The notes beneath the pieces are model-generated. The model saw nothing but the letters and a program-made list of their open reading frames with translations, was not told the origin of the DNA and did not search any database. Below are positions 1 to 64,000 of a stretch of DNA of 64,000 bases, one piece after another; position 1 is the stretch's first letter; every line of letters starts with the position of its first letter. Made by a program: the position numbers and the translations under genes. The DNA is from an uncultured virus (IMG/VR IMGVR_UViG_3300031733_000001) (lineage: Duplodnaviria; Heunggongvirae; Uroviricota; Caudoviricetes), in the IMG/VR virus record IMGVR_UViG_3300031733_000001, one strand, 5' to 3'.

Positions 1-297
1 CCTCAGCGCCAAGTTCCCCGGCCCCCCGAGCAGCAGACACGGCCCAATCCCAGCAGCATCCAGCTCGACCCCAAGACGCTCATCGAGGTCGAGCTGGTGT
101 CTACCAAGAAGAGGTTGGCCGAGGCGAACGAGCGGCTTGCGTTGGTGGCCTTGAGCGACGCACGCAAGGCCAAGCTCGCAGCGGAGCAGCAGGAGGCTCA
201 GCTGATGGTGCAGATCTCCAAGCACTACGGCGTCCAGCCCGGCAAGAACGTGCGGCTGATCGACAAGGAGAAGGGGATCTGCATGATCGAGGACTAG
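1..297 (+). CDS. 5'-truncated hypothetical coiled-coil protein
   Basis: Frame is open from base 1 to TAG at 295-297. C-terminus (coiled coil, then KHYGV...IDKEKG) loosely resembles the end of 719..1195. Confidence 0.7.
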   Translation, partial: PQRQVPRPPEQQTRPNPSSIQLDPKTLIEVELVSTKKRLAEANERLALVALSDARKAKLAAEQQEAQLMVQISKHYGVQPGKNVRLIDKEKGICMIED

Positions 298-705
298 ATG
301 GCTGTAACGGTCAGAAAACGCGCGCAGGCCGAGTTCGTCATCGCTGACTGCCTAGCGTCAAATGCGGTGGGGGACATGGTGCGCGTTTCGGCGGACGAGA
401 TCGCCGGGATCTATCAGGTCTCGGACATGAACATCTTGAACGTCTCGCCACATCTGCCAGTTGGTATGATCACGCGGAAGCTGACAGCTACACGGTGTGC
501 GGTGCAGGTAGGAGGTGAGGTGAAGGGTGTCTATGCCGGGCTCACGCCCGGCAAGCAGCTCTTCATCAACAACTTGTCCAGGCTCTCACACGTGGTTCCA
601 TCGCACCCTGTAGCTGGTGTAACATGGATTCACCCCGCAGCTTTGGCGCTATCATCAACGACGGTCTTGTTGCGGATGCAGGTGCCGGTGAGAATGAACG
701 CATAG
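298..705 (+). CDS. putative virion decoration/spike-base protein (DUF2190-like fold)
   Basis: GDMVRV...VG...GGEV...GLTPGKQLFI pattern, similar to the C-terminal domain of 1222..2694. Confidence 0.5.
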   Translation: MAVTVRKRAQAEFVIADCLASNAVGDMVRVSADEIAGIYQVSDMNILNVSPHLPVGMITRKLTATRCAVQVGGEVKGVYAGLTPGKQLFINNLSRLSHVVPSHPVAGVTWIHPAALALSSTTVLLRMQVPVRMNA

Positions 706-718
706 TGGAGGATGCGAG

Positions 719-1195
719 ATGGCTAGACGAAAGCAGTGTAAGGAGAAAGGCTGCAGAAAGAGCCGTGCCGAGGGCTCTGACTTCTGCCAGCTGCACATGA
801 CAGTGGCTGAGCCAGAACCCCAGGAGTCCAAGGGCGGGAACGGTGTAGGAATCGACCCTGTGTTTGTTGAGGACAACGTCCAGAAGCTGACGGAAGCGGA
901 GTTGGACAAGTTCAACCTGCTGCGGCTGAAGATGGAGCGCAATCTGCAGCAGATCAGGATCCTGGAGCTTGAGCAGGAGAGGGCGGACAGGGAGTACGTG
1001 GCGGAGAAGCACAACAGGGAGACGCACCTCAACACGCTGCGGGGGTTGAACGCCCCCCTCAATACCGAGTACCTCGCCCACGTGCGAGAGATCGCTAAGA
1101 AGTACAAGATCCACCCGGACTTTCTGGGTATCAACGATGACACTGGGGTCCTTCAGGACCTCAGACCAATTCAGGAGGAAGTTGAGCCGGGATGA
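719..1195 (+). CDS. hypothetical protein with N-terminal C-x4-C...C-x2-H knuckle and coiled coil
   Basis: GGAGG RBS; CKEKGC...FCQLH; heptad-rich middle. Confidence 0.7.
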   Translation: MARRKQCKEKGCRKSRAEGSDFCQLHMTVAEPEPQESKGGNGVGIDPVFVEDNVQKLTEAELDKFNLLRLKMERNLQQIRILELEQERADREYVAEKHNRETHLNTLRGLNAPLNTEYLAHVREIAKKYKIHPDFLGINDDTGVLQDLRPIQEEVEPG

Positions 1196-1221
1196 TCGGC
1201 TAATCTTCCAGGAGGAGCAAG

Positions 1222-2694
1222 ATGGCACTTCGAATCCCGCTCGCCATGAACCAGACCGAAGGGTTCATGGAGGAAGTTCCCTCTGGGGACACCACAGATC
1301 TGCGCGCAGGCGCGAGCGTCGCTGGGGATATCAACTACTCCAGCGGTGGTGAGCCGCGAGGTCTCCCGGCCACGCCAACAGCGTCCGACGCGGCGGCCTC
1401 CAAGGCCTACGTCGATGCTGTGGCCGCGGGCCTGAACCCGCGGCCTCATGTCCGTGTGGCAGGTAACGAGGACTTCGACGCCTTCACGCCTGGGGGCGGC
1501 CCGGGCGTGGGTGCTACTCTGACTTCTCCCACCACGGCTGTGACCGAGAACGACGTCGATGGCGTGACCGTCGCTGTCGGAGACCGCGTCCTGGTGAAGG
1601 ACTACGGCGCTACCAGCGCGAACGTGGAGAACGGCATCTACGAGGTGACTCAGCTCGCCGACGGTGCCTCAGCCAGCATGATCATGACCAGGGCCACGGA
1701 CTTCGACGAGAGTGCCGAGGTCAACCAGGGCGACTCGGTCTTCGTGGCCGAGGGTACGGTCAACGCCAAGAGGACCTACGCCCTGATCACCCCCGACCCG
1801 ATCACCATCGATGTGACGGCGCAGGAGTGGGCGGTCGTCAGCGGTCCCGGCTTCCTGACGGCCGGTGCTGGTCTGCTCGACACCACCAACACCTGGTCGG
1901 TCGAGCTGCACACGGTGGCTGCTGCGACGGGCGGCGGCACGGGCGGCGGGTCCTCGGGTCTGGAGTTCGACGTCACCGGCGACAGCGGCAAGCTCCGCGC
2001 CGCGGTCAGCGCCACCGGTGCTCTGCAGCGTGCGGCCGATGGTCTGGCCGTCAAGCTGGAGGCCACCAACCCCTCTCTCCAGGTCGTCGCGAACGAGCTG
2101 GGGGTCAAGATCGACCCGGCTGGGGCGCTCCAGAAGATCGCCGCCGGTCTGGGCGTGAAGCTGGAAGCCACCAACCCGTCCCTCGAGATCACCGGCTCCA
2201 ACGAGCTGTCGGTCAAGGAGGATGGGAACCGGGGTCTGGCTACGGACGGCACCGGCCTGTACGTCAAGGTCAACGGTACCTCGATCACCTTCAACGGCTC
2301 TGGGCAGCTCCAGGTCGGCGCCGCCCCGGCCAGTCGGGTCAGCGCGGACTACGCGGTTGGTGAGGCCATCGCCATCGGCGATGCCGTGAACTGGAGTGCC
2401 ACGAACGACCGGATCGAGAAGAGCCGGGCGGACACCGACGCCAAGGCGCGCGTCATCGGTGTTGCCGAGACCGCGCAGGGGACCGTGGGGCAGAACTCCA
2501 CGATCGTCTCGCACGGCCCCTGCGTCGGCGCCATCACTACGGCCACAGCGGGGCAGGCGTACTACCTGCAGGCCACTGGTGGCATCGGCACGTCGCTGCC
2601 GGGCGCCGGTAACCGTGTCGTGCAGGTCGGTATCGCCAAGAACGCCTCCGATCTGTTCGTCCGTGTCGTGGACTACGGTAAGAAGGCAGCGTAG
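1222..2694 (+). CDS. head/tail fibre protein
   Basis: AASKAYVD and DGVTVAVGDRVLVK...ENGIY...RATDFD phage fibre motifs; shaft repeats (GLxVKLEATNPSL twice); DUF2190-like C-terminal domain; AGGAGG RBS. Confidence 0.8.
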   Translation: MALRIPLAMNQTEGFMEEVPSGDTTDLRAGASVAGDINYSSGGEPRGLPATPTASDAAASKAYVDAVAAGLNPRPHVRVAGNEDFDAFTPGGGPGVGATLTSPTTAVTENDVDGVTVAVGDRVLVKDYGATSANVENGIYEVTQLADGASASMIMTRATDFDESAEVNQGDSVFVAEGTVNAKRTYALITPDPITIDVTAQEWAVVSGPGFLTAGAGLLDTTNTWSVELHTVAAATGGGTGGGSSGLEFDVTGDSGKLRAAVSATGALQRAADGLAVKLEATNPSLQVVANELGVKIDPAGALQKIAAGLGVKLEATNPSLEITGSNELSVKEDGNRGLATDGTGLYVKVNGTSITFNGSGQLQVGAAPASRVSADYAVGEAIAIGDAVNWSATNDRIEKSRADTDAKARVIGVAETAQGTVGQNSTIVSHGPCVGAITTATAGQAYYLQATGGIGTSLPGAGNRVVQVGIAKNASDLFVRVVDYGKKAA

Positions 2695-2703
2695 CATCCG
2701 CAT

Positions 2704-2753
2704 GAGGCGGCAGGCGTAGCGGCAGCTCCCTGCCGCCTCTAGCGGCAGAGGAG
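2704..2753 (+). promoter_or_regulatory. alternative-hairpin element overlapping the RBS of 2757..3335
   Basis: GAGGCGGCAGG (2704-2714) is the perfect complement of 2729-2739; 2726-2736 can instead pair with 2742-2753, which includes the GGAG SD. Confidence 0.5.
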
Positions 2754-2756
2754 CAA

Positions 2757-3335
2757 ATGCCAGCGAATCCTGACAGCCTGGAGATCGTCCAGCTAGAAAA
2801 GCAGGAATCAGCTGCTCTCGGTGGAGACGCAGGCGATGAAGCTCCGTACGCCGCACCTATCGACCCTACTGAAGATATAATCGAGGTCGCAGGCGTCACC
2901 TTCGTAGAGTCCGGTGATACTCGCCCCATTCGCACGCGTGCCATCTGGCCTGACGGCAATGATCTCCGCTTCCGCGACCCCAACAATCCCGGTAGTGGCA
3001 AAACGCTGACGGAGTTGGCAGCCTCGGCTGGTGGCGGCATCACCGAGGGACAGCACGAAGTTCTCGACACCCTAGTTCACTGGCTGGCAGAGACCAACTA
3101 CCAGGAAATCGTGCGGTCAGGAGGTCGGGTCTCCAACGTCATCAACTGGACCGACTCAGGGAAGACCACCAAGGTTCGTGAGTTGGTGCTGACCCGCACC
3201 CCGGGTCCACAGGTTTCGCAGGTGGACCTGATCCAGTACGATGCCTCTGGCGTTGAGAAGCAACGGTTAACGGGAGTGATTTCCAGGACGAGCGGTAAGG
3301 TCTCGTCCATCCAGTGGACGGAGACTGTCTCATGA
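2757..3335 (+). CDS. putative virion structural protein
   Basis: GAGGAG RBS; beta-rich sequence; structural gene context. Confidence 0.65.
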   Translation: MPANPDSLEIVQLEKQESAALGGDAGDEAPYAAPIDPTEDIIEVAGVTFVESGDTRPIRTRAIWPDGNDLRFRDPNNPGSGKTLTELAASAGGGITEGQHEVLDTLVHWLAETNYQEIVRSGGRVSNVINWTDSGKTTKVRELVLTRTPGPQVSQVDLIQYDASGVEKQRLTGVISRTSGKVSSIQWTETVS

Positions 3336-4309
3336 GCTTCTTTGTAGTTGAAGTAGACAACGAAGGGTTCAAAGTCTACGACTCCGCCGGAAATCTGATC
3401 GACCCTGCGAAGGATTCTTCGGTCCAGTCTTTGCTGACCACGCTTAATGCCATCAAGGACACCGACGGCATCAAGAAGATCACCGACGCCTTGCCAACCG
3501 GAGATAACTGGATCGGCAAGACCAAGGTAGGCGACGGCACCAACGTCGCAGATGTCCTGGACTCCGGCGGTGTGAAGCGCCTGCGGGTTGAAGCGTCTCA
3601 GCCGGCAGGCGAATTGCACAACGTAGTGCTCTACGACTCTGCCGGGCATCCAGTTGGAGTGGTGCTAGATGGCGCGGTCTATCGCATACAGGCCGATGCC
3701 AAGGTCGCAAAGGGTGCAAGCGACTTGGTGCATCTGGAGGCGTTGGACACGGTTTCGGGAATGGGGAGGCTGAAGGCGACGATCTATACGCCCGATGACG
3801 ACGCAGTATCCTTCACCGCTGTTCCTCCCAACCCAGCGTCGATCCGAAACGACTTCGTACGAGAGCCTGGTGACTCAGCGGATCTGTTGGTAGACGGTAG
3901 CGGCACCCCCGTCGTATTCACCTACGACGCTGATACCACGTACGACATCTCCATCCAGGAGGTGAAGTTCGTCCTGGTGTCAAATTCGATCACGTTCGGC
4001 TCCGACTACTTTGGAGCGACAGCGGGTCCGCTGACTAACGGATTGCTGGTAGAGATCATCAGCGACGGCAACACGGGTACGCTCGGCAACATCAGGCAGA
4101 ACGAAGGCTTCGTGAACTTCGCGTCTCCTGGCGGGTTCGACTGGGTGGTGTCATCGAAGGATATGATCTACGCCACGTACCTGATCGGAGGTGGCCTGAA
4201 GCTGAAGGCCGGAACCACAGACAAGGTTCGAGTCACGGTGCGCGACGACATCGACGCGGCAGGTGTGTACCTCCGGTGCTTCGTCAAGGGCAACCTGCTA
4301 GGAGTGTGA
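3332..4309 (+). CDS. putative virion structural protein
   Basis: ATGA-coupled start at 3332; Asp/Gly/Val-rich beta composition. Confidence 0.7.
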   Translation: MSFFVVEVDNEGFKVYDSAGNLIDPAKDSSVQSLLTTLNAIKDTDGIKKITDALPTGDNWIGKTKVGDGTNVADVLDSGGVKRLRVEASQPAGELHNVVLYDSAGHPVGVVLDGAVYRIQADAKVAKGASDLVHLEALDTVSGMGRLKATIYTPDDDAVSFTAVPPNPASIRNDFVREPGDSADLLVDGSGTPVVFTYDADTTYDISIQEVKFVLVSNSITFGSDYFGATAGPLTNGLLVEIISDGNTGTLGNIRQNEGFVNFASPGGFDWVVSSKDMIYATYLIGGGLKLKAGTTDKVRVTVRDDIDAAGVYLRCFVKGNLLGV

Positions 4310-4312
4310 CCC

Positions 4313-4996
4313 ATGCCGACTAGAGTAGATGGAACAGTCAACGTAGTCGCCATTCTTGAGCCGGGGCTCGTGAAGGACGACGGCGGACTATCCATTGCCA
4401 TCCTTCGGTTCAACTACGAGTTGGATGGGGTCCGCCAGACGTTTGCTGGAGCTATCGGGCAAGGCATCACGGACGACTCGTGGAACTGGGTCTATCTGGA
4501 CTATGACGGCAGCCTGAACATCAACACCACGGGCTTCCCGACGACCACGCACATTCGATTGGCCAAGGTCCGGGCGGACAACGGGGCCATCGTCTCGATC
4601 AACGATGAGCGTGTGCTCCTGGCCGCGGGCATCGACAAGACGATCCACGAGGCCACGGCTGAAGGGCAGGACAGCACTGGCTCCGATGAGTGGCAGCAGA
4701 AGCTCCGTCTGTCCTTGAACGGGCTACCTGACGGCAAGTATGTCGTCCAGTGGTACTGCGAGCTGCGGCACAGCAACAACACGGCAACCGAGCGATCGGA
4801 GATGCGGGTCGAGGTCAACGACATGACTGAACTTGGCTACAGCATGTGGCCGTACAACCTCTACGAGGATGCTGGTGGGTGCGCTTTCGCAGATCTGTCA
4901 GCCGGTGACTACACCATCGACCTCGACTTCCGTCAGCAAGGCGGCGGCACGGCCTACATCCGCAGGGCACGGCTCCTGTTCTGGAGGATCTCATGA
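4313..4996 (+). CDS. putative virion structural protein
   Basis: AGGAG RBS; YLDYDG...RLAKV...I.DERV fibre-associated pattern. Confidence 0.65.
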   Translation: MPTRVDGTVNVVAILEPGLVKDDGGLSIAILRFNYELDGVRQTFAGAIGQGITDDSWNWVYLDYDGSLNINTTGFPTTTHIRLAKVRADNGAIVSINDERVLLAAGIDKTIHEATAEGQDSTGSDEWQQKLRLSLNGLPDGKYVVQWYCELRHSNNTATERSEMRVEVNDMTELGYSMWPYNLYEDAGGCAFADLSAGDYTIDLDFRQQGGGTAYIRRARLLFWRIS

Positions 4997-6105
4997 GCGC
5001 CACCAAGTACAGCTACTCGATCAACGACGACTTCCCCAACCAGGCCCTGTTCGAGGACCGACTGGCGCAGGAGATCGTGGCCAGTGCGATCACCATCGCC
5101 TTCGACTACATCAGCACGTCCGGGGACGTGTGCGACATCTGGTTCAAAGACGAACTGCCTTCGGCAGACCAGACGGTGCTGGATGGCCTGGTCGCGGCGC
5201 ACTCCGGAGCGGTTCTCCCGGAGCAGGCGCTCCAGGTCACCACCAGCAAGAAGGCGTCCGATGGGAGTCCCCTCTTCGTCACGCGCAAGCCCGACGCCCC
5301 AAAGCTCACGCTGATCACTCCCAACTGGTGTGACCCCACAACGTGGTACCAGGCTTCGGTCTATGTCGAGGACGAGGTGGCCACGGACAGCGGCGACCAC
5401 ACGACCTACAACCTCCAGCACCAGAACGTCATCGACACCTACCATGGCAAGATCACTTTCGAGGACTCGCTCAAGGACTCGGAGGGCCGGAGCTACCGGG
5501 TCACGGTCAAAGTCGACGACGTGGAGAAGACCGAGCAGGACCCGCATCTCGGCTCTGGTGGGGATTTCACGGTGGACTACGCCGGAGGCACGGTGACCTT
5601 CGGCTCGTCCCTGGCAGGGACGGAGGTGGTGAAGGTCACGCACCACTACGCCGACGGCAGCACGTTCATCGTGGCGCCGACGGCCGGGAAGATGCTCCTG
5701 ATCGAGAAGGTCGAGGTCCAGTTCTCAGGCGACATCGAGATGAACGACACGGTGGTCTTTCAAGCCTATGGGCTGGTGGACGTGTTCGCTCCGCAGCTGA
5801 TACCAGGGATTCCCAGCGGGACCAAGATTCCACTCGGCGATCCGCTCAAGTACAAGACGCTCTCCGATCTGCTCAACGACTCGAACCATGCCTACCCTGC
5901 CTACCCGGCGGTTGGTGGCTCGAACTGGAGAGCACTGAAGCAGGCGGCGTACGTCTTCTCGTGGGGGTACGATGTCGGAACTACCATGCTCATCGCCAGC
6001 TACGGCATGGAGATCCACATCAGCCTGGAGCACGACGTCCCGAACTCCGGGGCGTTCGCCACGGCTGCACTCTACTGCACGAGCGAGGATGAGGTCCTTT
6101 CATGA
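4993..6105 (+). CDS. putative virion structural protein
   Basis: Coupled ATGA start; DFTVDYAGGTVTF motif typical of phage structural beta-sandwich domains. Confidence 0.65.
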   Translation: MSATKYSYSINDDFPNQALFEDRLAQEIVASAITIAFDYISTSGDVCDIWFKDELPSADQTVLDGLVAAHSGAVLPEQALQVTTSKKASDGSPLFVTRKPDAPKLTLITPNWCDPTTWYQASVYVEDEVATDSGDHTTYNLQHQNVIDTYHGKITFEDSLKDSEGRSYRVTVKVDDVEKTEQDPHLGSGGDFTVDYAGGTVTFGSSLAGTEVVKVTHHYADGSTFIVAPTAGKMLLIEKVEVQFSGDIEMNDTVVFQAYGLVDVFAPQLIPGIPSGTKIPLGDPLKYKTLSDLLNDSNHAYPAYPAVGGSNWRALKQAAYVFSWGYDVGTTMLIASYGMEIHISLEHDVPNSGAFATAALYCTSEDEVLS

Positions 6106-6401
6106 GCCCGATCTTCGACTGGTGGATTCTGCCGCACATCGCGTTGCCCATCTGGCTGGCCTCTGCCATCCACGCCAAGTGGGAGCCTCGGTGGTGGGTC
6201 CACGTCATCATGTGGCTGGTGTACTCCTACGGCTGGGAGATCCCTGAGCACTTCATGCAGCGAGCCTGGCCGGAGACCTGGGTCGTCATCGAGCACCCGC
6301 TCAACGCCTGGGTGATGGATCCTCTCTCGAACGGCGTTGGTTGGCTCATTGGTGCGCTTGTGGGACGCTGGTCTAAGAACCGCAAGCGGGCCAAGACATG
6401 A
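6102..6401 (+). CDS. small Trp-rich membrane protein
   Basis: About 3 hydrophobic segments; H...WEIPE...N...D polar residues within the membrane region. Confidence 0.65.
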   Translation: MSPIFDWWILPHIALPIWLASAIHAKWEPRWWVHVIMWLVYSYGWEIPEHFMQRAWPETWVVIEHPLNAWVMDPLSNGVGWLIGALVGRWSKNRKRAKT

Positions 6402-6919
6402 CCAATACCGAGAAGGTCCTCGACATCACCGTCGGCTTTTCGACTACCAATAAGCTGATCAGCCGCGTTATCCGGTGGGTCACGCGGGGAAAGGTGAGCC
6501 ATGCCTGGATCGCCTTCTTCGATCCGTGCCTGGACACGCGCCTGGTCATGCAGGCGGAGGCGTGGGGCTTCGAAGTGCGCACTTGGGCAAGGTGGAAGAG
6601 CCGGAACCAGCTCGTCGTTGAGTTCAGACCAGCATTACCGGTGGCGAAATCGCTCCGGTGGATTGCCAAATCGCTTGGTGTGAAGTACGACTGGAGATCT
6701 GCTTTCTTTGTTGGGCTGCGTCGGTGGTTCGGTACGTGGCTGCGGGGGAAATTCAACAGCCCGGGGAAGCTCATGTGCTCGGAGGCGGTCATCCGCTTCC
6801 TTCAACATGCAGGAGTGGCGGAGGTAGCCCGGTTTGATCCAGAGGTGACCTCCCCGCAACGTTTGCTGGAAGTCATGGAGAAGTCACCACACTTCTCACC
6901 AGTTCAACGGGAGAGGTAG
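6398..6919 (+). CDS. permuted papain-like (NlpC/P60, YaeF/YiiX-type) amidase
   Basis: ISRVIRWVTRGKVSHAWI (His first), YDW, and KLMCSEAV (Cys last) match the permuted papain order. Confidence 0.85.
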   Translation: MTNTEKVLDITVGFSTTNKLISRVIRWVTRGKVSHAWIAFFDPCLDTRLVMQAEAWGFEVRTWARWKSRNQLVVEFRPALPVAKSLRWIAKSLGVKYDWRSAFFVGLRRWFGTWLRGKFNSPGKLMCSEAVIRFLQHAGVAEVARFDPEVTSPQRLLEVMEKSPHFSPVQRER

Positions 6920-6920
6920 A

Positions 6921-7235
6921 TTGGATTCCAACGGAGCGATTAAAAAACTCTTTGTGCTGGCCGATGAGATGGAGAAGAAGCTCAAGCGGCTGGATTCCCT
7001 CGAGCAGCGGCTCAACGCGCTGGACAACAACGGCAAGTTAGACGAGATCAAGAAAGAGATGGCAACGGTAGCAGCCAACAGTCGCGCGGTGGTTCACCAG
7101 GTGGAGGCGAACGGCACCATGATCGCCAACATGGAGAAGACCATCACCAGACTCAACGTGCGGTGCCCTTTGATGAAGCCAGACACCGATGAATATCCTA
7201 GTGTTTTGGAGCGGATGAAGCTGAAGGATGAGTAG
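6921..7235 (+). CDS. coiled-coil hypothetical protein
   Basis: TTG start after GAGG; heptad pattern. Confidence 0.6.
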   Translation: MDSNGAIKKLFVLADEMEKKLKRLDSLEQRLNALDNNGKLDEIKKEMATVAANSRAVVHQVEANGTMIANMEKTITRLNVRCPLMKPDTDEYPSVLERMKLKDE

Positions 7236-7283
7236 GTCTGGTAGAATGGTGGGTGGTGTACCCTATGCTCTTGGTGAGGGCCT

Positions 7284-7523
7284 ATGGAAGCGGTCTTGAC
7301 GAAAGTTCTAGCAGCACTGGCGGCCTACGGTCCTGGCTTCATCGTCGCCGTCGTTTTCATCATCTTCTACTGGCTCGAGCGGAAGAAGAGCGAGTCGATG
7401 GCCGAGAAGCTGCAGGAGCTAGCCGTGGCTAGCATCAAGGCAGATCTCGAACATACTAAGGCCTACGAGTCGCTGGAGAAAGCCTTCAACGCCGCGGTAC
7501 AGGCGTTGGTTGATAGGAGGTAG
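7284..7523 (+). CDS. holin-like protein (single TM plus amphipathic tail, BhlA/UviB-like)
   Basis: YGPGFIVAVVFIIFYWL transmembrane segment followed by a charged helical tail; 79 aa. Confidence 0.55.
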   Translation: MEAVLTKVLAALAAYGPGFIVAVVFIIFYWLERKKSESMAEKLQELAVASIKADLEHTKAYESLEKAFNAAVQALVDRR

Positions 7524-7525
7524 CG

Positions 7526-7918
7526 ATGTCCAAGGGGCCGAAGGAAGACCCCACGAGCTTGGGGAACATCCTGCTTGAGTGGGAGGTCATCAGCGAGGAG
7601 GACCTCAGCCGCGCTTTGAAAGAGCAGGAGACTCTCAGGGGGGACGACCTTCTCGGCCGGTTGTTGGTGGCCAGCGGAGCGTGTACTGAGGACGAGGTCG
7701 TCACGGCCATGTCTGCCCAGGAGAGTATGCGGGCGGTGGGGAAGCACAAGTGCGCGATGGCCGTGGCAGATCTGGCACTTGAGCGGCGGCGCCGGCAGAG
7801 CATGATAGACCGGCGAGACAACATCATCCGGCAGGGAGATCGCCTCACCAAGAGCATCACTGGTGACCAGCACCCAGCCATCACGCCGGCGATGCTAGCA
7901 AAGCCGGAGAACTCCTAG
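7526..7918 (+). CDS. standalone MshEN-like (c-di-GMP-binding type) domain protein
   Basis: Two tandem 24-aa motifs, SLGNILLEWEVISEEDLSRALKEQ and LLGRLLVASGACTEDEVVTAMSAQ; AGGAGG RBS. Confidence 0.75.
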   Translation: MSKGPKEDPTSLGNILLEWEVISEEDLSRALKEQETLRGDDLLGRLLVASGACTEDEVVTAMSAQESMRAVGKHKCAMAVADLALERRRRQSMIDRRDNIIRQGDRLTKSITGDQHPAITPAMLAKPENS

Positions 7919-7933
7919 TAAGATCGCTGGGAG

Positions 7934-8470
7934 ATGGCGCTCCCGGCTACAGTAGGCACGCCTGTCCCCATCGTGATGACGCTGGAGGACGGGAACGAGA
8001 CCCAGTACCCCCAGGTGGAGATCTATGCGCCCGGGGCCACCGTAGCGACGGCGGTGGTGGACCTCCCGCACAAGGTGAAGGGCCGGTACGAGGCGTCCTG
8101 GACACCACCCAGCGCGGACGTCTGGACGGCCCACTTCTTCATCTACGCCGACGCCGGACACACGGTGGAGAACATCACCTACACGCGGGCGATCGAGCAG
8201 GTCGTAGCTACGGATTCGAGCGTTGACGATCTGGCTTCCAAGATCGCCCGCATCCTTGGCCTGGTCCACGAGAACGCCTTCATCGACAACACCGTGCACG
8301 ACGCGAACGGCTCCCTCGTCGCTGCGCGGATCCGCCTCTTCGATGACGCCACCAACGTCCCGTCGGTCGGGGGTGGGTCAGAGACCGTTGGTCTCGTCGC
8401 CACCTACGAGATCACGACAACCTACGAGGCAGATTGTAGAATGGGGACGTACAGGGTGAAGAAGGTATGA
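7934..8470 (+). CDS. putative virion protein (Ig-like N-terminus)
   Basis: GRYEASWTPP Ig-type motif; ILGLVHEN...D; structural context. Confidence 0.6.
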   Translation: MALPATVGTPVPIVMTLEDGNETQYPQVEIYAPGATVATAVVDLPHKVKGRYEASWTPPSADVWTAHFFIYADAGHTVENITYTRAIEQVVATDSSVDDLASKIARILGLVHENAFIDNTVHDANGSLVAARIRLFDDATNVPSVGGGSETVGLVATYEITTTYEADCRMGTYRVKKV

Positions 8471-8757
8471 GCGTAGCTCTCGCCACACGCGGGATGATCA
8501 GATCGTGCTGCAAGCTCGGTCAGATTGTCAGCCGGGAGTCTCCGCACACGCAGGCGACTCTGGAGGTGCGGCCGCGCATCCGTTTGGCTGGGGCTCCACC
8601 GACCGTGACGGTGACCGCGCCGGTGCCGATCTCGGCGCAGGAGCTGAGGCCGCAGACGGGGGCCACCGCGCCCGCCCCGCCGTCGCCAGACCCAAAGCCG
8701 ACGCAGACCTCCACCCAGGAGCTGAAGCCCGTCATCAAGAAGGTCGAGGAGGACTAA
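8467..8757 (+). CDS. Pro/Thr-rich hypothetical protein
   Basis: Coupled start and stop with its neighbours; short internal repeats (LEVRP, QELRP, QELKP). Confidence 0.6.
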   Translation: MSVALATRGMIRSCCKLGQIVSRESPHTQATLEVRPRIRLAGAPPTVTVTAPVPISAQELRPQTGATAPAPPSPDPKPTQTSTQELKPVIKKVEED

Positions 8758-9702
8758 ATGGCGGTTATCAAGGTCAAAATCTACGTCCCGGAGATCGCCA
8801 ATGTCCTCCTGCTGTTCGACACCATCGAGGTTCAGCGGTCGGAGGCTGGCTCACCCTACTCGGACGCCAAATCCATCACGGCCGATGCGGCCGCAGCCCC
8901 TGTCCTGGTGGGGACGGAGGAGGGCCCGTTCACCCTCCAGGGCCTGACTTTCAAGATCAAAGTGGATGGCGGGAACGAGCAGAGCCACACCTTCACGACC
9001 ACGGACCCCATCAGCATCGCCAATGTGGTCGGTGAGCTGGACGGTGCCCTCACCGGGGTCACGGTGTCGGACGACGGCACCGGCAAGCTGAAGATCGAGG
9101 GCAGCACCGTGGGGACGGCCGGCACGCTGGAGATCACCGGCGGCACGGGGTTGACCGAGCTGGGCTTCACCCAGGGCGACAAGGACAACGGCGAAGATCA
9201 ACACGTCACGCTGCAGGCGGGCGTGGACTCCTACGAGTACGACGACCAGAGCGGCGAGGCGTCGTACTGGTATCGGACCCGGTACCTCAACACCGTCTCC
9301 GACAACGTCAGCTCCTGGTCGGACTGGACGCAGGGCTCAACCGGTGGGGTCATCGATGCCGCCGAGCTCATCGTGGGGCGCATCCGGCTGGCGGACATCG
9401 ATGGTACCGCCCTGGTCGGCAGGCAGGTCACCCTGGTCAACGTCTTCAGCCCGCTCACTGCGGACGACCACTTCATCGCCGGTCGCTCGAAGGCGATCGA
9501 GACGGACGGTTCCGGCTACGCCGAGACCACGTTGATCAAGGGCTCGACCATCGACGTCATCGTGGAAGGCACCTCGGTGATCCGGCGCATCACGGTGCCA
9601 GACACAGGCACGGAGTTCGACCTCTTGGACCCGTCCCTACAGACGGATGATCCTTGGAATATCCAGGTGCCTGATTTACCATCGGCCGTGCGGAGGTCCT
9701 GA
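8758..9702 (+). CDS. virion structural protein with IN-motif-like insertion domain
   Basis: LTFKIKVDGG...VVGELDGAL...KLKIEG...ELGF module; C-terminus paralogous to 13612..14574. Confidence 0.7.
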   Translation: MAVIKVKIYVPEIANVLLLFDTIEVQRSEAGSPYSDAKSITADAAAAPVLVGTEEGPFTLQGLTFKIKVDGGNEQSHTFTTTDPISIANVVGELDGALTGVTVSDDGTGKLKIEGSTVGTAGTLEITGGTGLTELGFTQGDKDNGEDQHVTLQAGVDSYEYDDQSGEASYWYRTRYLNTVSDNVSSWSDWTQGSTGGVIDAAELIVGRIRLADIDGTALVGRQVTLVNVFSPLTADDHFIAGRSKAIETDGSGYAETTLIKGSTIDVIVEGTSVIRRITVPDTGTEFDLLDPSLQTDDPWNIQVPDLPSAVRRS

Positions 9703-11252
9703 TGCCTGGAAGAGGAAGCTACGGCCCTGGCGGCAAGTGGATCCATGACCGTGCTCACCGGATCATGGAGAAGAACCCGGAGATCGACAAGGGTGTAGCC
9801 TACGCTACCGCCACACAGCAGGCCCACAAGGTCGGCAAGAGCCCGAAGAAGTTCCGCACGGCACAGGGTGTCCGCGAAGCTAAGGCGAAGTTCAGCCTCC
9901 CCAAGAAGGAGTACCAGAAGACGGCGGAGGCGAAGCCTGAGAAGCGCATCGAAAAGATGATCGAGCAGCTACCCAAGGAGTTCCGTCCCCTGTTCAAGGG
10001 CCAGGGTGAGCCGGTCGAGAAGAAGGCCATGCATCCAGCCCTGGAGGGCGGTTTGTACAGCCTTGGTGGTGGCGCAGCGGGAATGGGGATAGGCGCGTTG
10101 GCCGGCAATCCGATGGCGGGGGCTGCTTTGGGGACCGGAGCTGGGACTGGTCTGTGGGCGGCACGGAAGATCTTCAAGGGCAAGCGCAAGCGAAAGAAGG
10201 AGAAGACCGCCCAGGTCCCGGCACATCCGTTCGAGTTCACGCTCAAGGGGATGCTGATCAAGGAGGCGCTCAGCAAGAAGAAACTGCAGCAAGCGCAGCG
10301 CCGGAAGGAGACGATCAAGGCAACACCGAAGATGCGGTACGAGTCTCCGGAAGAGGCAGGCAAGAAGCTGCTGGAGGCTGCTGGTGTCAAAGATCCCGGT
10401 GATGCGGGTGCGCGCTCGGCCAGAGAGAAGGCGCGCGCCAAAGGTATCGAGCAGCCCTACACCGCTCGTCAGCGCGCGGCCGGTGTTCCACCTCCCCCCA
10501 AGAAGAAGCCTGGACCGAAGGTGGAGATGAAGCCCCCGTCACGGGCAGGTGTGCGAAAGCTGGAGCCCAAGAAGCTGAAGCCCAAGACACTCGACGTCCC
10601 GACGCCCTCGTCGCAGACCGTCAAAAAGGTGACGAAGCAGGTGTCAAAACTCCGGCGCTATGGCGTGCCGATCGGCGCCGGCCTGGCGGGAGCTGCTGCG
10701 TTGGGCGGCGTGGCATACCTGGCGACCCGGAAGAAGAAGCAGCACCAGGAGGACATCGACAAGTTCTGGAAGGGCAAGCGGAAGACCGCGATGCTGGACG
10801 GCCTTATGGACGAGCTGGAGAAGATCTCCCAGGGCGGTGGGAGCCTGGCCAACCGGTTGCGTCTCGGGGCCTCCAGCCCGGCCGCACAGGCGTCGATCCA
10901 GGGTGCCGCGCAGGGCAACGTTGAGCCAGCCGCGTCGGCCGGGGGTGGGGCAGAGACCCCGCCGCCAGCTCCACCCCCACCGACGACCCCACCATCACCA
11001 GGTGGGGGAGACATCGGTGCGCCTAGCGCAGACCCCTTCGGTGGGGCTGGGGCTCCTGGTGGTGGTGACCCAATGGGCGGTGCCGGTGGTGGGGGTCCAC
11101 TGGGGCCCAGCGCCGGCGGAAGTCCGTTGGGAGGGGCCAATGCGCCGCCGCCCCCACCACCTCCGACTGGTGGCGGAGGGATCGGCGCGGGCAGCCTGCT
11201 CAGTCCCAAACGGCAGGGGGCGAGAGGACTGACGACGGAGGGCCCACCATGA
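9702..11252 (+). CDS. basic, glycine-zipper and Pro/Gly-rich polyprotein-like protein (putative head-internal cargo)
   Basis: Several K-x-A sites, GLMDELEKIS at 10800-10829, two Gly-zipper hydrophobic segments, Pro/Gly tail. Confidence 0.7.
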   Translation: MPGRGSYGPGGKWIHDRAHRIMEKNPEIDKGVAYATATQQAHKVGKSPKKFRTAQGVREAKAKFSLPKKEYQKTAEAKPEKRIEKMIEQLPKEFRPLFKGQGEPVEKKAMHPALEGGLYSLGGGAAGMGIGALAGNPMAGAALGTGAGTGLWAARKIFKGKRKRKKEKTAQVPAHPFEFTLKGMLIKEALSKKKLQQAQRRKETIKATPKMRYESPEEAGKKLLEAAGVKDPGDAGARSAREKARAKGIEQPYTARQRAAGVPPPPKKKPGPKVEMKPPSRAGVRKLEPKKLKPKTLDVPTPSSQTVKKVTKQVSKLRRYGVPIGAGLAGAAALGGVAYLATRKKKQHQEDIDKFWKGKRKTAMLDGLMDELEKISQGGGSLANRLRLGASSPAAQASIQGAAQGNVEPAASAGGGAETPPPAPPPPTTPPSPGGGDIGAPSADPFGGAGAPGGGDPMGGAGGGGPLGPSAGGSPLGGANAPPPPPPPTGGGGIGAGSLLSPKRQGARGLTTEGPP

Positions 11253-11461
11253 CCTTGGAAGCCTTCTTCGATGAGATGGAGAAGATTGCCCTGGTCGGTG
11301 CTGCCTCTGCCGTGCTGGCCAAGTCGATCCAGCATCCTCTGGCTGCCTACGCTGGCGTGCGGCGGATCAAGAAGGGCAAGTCGAAGCACGAGCAGACGAT
11401 GGAGGCCCTCCGCAGAGGCTACCCCGCCGGCTGGGTCTCCATGGGGATGAGGCCGCGGTGA
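11249..11461 (+). CDS. small basic protein with N-terminal AFFDEMEKIA signature
   Basis: GGAGG RBS; coupled to upstream stop; signature at 11261-11290. Confidence 0.75.
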   Translation: MTLEAFFDEMEKIALVGAASAVLAKSIQHPLAAYAGVRRIKKGKSKHEQTMEALRRGYPAGWVSMGMRPR

Positions 11462-11462
11462 C

Positions 11463-12884
11463 ATGCTGCTCCGGAAGCTCGCCGCCATAGCCCTGCCTGC
11501 GAAGGGCGAGTTCGCTCCGGGAATCCCCTCCCAACGGAAAATTCTACCTGTCCCAAGGGTGGGCTCGACCCGCCCGGAGGCCTGGGGCATGGCCCTGCAG
11601 GAGCACGCTGCACGGCGCGCAGGTGCCCACATAGATCTCCGGCTTGTGGATAAGTCAGGCCGCGCACATTCTTGGGTCATTCCGAAAGGTTCACTACCAA
11701 AGCCAGGGGAAAAGATAGGAGTTCTTCCACAGCCTACCCACACCCGTGAATACGCAGAACGTAAGGGAAAATTCACGATCCCTGCGGGCTACGGCGCCGG
11801 CGAGGTGCGATCAGGTGGGCTCAAACCCGTTGAAGTAGTGCGCTCTGAGCCTGGTCGACTGCTGCGCTTCAACGTCTACGGCGGCAAGAAGGAGGGCAAC
11901 CAGGAGTTCGCCCTGGTCACGACCCCCAAGGGACAGCTGCTGCACAACATTTCAGCCACTGCGGAATCGGGTGTGCGGGGCATCGGCGGCCACGAGATCC
12001 CCAGCTCGAAGCCGAAGTACCGGGAGCGGGAGGTCTCAGCGGTCTCCTTCGATGACGAACGGGAGGTTCACCAGGCGAAGGTAGACGGCGCCCACGTGAC
12101 GTTCCACCTCCGGGCTGGCAAACCGGTCAAGATCTTCTCCCACCGGCCCACAGAGCGCGCCACAGGCGTCCTGGAGCACAGCCACAAGCTACCGCGGTTC
12201 CGGGAGCTGACGGCGCCTCCTGGGCTCGCTGGGACGGTCCTACGGGGTGAGCTCTACGGGGAGAAGGGTGGCCGGGCCATCCCGGCGGAGCAGACCGGTG
12301 GGCTCCTCAACGCCTCGGTCTGGAAGAGCCGGGAGCGGCAGAAGCAGCTGGGGGCCAAGCTCAAGCCCGTCATCTTCGACGTGGTGCGTTACCAGGGCCG
12401 GGACGTGGAGGGGCAGCCCTACGAGCAGAAGCTGAAGATCTTGGAGGAGGTGCAGCGCAAAGTTCCACGGCTGAAGATGCCTCCTACGGCTCGGACATCA
12501 CGGGAGAAAGAGGCCCTACTGGCTAGGATCCAAGCCGGTAAGGAACCCATCACCCGGGAGGGCATCGTGTCCTGGAATCTGGACAGCCCGCGGCCCACCA
12601 AGGCCAAGTTCCGGCCGGACGTGGATGCCGAGGTGGTCGGTGTGACTCCGGGCCGCGGGAAGCACGAGGGGCGCATCGGGGCGCTGCAGGTGCGGTTACC
12701 TGGCCGCAGCGCGGTGACCAACGTGGGGACCGGCCTGAGTGACCGGCTGCGGGAGCAGATCTCCAGGGACCCGAAGGCCTACGTCGGCCGGGTGGCCAAG
12801 GTCCGCACGCAGCAGGTGTTCAAGAGCGGGAAGCTGAGAGCGCCCTCGTTCGGCGGCTTCCACATTGAGAAGGGGAAGCAATGA
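11463..12884 (+). CDS. LigD-type 3'-phosphoesterase domain fused to ATP-dependent DNA ligase
   Basis: PE domain: QEH...HIDLRL...SWVIPKG...HTREY...GYGAG. Ligase: KVDG, GELY, FDVV, EGIV, KAK, VGTGLSD, LRAPSF. Confidence 0.9.
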   Translation: MLLRKLAAIALPAKGEFAPGIPSQRKILPVPRVGSTRPEAWGMALQEHAARRAGAHIDLRLVDKSGRAHSWVIPKGSLPKPGEKIGVLPQPTHTREYAERKGKFTIPAGYGAGEVRSGGLKPVEVVRSEPGRLLRFNVYGGKKEGNQEFALVTTPKGQLLHNISATAESGVRGIGGHEIPSSKPKYREREVSAVSFDDEREVHQAKVDGAHVTFHLRAGKPVKIFSHRPTERATGVLEHSHKLPRFRELTAPPGLAGTVLRGELYGEKGGRAIPAEQTGGLLNASVWKSRERQKQLGAKLKPVIFDVVRYQGRDVEGQPYEQKLKILEEVQRKVPRLKMPPTARTSREKEALLARIQAGKEPITREGIVSWNLDSPRPTKAKFRPDVDAEVVGVTPGRGKHEGRIGALQVRLPGRSAVTNVGTGLSDRLREQISRDPKAYVGRVAKVRTQQVFKSGKLRAPSFGGFHIEKGKQ

Positions 12885-13603
12885 TCGACCTCGTAGCATT
12901 CTACGATGAGATGGAAAAGATCGCGTTCGGGTGGGAAGACATCAAGCGTGTGGGACGGATGGCGAAGAAGCGCATGATCAAGGCCCCACGATCGTCCCAG
13001 ATCGTGGGGATGGGCCCGTCTGCGTATCCGGGCGGCACGCAGCGGATGGCTGTCACCCAGGCACAGGAGATGGCTCAAGCTGGTCATATCCCCCAGGCGT
13101 CGGTCGAGGCTACCAAGAAGCTCTACGGCCAGATCGGTGGGCGTATTGCTACGCCGAGGCGTGGTGGCATGGTCGGCGCTCTGACCGGCGAGGCTGCCCA
13201 GGAAGTAGGTCTGCCAGCGGCCAAGACCCTGACCGGCAAGGGCAAGCGTGCGATCGAGTCGGTGGGGTACGGCCACGAGCTGGATGAGCTAGCTCTCGGC
13301 AAGAAGAAGCTGCAGCCCTTCTTCGGTGGTACCTTTGGGCACGCCCACCCTGATGTGATCTTGAGGGAGCGCAACCGACTGTTGACGCTCCCGCCTGAGG
13401 TGCGTGGTGAGGTGGGAGGGGTCTTCGGGAAGCTCCGCCAGGTTGGTGGGGAGGAGGCTCTGCTCGAGCGCGCGACACGCGGTGTCTCCGGTCGAGGACT
13501 GACGCATACCAGCGGGCCGCGGCTGAGCAGGCATGCGCGGAAGCGGATCTCCAAGCGGATGGAAGAGCTTGCCAAAGAGCAGGCTGGTTCCGAGTTCATG
13601 TAG
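12881..13603 (+). CDS. basic protein with N-terminal AFYDEMEKIA signature and HELDE...GH...E motif
   Basis: Signature at 12896-12925; GHELDE and GHAHPDVILRE. Confidence 0.75.
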   Translation: MIDLVAFYDEMEKIAFGWEDIKRVGRMAKKRMIKAPRSSQIVGMGPSAYPGGTQRMAVTQAQEMAQAGHIPQASVEATKKLYGQIGGRIATPRRGGMVGALTGEAAQEVGLPAAKTLTGKGKRAIESVGYGHELDELALGKKKLQPFFGGTFGHAHPDVILRERNRLLTLPPEVRGEVGGVFGKLRQVGGEEALLERATRGVSGRGLTHTSGPRLSRHARKRISKRMEELAKEQAGSEFM

Positions 13604-13611
13604 GAGTCGTT

Positions 13612-14574
13612 ATGGCCATCGAGACCGTCAAGTTCTACCTCACTGATCAGAATACAGACCCGATCCTCGGAGTTTTGGTCCGTGTTTTCGATGCTACCGG
13701 CACCACCCTCATCACCCAGGACATGACTGTGGACGTGGGTGGAGACGCGGTGGCCGAAGTGAGTATCGATGGGGACGACCCCCCGATCCAGTACACCATC
13801 CGTATGTCCAAGACCGGAGTGGCCTTCGACGGCAGCCTGGGGGACGACAGCAAGAGCCCCCAGCTCATCGAGATCTACTCCCCGCCGGCGAACGCACCCA
13901 CGGGGAAGAACGACTTCGACATCCAGGGCGAGACGTTCACCATGCCGGTGGCCACCGACCCACGGCTCTGCCGGGCGAGCGGCTTCTTCAAGGACGCCGC
14001 CGGCCGGGCGCTGGTCGGGCTGGACATGAGCTTCATGAACCAGTTCAAGCCGGCCATCGTGGACGGGTACGGTGTGCTGGGCTCCAAGATCCAGCTCCGC
14101 ACGGACGAGGACGGCTATGCCCAGCTGGACATGTACCGCAACGGGGAGTACCGAGCGATCGTGGAGAGCATCCAAGCGGCCGAGGCTGACACGACCGGGG
14201 CCATCATCTTCGACCGGGAGATCGTGGTGCCGGACAGGTCCTCGGTCAACCTGGTCGACCTGCTCTTCCCGGTGGTGAAGGAGATCACCTGGGACCCGGT
14301 GTCTGTCTCCCTGGCTGCCGGCGACACGCTCGAGCTGACCCCGACCGTCGTGGCTTCCGACTACCGCACGCTGGAGGGCTCCGCCTGCCAGGACGTGCTC
14401 TACGAGATCGCCGATACCGATGTCGCTCTTGTCTCCGTGGAGGAGGACAAACTTGTGATCACCGGTGTGGCTGCAGGCGTTACAGAGCTGACAGCCACCC
14501 GGAGAGATCAGACCGTCGTCTTCATCCCCTCCGCAGGCATCACGGGATCGCCACTGACGATCACCGTGACCTAG
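13612..14574 (+). CDS. virion structural protein with C-terminal Ig-like (Big_2-type) domain
   Basis: SVSLAAGDTLELTPTV...DTDVA.V....VITGVAAGVTELTAT; AGGAG RBS. Confidence 0.7.
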   Translation: MAIETVKFYLTDQNTDPILGVLVRVFDATGTTLITQDMTVDVGGDAVAEVSIDGDDPPIQYTIRMSKTGVAFDGSLGDDSKSPQLIEIYSPPANAPTGKNDFDIQGETFTMPVATDPRLCRASGFFKDAAGRALVGLDMSFMNQFKPAIVDGYGVLGSKIQLRTDEDGYAQLDMYRNGEYRAIVESIQAAEADTTGAIIFDREIVVPDRSSVNLVDLLFPVVKEITWDPVSVSLAAGDTLELTPTVVASDYRTLEGSACQDVLYEIADTDVALVSVEEDKLVITGVAAGVTELTATRRDQTVVFIPSAGITGSPLTITVT

Positions 14575-14880
14575 ATGTTGTTGGTGGTGCAGCAGTGCCG
14601 GCCAGCCGGGCAGGGTGAGAAGCTACTCCTGGCGGCTATCATCCGGCGCGCTGCCTTCGACATCGCGCTCTACAAGGGCTCGAAGAAGCTGTCCCGGCGG
14701 AGGCTCTGGGAGGGAGCATTCCACTGGATGATGAGTGATCGGGACGATTACTTTACATCCTTCGTCAGCATCTGTAACCTGCTAGATCAAGATCCCAATG
14801 AAATCAGGCGCAAAGCCCTGAAGCTGACCCGCAAGGACGTGAAGAAGTACGACATGGTGGACACGCATGGCCGGCTATAA
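14575..14880 (+). CDS. conserved small phage hypothetical protein
   Basis: LLLAAII..A..D...A..W..S.......SF..IC..L..DP..IR pattern recalled from phage hypothetical proteins. Confidence 0.6.
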   Translation: MLLVVQQCRPAGQGEKLLLAAIIRRAAFDIALYKGSKKLSRRRLWEGAFHWMMSDRDDYFTSFVSICNLLDQDPNEIRRKALKLTRKDVKKYDMVDTHGRL

Positions 14881-17422
14881 GGATGAGGAGATCGAGGCTG
14901 AAGTCTCTCGCTACGTGCAGAGCACGGTCAAGATCCAGACAGATCCTCTCGGTCCCGTGGACCTGGGGGCGAAGTTCACCGAGGTCATCGCACTCTTCTC
15001 TTCCACACTGACCTACGACCCGAACGCCATCTTCTACCTGATCTACCTGGCTACCAACCGGCTGAACAAGGCAGTGGCCAACACCATCGAGTACGTGGAG
15101 GACATCGAGGACGCCGTCGCCGAGGTCAGCAAGACCACCAAGGACGTCAGCCGCACGACCCTTCTGGGGGACGCCGCGGCCGCGCTGCTGACGGTCGATC
15201 AGATCCTCACGAACAACAACGCCATCAGCAGCCGGGCCTTCGATCGCTACAAGCAGGCGATCAACGACTTCACCAGCGTCTCCCTGGCCCCGAACATCAA
15301 GGACGCCGGGGAGATTGTGCGTCCGCCGCAGCTGGCGCGCAGTGAGACCATCACCACCCTCAGCGATCTGTCAGACGCCTACGGGGAGATCTTGGAGGTG
15401 CTCGCTCAGATCCAGCTGATGCTCGGGGAATTCCTCGCCCTGAACCTGGGCGTGGTGGCTATCCGGGACACCGTCCGCACAGCGCGGGAAGATCTGCGTG
15501 ACCTGCAGGACTACTTCGACAGCACGACCAACACGCGGGACGACAAGATCGCCAAGTGCCGTGAGGCGTACCTGACGCTCACGGCCGGCAAGTCGGTGCT
15601 GAACAACTTCACCACGGTGACCGACCCGACCGAGCCGCGCCTATCCTCCTCGAGCACGGTCATCGGTCAGCTGGCCGTGCCAGTCGGCGACCTGGGCGAG
15701 CTGGTGGCTCCCTCGGTGGAGTGCACAAAGTCCGGCCCCTGGGCCATCATCGCCAGTAACAACGAGCTGAAGATCGGAGAGGACGGCAACGCGTCTACTA
15801 CCTACACGATCACTCCACCTTCCCAGCCGAGTCTGACCGGTGGGAACTACGGCCCGTTCGAAGTCGCACCTACGGTGGCAGACCCCAGCGCGCAGCGTGA
15901 CCGGATGGAGATCGACAGCCTGTCTCCGACCATCACGCTGACGGCGGGAGCTGGCCGGACAGCTGCCCAGATTGTATCGGACATCAGCTCCTGGATCACA
16001 GCGAACTACCCAGGGGACTACAGCGCCTCGGTGTCCGCGGTCGGCGGCAAGAACTACGTCAAGATCACCAAGACGAAGAACGGCATCCAGCGCCTCCGCA
16101 TGACGGCGGACGATGCAACCGATCGTGACCGCATCATCGGGGCCTACGGGGTCCTGGGCTTCTACGAGGGCCAGGAGGATGACAACGCCGGTGTATCTGC
16201 AGCGGAGGTCGCCGAGCTCATCAACGCTGTCGGCAAGGTCACTGCCACGGTCGAGACGACCACCTTCGAGGAAGGGACAGACGATGGAGAGATCACCGGC
16301 ACGGCCACGTTCAGGGTAGCCGCGGGAACATTCGCATCGCTCTCCCATGCTGATGACCAGCTGTTGATACGCTCCGGGGAGAGCGTGGGGTACCACAGGA
16401 TCGTCTCTATCGCTACCGGAGGCGGGTACGATACGGTCACGGTGTCCACCTCGACGCCCTTCCATACCACCGAGACCGATCTCTCCTGGCTGGTACTCCG
16501 GGAGCTGCTGGTCATCACGTCCAAGTCCACAGGCTTGGACGCTGCTCTGGAGGTCGCCGCGGCCAACGGAAACACCACGCTCGGCTTCACTGTGGGCACT
16601 ACCTACGGGACCACGACCGGGTTCGAGGTGATCAACGGCTCCGGGGTGGCCCTAGATCTAAGCCGCTACGATATCGTGGTGGATGATATCGTGCGGTTGG
16701 TGGACTCTACTGACACCGCCACGTTCCACACCATCATCGAGATCTCAGACGACAACAAGCAGGTCGAGCTGGACCCGCCGGTGAGCCTGGGGAGGACGAT
16801 CACCGAGTTCAAGATCTACAGCGCCGCCGCGGTGGCCTACGAGGCCTTCATCGAAGACGTGGAGGCGTGGGATACCATGCGGGGGGCATCGGACTACGCG
16901 GAGGACATCAGCGAGCTCGAGCGGGTGATGAACCCTCTCCTGGTCAATAAGAATCCCTCCCGGGCCCAGGTGTCAGACGCGGAAGATGCGGTCGTGGAGT
17001 TGAAGGCACTGCTGACCAACACTTCGCCGCAAGGGCTCACGGAGGTGTTGACCGGCTTTGAAGTGGCGGCCGTCCCACGCATCGATGCTGCCCTGCGCAT
17101 GCTCGTAGAGCGTGGGCTGGACCGGGCCTACGACGAGCTGCTGGACGGGAACGTGGAAGGCTTCTTCGGCATGGACAAGGACGACGCCGGTAGCGGATCC
17201 TACATGCTGAAACAGATGAGAACCGTTGTACAAAGCGACCTCCCAGTGTCCAAGCTGGAGGACGACGCGGATGATCTGATTCACGACGTTCTAGCAGAGG
17301 AGACGGATGCGGATTACGATTACAGCGATGAGGATGAGGACGAGAACATCGAAATCCTTGGGGAAGTGCCCGACTTTGATGACGACGATATAGCTGACGA
17401 GACGAGCAGGATCAGGTACTGA
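14867..17422 (+). CDS. large baseplate-associated structural protein
   Basis: 851 aa; helical termini, central beta-rich IN-motif-like modules, acidic tail; lies upstream of the gp25/J genes. Confidence 0.65.
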   Translation: MAGYKDEEIEAEVSRYVQSTVKIQTDPLGPVDLGAKFTEVIALFSSTLTYDPNAIFYLIYLATNRLNKAVANTIEYVEDIEDAVAEVSKTTKDVSRTTLLGDAAAALLTVDQILTNNNAISSRAFDRYKQAINDFTSVSLAPNIKDAGEIVRPPQLARSETITTLSDLSDAYGEILEVLAQIQLMLGEFLALNLGVVAIRDTVRTAREDLRDLQDYFDSTTNTRDDKIAKCREAYLTLTAGKSVLNNFTTVTDPTEPRLSSSSTVIGQLAVPVGDLGELVAPSVECTKSGPWAIIASNNELKIGEDGNASTTYTITPPSQPSLTGGNYGPFEVAPTVADPSAQRDRMEIDSLSPTITLTAGAGRTAAQIVSDISSWITANYPGDYSASVSAVGGKNYVKITKTKNGIQRLRMTADDATDRDRIIGAYGVLGFYEGQEDDNAGVSAAEVAELINAVGKVTATVETTTFEEGTDDGEITGTATFRVAAGTFASLSHADDQLLIRSGESVGYHRIVSIATGGGYDTVTVSTSTPFHTTETDLSWLVLRELLVITSKSTGLDAALEVAAANGNTTLGFTVGTTYGTTTGFEVINGSGVALDLSRYDIVVDDIVRLVDSTDTATFHTIIEISDDNKQVELDPPVSLGRTITEFKIYSAAAVAYEAFIEDVEAWDTMRGASDYAEDISELERVMNPLLVNKNPSRAQVSDAEDAVVELKALLTNTSPQGLTEVLTGFEVAAVPRIDAALRMLVERGLDRAYDELLDGNVEGFFGMDKDDAGSGSYMLKQMRTVVQSDLPVSKLEDDADDLIHDVLAEETDADYDYSDEDEDENIEILGEVPDFDDDDIADETSRIRY

Positions 17423-17769
17423 TGGCGACGAAGACGAAGAGCAAGGCCAGCACCAAGGCGAAGCAGACCCGCCTCAATCTCAAGATGCGGGAGGTGCTGG
17501 CCAGGTCCTATGCCTTTGTCCGCAGCCGGGAGTACACTGAGACTGTCGCCAACATCACCTACGAGGAGCTGCTGGACAAGGCCATCGATCGTATCGAGGG
17601 GACCAAGGGGAGGAGCGATGTTCGATCCACCCGGATGGACCGGGTGCAGAAGATCAAGAACGAGATCGAGAGTGCGGTGGACACGGTGAAGAAGTTGCCG
17701 CCGAGCTACTGGGCTCTGGACAGCGACGACCGGATAGACCCGAAGGACGCTCAGAACACGGAGGAGTAG
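17422..17769 (+). CDS. hypothetical protein
   Basis: Coupled TGATG start; stop abuts the next gene. Confidence 0.65.
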   Translation: MATKTKSKASTKAKQTRLNLKMREVLARSYAFVRSREYTETVANITYEELLDKAIDRIEGTKGRSDVRSTRMDRVQKIKNEIESAVDTVKKLPPSYWALDSDDRIDPKDAQNTEE

Positions 17770-18420
17770 ATGGACCTTCAGTTCATCCAGTTCAACGATG
17801 CGCTTGAGCTGACCGGCGCGCGGGAGATCCCGGACTACTACCCCAGGACGCTCGAGCTGACAGGGGTAGACCTGAGCAACGCCATCGAGGTTCTGATCAA
17901 CGAGATCTCGTCACCCTCCTTTGTGATCGCCAGCAAGAAGGTCATCTATGCGGAGGTGCCAGAGGCCCTGACACGCTACGTGATCCGCAACATCTCGGTG
18001 TTGAGCTCCGACTTCACGGCCACCATCAGGAGCCGCATCCGCTTCCGGCTGGGGCAGGATCCCCAGAAGGCGACCGGCCTGAAGGCCATGATGCAGACCT
18101 TCCTGAAGATCTTGTTCACCACCTCCGGCACCGACGCCTTCGCGAAGAAGGTGGGTGGAAGCGGCTTGAAGAACATCGGCCGGAACTTCGACGTTGGGCA
18201 GAGCGCAACCATCGTGTCCGACTTCGCCATCTCAGTGCGGAGTGCGGAGTCCCAGATGAGGTCGCTGCAGGCCAAGCAGCCGCGGCTGGACGATGACGAG
18301 CGCCTGCTGTCGGCGAACCTCCTCAACGCCAAGTTCGATGTGAACCTCACGGCCCTCATCGCCCGTGTCGAGCTGATCGCACAGTCCGGCCGGATGGCCA
18401 TAGCGAACCTGGAGCTGTAG
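17770..18420 (+). CDS. baseplate wedge / sheath-initiator (gp25-like) protein
   Basis: G...M.Q...KILFTT.GTD.F....G.GL...ERL pattern; immediately upstream of baseplate J. Confidence 0.6.
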   Translation: MDLQFIQFNDALELTGAREIPDYYPRTLELTGVDLSNAIEVLINEISSPSFVIASKKVIYAEVPEALTRYVIRNISVLSSDFTATIRSRIRFRLGQDPQKATGLKAMMQTFLKILFTTSGTDAFAKKVGGSGLKNIGRNFDVGQSATIVSDFAISVRSAESQMRSLQAKQPRLDDDERLLSANLLNAKFDVNLTALIARVELIAQSGRMAIANLEL

Positions 18421-18422
18421 CA

Positions 18423-21400
18423 ATGCCGAGCGAAGAACTCAAAGATTTCGTAGAGGAGCGTCTCCGAGCCTATGACCCGGACATCGATCTGACGGAAGGT
18501 TCGCCCGCGCAGGCCCAGGTGGTGGACCCCATCGTGAACCGGTTCGAGCCGGACCCGTTCGAGATGGACGTGTCCCTGTTCATCCAGACGCGCCTGCAGC
18601 AGGAGTTTCCGAACACCAACTTCCGGGAGGGGTCTGGGATCTACGACCTGTTGGTGAAGGCAGACCAACTGCTGCTGGACCCGATCGCCCGGGAGGTGAC
18701 ACTCATCAAGCAGGGGCAGTCTCTGGCCAACCCCGAGCTACTGGCCGAGACGGAGATGGACGCCCTGGTGGCCAACATGTTCGTCGGTCGTACCACTGGT
18801 GGTCTGTCGACTGGCACCGTCCGGCTCTACTTCAACGCTCCCGTGGGCCTCAACATCAGCGTTGGCAACGTCTGCTACACCTCCAGCGGCCTCCGCTTCC
18901 TCCCGACCACGCTCCAGAGCATCTCAGCCGAGGCGATGGTCTTCAACCAGTCCGGCAACCTCTACTACTTCGACATCCAGGTGACGGCCGAGAGGGCCGG
19001 CTCCGAGTACAACATCGGCAAGGAAGAGATCGTCGGCATCACCAACCTCAACGCCGCTGTGCGGGTGACCAACCCCGAGCGGTTTGAGGACGGCCTGGAC
19101 GAAGAGACCAACGATGAGCTGGTCGAGAAGGCAGAGGAGGCGATCACCGAGCGGTCCCTGGTCGTGGGCCGGGGCGTCTCCACCAGGCTGCAGAACGAGT
19201 TCGAGAGCCTGGTCCACCTGCAGGTCGTCGGTATGTTCGACGAGGAGATGGGGCGGGACGTCATCACCGGCGGGGACCTCGGGCCGATCTTGTTGGACGG
19301 CGCCGACGGCTACACGGAGGATGACGACGACGGTGACAGCGAAACTCTCTACTTCAAGGTCCGTCACGGAACGCTCCCGCAAGATCCCTTCCTGAGCTTC
19401 TTCGGGGCAGCGGGAAGTACGGACGACGAGTACTACCTGACCTACAGCGAGAGCAAGTACGGCACGGATGGGGAGGTGCCCAGCGCGAATCTGGATCACT
19501 TCAAGTCGGCCACGGCGCAGTTCAAGTCCACAGATGTTGGTAGCGCCATCGTCACCCTGGACGCCCTGGCTGGCAACATCGGCCTGGCGGTCGTCACCGC
19601 CTACGTGGGTGTCGGTGAGGTGGAGATCAACCGCGTGGGTGTGACGGAGGCCCCCGGCATCACCTGGTTCCTGATCCGTCGGGCGGTGGACGTACAGATC
19701 GACTCGGTGATCGGCGCCAAGGAGCTGAAGCTCAAGACGGCCATCCCGGTGGACATGGAGGCCCTGACCTGGTCCGTCCGGAAGAAGATCCTCACCCTCT
19801 CCGACATCCCCGGCGGCATCATCTTCAGCGATGATGCGGCGGGGCTGGAGGTCAAGTCGGATGAGATCCACATCGGTGGGGCAGCGGACTTCTACGTGAG
19901 GGGGACCAGTGTGGAGGAGTCCGAGCTGGTCCTTCCCGCCATCGCCGATGAGACCCCGCTGGCGTCCGGGTTGAACATGAAGGGGGAGGTGGATGACCCC
20001 ACCAACCCCGATCACAAGGAGTTCGTCTACGTCACAGGCAAGGACTGGCCCAACCTGGGCGTGAAGACCGGCTACTCTCTGGTCATCGAGTCTGGGGTGA
20101 ACGCTGGCACCAAGACGATCCTCCGCACTGGCACCAAGCCGGCCACGATGGGAGGTTTCGGGCGGGAGTACCTCCAGATCGATCCACCGCTCACGTCAAC
20201 CGACCTGGCGATGCGCTACAAGATCGTGGACGACATCGACATCAACCTGCGGGAGCCACGGGTGATGCGGGGAGAGGGCACAGACCTCCAAACCATCCAG
20301 CTCAGTGCCCAGGTCACCACCACCAGTGCAGTGGACTTCAGCGCCCTGGGGGCAGAGGAGGACGACACGCTCCGGCTGTTGGATGGTCAGGATGAGGGTG
20401 ACTACAACGTGGAGAGCATCTCCGGGGTGGGGAACAAGTACCTCAACCTGGGGTCGCAGATGCGGTCCACGGCCAACAACATCAGCTGGGAGCTGTTCAA
20501 GGCCTACGACGGTCTGGAGTTCCCTCTGGTCAGGATCACCAGCGTGGAGCTGCTCGACAGCTCGGACCAGCCCACGGGGGACGCTGTCCCCTACGCAGAC
20601 CCCGTGGATGCGCGGACGACTGCCTTCTCCAACGCTGGGCGCGGGACCAAGGTGAGCACGTCGGACGCCATCCTGGGCATCGTGGGGACGGCGGACTTGG
20701 ATGGACTGACCTATCCCCTGGGTGCGTGTGTACTGGCTGTGTCGATCAACGGCGGCTCGGAGCAGGTGATCACTCTCACAGGCTCTACCAACAAGACCGA
20801 CCTCATCAACAAGATCAACGCTGTCGTCTTCAACATCGGCGGCTACCTCGATGTGGACGGCGAGTCCCGACTGACCATCCGTTCCGGAGATCGGTGGCTG
20901 CGTGTCCTGCCGGAGGCTTCGAGCAGCAGCTACAGCCTCTCCACTGTGGGGCTCGACGCCCTGGGCGAGGACAACAGGCAGATCAAGAGCCTCAACAACA
21001 TCGCCGATTGGACCTCCGGCACCTACGACCTCAAGCCCATCAAGGACGTGGTCTACGTCAGGACGGGTGACAACATCGGGTACCTCTACCTGATAGCCGT
21101 CGAGAGCTCGCCCAACAGGTTGCTGGCAGTGGGCTTCGATGAGGACGCCGGGCGCGTCCGGTTCCTCCAGCCCAACACGAACATCTCCGTCGCAGCCGGC
21201 TCGCGCTCCTATGGCAAGGCCAGGCTCTACTTTCTCGACCCCACCAGCATCACTGTGCATGGGGCCTGGCGGCCGGCCCTCAAGAACACCACGGAGATCC
21301 CAGCCAATGCAGCCATCGAGGCGGCTGGTGGGACCATCGTGGCGGACGAATATCCACGGACCTACTTCACTGCGGAGATCGGCGGGACGAGGCTTCGGTT

Positions 21401-22775
21401 CTTCCCAGATCCGGACTTGAAGCGGCAGGTGCTGCCGTCCTCGTCCGAGGATGTCCCCAACAACCTGACCACGGACGGCACCACGCGGGTCCAGTCGGAT
21501 GATGCCCCCAGCGGCACTCTGGGGAAGAACTCCCGGGACTCGGTGATCGACTTCTTGCTCAGGGAAGTGCAGGTTGGAGACCTGCTCGAGGTGGACTACC
21601 AGCCCATCCAGGGCACGGTGGACGTCAGGGACACCTCCGCCGGCGGCGCCATCGACTATGGCAATGCCACACACCCCCTGGCCGGCAAGACCCTGATCAT
21701 GTCCATCGATGGGGCCCTGCCTCGGACGATCACCCTCACGGACCAGATCGAAGATGAGGATGATCTGGTGGACGAGATCAACTCCGGCTTTGGTGTCTCG
21801 GACCTGGTGGACCTGGAGGAGATCTCTAGCGCCAAGTACCTGCGCTTCGAGGGAGACTTCGAGTTCACCCTGCACGGCAACGGGACCGCGAACACGGTCC
21901 TGGGTCTGGGCACCTCGACTGTGGACAACGACGCGGACGCCAAACCGGCAAGCGTCTACTATACGATCCTCGGCGTGGGGCACCCAACAGACCTGGAGGA
22001 GCACGGCTACCTGGTCCTCAGCGCCACTGCGGCTGCGGGACAGGCCCAGCACTTCAAGGTCTGGCGGGAGGGAGATCAACGCATCCACTCCACCGACATG
22101 CAGAACAACCTGGAAAACGGGTTGTATTACGTGGATGTGGAGCTGGTCTCGGAAGGCGTCGGGGACGACTGGAACCTCGACCCCGGCGAGCTCATGGAGG
22201 TCTCCGGGCACGACTCGGATGGGTACAGGCTGAGCGTGGTGGACCCGAACCTCAGCTACTCCATCGAGGAGGAGCTGGTCATCTCCATCAGCGGGCGCAT
22301 CCTGACGGTGGGCTCGACAGACCGTCCTGACCAGGCAACGCTGCTGTCCGGGCAGAACATCCAGGTGAACTACGAGCGGTCGCCACTGGCGTCCTCCATC
22401 CAGAGCTTCGCCTCTTCCCAGCTCGAGCGGGTCCTGTGCGCCAGCCTCCTGGTCAGGCATCTGCAGCCCCACTACCTCAACTTCGAGCTGACCTATCGAG
22501 GTGGATCTTCCGCCGACATCGTGGAGGGCGATGTCCAGGACTACCTGGACGGTCTCGGCCCGGACGATCGGGTGGAGGCGTCAGATCTGCAGGACCTGGC
22601 CAACCGGCGTGGTGCGGACTACGTCCAGAGTCCGCTCGAGCTGGTAGCCATCGTCCATGACGAGGAGCGGATGATCTCCGTCGACCGCTCGGAGAACTAC
22701 GTCACCAAGGGCCGCTTGGCCACCTTCTTCGAGGGGGAGATCGTAGTGACGCGGGAGGAGAGTACAGTCCTCTAG
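18423..22775 (+). CDS. baseplate J-like wedge protein with large insertions
   Basis: DLTEGS, GTVRLYF, VTAERAGSEYNI, VTNPERFEDGLDEETNDEL baseplate-J motifs; 1450 aa. Confidence 0.8.
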   Translation: MPSEELKDFVEERLRAYDPDIDLTEGSPAQAQVVDPIVNRFEPDPFEMDVSLFIQTRLQQEFPNTNFREGSGIYDLLVKADQLLLDPIAREVTLIKQGQSLANPELLAETEMDALVANMFVGRTTGGLSTGTVRLYFNAPVGLNISVGNVCYTSSGLRFLPTTLQSISAEAMVFNQSGNLYYFDIQVTAERAGSEYNIGKEEIVGITNLNAAVRVTNPERFEDGLDEETNDELVEKAEEAITERSLVVGRGVSTRLQNEFESLVHLQVVGMFDEEMGRDVITGGDLGPILLDGADGYTEDDDDGDSETLYFKVRHGTLPQDPFLSFFGAAGSTDDEYYLTYSESKYGTDGEVPSANLDHFKSATAQFKSTDVGSAIVTLDALAGNIGLAVVTAYVGVGEVEINRVGVTEAPGITWFLIRRAVDVQIDSVIGAKELKLKTAIPVDMEALTWSVRKKILTLSDIPGGIIFSDDAAGLEVKSDEIHIGGAADFYVRGTSVEESELVLPAIADETPLASGLNMKGEVDDPTNPDHKEFVYVTGKDWPNLGVKTGYSLVIESGVNAGTKTILRTGTKPATMGGFGREYLQIDPPLTSTDLAMRYKIVDDIDINLREPRVMRGEGTDLQTIQLSAQVTTTSAVDFSALGAEEDDTLRLLDGQDEGDYNVESISGVGNKYLNLGSQMRSTANNISWELFKAYDGLEFPLVRITSVELLDSSDQPTGDAVPYADPVDARTTAFSNAGRGTKVSTSDAILGIVGTADLDGLTYPLGACVLAVSINGGSEQVITLTGSTNKTDLINKINAVVFNIGGYLDVDGESRLTIRSGDRWLRVLPEASSSSYSLSTVGLDALGEDNRQIKSLNNIADWTSGTYDLKPIKDVVYVRTGDNIGYLYLIAVESSPNRLLAVGFDEDAGRVRFLQPNTNISVAAGSRSYGKARLYFLDPTSITVHGAWRPALKNTTEIPANAAIEAAGGTIVADEYPRTYFTAEIGGTRLRFFPDPDLKRQVLPSSSEDVPNNLTTDGTTRVQSDDAPSGTLGKNSRDSVIDFLLREVQVGDLLEVDYQPIQGTVDVRDTSAGGAIDYGNATHPLAGKTLIMSIDGALPRTITLTDQIEDEDDLVDEINSGFGVSDLVDLEEISSAKYLRFEGDFEFTLHGNGTANTVLGLGTSTVDNDADAKPASVYYTILGVGHPTDLEEHGYLVLSATAAAGQAQHFKVWREGDQRIHSTDMQNNLENGLYYVDVELVSEGVGDDWNLDPGELMEVSGHDSDGYRLSVVDPNLSYSIEEELVISISGRILTVGSTDRPDQATLLSGQNIQVNYERSPLASSIQSFASSQLERVLCASLLVRHLQPHYLNFELTYRGGSSADIVEGDVQDYLDGLGPDDRVEASDLQDLANRRGADYVQSPLELVAIVHDEERMISVDRSENYVTKGRLATFFEGEIVVTREESTVL

Positions 22776-23089
22776 TCCTCCGGGCCCTCCAGCAAGGGCA
22801 CAGCAGATTCGAAGGCGTTCGCCACGTTCCCCATCTTGATCACCAGTCCGGTATGTGGGTCGAATAGACAGCCGCAGTTGTCACACTCCAGCTGATAGTA
22901 GGCCAACGGTTTCCCGGCCCGAAACAGGCGGTTGGGGTCTCCCGTCTTGGTCAGTGCGTTTCCACCACATTGTGGGCAGGACTGGTCCTTGTAGAACTGG
23001 TCACGCTCTTGGGCCATAGGAGTGATGACATCTTTCTGCCCTTCTAGTAACTTGAGGGTGATCCTGGGGTCCATGGGCTTGAGGTTCAT
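22772..23089 (-). CDS. zinc-ribbon protein (opposite strand)
   Basis: CPQCG...CDNCG; has its own promoter-like sequence. Confidence 0.7.
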   Translation of the reverse strand: MNLKPMDPRITLKLLEGQKDVITPMAQERDQFYKDQSCPQCGGNALTKTGDPNRLFRAGKPLAYYQLECDNCGCLFDPHTGLVIKMGNVANAFESAVPLLEGPED

Positions 23090-23095
23090 GAGCTC

Positions 23096-23124
23096 AGGTT
23101 AGCGCCACGAGATCGGAACTTCAA
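23096..23124 (-). promoter_or_regulatory. sigma70-like promoter, probably leaderless transcript
   Basis: TTGAAG-N17-TAACCT ending 6 nt before the ATG at 23089; no SD. Confidence 0.5.
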
Positions 23125-23128
23125 TAGT

Positions 23129-23158
23129 TTGACCGTCTTGTGATGCGGGAAGTAGAAT
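23129..23158 (+). promoter_or_regulatory. sigma70-like promoter
   Basis: TTGACC-N18-TAGAAT in an AT-richer divergent gap. Confidence 0.6.
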
Positions 23159-23188
23159 TCGGTCATACTGTTGGTCAAGGAGACGACT

Positions 23189-25693
23189 ATGCTAGATCAG
23201 GAAGGTCGGAAGCGGGCCAAGGATGTCGCTGCAATAGGAGGCCGCTTCCGAATCGTCCGCCATGATGTGAGCGGCATCAAGGGATCTGGTCCCGACGGCG
23301 AGGTACGCTTCGAGGACTTGTGGGAGATGGCCAAGGGCCGTGCATCCCAGCTCCGGAGCAAGTTTCGGGACAGGGTGAAGCAGGACCTGGTGTTCCACAA
23401 CAAGTTCACCAAGCGTGGTCTCTCCTTCATCATGCTGGTCCTCCTCAGGGGACACAACTCGGTCACGGACGAGTCGTTGGTGGAAGGTTCGATCACCACT
23501 GATACCACGTCCAACCCGTTTCAGGCGCTCTTCCTGATGGCCGACAAGGTCGGCTACCCCGCCGACGCTAAAGTGACCTGGGACGAGAGCGATCTCGGCA
23601 ACAACGCCAAGATCCCACCCGCCCCAACGCTCAACGTTGGCACGTCCCACACGCTGTACGAGGGACGTAGAGGGATTGACACCGACAAGACCACCGACCC
23701 CGGCCTCAAGCGGATCACCAAGTCGTGGGTCTCTACCAACCCCTACGGCGAGATGGAGATGACCTTCTACTCGCCGAGCCCCATCGATTCTCTGGTCAAG
23801 GCTACTGGAGACCTGGACTTCAGCTCGGTCCCGGATGACGGGGACTACATCATCCTGGATGACGGCATCAACGACCCCGTGCGCATCGAGTTCGACAGTG
23901 ACAATTCGATCACGGTGGGTGTCCCGGGGACCGACTACGCCACGAGGTGTGACATCACCGGCTCGCCCAGCGTGGACACCATGGCCACCCGGCTGGCAGC
24001 GGTGATCCAGGGCATCGGCGACAAGCTCTACATCTCGGCAGCGGTGGACGACGTCAACCTCAGCCAGGTCAACCTGACCCACGAGGCCGGAGGGTCGATC
24101 GGCAACCAGACCATCGATATCAGCAACGCCACCGGCCACTTCACCAAGAACGACATGGCTGGTGGCACTGACCCGTCGATGGACGACGACCAGATCACCA
24201 ACTTCCCGATCAAGTCGGTAGGCTTCGCCAGGGACGTCAACTGCGGCAACGGCGAGACCCACAGCAAGAACGGCCTCCGCGCCATCGTCGGGCTGGCGCC
24301 GACAGATCAAGGCAAGGCCGACATCCTGTGGGTCCACGAGGCCGCGAACTTCATCCCAGCCACCCCGACGCTCACGGTGCTCCACCACTACATCGACGAC
24401 AACGGAGCCAACCGCCAGACGATCACCAGCCAGAGCGGGGTGGATGGCTATGTGGCTCGCTCCGGGCCGTTCCCCGATCCCACGCCCCCGACCATCGGGG
24501 GCGAGAAGGCCGATGACGTGCTAGCCACGTTCGGCAACGGCATCGCTATCACCGCGGCCACCAACCAGTTCGTGCTCGATGAGGCCGAGTGGCTCCAGCT
24601 CAGTACGCTGGGGTTCGATGAGACCCACATGCGGCTGGTGCTGCGCGTCACCAACTCGGCCACAGGAGGGAACAACAAGGACTACCACATCCGGGAGATC
24701 ATGGGCCCGAAGACGGTGCGGACCTTCGAGTCCCCGGCGGCGGATGACGACGACACGACCACCCCGGCTCTACAGGTCCAGCTGGTCCGGACCTACCAGG
24801 GCGCCAACGCCTTCGATGGTCATCTGGCCAACGAGGGCAAGACCGAGGCCCCGTCCAACCACAGCGACCCCCGGGGCACCGTGGTCAACGGTGAGAAGTG
24901 GGTCTCCCAGAACCTGGCCGGGCCGCACGTGATCGGTCGGGTGTGGGGAGCGTCCTCCAAGCAGGTCAAGCGCATCAGGATCATCGCCCCACCGGGGGTG
25001 AGCCGGGAGTACCTGCCGGACGAGTTCCAGATCCAGTACCTCGACCCCACCAAGGTGGGCTCCCCTCCTGGTGACCTCCGGCCTGGGGACGAGACTCACT
25101 GGACGGACATCCCGGCTGGGGAGGGTGACTACACCTCTGGTGGTGAAGCGGTCGACCTCTACACAGCCGGGCAGTACGGCAAGGAGTACGTGTTCACCAC
25201 AGCCACGCCGGCGTGCTACGGCATCCGGCTCAAGGACATCCGGTCGGAAGACGACACCCAGCGCGTGGAACTCGCTCAGCTCATGATCGGCGAGGAGGTT
25301 GGGGCGCCCGAGGGATTCCCGATCACCTTCAGCAACGATCGGCTCAAGTTCAGCGTGGACGGCGGGGCCACCGATCTTTACGTGGACCTGCCGGACGTCT
25401 CTTCCACGTCCGACATGCAGGACCTGGTGGACGCTATCAACCAGGCGGTGGTCGGGTACGGGGTGGAGGCCGTACGTTCCACCTTCGGTTTCTTGTGGTT
25501 CCGGGCTACGGTGCAGGGGGACAACAGCACCCTTCGGGTCTACGACTACGGGAAGTCCGGTTCGTTGGGTCTCACGTCCGGCGGTGATGTGAACCGGACA
25601 GGGGTCACCCAGTTCGTGAGGCAGCTCGTTAAGGACGCACTCACGATCATCTACCGCTTCAGTATGTGGGGCAACCGCCCGCAGGCTGTATAG
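23189..25693 (+). CDS. tail/baseplate protein with discoidin (F5/8 C)-like and IN-motif-like domains
   Basis: AAGGAG RBS before ATG 23189; NAFDG...W...PDEFQIQY...W...IRL...ELAQL discoidin-type pattern. Confidence 0.65.
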   Translation: MLDQEGRKRAKDVAAIGGRFRIVRHDVSGIKGSGPDGEVRFEDLWEMAKGRASQLRSKFRDRVKQDLVFHNKFTKRGLSFIMLVLLRGHNSVTDESLVEGSITTDTTSNPFQALFLMADKVGYPADAKVTWDESDLGNNAKIPPAPTLNVGTSHTLYEGRRGIDTDKTTDPGLKRITKSWVSTNPYGEMEMTFYSPSPIDSLVKATGDLDFSSVPDDGDYIILDDGINDPVRIEFDSDNSITVGVPGTDYATRCDITGSPSVDTMATRLAAVIQGIGDKLYISAAVDDVNLSQVNLTHEAGGSIGNQTIDISNATGHFTKNDMAGGTDPSMDDDQITNFPIKSVGFARDVNCGNGETHSKNGLRAIVGLAPTDQGKADILWVHEAANFIPATPTLTVLHHYIDDNGANRQTITSQSGVDGYVARSGPFPDPTPPTIGGEKADDVLATFGNGIAITAATNQFVLDEAEWLQLSTLGFDETHMRLVLRVTNSATGGNNKDYHIREIMGPKTVRTFESPAADDDDTTTPALQVQLVRTYQGANAFDGHLANEGKTEAPSNHSDPRGTVVNGEKWVSQNLAGPHVIGRVWGASSKQVKRIRIIAPPGVSREYLPDEFQIQYLDPTKVGSPPGDLRPGDETHWTDIPAGEGDYTSGGEAVDLYTAGQYGKEYVFTTATPACYGIRLKDIRSEDDTQRVELAQLMIGEEVGAPEGFPITFSNDRLKFSVDGGATDLYVDLPDVSSTSDMQDLVDAINQAVVGYGVEAVRSTFGFLWFRATVQGDNSTLRVYDYGKSGSLGLTSGGDVNRTGVTQFVRQLVKDALTIIYRFSMWGNRPQAV

Positions 25694-25703
25694 GAGGCTG
25701 ACG

Positions 25704-26375
25704 ATGCAGGGCTTCTTCAAAGCAGTGGTTCACGATGCCTCCCACTTGGGAAAGACCCCGGAGGAGAAGGACCGCCCCTTCCTCGAGGCCATGAAGGCGG
25801 GGAAGATCATGGAGTTCTTGGACTCTCTGCCTGTGGTGCAGCAAGCCGATACGCCGAATCAGATCTTCCACACGATGCCGGCGTATCTCGGCTGGGCGAT
25901 CTTCGGTATGCCCGATGCTTGGTCTGGTTGGAGTGGCGGTACAAATGCAGGGCTGGCCGCCATGGAGCTGTGTACGGTGGCCACAGAACCCACATACACG
26001 GAGTGGAGCAATGTCTACCCCGTGTACAGGACGGACTTCGACGGGGACTCAGTTAACGCCACCTATACGCTCTGGAAGAGGTTCATCGAAGACCAATCCG
26101 AGCCGCACCGGATCTGGGTCGATGCTGGTGGTCGCGAAGGCTACTACTTTCGGGACAGGTTCTTGTGGCTGCCCAGCAATGGGCTCATGCCCAATATCCG
26201 CAGCGCGAGGCCGCTCTACGATCAGGATGCGGACATTACCGTTCCTGCCTACAACAAGCTGAGCCGGTTTGCGCGCACGCGGTTCAAGGATTCTGGCGGC
26301 AACCCGATCACGCTGGAGAAAACAGCCGATCAGTCGTTCCTCATCGAGTACATCCTGAAGCTCTTCTCTCGGTAG
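25704..26375 (+). CDS. tail-collar-like structural protein
   Basis: AGGAGG RBS; C-terminal ITLEKTADQSFLIEYIL resembles the end of 37009..37698. Confidence 0.55.
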   Translation: MQGFFKAVVHDASHLGKTPEEKDRPFLEAMKAGKIMEFLDSLPVVQQADTPNQIFHTMPAYLGWAIFGMPDAWSGWSGGTNAGLAAMELCTVATEPTYTEWSNVYPVYRTDFDGDSVNATYTLWKRFIEDQSEPHRIWVDAGGREGYYFRDRFLWLPSNGLMPNIRSARPLYDQDADITVPAYNKLSRFARTRFKDSGGNPITLEKTADQSFLIEYILKLFSR

Positions 26376-26384
26376 GAGGCCCTG

Positions 26385-26630
26385 ATGAAATGGTTTTACC
26401 CGGTCACGCAAGCGAACGGGCGAAAGTGTGGCGCTGGTCCGTTCGATAGCGAGTCCGCTGCCAACGCGGACAAGGCAGTGCGGGCGGAGGCCTATCCCAC
26501 GGAGGTTATGGGGGATGCTTTCGAGGAGGAAGACGACTACACGTTCCCGGAGTCGATCGTAGATGTGGGGCGCGGGGACGGCTCTCGGTATCTTGTCTAC
26601 GCGGATGGAAGCACCTCGGAACTGACGTAG
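26385..26630 (+). CDS. small acidic hypothetical protein
   Basis: AGGAGG RBS; fills the gap between neighbours. Confidence 0.65.
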   Translation: MKWFYPVTQANGRKCGAGPFDSESAANADKAVRAEAYPTEVMGDAFEEEDDYTFPESIVDVGRGDGSRYLVYADGSTSELT

Positions 26631-26631
26631 T

Positions 26632-29025
26632 ATGCCGTCTGTCCGCAAGACCTACGGGATCACGAAGTACCTGCCGGTCACGAAGCCTTCCGGGGTGACG
26701 GCAGATCCACTCTTCGCGTTCCACTTCAAGCCGGACGGTGACTACCTGACAGACCGTACCGGTAACGCCCGCGATGCGTCGGTCGTCACGGGAGCGTTCG
26801 AGTTCCAGCAAGATCCCGAGACGGGGCTGTACGGCATCAACTTCGGTTCTGGTGACCATGAGCTCATCCTGCCGGCGGAGGAGGCACTCCGCGTGGCCAA
26901 GGATGATGCCGGCGGCGGGGATGCTTCGCTGACGCTCGAGGCGCTCGTCAGGCAGGAACTCAACGTTTCTGGGATCATCCTCGGATGTGACGCTGGTGGT
27001 GAGAGCCCCCAGACCAACTACCTCTGGCAGCTTGGTCCCGTATGGAACAACGCCGGGGTGTGGCAGTACTACTCGTTCACCGAATACGGCAATGGCACCA
27101 ATAACCCGGTGTCCTCTACCGCTCCGGCAGCCTTCGACACGTTGATCTACCTCGTCCTCACGATCAGCTCAGATGGGCTGACCTGGACGTACTACGTCAA
27201 CGCGGTCAACGTCGGGAACTATGTGCTGACCAACCCGGCACAAAAGAACGATTCTGGTGGCAACGCACAACGTGTTCGAGTTGGCAGACAGGAGAGTGGT
27301 TCCGTCGACTTCAAAGGCCTACTCTGTTCTCTTCGCATGACAGCGGAGGTCTTCGACCAGGCCGACGTGACCGAGACTTGGAACGCCCTCCAGGGGGAGA
27401 TCGGCACGTTCTACGGCGACGCGGACGTGGTCCAGGTACAGGATGGGACGGCCTTCCCAGACCAGGCCGGTCCGAGGGTCTATCAGAGCGGGCTGTCCGG
27501 ACCTCAGCGGATGCCGGGACCAGCTACCCAGCAGTCCGGGTCACAGGGTCCCTTCGATGATGTGGATGTGTTCGACGAAGCTGGTCCAGCTATCCAGCTG
27601 GGAGATTCCTACGGCAACTCGCCAGGCGAGGGGGTTCACATCCCGGCCGTCGCCGGAACCGAACACAGCGTAGACGTGTTCGATGAGGCCAGCCACTTCC
27701 TCAGCGTGCTGACCGACTATCGCCGGGACACCAATGACTTCAACGGTCACCCACACTTCATTGGTGAGCGGGTTCTGCTGGGCTTCGTCTACGACGCTGC
27801 GGCCGAGGCGGGCCCATGGACCAACCCTACGGACCCCTCCTTCAGCGGCTACGGCAAGGATGGGCACTTCTACCTGAGCGGTGTGGACCAGGGCAGCTTC
27901 GCCCCCTGGTACAGCGAGACCGAGAGTGACGACAGAGGTCCAGATCAAGCATTCCCGGACAAGGTGTTGATCTGCTACACGGTAGATGGGGTAAGCGAGA
28001 CACCCAAGGAGGTGGTGATCTTCAACCTGGACAACTTCCCCACCACGCTCGACGTGTGGATGCGGTTCAGGTTCGGGAGCAGTGGTGGCAACTACACCAT
28101 GATGGGGAGGGTCAACCAGAAGGTGAATGACCTGGCGATGGCCAACGGCATCTTGTCTGTGGTCACAAGGGAGGGCGACTACCGGGGGGCACTGCATCTG
28201 ATCAATTTCACCCAAACGGGGAAGGACTGTGGGCATTACATACGCTCCGACAACCACCTGATATGGCAACCAGCCACGGAGATCGCCGGGAGAAACCTGA
28301 CCGGATCGTCGCAGTGGACCACCTCTGGGGTCACTGTCTCTCTCCGAACAGACGAGGAGTACATCTACTCGGTCGACATGTGGGCAGAGGGCGCTGTGAC
28401 CTGGGTGGTCATCGCGGGGGAAGATCCCGGCCCGAACCTCTACAGGATCGCCGACTATCCTGATTGGCGTGTCACCCCGACTGGAGAGGTTGGGGACGGC
28501 AACATAGGAGACGCCAGGAGAGTGGCCTTTGACGAGGATGGCCACTGGTGGATCGCAATCCAGAACAAGATCTTCCGCGTGCCGACAGTCGACTGGAAGG
28601 ACGGGTATGCCTACCTGGACACCAGCGTGCCGGCCCGCCGTAGGGCTGGTGCCCCGGAGTGGCTCGAGCTGCCCCACAACGTGACCCAACTGGTCCCCCT
28701 CGCGAACTACATCTTCGTGGGGACCGAGGCGGGGGTCTACCGGGTTCACCGGGGAACGCTGGACTATGCCCTGGCCTATACCATCGAGGGTGGTGGGGGA
28801 GGAGGAAACAACGACACGCCGCCGAACGGGGAGGTGATCGCCGGTGGGACTCCGGAGATCATGAGCTTGTGGGGAGAGGCGCTGCACTCCTCGCACTACC
28901 TGTACGTCGCCACCCGGAGGGGAGCGACGGTCATCCGGCTCATGGATGACAAGCCGGTGGGTGCGTTCGAGTTCAACGTCCTGCACGAGCCGAGTGCCCA
29001 CTTCAACGTGCCGACGATCGACTGA
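26632..29025 (+). CDS. tail/receptor-binding protein (LamG/ConA-like plus beta-propeller-like)
   Basis: SLTLEALV...YLVLT...YYVNA...VG...FKGLL..LR LamG pattern; IFVGTEAGVYRV propeller blades. Confidence 0.7.
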   Translation: MPSVRKTYGITKYLPVTKPSGVTADPLFAFHFKPDGDYLTDRTGNARDASVVTGAFEFQQDPETGLYGINFGSGDHELILPAEEALRVAKDDAGGGDASLTLEALVRQELNVSGIILGCDAGGESPQTNYLWQLGPVWNNAGVWQYYSFTEYGNGTNNPVSSTAPAAFDTLIYLVLTISSDGLTWTYYVNAVNVGNYVLTNPAQKNDSGGNAQRVRVGRQESGSVDFKGLLCSLRMTAEVFDQADVTETWNALQGEIGTFYGDADVVQVQDGTAFPDQAGPRVYQSGLSGPQRMPGPATQQSGSQGPFDDVDVFDEAGPAIQLGDSYGNSPGEGVHIPAVAGTEHSVDVFDEASHFLSVLTDYRRDTNDFNGHPHFIGERVLLGFVYDAAAEAGPWTNPTDPSFSGYGKDGHFYLSGVDQGSFAPWYSETESDDRGPDQAFPDKVLICYTVDGVSETPKEVVIFNLDNFPTTLDVWMRFRFGSSGGNYTMMGRVNQKVNDLAMANGILSVVTREGDYRGALHLINFTQTGKDCGHYIRSDNHLIWQPATEIAGRNLTGSSQWTTSGVTVSLRTDEEYIYSVDMWAEGAVTWVVIAGEDPGPNLYRIADYPDWRVTPTGEVGDGNIGDARRVAFDEDGHWWIAIQNKIFRVPTVDWKDGYAYLDTSVPARRRAGAPEWLELPHNVTQLVPLANYIFVGTEAGVYRVHRGTLDYALAYTIEGGGGGGNNDTPPNGEVIAGGTPEIMSLWGEALHSSHYLYVATRRGATVIRLMDDKPVGAFEFNVLHEPSAHFNVPTID

Positions 29026-29033
29026 GGTGAAGC

Positions 29034-31886
29034 GTGGCAGGCTGGGACACTAGATTCTTCGACGATTTCGACGATAACTCGATCGGAATCCAGCAGGACG
29101 CCCAGAACGGTACGATCACCGAGCCAGTGGGCACGGAGCTGGTACTTTCTGGATCGGCCGGCACGATGTGTCGCTGGGACAGTGCGGGCCGCGACCGCCC
29201 CTGCGGCTACGAGGAGATCTCCACCCACGAGGCGCCGGGTGGGGGGCTGCTGCGTTTTGAGGACAAGGTCTCATCCTTCACCAAGACTGGCGTCGAGGTC
29301 ATTGCTGGTCTCTGCCTCTGGGGACCGACCAGTGAAGATGCCTATCTGGTTGGTTGGTATGACAGCAACGACAACGTCTACCTCCAGCGTCTACTGGGAG
29401 GGACTGACTGGGTCACCAGGTGGAATGGTGGAAGCTACGGCAACCCGAACAGTACCCCACACATCTACCGGATATACGTCAACCGGACGAGCCGGGAGGT
29501 GTTCATTCCAGAGTACAACCAGTGGTTAGATCCATACGCCCTGGCGTTCCAGTTCAGTGCGAACAATGGATCTAGCTGGGTGTGGGCATACGAGGAGGCC
29601 CTGGCCTTCATCCCGACGCGCTTCGGGGTCTACTCCCGCAACTGGTCGACTGGAGGCTACCGCGGCTTCGACGTTGGGTTCGACTACCTGAAGTTCGAGC
29701 AGGATGCTGATCCCAACACCTACCTTGGAGACCAGGAGGAGGGCACCGGGACGCAGGACTCGGTGCAGACCCATGATGAGATGGACCTGCCTGGTGCGGG
29801 TGGGCCGAAGGGGCACGGAGATCAGATCTCCAAGGGACAGCGGGTGCCCGGACCGAGTCACCAAACGACCGGTTCTCAGGGGCCGTTCGATGAGGTCCAG
29901 GTCCAGGAAGAGGCGTCCCGCCTTTCTCCCGGCGGTGAGGCTTACGGTGTCGAGGATGGGCAGGGGGAATCTGCTCCTGCAGAGCTGGTGCAGATTGATG
30001 AATCTCTGCTGGGACAGGTGGTGGACGCGGACTTCTTGCAGGAGAAGGATGACAGCGACGGAAAGGAGCTGTTGAGTGCTGGTGACGTCCGCACCATCGC
30101 CGTGGCAGAGATGGACGAGGGTGGGTTTGGCAACCCGGTAGCCAACTTGATCTACGGCTACGGACAGGACGGCTTGTTCTACAACAGCGGGGTGGTCGTC
30201 TCCTCCGGTCCATTCTCCGATGCCTCGAATATCCTGGCCCGTCATTGGCAAGATCGAAGTGTGGAGCCCGAGAGGTACGCGGGGATCGTGGGGAACATCA
30301 TCGTCTTCGGGGCGGACAACATCCGCTTCTCTGGCACAAACACTGGCGGCGCAGTCTGGGACAGTTTCGCGTTCCTCAACTCCCATAGATGGTTCCTCAC
30401 TGGTGACTTCGAGGTGACGCTCGACTGCACCAACTTCATCAAGAGCACGGGATCACCGACGCAGCTAGAGTTCCGCTTCAGTGCCAGAGCTTGGCACGGT
30501 ACCGACAAGGATGCGCTGCGGTGCATCACCGTCATCCGCGACTCGGGTTCTCGTAACTGGCGTAGGGACACGATCGTCAATGGTGGGGGCGCGTCGAACG
30601 TCTGGGAATCCTCCGGTGGGGTACCCACCGGTGCTTACAGCCTGAAGATCAAGCGCACGGGTACGACAGTTGAGTGCCTCTACGATTCCGGCGGAGGTTG
30701 GACCTCCATGGGTGGGTCTTTCAGTGGCAGTTCCAGCATTGGGACGGACCCCGTGTACTTCGAGTTCGAGCTGGCCGGGTACCAGACGGGCTGCAATGGG
30801 CAGATCGATCTCAGCAACTTCACCATCGTCTCCGGCTCGGAGAGTGCCCGCGCATCGTGGTACCGCGAGGCTAGTGGGGCCGACCGTGGGACGCAGGTCA
30901 CTGCCCCAGACGATGCTCTGATCGTCGCTCCGGACGGGTCGATGGAGATCTTGGACACAGCGCAGACCAAGATGTGGATGCGTTTCTTGCAGGCCACGAG
31001 CTACATGTTCGGAACCACCAGGATCCGTCGCGTGCGTTGGAAGAAGGCCGGGTGGATCTTGACGGCTCAGGGCTCAGTGGGTGGATCCAACGGCAGCCTG
31101 AAGCTTGTCAGCCTGACTGGTGATGCGCGAACGCAGATCAACACATCCGGCAGGGAGGATTTCAAGGGCTTCATCGAGAGTAGGAACAGTGCGCGTGGGG
31201 AGTGGGCCGCGGTAGCTGACGTCGCGCTCCCCAGCAGTTCCGTCCTCGACTGTGACGCTTTCATGCCGGATGCCCTGCAGGTAGGAGACGAGGTCTTTTT
31301 GGCAGCAGCCACGAGCGCCGGCATGGCGATGATCAAATTGGAGGCGTACCACAGTCAGGTAGCCTGGGAGTACTCCCTCAGTTCAGAGACGACTGAGATG
31401 CACTGGTGCGCCCTGGACCCGGTCTCTGGCGAGCTGTTCTACATGGACACCGACAAGATGTACTCCCGGGACAAGACAGGCGGAGGGCAGGGGTGGGAAG
31501 ACTGGATGACCGGTGGTTCATGGACCAAGGAGTACGAGAAGAGCCTGCCGGGCACGCGCGCTTTCGAGTTCCAGTACCGCGCCGAGAGGTACTCCAGCTT
31601 CCTCTTCATGCCGGCGAACGAGGGGATCTACCGGGTGAACTGGCCGTCTGGTTCTTGGGAGTTGTTCTACGGCAAGACGGGGTCCGGGGCCACGCATGAG
31701 ATCTTGCCGGACTACAAGTTGATCACGTCGATCACGTTCGGCAATGATGGAACGAACAATTTGCTCATCGCTGCCCTGGAGCAGGAGCGGCGCGGCCAGA
31801 TCGTAGCCATCAAGTTGGCGGATGATTCGATCTACTCCAAGTCGGAGATTGTTGATCTGAAAGTACCTTCGGTGATTGCAGCGTAA
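29034..31886 (+). CDS. tail/receptor-binding protein, paralogue of 26632..29025
   Basis: FFDDFDD and LTGDFEV lectin-like motifs; shares GSQGPFD, GYG.DG.FY and WMRF blocks with the upstream gene. Confidence 0.7.
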   Translation: MAGWDTRFFDDFDDNSIGIQQDAQNGTITEPVGTELVLSGSAGTMCRWDSAGRDRPCGYEEISTHEAPGGGLLRFEDKVSSFTKTGVEVIAGLCLWGPTSEDAYLVGWYDSNDNVYLQRLLGGTDWVTRWNGGSYGNPNSTPHIYRIYVNRTSREVFIPEYNQWLDPYALAFQFSANNGSSWVWAYEEALAFIPTRFGVYSRNWSTGGYRGFDVGFDYLKFEQDADPNTYLGDQEEGTGTQDSVQTHDEMDLPGAGGPKGHGDQISKGQRVPGPSHQTTGSQGPFDEVQVQEEASRLSPGGEAYGVEDGQGESAPAELVQIDESLLGQVVDADFLQEKDDSDGKELLSAGDVRTIAVAEMDEGGFGNPVANLIYGYGQDGLFYNSGVVVSSGPFSDASNILARHWQDRSVEPERYAGIVGNIIVFGADNIRFSGTNTGGAVWDSFAFLNSHRWFLTGDFEVTLDCTNFIKSTGSPTQLEFRFSARAWHGTDKDALRCITVIRDSGSRNWRRDTIVNGGGASNVWESSGGVPTGAYSLKIKRTGTTVECLYDSGGGWTSMGGSFSGSSSIGTDPVYFEFELAGYQTGCNGQIDLSNFTIVSGSESARASWYREASGADRGTQVTAPDDALIVAPDGSMEILDTAQTKMWMRFLQATSYMFGTTRIRRVRWKKAGWILTAQGSVGGSNGSLKLVSLTGDARTQINTSGREDFKGFIESRNSARGEWAAVADVALPSSSVLDCDAFMPDALQVGDEVFLAAATSAGMAMIKLEAYHSQVAWEYSLSSETTEMHWCALDPVSGELFYMDTDKMYSRDKTGGGQGWEDWMTGGSWTKEYEKSLPGTRAFEFQYRAERYSSFLFMPANEGIYRVNWPSGSWELFYGKTGSGATHEILPDYKLITSITFGNDGTNNLLIAALEQERRGQIVAIKLADDSIYSKSEIVDLKVPSVIAA

Positions 31887-33373
31887 TGGCGAGCGTAGAC
31901 ACATACCTGGGATTCCAGTGGGGAGTGGACAAGATCACTCTCACGGATGGTGACGGCGACGACCAGCCGCAGCTCCTCAGCGCGGTGCCGCAGGACTCCA
32001 ACACCATCCGGATGTCCTTCGACATCGACATGATGTTCCTGGACAACCCCGGCTCCGTCCTGCGGCCGGACAACTGGTCCGTCTCGGAGCAGATCTCCGG
32101 TGACCCGCTCCCCATCTACTGGGTCTCGAAGGTTTCGAATACGGTCGTGGACGTCCACACCTCCAACATGAAGGGCGTGGATTATGACGTGGTGACCACG
32201 GCCAATTCGGCGTGGGACCAGCCGATCGATCCGGCCAACGATGATGCGACGTTCAGCGGCATCGCCGAGACCTACCCGACCTTCATCTCGATGCGGACCT
32301 TCTTCGGTCTCGACCACGGCATGCAGGGTGAGCGCATCGACGTCAGTGCCCCCTACCTAGCGAACCAAGATCCGGCACCGCTGGAGACGGTGGTGGACAA
32401 GGACGTGGAGCTCGAGTTCGACCTACTGGACGCGGAGGACGCGATCGTCCTCACCTCCGTGCAGATCTGGATCGAGGGGGTTCTGGCCTACGACGGTTCC
32501 ACCGACACGTTCCAGGCCCCGTACAACGGGACCAACTCGGCCCGGACGGCGATCATCAACGGGCACCACTTCGTGTTCGAGAAGACCTCGGACTACACCT
32601 CCTACAAGAACATCTCCGTGCGGGTCTACGCCGAGGACAACGCCGGTCCTCCACCATTCGTGCTGGACGAGACCTACACGTTCCGGATCGAGGACTACGT
32701 GAACCCGGTCGTTGATACCGAGTCCCCGACTGGGATCGACATCAACGAGCAGGCGTTGGTGTCCTTCTCCTGCAAGGACGTGGGTGGCTCCGGCGTGGTG
32801 CAGGCGACCATCCAGGTGACGATGGATGCACTGCCGGCCATCGTGAACGGGATCTTTCAGACGGGGTACGACGGTCCATCCAGTTCGATCACTGCCAACG
32901 GCTTCAACGGCTACGATGTGGTCATCGACCGAATAGCGGACCATCCCAGCACGCAGTCTGTTGGCGTGGACGTGTCCTGCCAGGACGCAGAAGGGAACAC
33001 CGGCACCCTGAACTGGTCGTTCACTGTGCGGGACTGGGAAGGGCCACTGGTCACCCCGGTCGACCCGCTTAGCGGTGAGACCAACGTGGACATCCTCGAC
33101 AACATCGAGCTGACGATCCAGGACGACACCTCTGTTGACCTGACCACGGTGCAGGTGGAGATAGACCCAGGTACTGGCTATGAGCTAGCCTTCAAGTATA
33201 GTGATGTTCCGCAGTTCAAGCCTGGGTGGAACGGCCCCGGCTCGAGCGTGAGTACGGTGGCCGGCGTGACGACGATCATCATCGACAATGAGACCCAGTT
33301 CGATGTGGGCACCACGGTGAGGGTCCGCGTCACGGCCAAAGATCCCTACGGGAACCCGGCGAGGCTGAGCTAG
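31886..33373 (+). CDS. Ig-like repeat virion protein
   Basis: About 3 repeats of P....P.....V......I.F...D....V......V.V.A.D..G...Y/W.F. Confidence 0.7.
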   Translation: MASVDTYLGFQWGVDKITLTDGDGDDQPQLLSAVPQDSNTIRMSFDIDMMFLDNPGSVLRPDNWSVSEQISGDPLPIYWVSKVSNTVVDVHTSNMKGVDYDVVTTANSAWDQPIDPANDDATFSGIAETYPTFISMRTFFGLDHGMQGERIDVSAPYLANQDPAPLETVVDKDVELEFDLLDAEDAIVLTSVQIWIEGVLAYDGSTDTFQAPYNGTNSARTAIINGHHFVFEKTSDYTSYKNISVRVYAEDNAGPPPFVLDETYTFRIEDYVNPVVDTESPTGIDINEQALVSFSCKDVGGSGVVQATIQVTMDALPAIVNGIFQTGYDGPSSSITANGFNGYDVVIDRIADHPSTQSVGVDVSCQDAEGNTGTLNWSFTVRDWEGPLVTPVDPLSGETNVDILDNIELTIQDDTSVDLTTVQVEIDPGTGYELAFKYSDVPQFKPGWNGPGSSVSTVAGVTTIIIDNETQFDVGTTVRVRVTAKDPYGNPARLS

Positions 33374-36300
33374 ATGCCAGTCACCTATTCATTCGTCACC
33401 ACGCTGAACCTGCCGACAGGTACGGATTTCGACTGCATGGACTGCCGGGATGCCTGCATCCCCAACGTCCTGCTGCTCGATGAGGTGACGGCCAGTCGTG
33501 GCGTCCCGCACTTCGACTTCGACGCCTATGATGACCTGGTCATCTACAGCGATGATGGTGTGCCCAGCACGCTGCTGTTCGATCTCGCCCTGCAGTCGGA
33601 CCACACGTTCGAGACGCAGTTCAAGCCTAGCTCGCTGCCGGAGGACCTGGCCCAGCTCGACAAGTACCGCTTCTTCATCGGCACCTTCGACAAGCAGGAC
33701 AACGCCAGTGGGATCTTGATCTCCAGGACGGGGATCGCCCTGATGGCGGTGTTCGGCACCAGCGCCTTGGTCCTGCCGGGTAGCCAGGACATCTTCGAGG
33801 AAGGGGAGGACTACTACACCCTCCGCCTGGTGGTGGAAGGGACTCGCAATCTGCTGCACGTCTACATCACCAAGACGGACGACCTCCCCACCACAGGGCA
33901 CATCCTCCGCTACACCTCTGCCGCGCCGGTCCCGCCGGAAGGCACGACGGTGGACTCCATCAAGATCGAGATCTTGGGGAACGCGCTCAAGACCGTCCGG
34001 GGCAAGTTCACCTCGTTCCGGGCGGCTTGCACTTCGGCGCTCATCCCCAATCGCCGGCCCATCGCCGACCCCGGGGCTGACCAGACGGCCAACGTGGGCT
34101 CGGCCGTGACGCACGACGGTCGGAACAGCTACGACCCGGAGGAGGCTCCGCTGACCTACGACTGGGCGCTCAAGGACGCGCCGGACGGGTCGCGCTTCAA
34201 GTCCTCGGGCACCAGCGGTTCTACCTCGGACGATGGTGACGCTGACGGATTCACCACGATCTTCAACGGTGGCACCGACGCCTTCAGCGTGGACAACATG
34301 CCCCTACTCCAGCCTGGGGACCACCTGATGGTGGAGGGTGTTCTCTACAAGGTGTCCACCGACCGCTGGGTACTGGACACTGCGACCGGCCGCTACAGCA
34401 GGAACGAGGGCGTCACCTGGGACGATGACGAGGTCGTGGTCGAAGAGGAGACCATCCCCGACAACTACTCCGACGTGACCTGGGACGTGTACCACTCGGA
34501 CACGTACTTCAGCGATCGGGCCGGCAGCTTCCCGTCCGCCATCCCGGACAAGGCGGGGCTCTACGTGGTCCAGCTGGTGGTCAACGACGGCGAGCTGGAC
34601 AGCTTCGCAGCCGAGGCCATCCTGAACGTGTCCCAGGTCTCCACAGCCATGGGCTGCATCCCAGACGTCTCGTGGATCTGGAACTCTCTCTCCGACTTCT
34701 GGAACCTCCTGGAGGACCGGGAGATCGTCGAGACGGTGTGGTCTGGATTCGCCCAGGCGTGCGCCGCCCAGCTCCTGACAGCCTGGCAGATCGACTACAA
34801 CAAGAGTCTCATCGACATCCAGCGCGTCTTCCAGCGCCGGTGGCTGAGCTACTCCACGCTCCTGGACCAGGAGGACTTGGACACAGCTACGATCAGGGTC
34901 ATCCGTGGCCCGATCTTCAGTGACGACATCGCCGGAGGAGCCAACATCACCGGCAAGTCGCTACAGCTGGTCTTGGACAATGGCAACGTGGAGGAGGTCA
35001 CCTTCCCTAGCTCGTCCTTCACCGACCCGGTGCCGGCTTCCGACATCGCCGGCCGTATCAACTCGGTGATGGGCTTCGTCGGGGCCGTGGTTCCTCTGGC
35101 CAGTGCGGTGACGGTGGGGGCTGCCGAGTACCTGAAGCTCGAGTACGCCACCCTCCTGCAGATCCGGCCCAACGGGACGGCCAACACGGTCCTGGGCTTC
35201 TCCACCGCCGCGTACGAGCAGAACGACCTGGCTGGAGCCGACGGCGGGATCATCGAGGTCACCAAGGTCAACGCCTTCACCACCATCGACGTGTCTACCC
35301 CGGCAGGTCCCCACGATCCCCCGGCTCTGGACCTGGAGAGTGAAGGCATCCAGATGGATGACCTGTTGGTCTGGGACGGTGAGAGCTACCGGATCCAGAA
35401 GGTCGCCACGGACACGGCTACCAGTACGAAGCGTGGGTTGAGCATGAAGGACCCGCTGCCCGACAGCGGATCGGCCTCCCCACCTCCCTATCCGGACGCG
35501 AACCCTTGGTTGATCCCCTCCATCGTGGTCTCGGAGGACCTCGACTTCGAGGAGGAGCAGGTCACCGGCGGTGACCTGGCCCGCTTCGAGGTGAAGCATA
35601 CGACGACCTTGGTGGTCACAGAAGTCCTCTGTGAGATCGTGGGCGTGAGGGGATATCACATCGGCTTCGACCCGGCTCCCCTGTTGAGAGCGTACGCCGG
35701 CACTCCAGGCGATTACCGGACCTACTTCCTGGGCGTGAAGCGGATCAACAACATCCCGGTCGACGACCTGGTGGTGGAGATCCCACGTCTGCAGGAGGTG
35801 ATCAAGAACCCGACGACCACGCTGGAGGAGAACACCGACTACTTGATCAACGAGGACTCCGAGGAGAGGAACGCAATCCGGTTCCGGGACGGCACGTTCA
35901 GCCTGACCGATCCCCCTCCGGACCTGCTCTGGGCGGAGGTCACCTACCTGGACAACAGGCCCACCATCGAGGCCAACTTCGGCCACCTGGTGAACTTCAA
36001 GGTCGAGGACCTGGATACCAGGACGGATGACCTGGACTACCTGTCAGCCGTGCGTGGCCTGTGGTGGGCCTACTTCGGCGGCCCTGCTCTCCAGAAGGTC
36101 AAGGTCGGGACGCAGATCTTGCTGGGGCTGCCCTTCTCGGAGGCCGAGGGGACGATCCTCTCCATCGAGCCGAACTTCTCGGCCACGGAGGGGCGCATCG
36201 TCATCCAGGATCTGGCGGACGAGAACATCGTGCGGACCTACTTCTACCCTCTGGATGCGGGGTTGGCGGTCAACGACGAGACGGGAGACGTCATCGCGGA

Positions 36301-36997
36301 AGGGGAGACGATCGCCCAGTTCGCCCCGCTCAGCGGAGGGGTTGAGGTAGAGGACTGGGAATCTGCAGCCCTATGGATGAAGAAGTACGTCTCTCAGGGC
36401 AAGTTCCACGAGCTCAACAAGTTCTTCCGCTTCCTGGTGCGGGCAGATGTGGATACGTTCAACTTGACCAACCTGGTGTTCGCGGTGGACTTCGTGAGGA
36501 AGATCAAGCCGACGTACACCTACCCGCTGTTCGTACTCCTCAAGAACCTCCCGCCGTCCGAGGTGGACGTCACGGACGAGGTCAACCTCATCGTCCACCT
36601 GAGCCTGTTCGATACGTTCTGCCCGGACGAGCCGGGGTCGTACAGGTGGGACGACTCGGACGAGTCCGGCAACTGGAACCACACCTACGATGAGATACCG
36701 CCCCCACCGCGGTTCCTCTTCGACACGCATCGGTTGTGCCCGGACGAGTACGTGTGGGTGCACATCTCGTACATCCACCCTGGTGGGGCAGGGTGGTTCT
36801 TTGATACGATCTGGGCTTATGATGACGGTGGAGGTGCTGACTTGCTGCCGCTAAGTGGTCCAGATCATCTGCCTCCGGCCCCCTATGGGCCGCTGGTCGG
36901 GACGATCTACTACGATGCTGGCAGTCCGACGGTGCCGCCGTTGGGTGGCAGCGTGGTGGCGGGGACGTACCACCGTGAGCGGATCATCGAACCGTAG
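33374..36997 (+). CDS. large baseplate wedge protein (gpI/gp7-like C-terminus) with PKD domain
   Basis: PIADPGADQT...DGRNSYDPE..PLTYDW and PDKAGLYVVQLVVNDG (PKD/REJ); YLSAVRGLWWAY..GP and IKPTYT wedge-type motifs. Confidence 0.65.
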   Translation: MPVTYSFVTTLNLPTGTDFDCMDCRDACIPNVLLLDEVTASRGVPHFDFDAYDDLVIYSDDGVPSTLLFDLALQSDHTFETQFKPSSLPEDLAQLDKYRFFIGTFDKQDNASGILISRTGIALMAVFGTSALVLPGSQDIFEEGEDYYTLRLVVEGTRNLLHVYITKTDDLPTTGHILRYTSAAPVPPEGTTVDSIKIEILGNALKTVRGKFTSFRAACTSALIPNRRPIADPGADQTANVGSAVTHDGRNSYDPEEAPLTYDWALKDAPDGSRFKSSGTSGSTSDDGDADGFTTIFNGGTDAFSVDNMPLLQPGDHLMVEGVLYKVSTDRWVLDTATGRYSRNEGVTWDDDEVVVEEETIPDNYSDVTWDVYHSDTYFSDRAGSFPSAIPDKAGLYVVQLVVNDGELDSFAAEAILNVSQVSTAMGCIPDVSWIWNSLSDFWNLLEDREIVETVWSGFAQACAAQLLTAWQIDYNKSLIDIQRVFQRRWLSYSTLLDQEDLDTATIRVIRGPIFSDDIAGGANITGKSLQLVLDNGNVEEVTFPSSSFTDPVPASDIAGRINSVMGFVGAVVPLASAVTVGAAEYLKLEYATLLQIRPNGTANTVLGFSTAAYEQNDLAGADGGIIEVTKVNAFTTIDVSTPAGPHDPPALDLESEGIQMDDLLVWDGESYRIQKVATDTATSTKRGLSMKDPLPDSGSASPPPYPDANPWLIPSIVVSEDLDFEEEQVTGGDLARFEVKHTTTLVVTEVLCEIVGVRGYHIGFDPAPLLRAYAGTPGDYRTYFLGVKRINNIPVDDLVVEIPRLQEVIKNPTTTLEENTDYLINEDSEERNAIRFRDGTFSLTDPPPDLLWAEVTYLDNRPTIEANFGHLVNFKVEDLDTRTDDLDYLSAVRGLWWAYFGGPALQKVKVGTQILLGLPFSEAEGTILSIEPNFSATEGRIVIQDLADENIVRTYFYPLDAGLAVNDETGDVIAEGETIAQFAPLSGGVEVEDWESAALWMKKYVSQGKFHELNKFFRFLVRADVDTFNLTNLVFAVDFVRKIKPTYTYPLFVLLKNLPPSEVDVTDEVNLIVHLSLFDTFCPDEPGSYRWDDSDESGNWNHTYDEIPPPPRFLFDTHRLCPDEYVWVHISYIHPGGAGWFFDTIWAYDDGGGADLLPLSGPDHLPPAPYGPLVGTIYYDAGSPTVPPLGGSVVAGTYHRERIIEP

Positions 36998-37008
36998 GAG
37001 CTGGCCGA

Positions 37009-37698
37009 ATGTTCGTAGACATCGTCGAAGCCAAGACCAACGTCAGGATCATCGCCCGAGACGAGCGGCACAAGAAGGTCCCCAAGCTGTGCCGTGAGGT
37101 CCACAACGTCTGGGTCAACATCGGCCGGCAGTACCTCGCCGAGGTGATCTCCCCGCTGGACGGGGCCTTCGCTGCCCACTACAACGACTCCCCCGTGAGG
37201 GTCGTCCGGTATATGGCGCTGGGAATCGGCGGTGATTCTCAGCTCTTGGCGCCTGGAACATTCCCGACCCTGGACTCCCACTACCCCGGCCAGAACACCT
37301 ACGACGACACGCTCATCACGACCAACTACCTCGAGCGGCCGATCAAGGTGACGGGGACGGCAGGGACGGGGACAGCGCCAGGCGTCTGGATGAACAGCGT
37401 CACCGCGCCGCCGACCTTCGGAGGAACGCCGATCACGAAGGTGGAGTTCGACTGTTTGTTCGACTACACCGACTGCCAGCTCGGAGGCGCCTACCCCTCC
37501 ATGCCGCTGTCGGAGGCCGGGCTCATGCTCTCCAGCGAGCAGGCGAGCCGCCTGTCGAACGAGGTCTACTCCTACGCCAGCCCGCCGGACTACATCAACA
37601 CCTCGACCAGGCAGAAGCTGTTGGCGTACAATACTTTCGATACGATCAGCAAGACTGTTTCGGTTGCCCTGGAGATCCACTGGGAGATCCAGTTCTAG
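37009..37698 (+). CDS. tail-collar / fibre-attachment baseplate protein
   Basis: HNVWVNIGRQYLA, YMALGIG, LSEAGL, LLAY..F.TISK...LEIHWEIQF. Confidence 0.7.
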   Translation: MFVDIVEAKTNVRIIARDERHKKVPKLCREVHNVWVNIGRQYLAEVISPLDGAFAAHYNDSPVRVVRYMALGIGGDSQLLAPGTFPTLDSHYPGQNTYDDTLITTNYLERPIKVTGTAGTGTAPGVWMNSVTAPPTFGGTPITKVEFDCLFDYTDCQLGGAYPSMPLSEAGLMLSSEQASRLSNEVYSYASPPDYINTSTRQKLLAYNTFDTISKTVSVALEIHWEIQF

Positions 37699-37707
37699 GA
37701 GACGAAG

Positions 37708-40700
37708 ATGACGCTTCCGCACCCACACGGCAATGCTTCCGGCGAGATCGGGCACAACTCGATCTACGACACCGGAGTGACCCCTGGATCTACCGGTGGC
37801 AAGTTCATCGGATTCGGTGAGGAGGGGACTAGCTCTGTTGGAAACCGGGCTCACTGGGCGCTCTCCGAGAACATCGACTACGTCTACCAGATCTTGGCGT
37901 CAGACATGGCCCTGCCCGCCGGCGCGTCGTTTACGGCGATCAACCAGGGCGGGGGCGGCCAGCTCAAGTACCAGATCGCGGACGACGTGTGGGTGGGCGA
38001 CGCCACCTATCCAGGCTCGGCAGGCACGTCCGACCCGGAGGGCATGCTCATGCTCTTCGCGGTCCTGGACGATCAGTACAACGAGCTGACAGACGGGAGC
38101 GGCAACGAGGTCCGGGTGAAGTTGGTCCGGGACTCCACCGAGGTCAACGACGTCTACCAGGGCGGCAGCCCGTTCATCGACAACTTCATCACCAACCCCT
38201 ACGTCTACTTCCACACCGTGGACCCGAGCACCGGCGCGGAGGTCGACGCGTCCTACGACATCCCCACCGGCACGGCCGTGCGTATCCTCTACCCCAAGAA
38301 GGGGAACATGGAGAACCTGCCGGCGGACGCCTTCACGCGCTACAAGGTGCAGTCGGCGACCGAGGTGGAGGCCGGAGCCTTCCTGCAGGATGGTTCCAAG
38401 AAGATGACGGGGGATGCGGACTGGGACAGTCACAGCATCCACAACGTGATCGAGATCCGTGGAGTCAGCGGGTTCGATCTGTCGCTGACAGGCATCAACG
38501 ATGACGTGTGGCTGGTAGCCGACTCCGCAAACGTCATCTTTCGGGACCAGAACACCAGTCCGGGCGGTGTCAAGTTCAGCCAGACGGGGGAGGGAGCGCC
38601 CTACAACCCGACCGGGTCCTACAACAACAGCGTGCTCGGGGCTCTGAACAGTCAGATCAAGGGCTCGGAGATCTTGCGCGGGAACCGCGCCCTCAACAGG
38701 ACAGGTGCGTTCAGCTCCAGCACCGTGGGCCCAAGCCTGAACTACCCGACCCTGGACATGCTGGTGAACGGCGAGACCATCCAGGTCGCCGCCGGCAACG
38801 TCGACCTGTCCTTCGTCGGCACTGGCAACGTCTACGTCTTCTACAACCCGGGGGCCGATGCGGTGCAGGGCCTGCAGACCTTCTTCCCCAGCTCACTGCC
38901 TACCGGGGCCGTCATGCTGTGGAAGGGGTACTGGAGCGGCTCCGCCTGGTCCAGCGAGTACGATCTCCGCTGGCCGTCGAATCGTCAGGGAACGCATGAG
39001 GCGTGGTTCGTGGGCGACGGCGTCGGCGCCGACTTCTCGGACATCAACCTGCTGGCCATTGTCCTGAACCAGGGACTGGACCAGGTTGGTGCGGAGGACC
39101 TCCACAAGTCTCACGAGATCGTGGTGTGCGGGGAGGCTGCGGTCACCTCCACCTTCAACCTCCCGACGGGGTGGACCCTCCGCGGACTGGCCACCAAGGG
39201 GTCTGGTGACAAGATCAAGACGGATGTCGCCTTCACTGCGGCCAGCAATGTCATCTCTACTGGCCAGGACTGCACGGTGAAGGACCTGGAGATCGAATGG
39301 GCGCAGACGTCTGCCCATCAGTCCTCCACCTATGCGGCGATCTACGCGGGGATGAGCAGCATCGTCGAGAATATCAAGTTCACCGACGGCAGCTTCAGCT
39401 TCAGGACGTGTGTCTGGTCCGGGGGCAATGTCAGGATCCGCAACTGCGACATGAGCTTCTGCTCGTATCGGGGGTACGGGATCGAAACGGGTGGCTATGA
39501 CCGCATCACGGACTGCCTGCTCGGGCCGTTCAGTACGGCAGCTGTCGGCTGTGTCCACTTCGGCAATGCGGGCAACGTGCTCGACGGGGGCACGGTCTCG
39601 TTCACTGGGCCCTCGAGCCGGTTCTTCTACGTGGGGGGCATCGCCAACTCGATCCGAAATGTCGTGGGCGTGCATTTCGGGTTGGGTCCTGCCCCCTTCA
39701 TCCAGCTCTACGACAGTGGGGGTGGTGGTGTGGCGGTCACGGTAGAGAACTGCAGCGTGGTGAACGGGTACCGCTTCATCAGCTCGGCGCTCAACAATGC
39801 CTCGTTGGTGGTTCAGGTCCGCGCCAGCGGCAACTTGATCCAGGACATGGCCAGTACGGTCTTCGACTTCAACAACACGGCCGTGGGCACGGAGTCGGCT
39901 TTCATCATCAAGGACAACCTCATCGATGGCACCGTCGCTGGCTACGTGCTCTACGCCAACTACTGCGGTTGGGCGGAGTTCTGCGGCAACATGGTCGTCA
40001 ACAACACTGCGTCCGGTGTACGTATTTTGCCCGGCACCGGGGCACTGATCGACGGGAACTACGTCGAGGGGTATGGCTCCGGCAATGCCGTCCGCATGAG
40101 CGGAGACCCAAGTACTGTCTGCAACAACATCATCAGCGATGTTGGTGCACCCGTCAGCATACAGGTGAGTGCGGAAAGCTTCGGCAACAAGATCGTCAAC
40201 AACTACCTACAGGGCGGCGCCAACGGGGAGACGGGGATCGCGATCAACCAAGCGATGTGCACCGTACAGAGCAATATACTCTCGGGCCATGGTCGTCGCG
40301 GAGTGTGGGTGCATGGTGACGGAAACGGTGCGAAGGTCGACGGCAACGTCTTCTACGATGTGGGTGCCAAAACCGATACCTATGGGACAGTGGGACCGTG
40401 GATCATCGCCGAGGCGGTGGTCTTCCTGGAGTCCAACATCTCAACGCTGCTTCAGATCTCCGTCTCGAACAACCACTTCACCGGCTGCTACGCGCGCGGG
40501 ATTGTCACCGGTCCTCGTACCGGGACTCCGGGGGTGCGTGGCCTGGTCATCGACGGCAACGTCTTCTACGATTGTTTCGGCGGCTACATGTGGAACAACG
40601 GTGGGGTAGGAGATCTGACCGAGGAGGGGATGATCCGCGTGGAGAATGGTAGCGGGGCAGCTACCGGCAACGTCATCTCCAACAACAGCATCGTCCATTG

Positions 40701-41307
40701 TGGGCATGGGTCGTGGTGGGCAGCCACCACGAAATACTGGGTCGGTATCCATGCTGGGGCCAACGTCGCGGTTGTTGCCAACAACAACATCGACAACATG
40801 GTTGGTGGGCACGACCCCAGCTACGTCACAGAGGGCGTGGCCGGCATCGATGTCACAGAGCTCGCGGTCGTCACGGGCAACGTCATCCTCAAGTCGGTGT
40901 GGACCGAGGCAGCGTACAACTACGACGGCATCGTCGTCACGGGTACCGGGTTCGGGATCGTATCCAACAACCTCGTTTACACGGATGGGACCGCTCCCTT
41001 CTCCATGGGTGGGAATCGCGCCTTCCTCTTCGGCAGCAATACCCTGATCAACTGCATCGGCAACTTCGTTCTGGGGGACGTTGTCAACTACGCCACCTTC
41101 AACTATGCGTACAACACCTCCAGGAGCGGTGCTACGGCTGGCATAGAGATCGGGAATTACGCCTGGTCCGGCACCTGCTCGATGGGCGGCACCAACATCC
41201 TGGTGATGGGGAACATCCTGGATGACCTCGTTTACGGTCTCACAATCACCGGGTTGCCGACAGCCTACACCGCCAGCCCAGTCGCTGACTGGAACTTCAA
41301 GATCTAG
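37708..41307 (+). CDS. tailspike with right-handed parallel beta-helix (pectate-lyase-like)
   Basis: Long Asn/Gly-rich ladder (I.GN.I, V.NN.I) over the C-terminal ~700 aa; FLQDGSKKMTGD linker. Confidence 0.8.
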   Translation: MTLPHPHGNASGEIGHNSIYDTGVTPGSTGGKFIGFGEEGTSSVGNRAHWALSENIDYVYQILASDMALPAGASFTAINQGGGGQLKYQIADDVWVGDATYPGSAGTSDPEGMLMLFAVLDDQYNELTDGSGNEVRVKLVRDSTEVNDVYQGGSPFIDNFITNPYVYFHTVDPSTGAEVDASYDIPTGTAVRILYPKKGNMENLPADAFTRYKVQSATEVEAGAFLQDGSKKMTGDADWDSHSIHNVIEIRGVSGFDLSLTGINDDVWLVADSANVIFRDQNTSPGGVKFSQTGEGAPYNPTGSYNNSVLGALNSQIKGSEILRGNRALNRTGAFSSSTVGPSLNYPTLDMLVNGETIQVAAGNVDLSFVGTGNVYVFYNPGADAVQGLQTFFPSSLPTGAVMLWKGYWSGSAWSSEYDLRWPSNRQGTHEAWFVGDGVGADFSDINLLAIVLNQGLDQVGAEDLHKSHEIVVCGEAAVTSTFNLPTGWTLRGLATKGSGDKIKTDVAFTAASNVISTGQDCTVKDLEIEWAQTSAHQSSTYAAIYAGMSSIVENIKFTDGSFSFRTCVWSGGNVRIRNCDMSFCSYRGYGIETGGYDRITDCLLGPFSTAAVGCVHFGNAGNVLDGGTVSFTGPSSRFFYVGGIANSIRNVVGVHFGLGPAPFIQLYDSGGGGVAVTVENCSVVNGYRFISSALNNASLVVQVRASGNLIQDMASTVFDFNNTAVGTESAFIIKDNLIDGTVAGYVLYANYCGWAEFCGNMVVNNTASGVRILPGTGALIDGNYVEGYGSGNAVRMSGDPSTVCNNIISDVGAPVSIQVSAESFGNKIVNNYLQGGANGETGIAINQAMCTVQSNILSGHGRRGVWVHGDGNGAKVDGNVFYDVGAKTDTYGTVGPWIIAEAVVFLESNISTLLQISVSNNHFTGCYARGIVTGPRTGTPGVRGLVIDGNVFYDCFGGYMWNNGGVGDLTEEGMIRVENGSGAATGNVISNNSIVHCGHGSWWAATTKYWVGIHAGANVAVVANNNIDNMVGGHDPSYVTEGVAGIDVTELAVVTGNVILKSVWTEAAYNYDGIVVTGTGFGIVSNNLVYTDGTAPFSMGGNRAFLFGSNTLINCIGNFVLGDVVNYATFNYAYNTSRSGATAGIEIGNYAWSGTCSMGGTNILVMGNILDDLVYGLTITGLPTAYTASPVADWNFKI

Positions 41308-41316
41308 GAAGGCAAG

Positions 41317-41682
41317 ATGGACAAGATCACGTCGATCATGGCGAGCTGGGAGGCTTTCCTCCTGGCGTTCGCGGCGTTCGCCGTCATCGGCGTGCTGCGC
41401 CAGGTGGGGACCCGCAAGGACAAGAAGGGCAACGTCACGGGCGGGTGGGCGCAGAGCAGGCCCTTCAAGATGCTCCTCCCGGTCTACCCCTACGTGCTGA
41501 CGGTCGGGGCGGTGTTCATCCCAGGGATCCCCATCCCGGAGAAGGTGGGGGTGGCAATCGGGGCCAAGATCTTGTTCGCTCTCTGGTGCGGCTGGCTCTC
41601 GGACAAGGCGTTCGAGATCGTCAAGCGGGTGCTGGAGAAGGGCTTCAACATGAAGTTCGGTGCCGACAAGAACGGGAAATGA
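41317..41682 (+). CDS. holin-like multi-TM membrane protein
   Basis: About 3 hydrophobic segments, basic C-terminus; follows the tailspike. Confidence 0.55.
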   Translation: MDKITSIMASWEAFLLAFAAFAVIGVLRQVGTRKDKKGNVTGGWAQSRPFKMLLPVYPYVLTVGAVFIPGIPIPEKVGVAIGAKILFALWCGWLSDKAFEIVKRVLEKGFNMKFGADKNGK

Positions 41683-41768
41683 CCAAGCTTGCCGCCATTC
41701 GTTTCTACTACTTCCTGGACGAGATGGAGAAGATCGCCCAGGAGACGGCCAACCCGCAGGCGGCGTGA
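41679..41768 (+). CDS. 29-aa micropeptide MTKLAAIRFYYFLDEMEKIAQETANPQAA
   Basis: ATGA overlap with the upstream stop; carries the shared signature at 41709-41738. Not called separately in the ORF track. Confidence 0.65.
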   Translation: MTKLAAIRFYYFLDEMEKIAQETANPQAA

Positions 41769-41778
41769 GGTGTCACTG

Positions 41779-42102
41779 ATGAAGAAGGTCTGGGCCTGGC
41801 TAAAGAAGAACTGGAAGTGGCTGCTGCTGCCCTTCTGGATCTTGTCGCTCGTCCTGGTGTGGTTCCTCAGCGGGGGCCGCAAGACCTTCTTCCCGCCCTC
41901 CGGTACCACGGACGAGGCTGCTGACCAGGTCGTGGCCGAGAAGGACGCTGCCCTGGCTGAGTTCCGGGCGAAGCTGGACGAGCTGTACCGCAGGACCGAA
42001 GAGCGGATGCAGTCTGCCTCCGAGGAGCAGGTGAAGGAGCTCAAGGAGCTGAAGGACAAGCCACTAGACGAGGTAGCCAAATGGATCGACTCGCTGTCAT
42101 AG
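41779..42102 (+). CDS. i-spanin-like protein (N-terminal TM plus coiled coil)
   Basis: GAGGTG RBS; MKKVWAWLKKNWKWLLL TM followed by a helical domain. Confidence 0.55.
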   Translation: MKKVWAWLKKNWKWLLLPFWILSLVLVWFLSGGRKTFFPPSGTTDEAADQVVAEKDAALAEFRAKLDELYRRTEERMQSASEEQVKELKELKDKPLDEVAKWIDSLS

Positions 42103-42875
42103 AAGAGTTCGCCAAGCTCGGTGGTTACATGAGCCGGGAGCGGAGGGAGAGCTTGCCCTCCAAGGCCTTCGCTGTGCCGGAGAGCAAGGCGAAGAAGATC
42201 GGAGTGGGCGGGGAGATCCAGGGCGAGGCCAAGGGAAAATACCCCGTCCCAGACGAGAAGCATGCCCGCAACGCGCTGGCCCGCGTGTCGCAGCACGGCA
42301 CCCCGGCCGAGCGGGAGGCGGTGCGGAACAAGGTCTACTCGAAGTACCCCGGCCTGCGTGAGGGCTTCGAGGAGCGCCACGGCGAGAGTCCCACCTCGAA
42401 GAAGAACGTCAAGAAGGTGGAGCAGGGTGGCATCGGCAAGGGTGGGTGCATGGGCACGAAGATGGCCATGCTCTCTGCGTTCTACGACGAGCTGGAGAAG
42501 GTCGGGGCCGCTGGCCTCACTCCGGAGGAGTTGGAGAAGTTCGCCGGGGTATTCGAGCGTCTCGGTCTGCTCACCCAGCGTGGTGCTGGGCGGGCTGGTG
42601 GTGCACTGAAGCGGGGGTACGAGAGTGCCCAGGTCGGCGTGGGCAACATCATGTCCGGGCACCACGGCCACGGGATCGAACACGCGATGCAGAAGATCCC
42701 CACCGGTTCGCCCAGCAAGATGCTCATGGCCTACGCCGGAGACCCACACGTTCAGAAGGCGGTAGCCGGTCACGTGTCCAGAGGCGCTCAGGCTGTCGGC
42801 CGTGGGGCGCAGCGGATGGGGCGTAAGATCCGTGAGGCCGTCACGCCGGCCCCGCAGCCAGCATTCGCGAGGTAG
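42081..42875 (+). CDS. DUF6582-like domain protein with AFYDELEKVG signature
   Basis: LPSKAFAVP...KYPVPDEKHARNALARV; signature at 42477-42506. Confidence 0.7.
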   Translation: MDRLAVIEEFAKLGGYMSRERRESLPSKAFAVPESKAKKIGVGGEIQGEAKGKYPVPDEKHARNALARVSQHGTPAEREAVRNKVYSKYPGLREGFEERHGESPTSKKNVKKVEQGGIGKGGCMGTKMAMLSAFYDELEKVGAAGLTPEELEKFAGVFERLGLLTQRGAGRAGGALKRGYESAQVGVGNIMSGHHGHGIEHAMQKIPTGSPSKMLMAYAGDPHVQKAVAGHVSRGAQAVGRGAQRMGRKIREAVTPAPQPAFAR

Positions 42876-42877
42876 TC

Positions 42878-43174
42878 ATGGCGGCGAAGGTCTTCTACTT
42901 GGTCAGGTTCGAGGACCCCACCGGGACATCCGGTGAGGGCATCGTGGCTGAGGGCATCCAGTTCTCCCAGGGCGATGCGATGGTCAAGTGGAAGGGGGAC
43001 TACCCGTGCTTCCACTGGTGGCCCAAGGGCTGGCAGCACACCAGTTTGATCCACGGCCACGGAGGGAAGAGCAAGGTCGTCTGGGCTGATGATGACGGCC
43101 CGCCTCCGGAAGCGCCGGGGATCGACATCGCCGAGGACCTCACACCGGAACCCGATGATGCTGAAGAGAGCTGA
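42878..43174 (+). CDS. conserved phage hypothetical protein
   Basis: F.L.R.ED.TG.SG.G.VAEG..F..G....W...HGH.G pattern recalled from many phage genomes. Confidence 0.7.
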   Translation: MAAKVFYLVRFEDPTGTSGEGIVAEGIQFSQGDAMVKWKGDYPCFHWWPKGWQHTSLIHGHGGKSKVVWADDDGPPPEAPGIDIAEDLTPEPDDAEES

Positions 43175-44060
43175 ACCACCACCTCCAGAAGGGTGGACCG
43201 CCAAGGAGTGGGACAAGCACCTGAACCGGAAGGAGAAGAAGGGCTTCTACGGGACCCTCTACCCCAACGCCGGAGAGAAGCTGTCCGAGTTCGACGATAC
43301 GATCTTCAGCGAGGACCCGACACGCATGATGCCCAGGCTCCGGCAGATCCACAAGCTGGGCTACACGCTCCAGGGACACGACGATGTCCAGGGGCTCCGC
43401 GTCGCCATCGAGAACCGCAAGGGATCTGTCCGCAAGGGGACCGATTCTGACGGCAACGAGTGGCGTACCAAGATGAAGTACCCCTACGGCTACCTAGTTG
43501 GTACCAAAGGTGCGGATGGGGAGCCTGTGGATTGCTACGTCGGTCCGGACAAGGAGGCACCGGCCGCCTTCGTGGTCCATCAGCACAAGGACACTGGGAA
43601 GGGCTACGACGAGGACAAGGTCATGCTCGGCTTCCCGTCCAAGAAGGCGGCGAAGGAGGCGTATCTCATGCACTATGATGACCCCAAGTTCTTGGGACCA
43701 ATGGCGAAAGTCTCCATGGACCGCCTCCGGGAGCTGGTAGCCAGCAAGAAGAGGCTGGTCAAGATCTCCCACGTCCAGGGGCAGGCTCTGATGGAAGAGC
43801 TGATGGCCATCCAGAAGACCGCCCAAGGCACCCCTGACGTCGTCAGGCAGCGCGAGAGGGGTAAGCTGATACGGAAGGCCGGTCCGGGCATCGGGGGCCT
43901 CCTGGGGGCCGGTGTGGGTGCTCTGGTGGGCGCTCGGAGGGGCCAGCTGCTGAAGGGCACCATCGCCGGCCTGGGGACTGGAGCCACCCTGGGGTGGGTG
44001 CCCGACATGTACCACAGCGCCCGAGAGGCCATCCATCGGTACAGGAGCAAGGTCCAATGA
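43155..44060 (+). CDS. InPase (inorganic pyrophosphatase-like polyvalent-protein domain) plus glycine zipper
   Basis: GLRVAIEN.KGS.R.G....G.EW...M..PYGY..GT.GADG..VD.YVGP...FVV.Q......YDEDKVMLGF....A..AY..HY. Start position approximate. Confidence 0.8.
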   Translation: MMLKRAEPPPPEGWTAKEWDKHLNRKEKKGFYGTLYPNAGEKLSEFDDTIFSEDPTRMMPRLRQIHKLGYTLQGHDDVQGLRVAIENRKGSVRKGTDSDGNEWRTKMKYPYGYLVGTKGADGEPVDCYVGPDKEAPAAFVVHQHKDTGKGYDEDKVMLGFPSKKAAKEAYLMHYDDPKFLGPMAKVSMDRLRELVASKKRLVKISHVQGQALMEELMAIQKTAQGTPDVVRQRERGKLIRKAGPGIGGLLGAGVGALVGARRGQLLKGTIAGLGTGATLGWVPDMYHSAREAIHRYRSKVQ

Positions 44061-44575
44061 AGTTCATCCACATTCTGTTAGTCTTGGCTATCTGGCTCTG
44101 GCCGGCGGCGGGGCAGAGCCAGTGCGTCAAGCAGATCTACACGGACCCGAAGGTGGAGCCGAACTACGACTGTCCCGGCCCGGGGGAGGATGCTCTGGTG
44201 CCGCGGCTCGAGCTCAAGACCTCGGTGGAGCTGAAGGTGAAGCAGCCTGCTCCCTGGGACGGCATCCTGATGGGGAAGAACCGGGTACTGACCCTGGGCC
44301 TCCGCATCAAGGCGCTCCGACGGATCCGCTGGCAGGAGACGGTCGGCTTCAAGGAGCGGCTGGAGGCAGAGAAGAAGTTGGACGCCTCCATGTACCAGGC
44401 CACGATCAACCTACGCACCAGCCAGCGTGACAACTACAAAAACCAGGTCGTGGAGGCCCGAAAAGAGATCGATCGGCTATCGAAATGGTACCGCTCCCCC
44501 ACGTTCTGGTTCGCCACCGGCTTCATCACGGCCGCAGCTGGCGCTACGGCCCTCGCCTTCGGGTTGAGGGACTAA
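44057..44575 (+). CDS. exported coiled-coil protein with C-terminal TM (spanin-like candidate)
   Basis: N-terminal signal-like segment, coiled coil, WYRSPTFWFATG TM anchor. Confidence 0.55.
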   Translation: MKFIHILLVLAIWLWPAAGQSQCVKQIYTDPKVEPNYDCPGPGEDALVPRLELKTSVELKVKQPAPWDGILMGKNRVLTLGLRIKALRRIRWQETVGFKERLEAEKKLDASMYQATINLRTSQRDNYKNQVVEARKEIDRLSKWYRSPTFWFATGFITAAAGATALAFGLRD

Positions 44576-44577
44576 GG

Positions 44578-44594
44578 AAAGGCCCGAAGGCCCC
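44578..44594 (-). terminator. hairpin terminator at the convergent junction
   Basis: Minus strand GGGGCC-TTCG-GGCCTTT (cUUCGg tetraloop) right after the stop at 44594. Confidence 0.6.
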
Positions 44595-44800
44595 TAGAGG
44601 GAGGCGGACAGGAGGAGGTCGATGGCCTCCTCCTTGTCCTGGACAGCCTCGGGATCTACATCGATCACCACGTTGGCGATCAGATCCCTCAGCTCAGGCA
44701 GGGACAACGAGTGCAGTGTCTCGTCGTCTATGGTGAGCAAGTCGCCCGGGAGCGGGGGCAGGGGGAGCCGCGGGTCGCGGTCCCCTACTCCTCGTTTCCC
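44594..44800 (-). CDS. -1 frame extension of 44785..45297 (HeH/Rho-N-like C-terminal domain)
   Basis: No ATG or RBS of its own; entered through G GGA AAC (44794-44800); encodes LHSLSLPELRDLI...KEEAIDLLL. Confidence 0.6.
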   Translation of the reverse strand, partial: GKRGVGDRDPRLPLPPLPGDLLTIDDETLHSLSLPELRDLIANVVIDVDPEAVQDKEEAIDLLLSASL

Positions 44801-45297
44801 TGGGCCTCCCACTCTTCGTCGAGCTCCTTGAGGCGGTCGTCCAGCGCGTCCGGCTCGTCAACCGCCTTGTAGATGTCGGTCGCCAGGCCGAACAGGATGA
44901 ACTGCTGCCGCTGGATCTCCACCTGGTTCTCGAGGACACCCTCGAGCAGCTCCTTGACCTCGGTGTGGTTCTCGTCCACGCCTTTACCCACCGCCTCGAC
45001 GAGACCGGAGAGGTCCCCGCTGGTGGCCGGAGCGTCATCCTCCTTCGGGGCGCGCTTGCCACGCCCGGAGGTGGTCTTGCTCCCGCCCTTGCCCGAGCGG
45101 GAGCGGGTCTGCTTCGGCGGCTCGCCGTTGCCTCCGCCGCCCTCCTGCGCATCCATGATGCGCCCGATGAGATCGGCGCTCTTGGAGTTGGATGCCTCCT
45201 TGTTGTCGATTCCCAGGACCTCCCGGGCGGCCCGCCGGAGCAGGACCCGAGACATCCCCTTCAGCTCTTTCTCGGTGTAGGTTGTCGTGTCAGACAT
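44785..45297 (-). CDS. Rho-N/HeH-like domain plus coiled-coil protein
   Basis: AAGGAAGAG RBS before ATG 45297; ELKGMSRVLLRRAAREVLGI...KSADLIGRI. Confidence 0.7.
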   Translation of the reverse strand: MSDTTTYTEKELKGMSRVLLRRAAREVLGIDNKEASNSKSADLIGRIMDAQEGGGGNGEPPKQTRSRSGKGGSKTTSGRGKRAPKEDDAPATSGDLSGLVEAVGKGVDENHTEVKELLEGVLENQVEIQRQQFILFGLATDIYKAVDEPDALDDRLKELDEEWEAQGNEE

Positions 45298-45535
45298 GTC
45301 TCTTCCTTCGTCTAGGTTTCGGCCGGGCACTGCGTTTCTTTGTGGCTGGGATCTCGTACCGCAGTGCCCACGGCCCGAGATCCCGCGTGATCACGTGTCG
45401 AGCTGCCAGCTCTTCCACGTCGGCTTGTTTGTACAGCGAGCAGCTGTAGTGGTCGATGATCTTCTGCTCGGTCACCTCCTTGCAGTCTGAGAGGTGTTTG
45501 CACCACGAGCACTCCGGTTCGAGCGGTTTCGTCAT
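45290..45535 (-). CDS. small Cys-rich hypothetical protein
   Basis: CSWC...C...C; coupled overlaps at both ends. Confidence 0.6.
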   Translation of the reverse strand: MTKPLEPECSWCKHLSDCKEVTEQKIIDHYSCSLYKQADVEELAARHVITRDLGPWALRYEIPATKKRSARPKPRRRKRHV

Positions 45536-45870
45536 CCCCCACCGTTCTTCACCTTCTCCAGCAGGTGAGGTTCACATTCCTCTACCGCACAGGCGACAGC
45601 GCGTCCGGCAGGACAGTCCCAGCAGGCGTAGTTCTCGTCAGAGCACTTCAGCTGGTGGTAGACCTCCGGCCACTCCTCCTTCATCCGCATCATGCCCTCA
45701 CGCTCGTCGTCTGCTGGGTCGGCGGAGAAATCGGAAGCTTCCTTCCGTCCCTCCAGCAGGTCGATCAGACCCTCCCGACCGATCCCCCGATGCGCCGACA
45801 GTGCCCCGTTCTGGCGGGCTAGCTCCGCCAGCTCGGTGAGATTCAGATCTGCGTAGTTGTAGCGAGTCAT
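45532..45870 (-). CDS. HeH-like plus Cys-cluster hypothetical protein
   Basis: AAGGAGG RBS; LNLTELAELARQNG...REGLIDLL; C...CWDC...C. Confidence 0.7.
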   Translation of the reverse strand: MTRYNYADLNLTELAELARQNGALSAHRGIGREGLIDLLEGRKEASDFSADPADDEREGMMRMKEEWPEVYHQLKCSDENYACWDCPAGRAVACAVEECEPHLLEKVKNGGG

Positions 45871-46321
45871 AGTCCTCCTTTGTCAGTCCCACCTCCTCTT
45901 CAGGGACTCTCCGCAGGATGACGTAGAGTCCAGGGTTGTCGGGGTCGCAGTGTTTCTCCAGGATGATGCGGAAGTTGTGACGGTCATCCACGCCTACTCC
46001 ATCCGCAGCGGTGTCTTCGATCAGCTTGACCCGATTGGTAGTGTCCACCTTCTTGTAGCGGCGCTCTGCTTTGCCGGGCCAGCCCTTGTTGTAGATCTTC
46101 TCGAAGAAGACCGCGATCGTGAGCACGTATGGCACGTCCTCCTTCAGGTTCAGGAGAGCCCCCCGGCCCTCCTTCTGGATGACCTTCATAGCCCGGATCT
46201 TGAACTTCCGGGCTTCCTGGGTCAGCCGCTTGCCGCGAGGCTTCCCCTGTACCCACACCGGCTCGTAGATCTTGTTCGAGCTGGGAGGCAGGAACGGTAT
46301 CCACACCCTGAGATCGCTCAT
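45698..46321 (-). CDS. rusA: RusA-like Holliday junction resolvase
   Basis: PPSSNKIY, DTTNRVKLIED, DDR motifs. Confidence 0.8.
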   Translation of the reverse strand: MSDLRVWIPFLPPSSNKIYEPVWVQGKPRGKRLTQEARKFKIRAMKVIQKEGRGALLNLKEDVPYVLTIAVFFEKIYNKGWPGKAERRYKKVDTTNRVKLIEDTAADGVGVDDRHNFRIILEKHCDPDNPGLYVILRRVPEEEVGLTKEDYDSLQLRRSESHRAGGASPPERGTVGASGDRSGGSDRPAGGTEGSFRFLRRPSRRRA

Positions 46322-46932
46322 CGGCGCCGCCCCTTCCGGAAGGTGTCCAGGACACCCCCTTCCCGCCGGCCAGAACGGAAGGTCTGGGCAGTCTGCTCAG
46401 CCCTACCCTTCCGGCTGACGGCTACCCCACGGCCCTCTGCCCCGACCCTGCTCTCCAGCACCGTGGCGGCGCGGGAGATGGTCTCGATGTCCCGCTTCAA
46501 CCCCTCCACGATCCCCACGAGCAGCCGGTACTTGGTGTCGCAGTAGTTGTAGTTGGCGACGACCCGGACGTAGCGGGCATCCGTCCGAACGGAGTCGTCC
46601 TTGTCGGAGACGGTACCGGTCTTCAGCTTCCGGATGATCGCCCAGGCGGTGGTCTTCTTCTCCTCTGCCGTGTTGCGTGCACCCTCTGCCAGCTTCAGCT
46701 GACCGATTGCGTAGCCGTACCACTCCGTGAACTGTCCGATCAGCCGCTGCAGCTCCTGGAAGCCGGGGCGGCTGAGGTCTTCCGGCATCTTGGGAAAATC
46801 GGAGAACTCTCCCCGATGGCTCGGCCTGGTAGCGACGTTGAGTCCCATGTTGATGACGTCGGCTTCGGCCTTGTCCAGGGACTCATCCAGCATGTTGAGT
46901 GCGTCGTCGTAGCGTACCTCGAATGATGGCAT
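46318..46932 (-). CDS. helical protein, possible UvsY-like recombination mediator
   Basis: Long coiled coil with V.TD.RY; sits beside RecA and nucleases. Family call weak. Confidence 0.45.
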   Translation of the reverse strand: MPSFEVRYDDALNMLDESLDKAEADVINMGLNVATRPSHRGEFSDFPKMPEDLSRPGFQELQRLIGQFTEWYGYAIGQLKLAEGARNTAEEKKTTAWAIIRKLKTGTVSDKDDSVRTDARYVRVVANYNYCDTKYRLLVGIVEGLKRDIETISRAATVLESRVGAEGRGVAVSRKGRAEQTAQTFRSGRREGGVLDTFRKGRRR

Positions 46933-47804
46933 CAGCCCCTCCTTCGAGAGCGGAACGAGGACTCAGCCTTGGCTTGGGCCGCCCTGCTCCGGCGTGGTGG
47001 TTTGCAGATCTTCTTGTACTTGCAGTTGTTGCAGTGCCAGCCGTGCTCTTGCTCCGGAGGCTCCTCGTTCATGGCGCACTCCCGGACGTAGTCCAGCTTG
47101 TCCACGATGGCCTCCCAACGACGCTCGTCGTAGACCTGGACGAACTCGGCGATGCTGCTGTCGTTCTTGTTGTAGTAGAGGAACACGATGATCGGGACGT
47201 TCAAGCACTTCTGGTAGATCGTCCCCTGGATCGTGTGCTCCGGGTGCGGCCCGCGCGTCTTCTGGTAGCCCGCATCGTTGATGGTCTTGATCTCCAGGAG
47301 GAATCGGACCTTGTCCTTGCCTTCCACCACCAGGTTGTCCCCGTCTGTGTGGCCGGAGATGTCCATCTGGTCGGCGATCTCGTTGGTGTTTGGGTTGATG
47401 TCCACCTCTGGGGTGAACTGGTAGGCGCCGTCGCTCCGTTCAGCCACCTTCGCCAGGTAGGCCTGGAGCTGGGCATGCACGGCAGTTCCCGTGTCCAGGA
47501 TGCGCCGGATGCGGGGATCCCACGCCCCCTCAGATTCGGCTTCGGTGATGTCGTAGTAGAGCTGCCGGGCGCACCCAATGGAGTACTTCCCGCAGCGCGA
47601 CTTCCCCGTGCTGTTGCCAATCGTAGAGGCGTGGAAGACCCCAGTCCGACGACCCAAGTCGCCAAGCTGGAAGTCGGTGGACAAGGAGATCTTCTCCGTG
47701 TTCATGTCCTCCAGCAGCGACTCGATCAGGGCAGCCACCGTGGCCAGCTTCACCAACCGCTTCGGCGCCTTCTTGAGGTGCTCTATCTTTGTCAGTTCAG
47801 CCAC
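46932..47804 (-). CDS. Cas4-like PD-(D/E)XK exonuclease
   Basis: CARQLYY, GTAVH, GHTDG, EIKT, QxxxY, C-x2-C-x5-C (Fe-S type); GTG start with GGAG RBS. Confidence 0.85.
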   Translation of the reverse strand: MAELTKIEHLKKAPKRLVKLATVAALIESLLEDMNTEKISLSTDFQLGDLGRRTGVFHASTIGNSTGKSRCGKYSIGCARQLYYDITEAESEGAWDPRIRRILDTGTAVHAQLQAYLAKVAERSDGAYQFTPEVDINPNTNEIADQMDISGHTDGDNLVVEGKDKVRFLLEIKTINDAGYQKTRGPHPEHTIQGTIYQKCLNVPIIVFLYYNKNDSSIAEFVQVYDERRWEAIVDKLDYVRECAMNEEPPEQEHGWHCNNCKYKKICKPPRRSRAAQAKAESSFRSRRRG

Positions 47805-48318
47805 GTAGCTTCTCCACCATCTCGAGGAACAGTTCATACGGCACGACCGCAAATTTGCGCTTGAGCCGCCGGAAGTTGATGATGAGCGCAGGCCACTCCG
47901 CAGCCATGTTGGCGTGGCGGATCACAGTGTTCAGTGCTTCCACCGTGAGCCTCCAGCCCTTCACGCTATCGGTGTACTTGTGCTCGATACGCCACTCGTC
48001 GACCTTCCGGATGTCCGACTTGGCGTCTTGGTTCCCTGAGCCTGGCTGGACCTTGCCGCCGATGTCCTCGGCCACGCCCCTCTCGAGCTCCCGGGAGATC
48101 TTGATCCGCCGCTGGCGGGCCTTCTTACTGGTGGTGGACTGCTTGCGTGGGCTGAACTTGATCGCAAAGCCCTCGTCTTGGCACTTGTCGCAGAGCCGGA
48201 ACTCTTGGAGCTGAATCTCTCCCTGCCGCAGCGAGTACCGGGTAGTCTCCCGGACACGCCCGCAGTTGGAACAGCTCTCACCGAATCCCAGGTAGTGAAT
48301 CGCCAGCTCGAACATCAC
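47797..48318 (-). CDS. Hjc-like PD-(D/E)XK endonuclease with N-terminal Zn finger
   Basis: E..VA...GG..QPGSG.....D.......IEHK; CSNC...CDKC. Confidence 0.7.
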   Translation of the reverse strand: MMFELAIHYLGFGESCSNCGRVRETTRYSLRQGEIQLQEFRLCDKCQDEGFAIKFSPRKQSTTSKKARQRRIKISRELERGVAEDIGGKVQPGSGNQDAKSDIRKVDEWRIEHKYTDSVKGWRLTVEALNTVIRHANMAAEWPALIINFRRLKRKFAVVPYELFLEMVEKLRG

Positions 48319-49631
48319 TCCACGTCCCGGTGCCGCACCTGCATCAGGTCAGCGTGAGCGAGTAGCCCACGCCAGATGATGTTCTTGACCTCGGCCTCTT
48401 CGGCGATGGCGTCCAGCAGCTCCCGCTTGCCGGAGTACTTCAGGGTCTCCCCGTCATCTCGATCGATGTAGTAGATCGAGCCACCACGCCTGATGATGCC
48501 GGCAGCGGTCCCGGTGGTGAGGAAGTTGTGGTCCACGTCCACCTCGGGTGGCCCGAAGTAGTAGCGGAACGATCCCTTCTTCCCCTCGTGTGTCCCGGCC
48601 TTCCCCTTGGTGATCTCGTAGTTGATCTCCTTCCCGAGCTTCACCTTCCCATCCGGGGACATGATCCTCTCACCGGGGCGGAGCTGGATGTCGACCAGCT
48701 TGCCGTGCTTCAGCGCCCAAGCCCCACCCACCTTGAACTCAGGCGAGCGCATGTTGCGGCGGTTGAGGTTGGCGCGCACCTGGCGGATCCCGATGACCGT
48801 GGTCTCGTTCTCCTCCAGGTAGGGCTTCTTCCCCTTCCACCCGCACTTCTTGTCGGAGCAGTAGTAGCTGTAGTTGCCGGTCTGGAACTTCTTGAAGTCC
48901 CAGTCGAGGTTGTAGCAGTCGGGACACCGCTTGCGGGGAGTGAGGGCGCCCTGCACCTTCTTCATCCAGCGTGTCTGGATGCCAGAGGCGCTGGCCACCT
49001 TGGCGTCATCCGCCAGGTCCTTCTCCTCCTCCGGTGCTGTGAGCATGCTGTCCCAGGAGTCGATGATCCCCAGCTGGTAGGAGTTGGAGCGGATCATCTC
49101 CACGACTGCATCGAGGTTGGCCTCGGCCGGCCCACGCAGGATGTGGAACGTACCCAGTCCGGTGTTGTCCTGCATCTCGGCGATCTCCGCCTTGGTGAGC
49201 AGCTCCTCGCCCTTCTCCTGCCGCCGGCGCTGCTCCACGTCGATCTCGTAGTTCGACAGGGGTACCTTGAAGCCGTGGTAGCGGGCATAGGCCTTGTCGA
49301 AGGGGAACTCCATGCAGAGCATGAAGACGTTGGTATCGTCCCCGTAGAGACGCTGTACCTGACCGGCGTAGCGATACGCCAGCATGTTCTTGCCAGAGCC
49401 GTCCGGGCCGTCGATCTGGGACAGGCCGCCAGCGGGGAGACCGCCACCGGTGTCGATGTCCAGTGAGGGGATCCCACAGGGCCGTCGAAGATCGAACCGC
49501 CCTTCCAGCTCGTGACCGCGTTGGATGACCACGCCGTGGCTGCCTAGCTCCGCCTGGATTGCCTCCAGGAGGGCGTCGGTGTCGGCGCGGGGAGGTCTTG
49601 TCAGTTTCTTGGGTCTACTCTTTTTTGCCAT
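48315..49631 (-). CDS. recA: RecA/UvsX-like recombinase
   Basis: GIPSLDIDTGGGLP, GPDGSGK, IIDS, QVR, GGWALKH. Confidence 0.9.
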   Translation of the reverse strand: MAKKSRPKKLTRPPRADTDALLEAIQAELGSHGVVIQRGHELEGRFDLRRPCGIPSLDIDTGGGLPAGGLSQIDGPDGSGKNMLAYRYAGQVQRLYGDDTNVFMLCMEFPFDKAYARYHGFKVPLSNYEIDVEQRRRQEKGEELLTKAEIAEMQDNTGLGTFHILRGPAEANLDAVVEMIRSNSYQLGIIDSWDSMLTAPEEEKDLADDAKVASASGIQTRWMKKVQGALTPRKRCPDCYNLDWDFKKFQTGNYSYYCSDKKCGWKGKKPYLEENETTVIGIRQVRANLNRRNMRSPEFKVGGAWALKHGKLVDIQLRPGERIMSPDGKVKLGKEINYEITKGKAGTHEGKKGSFRYYFGPPEVDVDHNFLTTGTAAGIIRRGGSIYYIDRDDGETLKYSGKRELLDAIAEEAEVKNIIWRGLLAHADLMQVRHRDVE

Positions 49632-49782
49632 CTCCTTCGTCTGGTCTCCTCTCGTACGGCTCCGAACCCTTCTCGGGGTCCAGCGGTATGTTGGTGTCTG
49701 GGTGCGGGTCCTTATTCCCCGCTCCCGCCCTCTTTTCCTTGGGTACCTTCTTCGGATCGATCTCGACTCCGTACTTTTCCAT
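49615..49782 (-). CDS. 55-aa hypothetical protein (MEKYGVEIDPKK...GSEPYERRPDEGDGKKE)
   Basis: Read by hand; AAGGAG RBS 8 nt upstream; bridges HU and RecA. Below the ORF-track cut-off. Confidence 0.55.
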   Translation of the reverse strand: MEKYGVEIDPKKVPKEKRAGAGNKDPHPDTNIPLDPEKGSEPYERRPDEGDGKKE

Positions 49783-50128
49783 GCCTCTTCTCCTTTCGTG
49801 GGAGCCCGAATCTGAGCTCCAGGTTCTCCTCCTTGAATAGCGTAATCGAGGCCTGGACGATAGCTTTGAGATCGTCCGATGGTATGAAACGCACGCGCCG
49901 GGTGGCTGGAACTATCATTGGCTTCGCCCCGTTCGTGCGTGGGTCTCGCGCAACCCGCGCCTTGGCCGGGCAGTTCTGGAGCTTGCCCAGGCCGTAGATG
50001 TGTACATCCCGGCCATCGCCCAGGGCCTTCCTGACGTGCTTGGCGAACAGCCTCAAGATCTTCCTGATCTCTCGGCGTGTGTACTTCGTCTCGTCCGACA
50101 AGACGCTGATCAGTTCCTGGTACTCCAT
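49712..50128 (-). CDS. HU/IHF family DNA-binding protein
   Basis: ELI..L......R.E....L......AL..G..V.I.GLG......KAR..RDPRT......PA...V.F.PS..LK. Confidence 0.85.
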   Translation of the reverse strand: MEYQELISVLSDETKYTRREIRKILRLFAKHVRKALGDGRDVHIYGLGKLQNCPAKARVARDPRTNGAKPMIVPATRRVRFIPSDDLKAIVQASITLFKEENLELRFGLPRKEKRHGKVRSRDRSEEGTQGKEGGSGE

Positions 50129-50129
50129 A

Positions 50130-52097
50130 CTACGCCTTCGCAGACGACCACGAGTAGCCCATGCCACCGTCCACCGCGAGTGGGACGGACAGGTCATCCC
50201 CGAAAGGATGCTCCATCAGGTCGCAGATGATCGGCATGGCCTCTTCGGCATGCTCTTCAGGAACCTCGAAGAGCAGCTCGTCGTGGACCTGCAGCAGCTG
50301 CTGGACACCCAGAGCTCGCAGGCGCTCGTCGAACTCGCACTTGATCATAGCCATCTTGGCCACGTCTGCCGCGCTACCCTGGATGACCGAGTTGACAGAC
50401 TGCCGCTCGGCCCTGGCGAGGTTAGCCTTCGCCGTGCCCGGCAACTTCCACCGGGTCATCTTGTCCAGCATCTGACCGATGGCCACCATCTCGTGGAAGC
50501 GGCGGGGCCGACCGATGATCGTCTCCACCATGGCATGATCCAGGATGTAGGCGTGGACACCATCGATGAACTCGCCGACCTTGGGATAGGGCTCGAAGTA
50601 CTGCTTCATCAGCGCCTTTGCCTTGTCCACGCTCACGCCGAGGGTCTTGCCCAGCTTCTGCGGACCCTCACCGTAGTTCAGGCCGAAGCCGATGCTCTTG
50701 GCCGCCTGGCGGTCGAAGCACATCTGCTTCTCGTCCTTGGTCAGGACAATGCCCCCGTCCTTGGCCGCGGCTTTCTTCTTCTTGAGGGCGGCTATGATGT
50801 CGTCGTACCTGTGCCCGAACATCAGGGCAGCGGTCCCGGTGTGGATGTCCTGACCCTTGTTGATCACGTCGATCATGTTGGGGTCGCCCGAGTAGTGGGC
50901 CATCAGGCGCATCTCGAGCTGCTCGTAGTCGACTACGATCAAGATATGATCGGTCTTGGGCATGAACACGGACCGGATGCCGAACTTGTCACCACCGGGC
51001 CGCGGGATGTTCTGGAGGTTGGGATCAACGGAGCTGAGGCGCCCGGTGACCGTGACGTGCTGGGTGAGCGTCGGGTGGATACGCAGATCGTTGTCCACCC
51101 ACTTCCTCAGACCGTCCACGTAGGTGCCCTTCATCTTGGTCAGGCCCCGGATCTGGAGGATGATGTCAGCCGCCTCAACGCCGTCCTCGGCGAACCGCTT
51201 GAGCGTCTCCTCATCGGTGGAGGGCTGGCGGTTGCCGCTGGTCCCGCCGGAGGTCATCTTGATGGGCTCCACGCCCAGCTTGTCGAAGAGCAGGACTCGC
51301 AGCTGCGGGGTGCTCCGTGGGTTGACCTCTCGGCCGGCGATCTTGTTCAGCTCCTTCTGGAGATCGTCGATGTCGGTCTGGATCTTGGGCGAGAGTTCGT
51401 CCAGGTAGCCCACATCCACCATGATGCCGCGCCGGCAGAGGTGGTGAAGCACCCTGGTGAAGGGCATCTCGACGTCACAGAAGTAGTCCCAGAGGCACAT
51501 CCCGTCCATGCTGTGCTGCCTGGACAGCTGGTCCTCGAGGTACTTGTAGACGCGGAAGGTGGCCCAGGCGTCGAGCGAGGCGTAGGACGTCGCGCTCTCG
51601 AACTCGTCCCGCATGGCCCGCATGAGCCGTTCCTGGTAGGTCTCCCCCTTCTTCTTGCCCTTGAACGCCTCCTTGAACTCACGCATGTTCAGGCCCAGGT
51701 GATCGAGGGCCGTCTCCTTCAGGCCGTGCCGGCCCTGGCGGTTCTCGTCGTAGAGCCAGTCCATGGCCAGTGTGCAGAAGGAGTCCCCCTTGGGGACGCG
51801 CACACCGGAGTTCTCCATCATGGAGAAGTCGAAGGTCTGGTTGGTGTAGTACCACCGGATGTCGGAGAGCTGTGATAGCTCGGCGTCGTAGAGGGCGAGC
51901 ATCTCCCTGGAGAAGCAGTAGCGCGTATCCAGGTCCGGGCACGCTGACCAGAACAGGACATGATCTCTGGCCCGGTCGAGACCGGTGGTCTCTGTGTCCA
52001 TCGCGCACTCTTTGGTGTCCTCGACGTGGCGGACGAACTTCATGAAGTCTTCGCCGTTGTCCACCCACGTCACGGGTGGGACGTACTGAATAGGCAT
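50130..52097 (-). CDS. polA: family A DNA polymerase with 3'-5' exonuclease
   Basis: DTETTG, YASLDA, TGRLSS.DPNLQNIP, DYEQLEMR, R..AKSIGFGLNYG (Phe at the 762-equivalent position), QGSAAD, VHDE. Confidence 0.95.
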   Translation of the reverse strand: MPIQYVPPVTWVDNGEDFMKFVRHVEDTKECAMDTETTGLDRARDHVLFWSACPDLDTRYCFSREMLALYDAELSQLSDIRWYYTNQTFDFSMMENSGVRVPKGDSFCTLAMDWLYDENRQGRHGLKETALDHLGLNMREFKEAFKGKKKGETYQERLMRAMRDEFESATSYASLDAWATFRVYKYLEDQLSRQHSMDGMCLWDYFCDVEMPFTRVLHHLCRRGIMVDVGYLDELSPKIQTDIDDLQKELNKIAGREVNPRSTPQLRVLLFDKLGVEPIKMTSGGTSGNRQPSTDEETLKRFAEDGVEAADIILQIRGLTKMKGTYVDGLRKWVDNDLRIHPTLTQHVTVTGRLSSVDPNLQNIPRPGGDKFGIRSVFMPKTDHILIVVDYEQLEMRLMAHYSGDPNMIDVINKGQDIHTGTAALMFGHRYDDIIAALKKKKAAAKDGGIVLTKDEKQMCFDRQAAKSIGFGLNYGEGPQKLGKTLGVSVDKAKALMKQYFEPYPKVGEFIDGVHAYILDHAMVETIIGRPRRFHEMVAIGQMLDKMTRWKLPGTAKANLARAERQSVNSVIQGSAADVAKMAMIKCEFDERLRALGVQQLLQVHDELLFEVPEEHAEEAMPIICDLMEHPFGDDLSVPLAVDGGMGYSWSSAKA

Positions 52098-52108
52098 GGG
52101 TCCTCCAC

Positions 52109-52140
52109 AAAAATGCCCCCTCCCCCGGAGGGGAGGGGGC
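52109..52140 (-). terminator. intrinsic terminator between SSB and polymerase
   Basis: Perfect 11-bp stem GCCCCCTCCCC/GGGGAGGGGGC, 4-nt loop, then ATTTTT on the minus strand. Confidence 0.8.
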
Positions 52141-52147
52141 TGTCGAA

Positions 52148-53245
52148 CTACTCGTCGTAGTCCGGCTCGGCGTCGTCACCGTACTCGCCGGCGTGCTTGT
52201 CGGCATCCTCCTCGCGGTACGGGTTCCTGATCTTCAAGATCTTGGCCTGCCACTCGAACGGGTCGGGGGCGAAGACCTTCTTGAAGTTCCAGGGCTTGGC
52301 CATCTCCTCCAGCTCCTCGTCCAGCTCGCACGCCTTCCAGCGCGGGATCTGGATGGTGGAGTTGGTGCCCTCACCCTGACGCTTGATCTCCAGCTCGCAG
52401 TCGAAGATCGACAGCGGCTCGGGGTCCTGGCACTTGTCGCACTCGGTCTGCTTCAGGGGGTAGTCCCTCTTCTTGCACTCCGGGCACTCCTGCTTGCGGG
52501 CGACGTAGGACGCGATGCCCTTGTCGTCCAGCTCGCACGTGGCGAGATCGAGCAGGGGGTGACCGCAGTTGGGGCACTCGTAGGCCACGTCCTCGAGCCG
52601 GCCCTCGCCGCAGTTGGCGCAGTCCTTCTCGATCTCGTTGACGAACCCCGCGAGGTCCTGGAGGTGGCCGGAGCCGATGCTCCAGTGGACCTTCTTGCCG
52701 AAGACCTTCTCCAGATCCTCCTTGCAGTACTTGCAGCGGCGGCCCTCGCAGAGGACCTTCCGCATCACCTGCTCGCCCTGGCGATCACCCTTCTTGTAGG
52801 TGATCGGCTTGCCCTGGTCGTCGAAGACGGGCTCAAGGTGGTACCAGGCCAGGTGGATGCCGTTGAACGCGTGCATCAGGCGCCAGGACACGTCCTCGGC
52901 ACCGTTGTCGCGCTCCTGGCAGGCGAGGCACTTCCCGCCGACCGTCGTGAGCTCACCATCCACGATCTGGTACTGCTTGCTGCAGATGCAACTCCGGTTG
53001 GACCGGGCCGCGTAGTGCTCCACGTAGGGGTAGTACTCGTTCTCCTCCCCCTCCAGGCCGATGTAGTTGCCCGGCAGAAGACGGAGCTTCGTGGTGACGT
53101 TCTGGGGCGGCTTCCACCGGCCGTTCCACCGGATGGAGAGGGCGTAACCACCGCCACCGCCGGAGCTCTCGCTCCTCCTGGTGGAGTAGCCACTGACCCT
53201 TTGCCCGAAGGATGATCGTTTCCTGCTAGCGGAGTATCGCGCCAT
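52148..53245 (-). CDS. gp32-like single-stranded DNA-binding protein with multiple Zn motifs
   Basis: WKP...LRLLP...HY...C...CLAC core, acidic C-terminal tail, position between primase and polymerase. Confidence 0.65.
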   Translation of the reverse strand: MARYSASRKRSSFGQRVSGYSTRRSESSGGGGGYALSIRWNGRWKPPQNVTTKLRLLPGNYIGLEGEENEYYPYVEHYAARSNRSCICSKQYQIVDGELTTVGGKCLACQERDNGAEDVSWRLMHAFNGIHLAWYHLEPVFDDQGKPITYKKGDRQGEQVMRKVLCEGRRCKYCKEDLEKVFGKKVHWSIGSGHLQDLAGFVNEIEKDCANCGEGRLEDVAYECPNCGHPLLDLATCELDDKGIASYVARKQECPECKKRDYPLKQTECDKCQDPEPLSIFDCELEIKRQGEGTNSTIQIPRWKACELDEELEEMAKPWNFKKVFAPDPFEWQAKILKIRNPYREEDADKHAGEYGDDAEPDYDE

Positions 53246-54230
53246 TTCTTTGCCTCCAAAAGTGCCAGTTCTCTGCGGCGTCTAAGACCCCTAGTATGTC
53301 TGGCTGATCGAGGTTGTCTGGTTGCGCATTTTCGTCGCACCACTCTGGGTAGTCGACAGCTAGAACCTTCAGCCCCCGCTTGCGGAGCCTCCGGCCCGTG
53401 TCAAAGGTTCCCTCCTTCCCCGCCTGGTTGTTGTCCAAGAACAGGATCACCGTGACCCCAAGGCGGCTGAGGACACTCTCCTGTGCTTGGGTCATGCGGC
53501 TGCCTTGCAGAGCCACCACATTGTCAATCTCGTGCTGGAGCAGCCAGATGCACGCCTTGTAACCCTCTACGATGATCACTGTATCAAGATCTTCGAAGAA
53601 AGCAACAGGGTACACGTTGTGCATGTTCCACAGAAAGTGGTGGTTCTTGATGTCATACCGCTCATAGCGGGCCTTGACTTCGGCGTCATCGGGCGCGTAC
53701 TTGAGCAAGTCCGGGGACTTATACACCTTGTAACGCGGGTACTCATCGATGACGGTCCTGCCGTTGATTCCGACCAGGTTCCCGTGGAGATCGCGGATGG
53801 GAAACGTGATCCGCATCTCCTCCTTGTCGAAGCCTATTTCTAGACGTTCTAGGAGTTCCTTGTCGAAGCCGGCCTTGACCAGGTCGAGCGGGAGGTACTT
53901 GAACACACCCAGCAGGCCCTCGTTCAGGGTGTGCTCTCCCAGACCTGAGTAGGTCTCCCTCTTCCGCCGCTTCGGTGTGCGCCGCTCGAGTTCCAGGGCG
54001 GAGTCGATGATGGCGCTGGGCGTGCCCATCCTCTTCAGGAACTGGACAAAAGTTCCCTTGGCATGGCACGTGTGGCAGTAGAACAGGCCGTTCTCGAGGT
54101 TCATGTAGAACGACGGCTTCTTCTCCATGCCACCCTTGTGGAATGGACAGGGTCCTCCGATGTTGTTTGGGCCAGACGACTTCACGTACCGCAGATGCCG
54201 CTTGGCCTCTTGGTAGACGACGTCTCTCAT
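53226..54230 (-). CDS. dnaG: DnaG-like primase (CHC2 Zn finger plus TOPRIM)
   Basis: CPFH...PSF...FYCHTC, RITFPIRD..G..VG..GR, IIVEG, LFLD. Confidence 0.85.
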   Translation of the reverse strand: MRDVVYQEAKRHLRYVKSSGPNNIGGPCPFHKGGMEKKPSFYMNLENGLFYCHTCHAKGTFVQFLKRMGTPSAIIDSALELERRTPKRRKRETYSGLGEHTLNEGLLGVFKYLPLDLVKAGFDKELLERLEIGFDKEEMRITFPIRDLHGNLVGINGRTVIDEYPRYKVYKSPDLLKYAPDDAEVKARYERYDIKNHHFLWNMHNVYPVAFFEDLDTVIIVEGYKACIWLLQHEIDNVVALQGSRMTQAQESVLSRLGVTVILFLDNNQAGKEGTFDTGRRLRKRGLKVLAVDYPEWCDENAQPDNLDQPDILGVLDAAENWHFWRQRNGAILR

Positions 54231-55723
54231 ACCCTTCTCGAGCGTGAGAAGGCGTCGGCGGCGAGCGCACCCATCTCGGCCTTGCTCTTGGGTACGGGCT
54301 TCTCGCCGCTGTCCTTGTCAGCCACTTTGAGGAAGTCCTTGATGTCACGGTAGTCGTTGAAGACCACCGGCACCTCGTAGGGCTCCTTGGTCTCCGGGTC
54401 CAGCATGATGACCCCAGCCTCGTCACGGGCCAGCATCATCATCTGATCGAAGTCGGTAGCCGCGCAGCCATTGATGGCGAACCCGGTGAGGTTGATCTCC
54501 CTAGCACCGGTGATGGCCAGCGCCAGCTCGTTGATCTCGTCGGTGATCTTCTTCTTGAGAATCTCCACCGCCAGGTCGCAGTCCATCCCGTAGGAGTCGG
54601 AGAAGGAGATGTTGGCCACGCTCTGGCCCTTCCTCTCCTCGCTGTCCCGCTTGGCCTGGGTGGTGCCCACCAGGGGCTTCTGGGTGTCCAGGGCCAGGTC
54701 CTTCAGGTCCTGGGTGATGGCCGACTGGTCGTCCCACTTGACCGATCGCTTGCCGGCCCGGTCGTTCCGCATCAGGTAGAGGGCGTCCGCCCCGATCAGG
54801 TCCGGCCCATGGTCCTCCACCTTCTGGCGCAGGCCCATGACGCCGCCGCCCTTCGGGTCCTCCCGGTCGCTGGTGATGATCAGGCTCTTGTTGTGCCCGG
54901 TCTCCAGCGTGCACACCTCCTCATCGTCCACCATCCCATCCATCAGGGTGTAGAACCGATCCTCCATGGTCCCACCCTCCGGCACGGCGATGTCGGCGAG
55001 GGTGCCGTTCTTGTAGGCGCTGTAGGGAGCGCCGATCAGGATGCAGATGCTGCGGTCCATCATCTGCTGTGGTGTCATCTCCCTGGTGTAGATGAGCACC
55101 CTACGGCTGGCGTAGTCGTAGGCGTGGCAGCAGATCTTCAGGAGCAGCCAGGTCTTCATGGACTTGGGACGTCCGTAGAAGAGGACGAACTCCCCAGGCA
55201 GCATGCCCTGGGTGTGCTCGTTCAGCGTGGGCCACGGGTAGGGGATCCCCATGATCCCGTCCCGGTCTCTGTTCTGCTCATACCGCGCCATGGCCTCCTT
55301 CAGGGAGGATGACACCACGATGTCCCTGCTGGTCCGCTTGAGCTTGGTTAGCTCTCGGTACTTCCTCCCGATCATGTCCAGCACCACGTCGGGCTTGTCC
55401 AGGTAGTCGTTGATCTCGTCGGACAACGTGGTGAGCTCGGTGTTGATGTGCTGGTCCTGGAACCGCTTGAGCACTGCGGACAAGCTGGGGCGGTCCTCCG
55501 GTGGGAGGTTGACCTTGGGGAAGGTGTCCTCGAGCAGCTCCCGAGTTGGCACCTCCCCCGTGGTCTTGTTCCCCCTGTAGTACTTGACGATGAACTTCCA
55601 GATGGCCAGGCCATCCTGGGTGTGGAAGTGATCGGTCTCTACGCCCGCGTCCAGGACGGGGCGTAGCTCACCGGTGTCTGCGATCTTGGATAGTAGTAGA
55701 AGCTCTTCGTGTGCTCCCATCAT
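54227..55723 (-). CDS. dnaB: DnaB-like replicative helicase
   Basis: GIPYPWPTLN..TQG, GRPKSMKT, EM, DALYLM, LK.LA......P.V...Q, SD....D.D. Confidence 0.85.
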   Translation of the reverse strand: MMGAHEELLLLSKIADTGELRPVLDAGVETDHFHTQDGLAIWKFIVKYYRGNKTTGEVPTRELLEDTFPKVNLPPEDRPSLSAVLKRFQDQHINTELTTLSDEINDYLDKPDVVLDMIGRKYRELTKLKRTSRDIVVSSSLKEAMARYEQNRDRDGIMGIPYPWPTLNEHTQGMLPGEFVLFYGRPKSMKTWLLLKICCHAYDYASRRVLIYTREMTPQQMMDRSICILIGAPYSAYKNGTLADIAVPEGGTMEDRFYTLMDGMVDDEEVCTLETGHNKSLIITSDREDPKGGGVMGLRQKVEDHGPDLIGADALYLMRNDRAGKRSVKWDDQSAITQDLKDLALDTQKPLVGTTQAKRDSEERKGQSVANISFSDSYGMDCDLAVEILKKKITDEINELALAITGAREINLTGFAINGCAATDFDQMMMLARDEAGVIMLDPETKEPYEVPVVFNDYRDIKDFLKVADKDSGEKPVPKSKAEMGALAADAFSRSRRV

Positions 55724-56061
55724 CCCTCCTTGCCTTCAAGCCAGATGATCCCGCCTTTGGTGTAGATGCGCTTGCGGTGTTTGCGTGTTCCTTTTACCGC
55801 CGTCATGCTCAAAGTGTCGGGGTCGATCTCGACGCAGAGGTTATAGCGATCGGACCAACTGAGCTTGCCCTCGACTACCTCACCCCGACGGTCGCATAGG
55901 GTGATCACTGACCCCACCATCCGGCGGATGGTTGAGTGCCAGTTGTCGTGGACATTCAGTAGATCCTTGAGGGCACGGACGTCCTTCTCGAGCCGTTCGA
56001 AGCGATCCTTGAGGCTTTGGAGCCGCTTCGACAGCCCCTCCAGTGACAGTTTCACAGGCAT
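55720..56061 (-). CDS. coiled coil plus Hfq/Sm-like protein
   Basis: G..VEGKLSWSDRYNLCV (Sm1-like) and IYTKGGI (Sm2-like); GGAG RBS. Confidence 0.6.
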   Translation of the reverse strand: MPVKLSLEGLSKRLQSLKDRFERLEKDVRALKDLLNVHDNWHSTIRRMVGSVITLCDRRGEVVEGKLSWSDRYNLCVEIDPDTLSMTAVKGTRKHRKRIYTKGGIIWLEGKEG

Positions 56062-56085
56062 GTATTCTCCGAGGGCAGGGTATCG

Positions 56086-56114
56086 AGCATGGCTTGACCA
56101 AACGCTACTGACAA
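56086..56114 (-). promoter_or_regulatory. possible sigma70-like promoter of the replisome operon
   Basis: TTGTCA-N17-CATGCT on the minus strand. Confidence 0.4.
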
Positions 56115-56115
56115 G

Positions 56116-56162
56116 CCGCTAGATATGGGCCAAACCCGATACCGAACCACAACATGTTGTGG
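56116..56162. promoter_or_regulatory. tandem NrdR-box-like operators
   Basis: CCACAACATGTTGTGG (56147-56162) and CCGCTAGATATGGGCC (56116-56131), starts 31 bp apart; compared with consensus acaCwAtATaTwGtgt. Confidence 0.7.
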
Positions 56163-57287
56163 TTACGCGCTAGCCCTCTGGAGAACGCGGCCGGCGAGTG
56201 CCTCGAACTCGAACCGCTTGTCCATGTCGTCGTAGTCCTGCGCTGCCCTGGTGATCGCCTGGACCATGCCGTAGCCGGTCTTCAGCGGCTCCTTGGCGAA
56301 TGCCTTGATCGCGGCGTCGCGGAAGTGCTTCGGGGCCTCGAGCTTCTTCAGCTCGTCCTCGAGGAAGTTCTCGGGGTGCTCGATGATGACGGCCTGGGAA
56401 TCGGTGAGCAGCCTGCGGGTCTTCTCCCAGCGCAGCGGGGCCTTCTCGAAGACCTGGTTGAACTGGGCGTCGAGAGCGGCGTCCTCGATGGGGACGTGGC
56501 GCCGGTAGAGCAGGCGGGAATCGCCGGTCGTGATCATCATACCGTTCAAGCAGACGAGCCTGAAGGAGAACTCGTCGATGATCACGGCGGTGTAGCCGAC
56601 CTCGGAGTTGCGCATGGTGTAGCCGGGGTACACGATGTCGTCCTTCGGGAGCGCCCCTTCGCGTTCCGCGATGTCGTAGATGTGGCGCACCTCGGGGTCG
56701 GGGTGCTTGCGGTCGATGGCGCCCATGTTGATGGGCTGCCCGACCATCGTGTAGTACTGGCAATGGTCGTTGCCCCACCGGGACCTCTTGGACAGGTGCT
56801 TGTCCATGAAGCTGATCGTGTCGAGCTGGCCGATGAACTTCTTCTCCAGCCGGTCGAAGATGCGCTCGTCATCGATGGGGTGGTAGGTCGGCGACAGCAC
56901 CGCGCGTAGGTAGCCGTCGCAGTTGGGCACGCCAGGGGAGCCCTCCTTGAAGCGGTTGGTCCTGAGCTTCCGCTGGTCCTGGGTCTTGGAGAACCTGCGC
57001 TGCAGCTCCTGCTGGATCTCCTCGGCCTTGACCAGCTTCGGGTCGAACCACTTGCCCCACTGGACGCCGAGGATGGACCCCAGCTGCTTCTGCGCCCAGT
57101 CCGTCATCTTGAAGGTCCCCGTGCCGGGGATCTCCACGTTGAGCTCCGGAGTGATGCGCATGCGTTCCATCTCCAGAGTGACGTCCGGGTTCTTGAGCGC
57201 GGAGGCTGCCGCCACCTGCTCCCTGACGTCGTTAAACTTGCGGAGCTTCTTCGTCTGCTCCAAGCTGAGACCATTCATCATCTTCAC
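56163..57287 (-). CDS. DUF932-like phage protein
   Basis: RAVLS.TY..ID, NSEVG, FRLVCLNGM. Confidence 0.7.
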   Translation of the reverse strand: MKMMNGLSLEQTKKLRKFNDVREQVAAASALKNPDVTLEMERMRITPELNVEIPGTGTFKMTDWAQKQLGSILGVQWGKWFDPKLVKAEEIQQELQRRFSKTQDQRKLRTNRFKEGSPGVPNCDGYLRAVLSPTYHPIDDERIFDRLEKKFIGQLDTISFMDKHLSKRSRWGNDHCQYYTMVGQPINMGAIDRKHPDPEVRHIYDIAEREGALPKDDIVYPGYTMRNSEVGYTAVIIDEFSFRLVCLNGMMITTGDSRLLYRRHVPIEDAALDAQFNQVFEKAPLRWEKTRRLLTDSQAVIIEHPENFLEDELKKLEAPKHFRDAAIKAFAKEPLKTGYGMVQAITRAAQDYDDMDKRFEFEALAGRVLQRASA

Positions 57288-57567
57288 CCTCTATACCGGC
57301 TGTCTCCTCAAAGTGCCGGGGCAAAAGGTCCTGTTCCATGGAATCGATCAGGGCACGTAGCAGCTTCATCGTTGATTCGGACCAGTTGGTGGTGTAGGCG
57401 CTGCACTGCCCATGCGTCTCTTGAAGCACGTCGTTCCCGGTGGGTAGCTTCTCCAACCTCCCAAGGGCGTACTTGGCGTCCATGGTGATCGGCGTGCTGG
57501 GTAGGTTCTTGATGGTGACCTCCGCTACGTGGAGGCCGTTGATCTTGCACCTGCTGGCGGACTTCAT
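57232..57567 (-). CDS. hypothetical protein
   Basis: ATG just after the stop of 57572..57946; start uncertain. Confidence 0.55.
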   Translation of the reverse strand: MKSASRCKINGLHVAEVTIKNLPSTPITMDAKYALGRLEKLPTGNDVLQETHGQCSAYTTNWSESTMKLLRALIDSMEQDLLPRHFEETAGIEGEDDEWSQLGADEEAPQV

Positions 57568-57571
57568 GATG

Positions 57572-57946
57572 CTACCGCCGGCGGCTGGGGTGGTCAGACC
57601 GGATGTCGTCGTTCTTCTCGAAGTCCTCGAGGTAGATCCGCATCTCCTCCGCACCCTCGTACGACATGTTCTCGGCCATGCGCGCTACTTCCTCGCAGGC
57701 CGCCCGGATCTCGTCTTCGGACTGGCCGCAGACGACGCTGACGTTGACCGTGCTCTCGATCGTCAAGCCGCCCTTCTGCCCGCTGAACCATTCCTTGAAG
57801 CCGCGGGTGGCACTCACCCTGGCGTTGCCGTCTCCCAGGGGAAGCTCGGTGCTCTTCGTGCCCTTCATCTCCTTCCTCCTTTCTTCCCGCTCGTCGTACT
57901 TGTTGTAGACCCTGGCGGTCCCGTCGTATGTGACCTGGGCCTTCAC
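57572..57946 (-). CDS. hypothetical protein
   Basis: GTGA-coupled start; normal codon usage. Confidence 0.65.
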   Translation of the reverse strand: MKAQVTYDGTARVYNKYDEREERRKEMKGTKSTELPLGDGNARVSATRGFKEWFSGQKGGLTIESTVNVSVVCGQSEDEIRAACEEVARMAENMSYEGAEEMRIYLEDFEKNDDIRSDHPSRRR

Positions 57947-58422
57947 TCGAGCACCGGAAGAGCGGGGATGACGTAGGGTTTCGGGGTGCCGGGCAGGTTG
58001 GCTGGGTTCTGCTCGTCTTCGTGGTAGGCCTGCTCCACGATCTCGTTGTCGATCTCACCCTGCCGCATCATCTGCTCGAGTACCTCTCTGTTGACTTCGT
58101 AGATGACACGTTCGGTGAGGACCAGGTCCGACTGCTCGGCAGGCAGTGCCTTGGCCAGGTGGTCGGCATCGTAGTACCGCTTCCACTTCTTCTGGGCACC
58201 GAGGCCGTCGATGATCAGCTTGTCCTGGTCCAGGCTGCGCAGCTCGCTCTTGATGGCGCGCATGGCCTGGTCCAGCGTCTGGTTGTGCTCCTTGACGAGG
58301 TGCTCGTGCTCGAGCATGATCTCCCGAATCTCCGGGTCGGATAGGAAATCGAGCAGAGCGTCCTTCGCCTCGTGGAAGGCGCGCACGGCCCTCTGGGCCA
58401 CGGTCTCCCTGTCATTCGACAT
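57943..58422 (-). CDS. hypothetical helical protein
   Basis: GAGGAG RBS; coupled to its neighbours. Confidence 0.65.
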   Translation of the reverse strand: MSNDRETVAQRAVRAFHEAKDALLDFLSDPEIREIMLEHEHLVKEHNQTLDQAMRAIKSELRSLDQDKLIIDGLGAQKKWKRYYDADHLAKALPAEQSDLVLTERVIYEVNREVLEQMMRQGEIDNEIVEQAYHEDEQNPANLPGTPKPYVIPALPVLE

Positions 58423-59098
58423 CGGCTAGCTCCTCTCGGTTGGGGCGAGGGGTCCCGTAGTAGCCCTCGCGCAGGTAGTCGATCACGTTGCAGGCCAGTA
58501 CCCAGTCCTGCATGGTCTTGCCCCACGGTCCCTCCTTCCGGATGTCGTGGGTACGGTTGAGGAAAGCGGTGTGGTACATGGGGAGCACCGCGTATCTGAT
58601 CTCCGTGTGCCGCCCCTCCATGTGGAGGGTCTGCATGCGACCACGGATGCTCGCCATGGTCGGCGCCTTGCCCAGCAACACCTGCAGGGGCACCTTGCCG
58701 ATTGTGATGATCAACAGTGGGTCCACCTGGTAGATGATCTCCATCAGGCGGGGCTTGCAGGCCAACCGCTCGTCCTTGCTGGGCGGGCGGTTGTCGGTCC
58801 GCATCTCCCCGGTGCGGTCGTCGATGGACTCCAGGATAGGTCGGCAGCCTACTACGTTGGTCACGTAGAGGTCCTCCTCCCGGTTCAGGCCTACCGTCTC
58901 CAGGAACTGGTCGAGTATCTGCCCGGCGACCCCGATGAAGGGCCGGCCGGTATTGTCCTCGTTCTCACCAGGTCCCTCACCTACCACCAAGATGTCGGCA
59001 TTGGGGTTGCCGCCGCCAAAGACGACGCTCTTCCTGGTCTTGGATAGCTCACACCGGTTGCAGTTGATCCATTCGTCCTTGAGGTCCCGCAGGTTCAT
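58412..59098 (-). CDS. uracil-DNA glycosylase, family 4
   Basis: C-x2-C, VFGGGN..A.ILVVGEGPG..ED..GRPFIG.AG, TNVV.CRP, NRPP...E..AC, YH. True start ATG at 59098. Confidence 0.9.
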   Translation of the reverse strand: MNLRDLKDEWINCNRCELSKTRKSVVFGGGNPNADILVVGEGPGENEDNTGRPFIGVAGQILDQFLETVGLNREEDLYVTNVVGCRPILESIDDRTGEMRTDNRPPSKDERLACKPRLMEIIYQVDPLLIITIGKVPLQVLLGKAPTMASIRGRMQTLHMEGRHTEIRYAVLPMYHTAFLNRTHDIRKEGPWGKTMQDWVLACNVIDYLREGYYGTPRPNREELADVE

Positions 59099-59493
59099 AG
59101 CTTCAGGCCGTCTGCGTTGATGTTGCCTGCCAGCGTGATCCCTGCCCTCTCGGCGCGGTGCTTGAGTTCCGCACCGTCGCACTTCTCGATCTGCCCCAGG
59201 AGTACGCCGTAGCCTTCCTTGTCCTCGTCCGGCCAGAACCAGGAGACCGGTCTGATGACCATGCGGATCCCACCGCGGCTGATGCTGACAGGCGTCAGCA
59301 TGTTGCTCTGGTTCACACCTTGGGGTGTGGGCAGGACGATCGTCCGCATGGCCCTCGTCTCGGTCAGGGTCAGCTCTCGTCCCGCACGCAGGTTCTCGCG
59401 GATCTCTACTTCGTCCAGGTCGGTCTTCCCCACGTAGAAGATCTGAGGTGTGCCGTCGGACACCATGATCCACCGCTCTTTCCGTTCAGTCAT
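59095..59493 (-). CDS. hypothetical protein
   Basis: GGAGG RBS; coupled overlaps. Confidence 0.65.
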   Translation of the reverse strand: MTERKERWIMVSDGTPQIFYVGKTDLDEVEIRENLRAGRELTLTETRAMRTIVLPTPQGVNQSNMLTPVSISRGGIRMVIRPVSWFWPDEDKEGYGVLLGQIEKCDGAELKHRAERAGITLAGNINADGLKL

Positions 59494-60937
59494 TGACCAC
59501 CTCCTCGGTGTAGGGGCGGAGCACCTGGAATTCCAGAGGCCCGCCCTGCTCCTCCGGCCAGTTCTTGAGTTGTCGCTTGAGGGTGCTGCACATCCGGTGG
59601 AGTTTGGGGATGTAGATGAAGTCGAGGATCACCACCACTGGTGTCTTCTTGCCTTCCCTGAACCGTTGGATCCTACCCATCCCCTGCTGGAGGGTATTGA
59701 ACCCTCCCTCTTCTACCGCCGAACTGCCGAAAGCGGTCAGGAAGAACAGCGTGTCCAGCGTGTCCTCGTCCAGCGCCTCCTTCACCAGCTGGAGTGTTCC
59801 GAAGCTAAGTTGTTTGGTGCGTAACGTGACCAGGCGCGCATCTGGTTTCTCCCTTCCCGTGCAGAGTCCTGAGTCCTCAAACAACTCGTTGAGGTTCCGT
59901 AGTTGCTGGACGCTATGACTGAGCGCCAGCACCTTCCGTCCAGCCTCGAGAGGCTTGGCGAGCTTGGTGGCGATGAACTCGTTGCACTCGGGGAGACTCC
60001 CGAGATAGTTGCGCAACCTGGGTATGCTGAGTCTTCCAGCCTTGTCGTACACCTCCCGGATCACCTCGGGGTCCCGAGTGTCGATACGGATGGGGCACTG
60101 CTGGAAGTAGATCCTCGGCTTCATGTCTTGGGAGAGGTTGCTGTGGTAGGCCTCTCCCACGTGATATTGGTAGACGGACTCGAGTCCGTCCTCTCTGTTG
60201 ACCGTGGCCGTCAGGCCATGGCGCTCTCCGAAGAAGAGCGGCGCCGTCTGAACGAACAGCGGCGCGGATAGGTGGTGAACCTCATCGTAGATCACGAGGC
60301 CGAAGTAGCGGTCCATGCCTGGGGGAAGCTCCTCATGACGGAGCGCCAAGGAGTGGATCATGGCGAGACAGATACCACGACCTTCCCAGTCCCAGGTGTC
60401 AGGCGGTCCCTGGATGATGCCCACGCCTCCGGGCACTTCCAGGAACTCCTCGATGCGGTCCCGCCACTGGTTGATCAACGTGGTGTTGTTGACCACTACC
60501 AGGGCTGGGATCTTGCGGTGTGCGATGTGATGGAGCGCGACGATGGTCTTGCCTTTGCCGCAGGCCAGGTTCAGGAGGCCCCCGGTGGCCCGCTGCATGT
60601 CGGCGAAGGCGTCGTGCTGGGTCGTCTTCTCGGGCTCCAAGAAGTCCAGGGTGATCTTGCTCTCGAAGTCCACCGGCGGGAACGTGGTAGGTCCCGCGTT
60701 GATGATCGGGAAGTCCAGTCTCGCGTACTCCACGCGGTTCAGGAACTCCCTCGGAACGATTAGATGCTCCCCATCATCGAACCAGAGCTGCAGGTAGCTC
60801 ATGCCCTGGTCGTCTATAATGGGGAACTCCAATCCGGCCTTGATCGCCCTGGTGTTGATGCGTCGTTTCGGAAGCCAGAGCTGGCGACCGAAATATCCCT
60901 TGTCGGGATCTTTCCTGATCAGGCGGTAGGTCGCCAT
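59486..60937 (-). CDS. superfamily 2 (DExH) helicase
   Basis: LACGKGKT, DEVHH, GLTAT..REDG, QGMGRIQR. Confidence 0.9.
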   Translation of the reverse strand: MATYRLIRKDPDKGYFGRQLWLPKRRINTRAIKAGLEFPIIDDQGMSYLQLWFDDGEHLIVPREFLNRVEYARLDFPIINAGPTTFPPVDFESKITLDFLEPEKTTQHDAFADMQRATGGLLNLACGKGKTIVALHHIAHRKIPALVVVNNTTLINQWRDRIEEFLEVPGGVGIIQGPPDTWDWEGRGICLAMIHSLALRHEELPPGMDRYFGLVIYDEVHHLSAPLFVQTAPLFFGERHGLTATVNREDGLESVYQYHVGEAYHSNLSQDMKPRIYFQQCPIRIDTRDPEVIREVYDKAGRLSIPRLRNYLGSLPECNEFIATKLAKPLEAGRKVLALSHSVQQLRNLNELFEDSGLCTGREKPDARLVTLRTKQLSFGTLQLVKEALDEDTLDTLFFLTAFGSSAVEEGGFNTLQQGMGRIQRFREGKKTPVVVILDFIYIPKLHRMCSTLKRQLKNWPEEQGGPLEFQVLRPYTEEVVND

Positions 60938-60947
60938 GCGCCCTCCT

Positions 60948-60974
60948 AATTGTTAGGCACCGTGCCTAACAATT
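60948..60974. repeat. perfect 13-bp inverted repeat abutting the helicase RBS
   Basis: AATTGTTAGGCAC-C-GTGCCTAACAATT. Confidence 0.9.
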
Positions 60975-61024
60975 CCCAAGTGGTTGGTTTTGTTGAAGTT
61001 CGTTTCGTAGCTGATCAAAGGCAC

Positions 61025-61048
61025 GGGCTTACCTGCTCAGGTAAGCCC
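61025..61048. repeat. perfect 11-bp inverted repeat at the predicted transcription start
   Basis: GGGCTTACCTG-CT-CAGGTAAGCCC. Confidence 0.9.
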
Positions 61049-61078
61049 ATTTTATACATACGCTGTCTGCCCCGTCAA
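61049..61078 (-). promoter_or_regulatory. strong sigma70-like promoter
   Basis: TTGACG-N18-TAAAAT on the minus strand. Confidence 0.65.
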
Positions 61079-61404
61079 CGGATTCTGTAGCGCCGCCAGA
61101 ACTGCCAGGCCTCATGGAAGACGCCCCGCAGGCCGCCGGCAACGCAGTCCTTGGCGAACCTCTCGATCGGTTTCTCGTGGTCTCCCACGATGCCCGGCTC
61201 GTACTCGGCGGCGTCCACGTTCTCGTCCCTGTAGCGTGGACGAGCCACTGGGGCGCTGGAGCCATAGTGCCTGGTCTTGTTGATCTCAGATCTGCAGGAG
61301 TGCTTGAACCTGCACTCGGCGCACTCCGGGTCGTGGAGATCGTAGCTTCTGGCGTTGCCCCAGCAGTTGGGGCGGTGTTCGCCAACGTGATCTGCGTAGC
61401 CCAA
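61075..61404 (-). CDS. Cys-rich hypothetical protein
   Basis: TTG start with AGGAGG RBS; CWG...C..C....C. Confidence 0.7.
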   Translation of the reverse strand: MGYADHVGEHRPNCWGNARSYDLHDPECAECRFKHSCRSEINKTRHYGSSAPVARPRYRDENVDAAEYEPGIVGDHEKPIERFAKDCVAGGLRGVFHEAWQFWRRYRIR

Positions 61405-61480
61405 AAGATCCTCCTATCGGCTAGTTTGGTGCCCTGAGTTCGGAAGTCTTATAACAGCACCTCTTGATTTTTTGCTTGGG

Positions 61481-61510
61481 TTGACCCCACGGTGGGGAGA
61501 GACGTAGTAT
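61481..61510 (+). promoter_or_regulatory. sigma70-like promoter
   Basis: TTGACC-N18-TAGTAT, same layout as 23129-23158. Confidence 0.6.
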
Positions 61511-61533
61511 CATTGGGGATCACAGGAGCAACT

Positions 61534-62802
61534 ATGCACAGCGGAGCGATCATCGATTTCTACGATGACCCACAGGGTCTTGTCCTGAAAGAAAAGCTGG
61601 CGGCCGATCAGGTCCCGGACTTCATCAAGGAAGCGCAGTTCCTGGACGAGAGCCACCGCTCCCGCCTCCCGGACGACGTGTTCGCTCTGGTCATGCTGGA
61701 CCAGGGAGCCCCCATGCGGAAGTACGCCTGCACCGACAAGGGGAACACGGCCCTCAGCGTGATCTACCTCATGGAGAACCACCACAAGCTGCCGGAGTCC
61801 GCCGTGAAGACGGCCGCGGTCAATCTGTTGACCGCGTGTGGGTGGCACCATCTCGAGCCACCGGTCGGCCTCAAGAAGCTGGCCTTCGGTGCGGTGGGCA
61901 AGCTGCTCAACATCGGCGGCAGCGCCATGCATATGGGCGACGTGGTGAGTCGTGGTGCCCAGAGGCACGCCAACAAGATGCGCGGTCTCGGCAAGTTCGG
62001 TGACCTGGCCGGGTCCAACGTCATGCCCAACCAGTCCACCAAGGAGGACGAGGACACGAAGGCGCAGGAGAAGACCGCCGCCTTCCAGCCCTACGTGGAT
62101 GTCACCGGCATGGAGCCACCCCCGAGGATCGAGAAGCGGGCCGGCGAGCGGTTCTGCCTGGTGAAGGAGGGCCGTGGGCAGTACCCGATCGACACCTACG
62201 GGGAGGTGATGGAGGCGCAGCAGTGGTTCAACGACTACGGCGACACCCTCCACCCGGAGGACCGACGGGAGTTCTGCACCAAGCTGGCCTCCCGGGCTGA
62301 CGAGATCGGCCTCTCGGTCATCGATCGGATTCGGAAGTATGCCGGCGCCAACTACGCCCCGGACGGTGAGATCAAGGTCGGTGTTTCCACCAGGATGCAG
62401 TTCTGGGCGGACGACGCGCCGGAGCGGGACATGCTCCAGGGCCTGATGGACAAGTACGCCGAGATCTCTCCCGACGTTTTCTGTCAGGCGCTTCGCGAGT
62501 TCGATGAGGCCACAGGCCTCGATCACTACTGGGACACCGGGATCTACGATCCCTACTACACCACCTTCGGCTTCGAGAAGACGGCCGAGTGGACCTTCGA
62601 GCACATGAGCGACCGAATCACGGAAGAGCGGTTGCGTCATGTGGTCCACGCCAGCTATCCTGCGATCGTCGAGAAGTTCGGGGAGGAGCTGGCGGACTCG
62701 CTGAAGAAGAACCCGACAACGATTTTCGATTCCCTCCCGCTGGATGCCAAGCGTATCATCATGCGGATGGCGAACGATCCACAACTAACCTTCCGTCACT
62801 AG
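61534..62802 (+). CDS. K-x-A-rich protein with two DUF6582-like segments (putative prohead core protein)
   Basis: AGGAG RBS before ATG 61534; LPDDVFAL...RKY and FCL....QYPIDTY..V..A..WF; about 11 K-x-A tripeptides. Confidence 0.65.
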   Translation: MHSGAIIDFYDDPQGLVLKEKLAADQVPDFIKEAQFLDESHRSRLPDDVFALVMLDQGAPMRKYACTDKGNTALSVIYLMENHHKLPESAVKTAAVNLLTACGWHHLEPPVGLKKLAFGAVGKLLNIGGSAMHMGDVVSRGAQRHANKMRGLGKFGDLAGSNVMPNQSTKEDEDTKAQEKTAAFQPYVDVTGMEPPPRIEKRAGERFCLVKEGRGQYPIDTYGEVMEAQQWFNDYGDTLHPEDRREFCTKLASRADEIGLSVIDRIRKYAGANYAPDGEIKVGVSTRMQFWADDAPERDMLQGLMDKYAEISPDVFCQALREFDEATGLDHYWDTGIYDPYYTTFGFEKTAEWTFEHMSDRITEERLRHVVHASYPAIVEKFGEELADSLKKNPTTIFDSLPLDAKRIIMRMANDPQLTFRH

Positions 62803-62811
62803 GAGAGGATC

Positions 62812-63567
62812 ATGGCAAGAGAGAGCAAAGCATTTGGCAGCCAGCGCGGCCAGAAGGAGCACCTGACCAAGGGCAAGGGCGGCGTGGCCGGCGAGGTGGA
62901 GGACCTCCGCAACGATGTGGAGGAGGGCTTCCAGAACTTCGAGGCCCGCATCGGTTATCCCGAGCTGGACCTGCACGACCAGTCGGTCAGCGACGTCGTG
63001 GCCGCCGGCGGTGACATCGTCCTCGTTGGCCGCGAGCTGTTGCAGGGCCAGACGTTCGACAAGATCAACATCACCGAGGGCACGGTCGACCTGCTGATCG
63101 AGATGTTGAAGCCCGGCAAGTCAAACGTCAGGGTGGTGTTCACGACTGGGGCGGGCGGTCTGGTCATCGACCTCACCAATGACCTCCTGACCATCGAGCT
63201 GCCGGCGGCGGGTCAGGACACCGTGGACAACATCGCCACGGCCATCAACGCCGACGGCGCCGATACCGAGGGCATCATCCGTGCCAGCATGGTGGCTGGC
63301 ACCGGCAACAACATCACCCAGGCAGGTCAGGGTACGGCCGAGATCCCTCTGGCTGGGGGAGACGGCGACTACGACTACAACAAGGTCATGGTCGGTGGTC
63401 TCGAGGCTCTGCCCGCCAACGAGACGGGGACGACCAGCGTGGCGAAGTGGACCAACACCTCGCTCAAGGTCACGACGCAGGCCGTGGGTGCCGCCGCCGA
63501 CCACGTGCAGATCACCGTGATGTCGGATGGGAAGAGGACGCAGGCTCTGACTGCAGTGCTCGCGTAG
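62812..63567 (+). CDS. putative virion structural protein
   Basis: AGGAG RBS; TVDNIATAINA, LAGG.G sheath/IN-like insertion module. Confidence 0.65.
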   Translation: MARESKAFGSQRGQKEHLTKGKGGVAGEVEDLRNDVEEGFQNFEARIGYPELDLHDQSVSDVVAAGGDIVLVGRELLQGQTFDKINITEGTVDLLIEMLKPGKSNVRVVFTTGAGGLVIDLTNDLLTIELPAAGQDTVDNIATAINADGADTEGIIRASMVAGTGNNITQAGQGTAEIPLAGGDGDYDYNKVMVGGLEALPANETGTTSVAKWTNTSLKVTTQAVGAAADHVQITVMSDGKRTQALTAVLA

Positions 63568-63573
63568 TAGGGT

Positions 63574-64000
63574 GTGCCCACCCATGAGGAACAGCTGCTG
63601 GCCATCCTGGAGAAGGTTGGCCAGCCGGAGGAGATCTCCGCGGAGGTCCCCTCTGTCCTGGATGCCGACGCTCCAGAGGGCCCACATCTAGAGACGTCGG
63701 GCCCGTCGGAGGACCCGAACGACATCCCGGAGGACCTGGAAGGTCCGGACCAGGTTCTTGCGCCCATCACACGCAAGAACCTGTTCGTCCACCACGACAC
63801 CCACCCAGTGATCTTCGACCTTGCCCTGCTGGCGGCCTACCAGACCGACTGGTTCGAGTGGGAGCCGGTGACGTTGTGGAAGGAGATCATGGAGGACTTC
63901 CGGGTCCCGTCCATCAGCGACCACGCCAAGGCCAAGATCCAGGCCATCAAGACCCTCCATATCAACGAGTGGTTCTTCACGAAGTGGGAGGTCTTCTGCT
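63574..64000 (+). CDS. 3'-truncated hypothetical protein (MPTHEEQLLAILEKVG...)
   Basis: GTG start; frame open to the window end; acidic N-terminus then WFEWEP. Confidence 0.7.
   Translation, partial: MPTHEEQLLAILEKVGQPEEISAEVPSVLDADAPEGPHLETSGPSEDPNDIPEDLEGPDQVLAPITRKNLFVHHDTHPVIFDLALLAAYQTDWFEWEPVTLWKEIMEDFRVPSISDHAKAKIQAIKTLHINEWFFTKWEVFC

Follow-up and report, generated by a model that had tools for sequence, protein, structure and literature searches.

Whether a small phage gene ends at its own stop codon or is also read past it in another frame is the question raised by ORF1, the last gene of a minus-strand DNA-replication/recombination operon in an uncultured soil phage. The window (the whole stretch of 64,000 nucleotides analyzed here) encodes in this operon a ResIII helicase, DnaB, a primase, PolA, a RecA-like protein, a Cas4-like nuclease, and RusA. 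ORF1 lies outside the tail module, as the tail and baseplate genes are on the plus strand at 1–42 kb of the window. The tape-measure gene is not beside ORF1 either, so that the gene does not have the position of a tail chaperone (G/GT-like). The 3′ end of ORF1 reads CAG GGA AAC GAG GAG TAG on the minus strand. A preliminary description of the locus had pointed to an in-frame heptamer, G_GGA_AAC (44800–44794), two sense codons before this stop, and sequence and translation confirm both its position and its X_XXY_YYZ phase in the 0 frame. The same description had proposed a programmed −1 frameshift in a non-tail gene, producing a short and an extended isoform, and all comparative tests that were run agree with this proposal. 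A programmed −1 ribosomal frameshift at G_GGA_AAC is very probably the best explanation of the locus, and its predicted elements are listed in Table 1.

Table 1. Coordinates in the window of the features of ORF1, the putative frameshift signal, and the −1 frame extension.
Feature	Position	Strand	Details
ORF1 (0-frame gene, short isoform)	44785..45297	minus	170 aa, TAG stop 44787–44785; sequence and translation
ORF1 N-terminal four-helix domain, residues 9–52, HeH/SAP/Rho-N-like	45142..45273	minus	AlphaFold2 pLDDT > 90
Predicted disordered Gly/Ser/Lys/Arg-rich linker, residues 54–94	45016..45138	minus	pLDDT < 50
Long helical hairpin of ORF1, residues 96–165	44803..45012	minus	Helices 96–146 and 149–165; pLDDT 75–87
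Slippery heptamer G_GGA_AAC	44794..44800	minus	In frame, Gly167 and Asn168
5-nt spacer GAGGA, heptamer to hairpin	44789..44793	minus	Sequence
GC-rich stem-loop, presumed frameshift stimulator	44758..44788	minus	7-bp outer stem, 5-bp inner stem, loop ACC
−1 frame extension, 66 codons and TAG (44596–44594)	44594..44794	minus	First codon reuses last heptamer base
Folded part of extension (extension residues ~16–66), three-helix SAP/HeH-like	44597..44749	minus	AlphaFold2, Foldseek
Small cUUCGg hairpin directly after −1 stop, weak terminator candidate	44580..44593	minus	Seen in sequence

The phage is without a close cultured relative, since the best match to its PolA among GenBank phages has only ~32% identity. 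No match was found by blastn of the region 44400–45600 against GenBank phages or by tblastn of ORF1 against 50,697 GenBank phage records, and a scan of genome contigs contained no ORF1 relative. The ORF1 family comprises 23 members including the query, along with 8 further distant relatives. For DNA-level comparison, eight related loci were used: six (L001–L006) are full-length and were found with ORF1, and two (L009 and L010) were found with distant extension proteins. Two other loci from the distant-extension scans (L011 and L012) were spurious and are left out of all counts. Of these scans, two returned L009, L010, and L011, one returned L012 alone, and two returned no locus. A literature search for frameshifting combined with SAP, HeH, or Rho_N domains in phages returned nothing relevant by title or abstract.

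Within the window, the heptamer sequence is not abundant, with three occurrences of GGGAAAC against 7.0 expected. The 56 gene calls based on GC3 contain nine in-frame X_XXY_YYZ sites with Y = A or T, and the one in ORF1 is the sole site at which the −1 frame outruns the stop of the gene, by 62 codons. Conservation of the heptamer in homologues, which the preliminary description had named as a check, was borne out: the identical heptamer is in frame in all eight related loci, down to ~30% protein identity, and the full-length loci all read CAG or GAG followed by GGA AAC (6/6). The heptamer Gly codon is GGA in each of the seven codon-aligned loci, where GGA is the rarest Gly codon (11/108 Gly codons elsewhere in these genes). 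These genes have five invariant Gly columns, and a single codon is used throughout solely at the heptamer column. At the protein level, G-N is invariant in 23/23 ORF1 family members at 0–5 residues from the C-terminus, and eight of nine proteins that were read end in G-N plus 1–2 residues, the ninth (P0064) ending in G-G-K-E. The 0-frame stop lies 0–15 nt past the heptamer in 9/9 loci (the window and its eight relatives). In L010, this stop abuts the heptamer, and in L004 a −1 frame stop lies three codons before the start of the extension, which together would confine the shift to the heptamer ± 3 nt.

The −1 frame, which has no stop between a point ahead of the heptamer and its terminal TAG, has the properties of coding sequence. 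High third-position GC content (GC3), which is 0.80–1.00 in frame 0 of ORF1, moves from frame 0 to frame −1 at ~44790, and the GC3 of the −1 frame in the extension is 0.70–0.90. The extension is conserved as a protein in eight other loci. Alignments to the extension of the window show 35–48% identity and in-frame indels. Between close pairs, differences in the extension fall at −1-frame third positions in 24/53, 20/34, 20/34, and 22/40 cases, and the downstream −1 frame is under purifying selection. A search of the six-frame translation of the window with the extension profile (hmmsearch) recovered the extension itself only, the next match being the N-terminal domain of ORF1 (E = 0.97).

The GC-rich hairpin that the preliminary description had placed just downstream of the heptamer is also present. 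Its outer stem pairs 44788–44782 with 44764–44758 and encloses an inner stem of CCGCG and CGCGG. Beginning 5 nt past the heptamer, a stretch of 40 nt has a predicted folding energy of −20.3 kcal/mol, and only 1.8% of 777 other windows of that length in the surrounding 4 kb are at least as stable. Hairpins start 5–8 nt after the heptamer in the seven loci that were folded, and the 40-nt window after the heptamer is among the most stable 1.8–3.4% locally in five of nine loci, whereas the remaining four are unremarkable (local percentiles of 5.8, 10, 19, and 38%). Single-sequence fold z-scores are weaker than −1.2 in 4/9 loci (−0.18 and +0.38 in two of the seven loci, and −0.09 and −0.60 in the other two). 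The hairpin stems differ between clades, and RNAalifold identified no common structure and no compensatory pairs among the seven loci. The Pro-rich linker encoded here may owe part of its conservation to the C-rich arm of the RNA stem and not to constraint on the protein.

Two further elements of the preliminary description fared less well as parts of the signal. The upstream GGAGG exists in the window (44809–44805, 4 nt before the heptamer) but is absent from that spot in the other six loci compared (L001–L006). The cUUCGg hairpin directly follows the −1 stop, as described, but has 4–5 pairs only, was not called in a terminator scan that found no terminator, and is missing from the minimum-energy fold of its 51-nt context (z = −0.97). 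Neither the GGAGG nor the terminator is therefore supported as a conserved part of the signal. The hairpin faces a convergent junction, the plus-strand gene on its other side ending at 44575. An Rfam scan of 44300–45500 gave only sub-threshold chance matches.

Since both frames join into one sensible protein, the frame break might be put down to a base gained or lost in sequencing or assembly, or to a recent frameshift mutation that inactivated a gene which is truly a single one of 236 aa. This is very improbable, as an identical frame break occurs in nine independently assembled and highly divergent loci and the downstream frame has the substitution pattern of a constrained one. A check for an indel, which the preliminary description had called for at the level of reads, gave the same answer at the level of assemblies. 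Three independent metagenome assemblies from other samples (X3, X6, and X7) cross the site without a gap; the contigs from X3 and X6 have no differences from the window at the locus, and the X7 contig has 14 substitutions, none of them in the heptamer. Two of the X7 substitutions (44766 and 44765) are in the internal bulge of the hairpin, and neither is in a stem. The 22 sequencing runs listed for this stretch include no RNA run. The unbroken form, which would have spoken against recoding, was also looked for in homologues. The ORF1 family search covered lengths of 93–298 aa, a range that includes 234 aa, and an in-frame extension occurs in 0/23 members. A profile search of 1.84 billion representatives with the extension gave 29 matches, 18 of them with E ≤ 3.5e-6, and 17 of these are free-standing ORF calls of 38–75 aa. 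The eighteenth is a 1669-aa repeat protein, which is unrelated and has no similarity to ORF1. A single-frame fusion of ORF1 and the extension was found in neither protein search. Of 12 small ORF calls with a start ahead of the domain, 11 carry G-K, which is how GGG AAA reads in the −1 frame; P0036 has no G-K.

Those free-standing calls suggest another reading, namely that the −1 ORF stands alone as a small gene (~50–72 aa) with its own initiation (at GTG 44812 or TTG ~44743), or with reinitiation after the ORF1 stop, and that the heptamer is incidental. Public gene callers do predict proteins of this kind from a start at codon −6, a GTG or ATG is found six codons upstream of the extension in 6/7 loci (with a GTG at −11 in L009), and some distant relatives (e.g., P0035 and P0042) have a Met exactly where the folded domain begins. 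The −1 frame of the window lacks an ATG, as stated in the preliminary description, but contains the GTG and two TTGs. However, no spacing separates the GAGGA from the GTG that follows it, and the GTG or ATG at codon −6 is taken here to arise incidentally from conserved Glu-Trp codons. Moreover, L004 has a stop between the GTG and the extension and no ATG, GTG, or TTG in the first 30 extension codons, and L010 has no start codon from 10 codons upstream to codon 26 of the extension. Initiation at GTG 44812, which the preliminary description had named as a finding against frameshifting, may still occur in the loci with a counterpart start, but these two have no usable one. The other candidate starts are at varying positions, some of them inside the first conserved helix. 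A separate gene would also leave unexplained why GGGAAAC is conserved at the nucleotide level with a rare GGA codon, and why the 0-frame stop is always within 15 nt past the heptamer, and we regard it as unlikely. Slippage by RNA polymerase instead of the ribosome would yield the identical two proteins. Known transcriptional slippage sites are runs of ~6–9 or more identical A or T, whereas the longest runs here are G3 and A3, and such slippage is hardly to be expected at this site. A frameshift on the ribosome is favored because the X_XXY_YYZ phase and a hairpin 5–8 nt downstream are features of ribosomal frameshifting.

The modules that the two isoforms would contain resemble each other in their predicted structures. 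In ORF1, the linker between the N-terminal domain and the helical hairpin is variable in length and composition among relatives, with Pro/Glu-rich stretches in distant ones, and motifs in the helical hairpin are conserved. The closest Foldseek matches to the N-terminal domain are YqbF, the SAP domain of DEK, and the Rho N-terminal domain (all E > 1), and the ESM Atlas structure matches to ORF1 are Rho_N clusters with TM scores of 0.26–0.36. The best scores in a feature search of the ESM Atlas, 0.78 and 0.77, were to unnamed clusters, which serve as leads only. In the AlphaFold2 model, the extension consists of a Pro-rich linker followed by helices at residues 24–29, 32–42, and 54–65 (pLDDT 83–91), and its top Foldseek matches are the SAP domain of FAN1, the Rho N-terminal domain, Slx4, and the SAP domain of Tho1 (rmsd of 1.5–2 Å over 40–44 residues, E ≥ 0.84). 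The Pro linker and the helices of the preliminary description appear in the model, and the best, though non-significant, fold matches are HeH/Rho-N-like; neither ORF1 nor the extension matched any Pfam family at E ≤ 1, including the SAP, HeH, and Rho_N profiles. A PHROG search also gave no match at E ≤ 1 for ORF1 or the −1 ORF, and hence no membership in a chaperone family. Some of the weak matches of the extension profile are proteins that themselves match the Pfam families Rho_N, SAP, YqbF_HeH, and HeH. Taken together, the best structural matches of both modules are SAP, HeH, and Rho N-terminal domains (FAN1, Slx4, Tho1, DEK, Rho, and YqbF; rmsd of 1.4–2.0 Å over ~40–44 residues), although all Foldseek E-values are at least 0.84, and the consistent but non-significant matches weakly suggest a HeH/Rho-N likeness. 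The extension module is a weak match to the N-terminal HeH/SAP-like domain of ORF1 in a profile alignment (hhalign, E = 2.3e-4, probability 44%), and it seems to be a diverged copy of that domain. A complex prediction for two copies of ORF1 residues 95–170 scored 0.10 against a mark of 0.42, a result that says nothing on oligomerization.

We infer the following course of slippage from the features of the locus. Ribosomes translating ORF1 would reach G_GGA_AAC with tRNA-Gly in the P site and tRNA-Asn in the A site, while the mRNA hairpin 5 nt downstream would sit at the mRNA channel entrance. Some of these ribosomes may then slip back by one base, from GGA to GGG and from AAC to AAA, and would read 66 more codons in the −1 frame before stopping at 44596–44594. 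Ribosomes that do not slip would add two residues and stop at the end of ORF1. One mRNA would thus give two proteins with the first 168 residues in common, at a ratio set by the signal: a 170-aa short form with one HeH/SAP-like module, and a predicted long form of 168 + 66 = 234 aa with two, one at each end.

Frameshifting near the 3′ end of a non-tail phage gene has precedents. Gene 10A/10B of T7 is a capsid gene with a −1 frameshift, and the major head protein of Lactobacillus phage A2 is reportedly also subject to one. ORF1 is similar to these as a non-tail gene, and a −1 shift close to its 3′ end would likewise place a C-terminal extension on a fraction of the product, but those are virion proteins, whereas ORF1 is non-structural by its position and belongs to a family without a characterized member. 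Frameshifting in dnaX gives the shorter of its two products, with a contribution from a Shine-Dalgarno-like element ~10 nt upstream. The putative ORF1 signal resembles that of dnaX (tau/gamma) in combining a −1 heptamer and a 3′ stem-loop within a replication gene and would likewise fix the ratio of two isoforms, but the shifted product of ORF1 would be longer and no upstream element is conserved. The frameshift site of E. coli dnaX is A_AAA_AAG (PMC5009743).

As in the tail assembly chaperone frameshift of lambda (G/GT) and its relatives, including that of phage KL1, the −1 shift would take place on a G_GGA_AAx sequence within a few codons of the end of a short phage gene, short and C-terminally extended isoforms would have their N-terminal part in common, and the frame break is kept across distant phages and never fused. 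GGGAAAC itself is given as the predicted shift site of the tail-chaperone genes gp18/gp19 in Burkholderia phage KL1 (PMC3483164) and is also reported for the haloarchaeal virus HCTV-1 (PMC5009743). Unlike the G/GT genes, ORF1 ends a replication/recombination operon outside the tail module, is in no Pfam or PHROG family, and would gain a HeH/SAP-like module and not a domain that binds the tail tube.

The mechanism itself is textbook, and the surprise is moderate. There are few well-supported phage recoding sites outside tail-chaperone genes, and in the SEA-PHAGES training set of the predictor PRFect, tail chaperones make up 2397 of 2476 joined genes (PMC10885494). The locus described here would be a clear example with comparative support, found in the replication module of an uncultured phage lineage and in a gene family with no Pfam, PHROG, or GenBank-phage relative, and may serve as a non-chaperone test example for frameshift predictors. 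Current pipelines call the extension as a separate protein of 38–75 aa with an artefactual N-terminus, and annotation as a joined CDS is due. The element of G_GGA_AAC and hairpin is also compact and natural, and would be suited to studies in high-GC hosts.

As to the role of the protein, our best guess is an adaptor in the replication/recombination module that would bind nucleic acid or a partner and whose valency would be set by the frameshift. Tentatively, and with more doubt than confidence, frameshifting may act as a valency switch that adds a diverged second HeH/SAP-like module to a fixed fraction of the molecules, one gene thereby yielding one-headed and two-headed adaptors at a set ratio to bridge or tether DNA or a common partner during replication/recombination, and the recoded gene may be a hallmark of a lineage of uncultured soil and wetland phages represented by contigs of 58–137 kb.

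The final codons of ORF1 read CAG GGA AAC GAG GAG TAG, and the heptamer G_GGA_AAC therefore lies in the X_XXY_YYZ phase. Reading in the -1 frame is uninterrupted from 21 codons 5' of the heptamer, and a slip there would add 66 residues (the extension) to give a 234-aa product. The 111-nt region at the site folds at -56.4 kcal/mol (z = -4.3), and only 1.8% of 777 local windows are more stable than the 40-nt window starting 5 nt past the heptamer. Third-position GC (GC3), a coding indicator that is high in real genes of the 62% GC window, changes over at about 44790, leaving frame 0 for frame -1, and stays high in the latter until about 44600. Across the 64 kb, 7.0 occurrences of GGGAAAC are expected and three are present. 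The window's gene calls were screened for -1 X_XXY_YYZ sites with Y = A or T; nine such in-frame sites lie within the 56 GC3-based calls, and only at the ORF1 heptamer does the -1 frame outrun the gene's stop. Among the tail genes so called (1-42000, plus strand), the screen found no lambda-style tail-chaperone frameshift of this simple type. The heptamer, hairpin and open -1 frame of the preliminary description are thus borne out by sequence, fold, GC3 and heptamer statistics, and the signal as first described stands as a real feature. Two accessory elements fared less well: the GGAGG noted just upstream is present 4 nt 5' of the heptamer, but it is missing from the six related loci compared, and the cUUCGg hairpin proposed as a terminator does follow the -1 stop, but its weakness kept it from being called in the terminator scan and it is absent from the minimum-energy fold of its context.

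Positions of the probable frameshift site and of neighboring features in the window
Feature	Position	Strand	Remarks
Tail fibre, baseplate-J, Ig-like and beta-helix proteins, DNA ligase, pyrophosphatase-domain protein	1 to about 44 kb	+	
Replication/recombination operon	about 62 to 44.6 kb	-	ResIII helicase, DnaB-like helicase, DnaG-type primase, family A DNA polymerase
Same operon, further members		-	RecA-like, Cas4-like PD-(D/E)XK nuclease, RusA, two small ORFs
ORF1	ATG 45297 to TAG 44787-44785	-	170 aa
Slippery heptamer G_GGA_AAC	44800-44794	-	X_XXY_YYZ phase, two sense codons ahead of the ORF1 stop
GC-rich stem-loop	44788-44758	-	begins 5 nt 3' of the heptamer; 7-bp outer stem, inner CCGCG/CGCGG, loop ACC
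Stop of the -1 frame (TAG)	44596-44594	-	
PF18823 'InPase' protein	43089-44060	+	E 1.6e-42; convergent just 3' of ORF1
ATP-dependent DNA ligase	11463-12884	+	amid mostly structural genes; weak LigD-type 3'-phosphoesterase N-terminal match
RusA-like ORF	45698-46321	-	Pfam RusA = residues 33-136 of 207
112-aa gene	45532-45870	-	two places 5' of ORF1

The preliminary description had named conservation in homologues as a check, and the heptamer is identical and in frame in L001-L006, L009 and L010, related loci read as DNA. A word-indexed search gave 23 ORF1 family members (153-214 aa, query included), in which G167 and N168 are invariant and Q166 is nearly so. All 23 terminate 0-5 residues past N168, and none has an in-frame extension, although lengths up to 298 aa were covered. 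DNA was compared for six full-length relatives, L001 and L002 (IMG/VR) and L003-L006 (metagenomes), whose protein identity is 47-56%. All six carry CAG GGA AAC unchanged and in frame, reach the 0-frame stop 3-15 nt past the heptamer, and have 62-69 open codons of conserved sequence in the -1 frame. Scans with distant extension proteins recovered two further genuine loci, L009 and L010, with far more diverged ORF1 proteins that differ in the residues before G-N; GGGAAAC is in frame 3 nt and 0 nt ahead of the stop, respectively, with a conserved -1 extension 3'. Two other loci from these scans (L011 and L012) were counted as spurious because they have no ORF1-like gene. With the L009 protein as seed, a further search brought in 11 proteins, and eight of the nine read end in G-N plus 1-2 residues. 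The C-terminus of P0064, from the same search, is G-G-K-E, which could reflect a G_GGA_AAG site.

Across seven codon-aligned genes, a single codon is used throughout in 16 of 45 invariant degenerate amino-acid columns. The heptamer's Gly column is the only one of five invariant Gly columns to use one codon, GGA, which these genes use least among the Gly codons (11/108 elsewhere). Judged by codon choice, conservation of the heptamer is more than that of a Gly-Asn pair. A -1-frame stop lies 3 codons 5' of the extension start in L004, and the 0-frame stop abuts the heptamer in L010; going by these two stops, the region where the shift could happen is tightly bounded.

A hairpin begins 5-8 nt 3' of the heptamer in all seven folded loci, with stems that vary between clades. 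The sequence there is within the most stable 1.8-3.4% locally in five of nine loci and ranks at 5.8%, 10%, 19%, and 38% of the local background in the remaining four, and RNAalifold on the related loci returned no common structure and no compensatory changes. The stimulator hairpin is clear in the window, but its conservation across relatives is no more than suggested, because the local ranks are mixed and RNAalifold was negative.

The extensions of relatives are 35-48% identical to that of the window, with indels in frame, and in close pairs 24/53, 20/34, 20/34, and 22/40 differences fall on -1-frame third positions. L004 has no ATG, GTG or TTG within the first 30 extension codons, L010 has no start codon between 10 codons upstream and codon 26, and candidate starts in the other loci vary in position, some lying within the first conserved helix. 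From these sequences, the -1 frame appears to be a real coding region without a start of its own. It is accordingly unlikely that the extension is a small gene with independent initiation or reinitiation, as might be supposed from a GTG (ATG in L005) that recurs 6 codons 5' of it in six of seven loci (in the window GTG 44812, the alternative start named in the preliminary description). Gene callers choose this codon, and public databases therefore hold 68-75 aa 'proteins' starting there. The codon derives from conserved Glu-Trp codons of ORF1. The sole Shine-Dalgarno-like sequence, GAGGA, abuts it with zero spacing, and in L004 a stop follows two codons past it. G-K, encoded by GGG AAA in the -1 frame, is found in 11 of 12 small ORF calls starting upstream of the extension domain; P0036, a small ORF call, lacks this signature.

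An assembly error or broken gene is highly improbable. In three further metagenome runs, contigs span the heptamer with no gap, as expected if no indel is present; two are identical to the window, and the third has 14 substitutions over 820 nt, two of them in the hairpin's internal bulge, with the heptamer unaffected. Searching 1.84 billion representative proteins with the extension profile, with no length limit, gave 29 hits and no single-frame fusion of ORF1 and extension. Seventeen of the 18 hits at E <= 3.5e-6 are free-standing ORFs of 38-75 aa, and the other is P0041 (1669 aa), which repeats a similar module nine times and does not resemble ORF1; weaker long hits are unrelated proteins with HeH/SAP/Rho_N-type modules. 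Transcriptional slippage is also given very little probability. We consider it very probable that the Gly and Asn tRNAs slip -1 in tandem on G_GGA_AAC with the 3' hairpin as stimulator, which would yield 170-aa and 234-aa isoforms in a fixed ratio, the longer bearing a second HeH/SAP-like module. According to PMC5009743, heptamers ending in AAC shift less readily in E. coli than those ending in AAG, and GGGAAAC is reported in the haloarchaeal virus HCTV-1.

AlphaFold2 models were built on the 23-sequence alignment for ORF1 and on 26 sequences for the extension. In the ORF1 model, residues 9-52 are a four-helix N-terminal domain predicted with confidence, residues 54-94 are disordered, and residues 96-165 make a long helical hairpin; the extension model has a Pro-rich unstructured start followed by three helices. 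The top Foldseek matches are YqbF, the DEK SAP domain, and the Rho N-terminal domain for the ORF1 N-terminal domain (rmsd 1.4-2.0 A over about 44 residues, every E > 1), and the FAN1 SAP domain, the Rho N-terminal domain, Slx4, and Tho1 SAP for the extension (rmsd 1.5-2.0 A, 40-44 residues, E >= 0.84). The ESM Atlas structure rows for ORF1 are Rho_N clusters (TM 0.26-0.36), and profile-profile comparison aligned 34 columns of the extension and the ORF1 N-terminal domain (E 2.3e-4, probability 44%). The HeH/Rho-N-like helix pair first proposed is consistent with these folds, but Pfam has no match for ORF1 or the extension and the Foldseek E-values are at least 0.84; both protein ends are candidate HeH/SAP-like modules, a consistent lead. 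In the window's clade the central linker has a basic composition, but in distant relatives it is Pro/Glu-rich, and because its composition differs between clades, its charge is not used as an argument. The fold hints and the position of the gene are the sole basis for any putative function. An unrelated protein, P0045 (266 aa), has three tandem copies of the extension-like module; together with P0041 this points to a mobile, repeatable unit, and the proteins carrying it are probably viral. The Leu/Glu-rich start of the 112-aa gene resembles an HeH/Rho-N-type helix pair, with E 2.5 against the extension profile and nothing meaningful in Pfam.

By gene content the window is phage DNA, and ORF1 is the final gene of the replication/recombination operon, where two transcription directions converge, in keeping with the proposal of frameshifting in a non-tail gene. 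The gene order in L001 matches, with a PD-(D/E)XK nuclease 5' of the ORF1 homologue and a convergent pyrophosphatase-domain gene just 3' of the frameshift gene (PF18823 'InPase', 4298-5986, minus strand, E 2e-44). The RusA-like ORF continues for about 70 Arg/Gly/Ser-rich residues past its Pfam match and overlaps the 112-aa gene by 173 nt in a different frame; as the DNA is GC-rich, this tail may be open by chance, or the true stop or start may be at another position. A tblastn search with ORF1 found no match among 50,697 GenBank phage records, and the window's DNA polymerase has a best identity of about 32% among GenBank phages; by these comparisons, the phage is without a close cultured relative. 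Its DNA is present in rhizosphere and wetland metagenome runs.

The proposed mechanism is textbook, and the gene family and genomic place are new; our literature search found no description of the ORF1 recoding site. The same GGGAAAC heptamer is predicted in Burkholderia phage KL1 (PMC3483164), but at the tail-chaperone site, whereas here it lies in a replication-module gene. The finding represents a conserved, probable recoding site in such a gene within an uncultured soil and wetland phage lineage (contigs of 58-137 kb), and the frameshift gene is currently mis-annotated as two genes.
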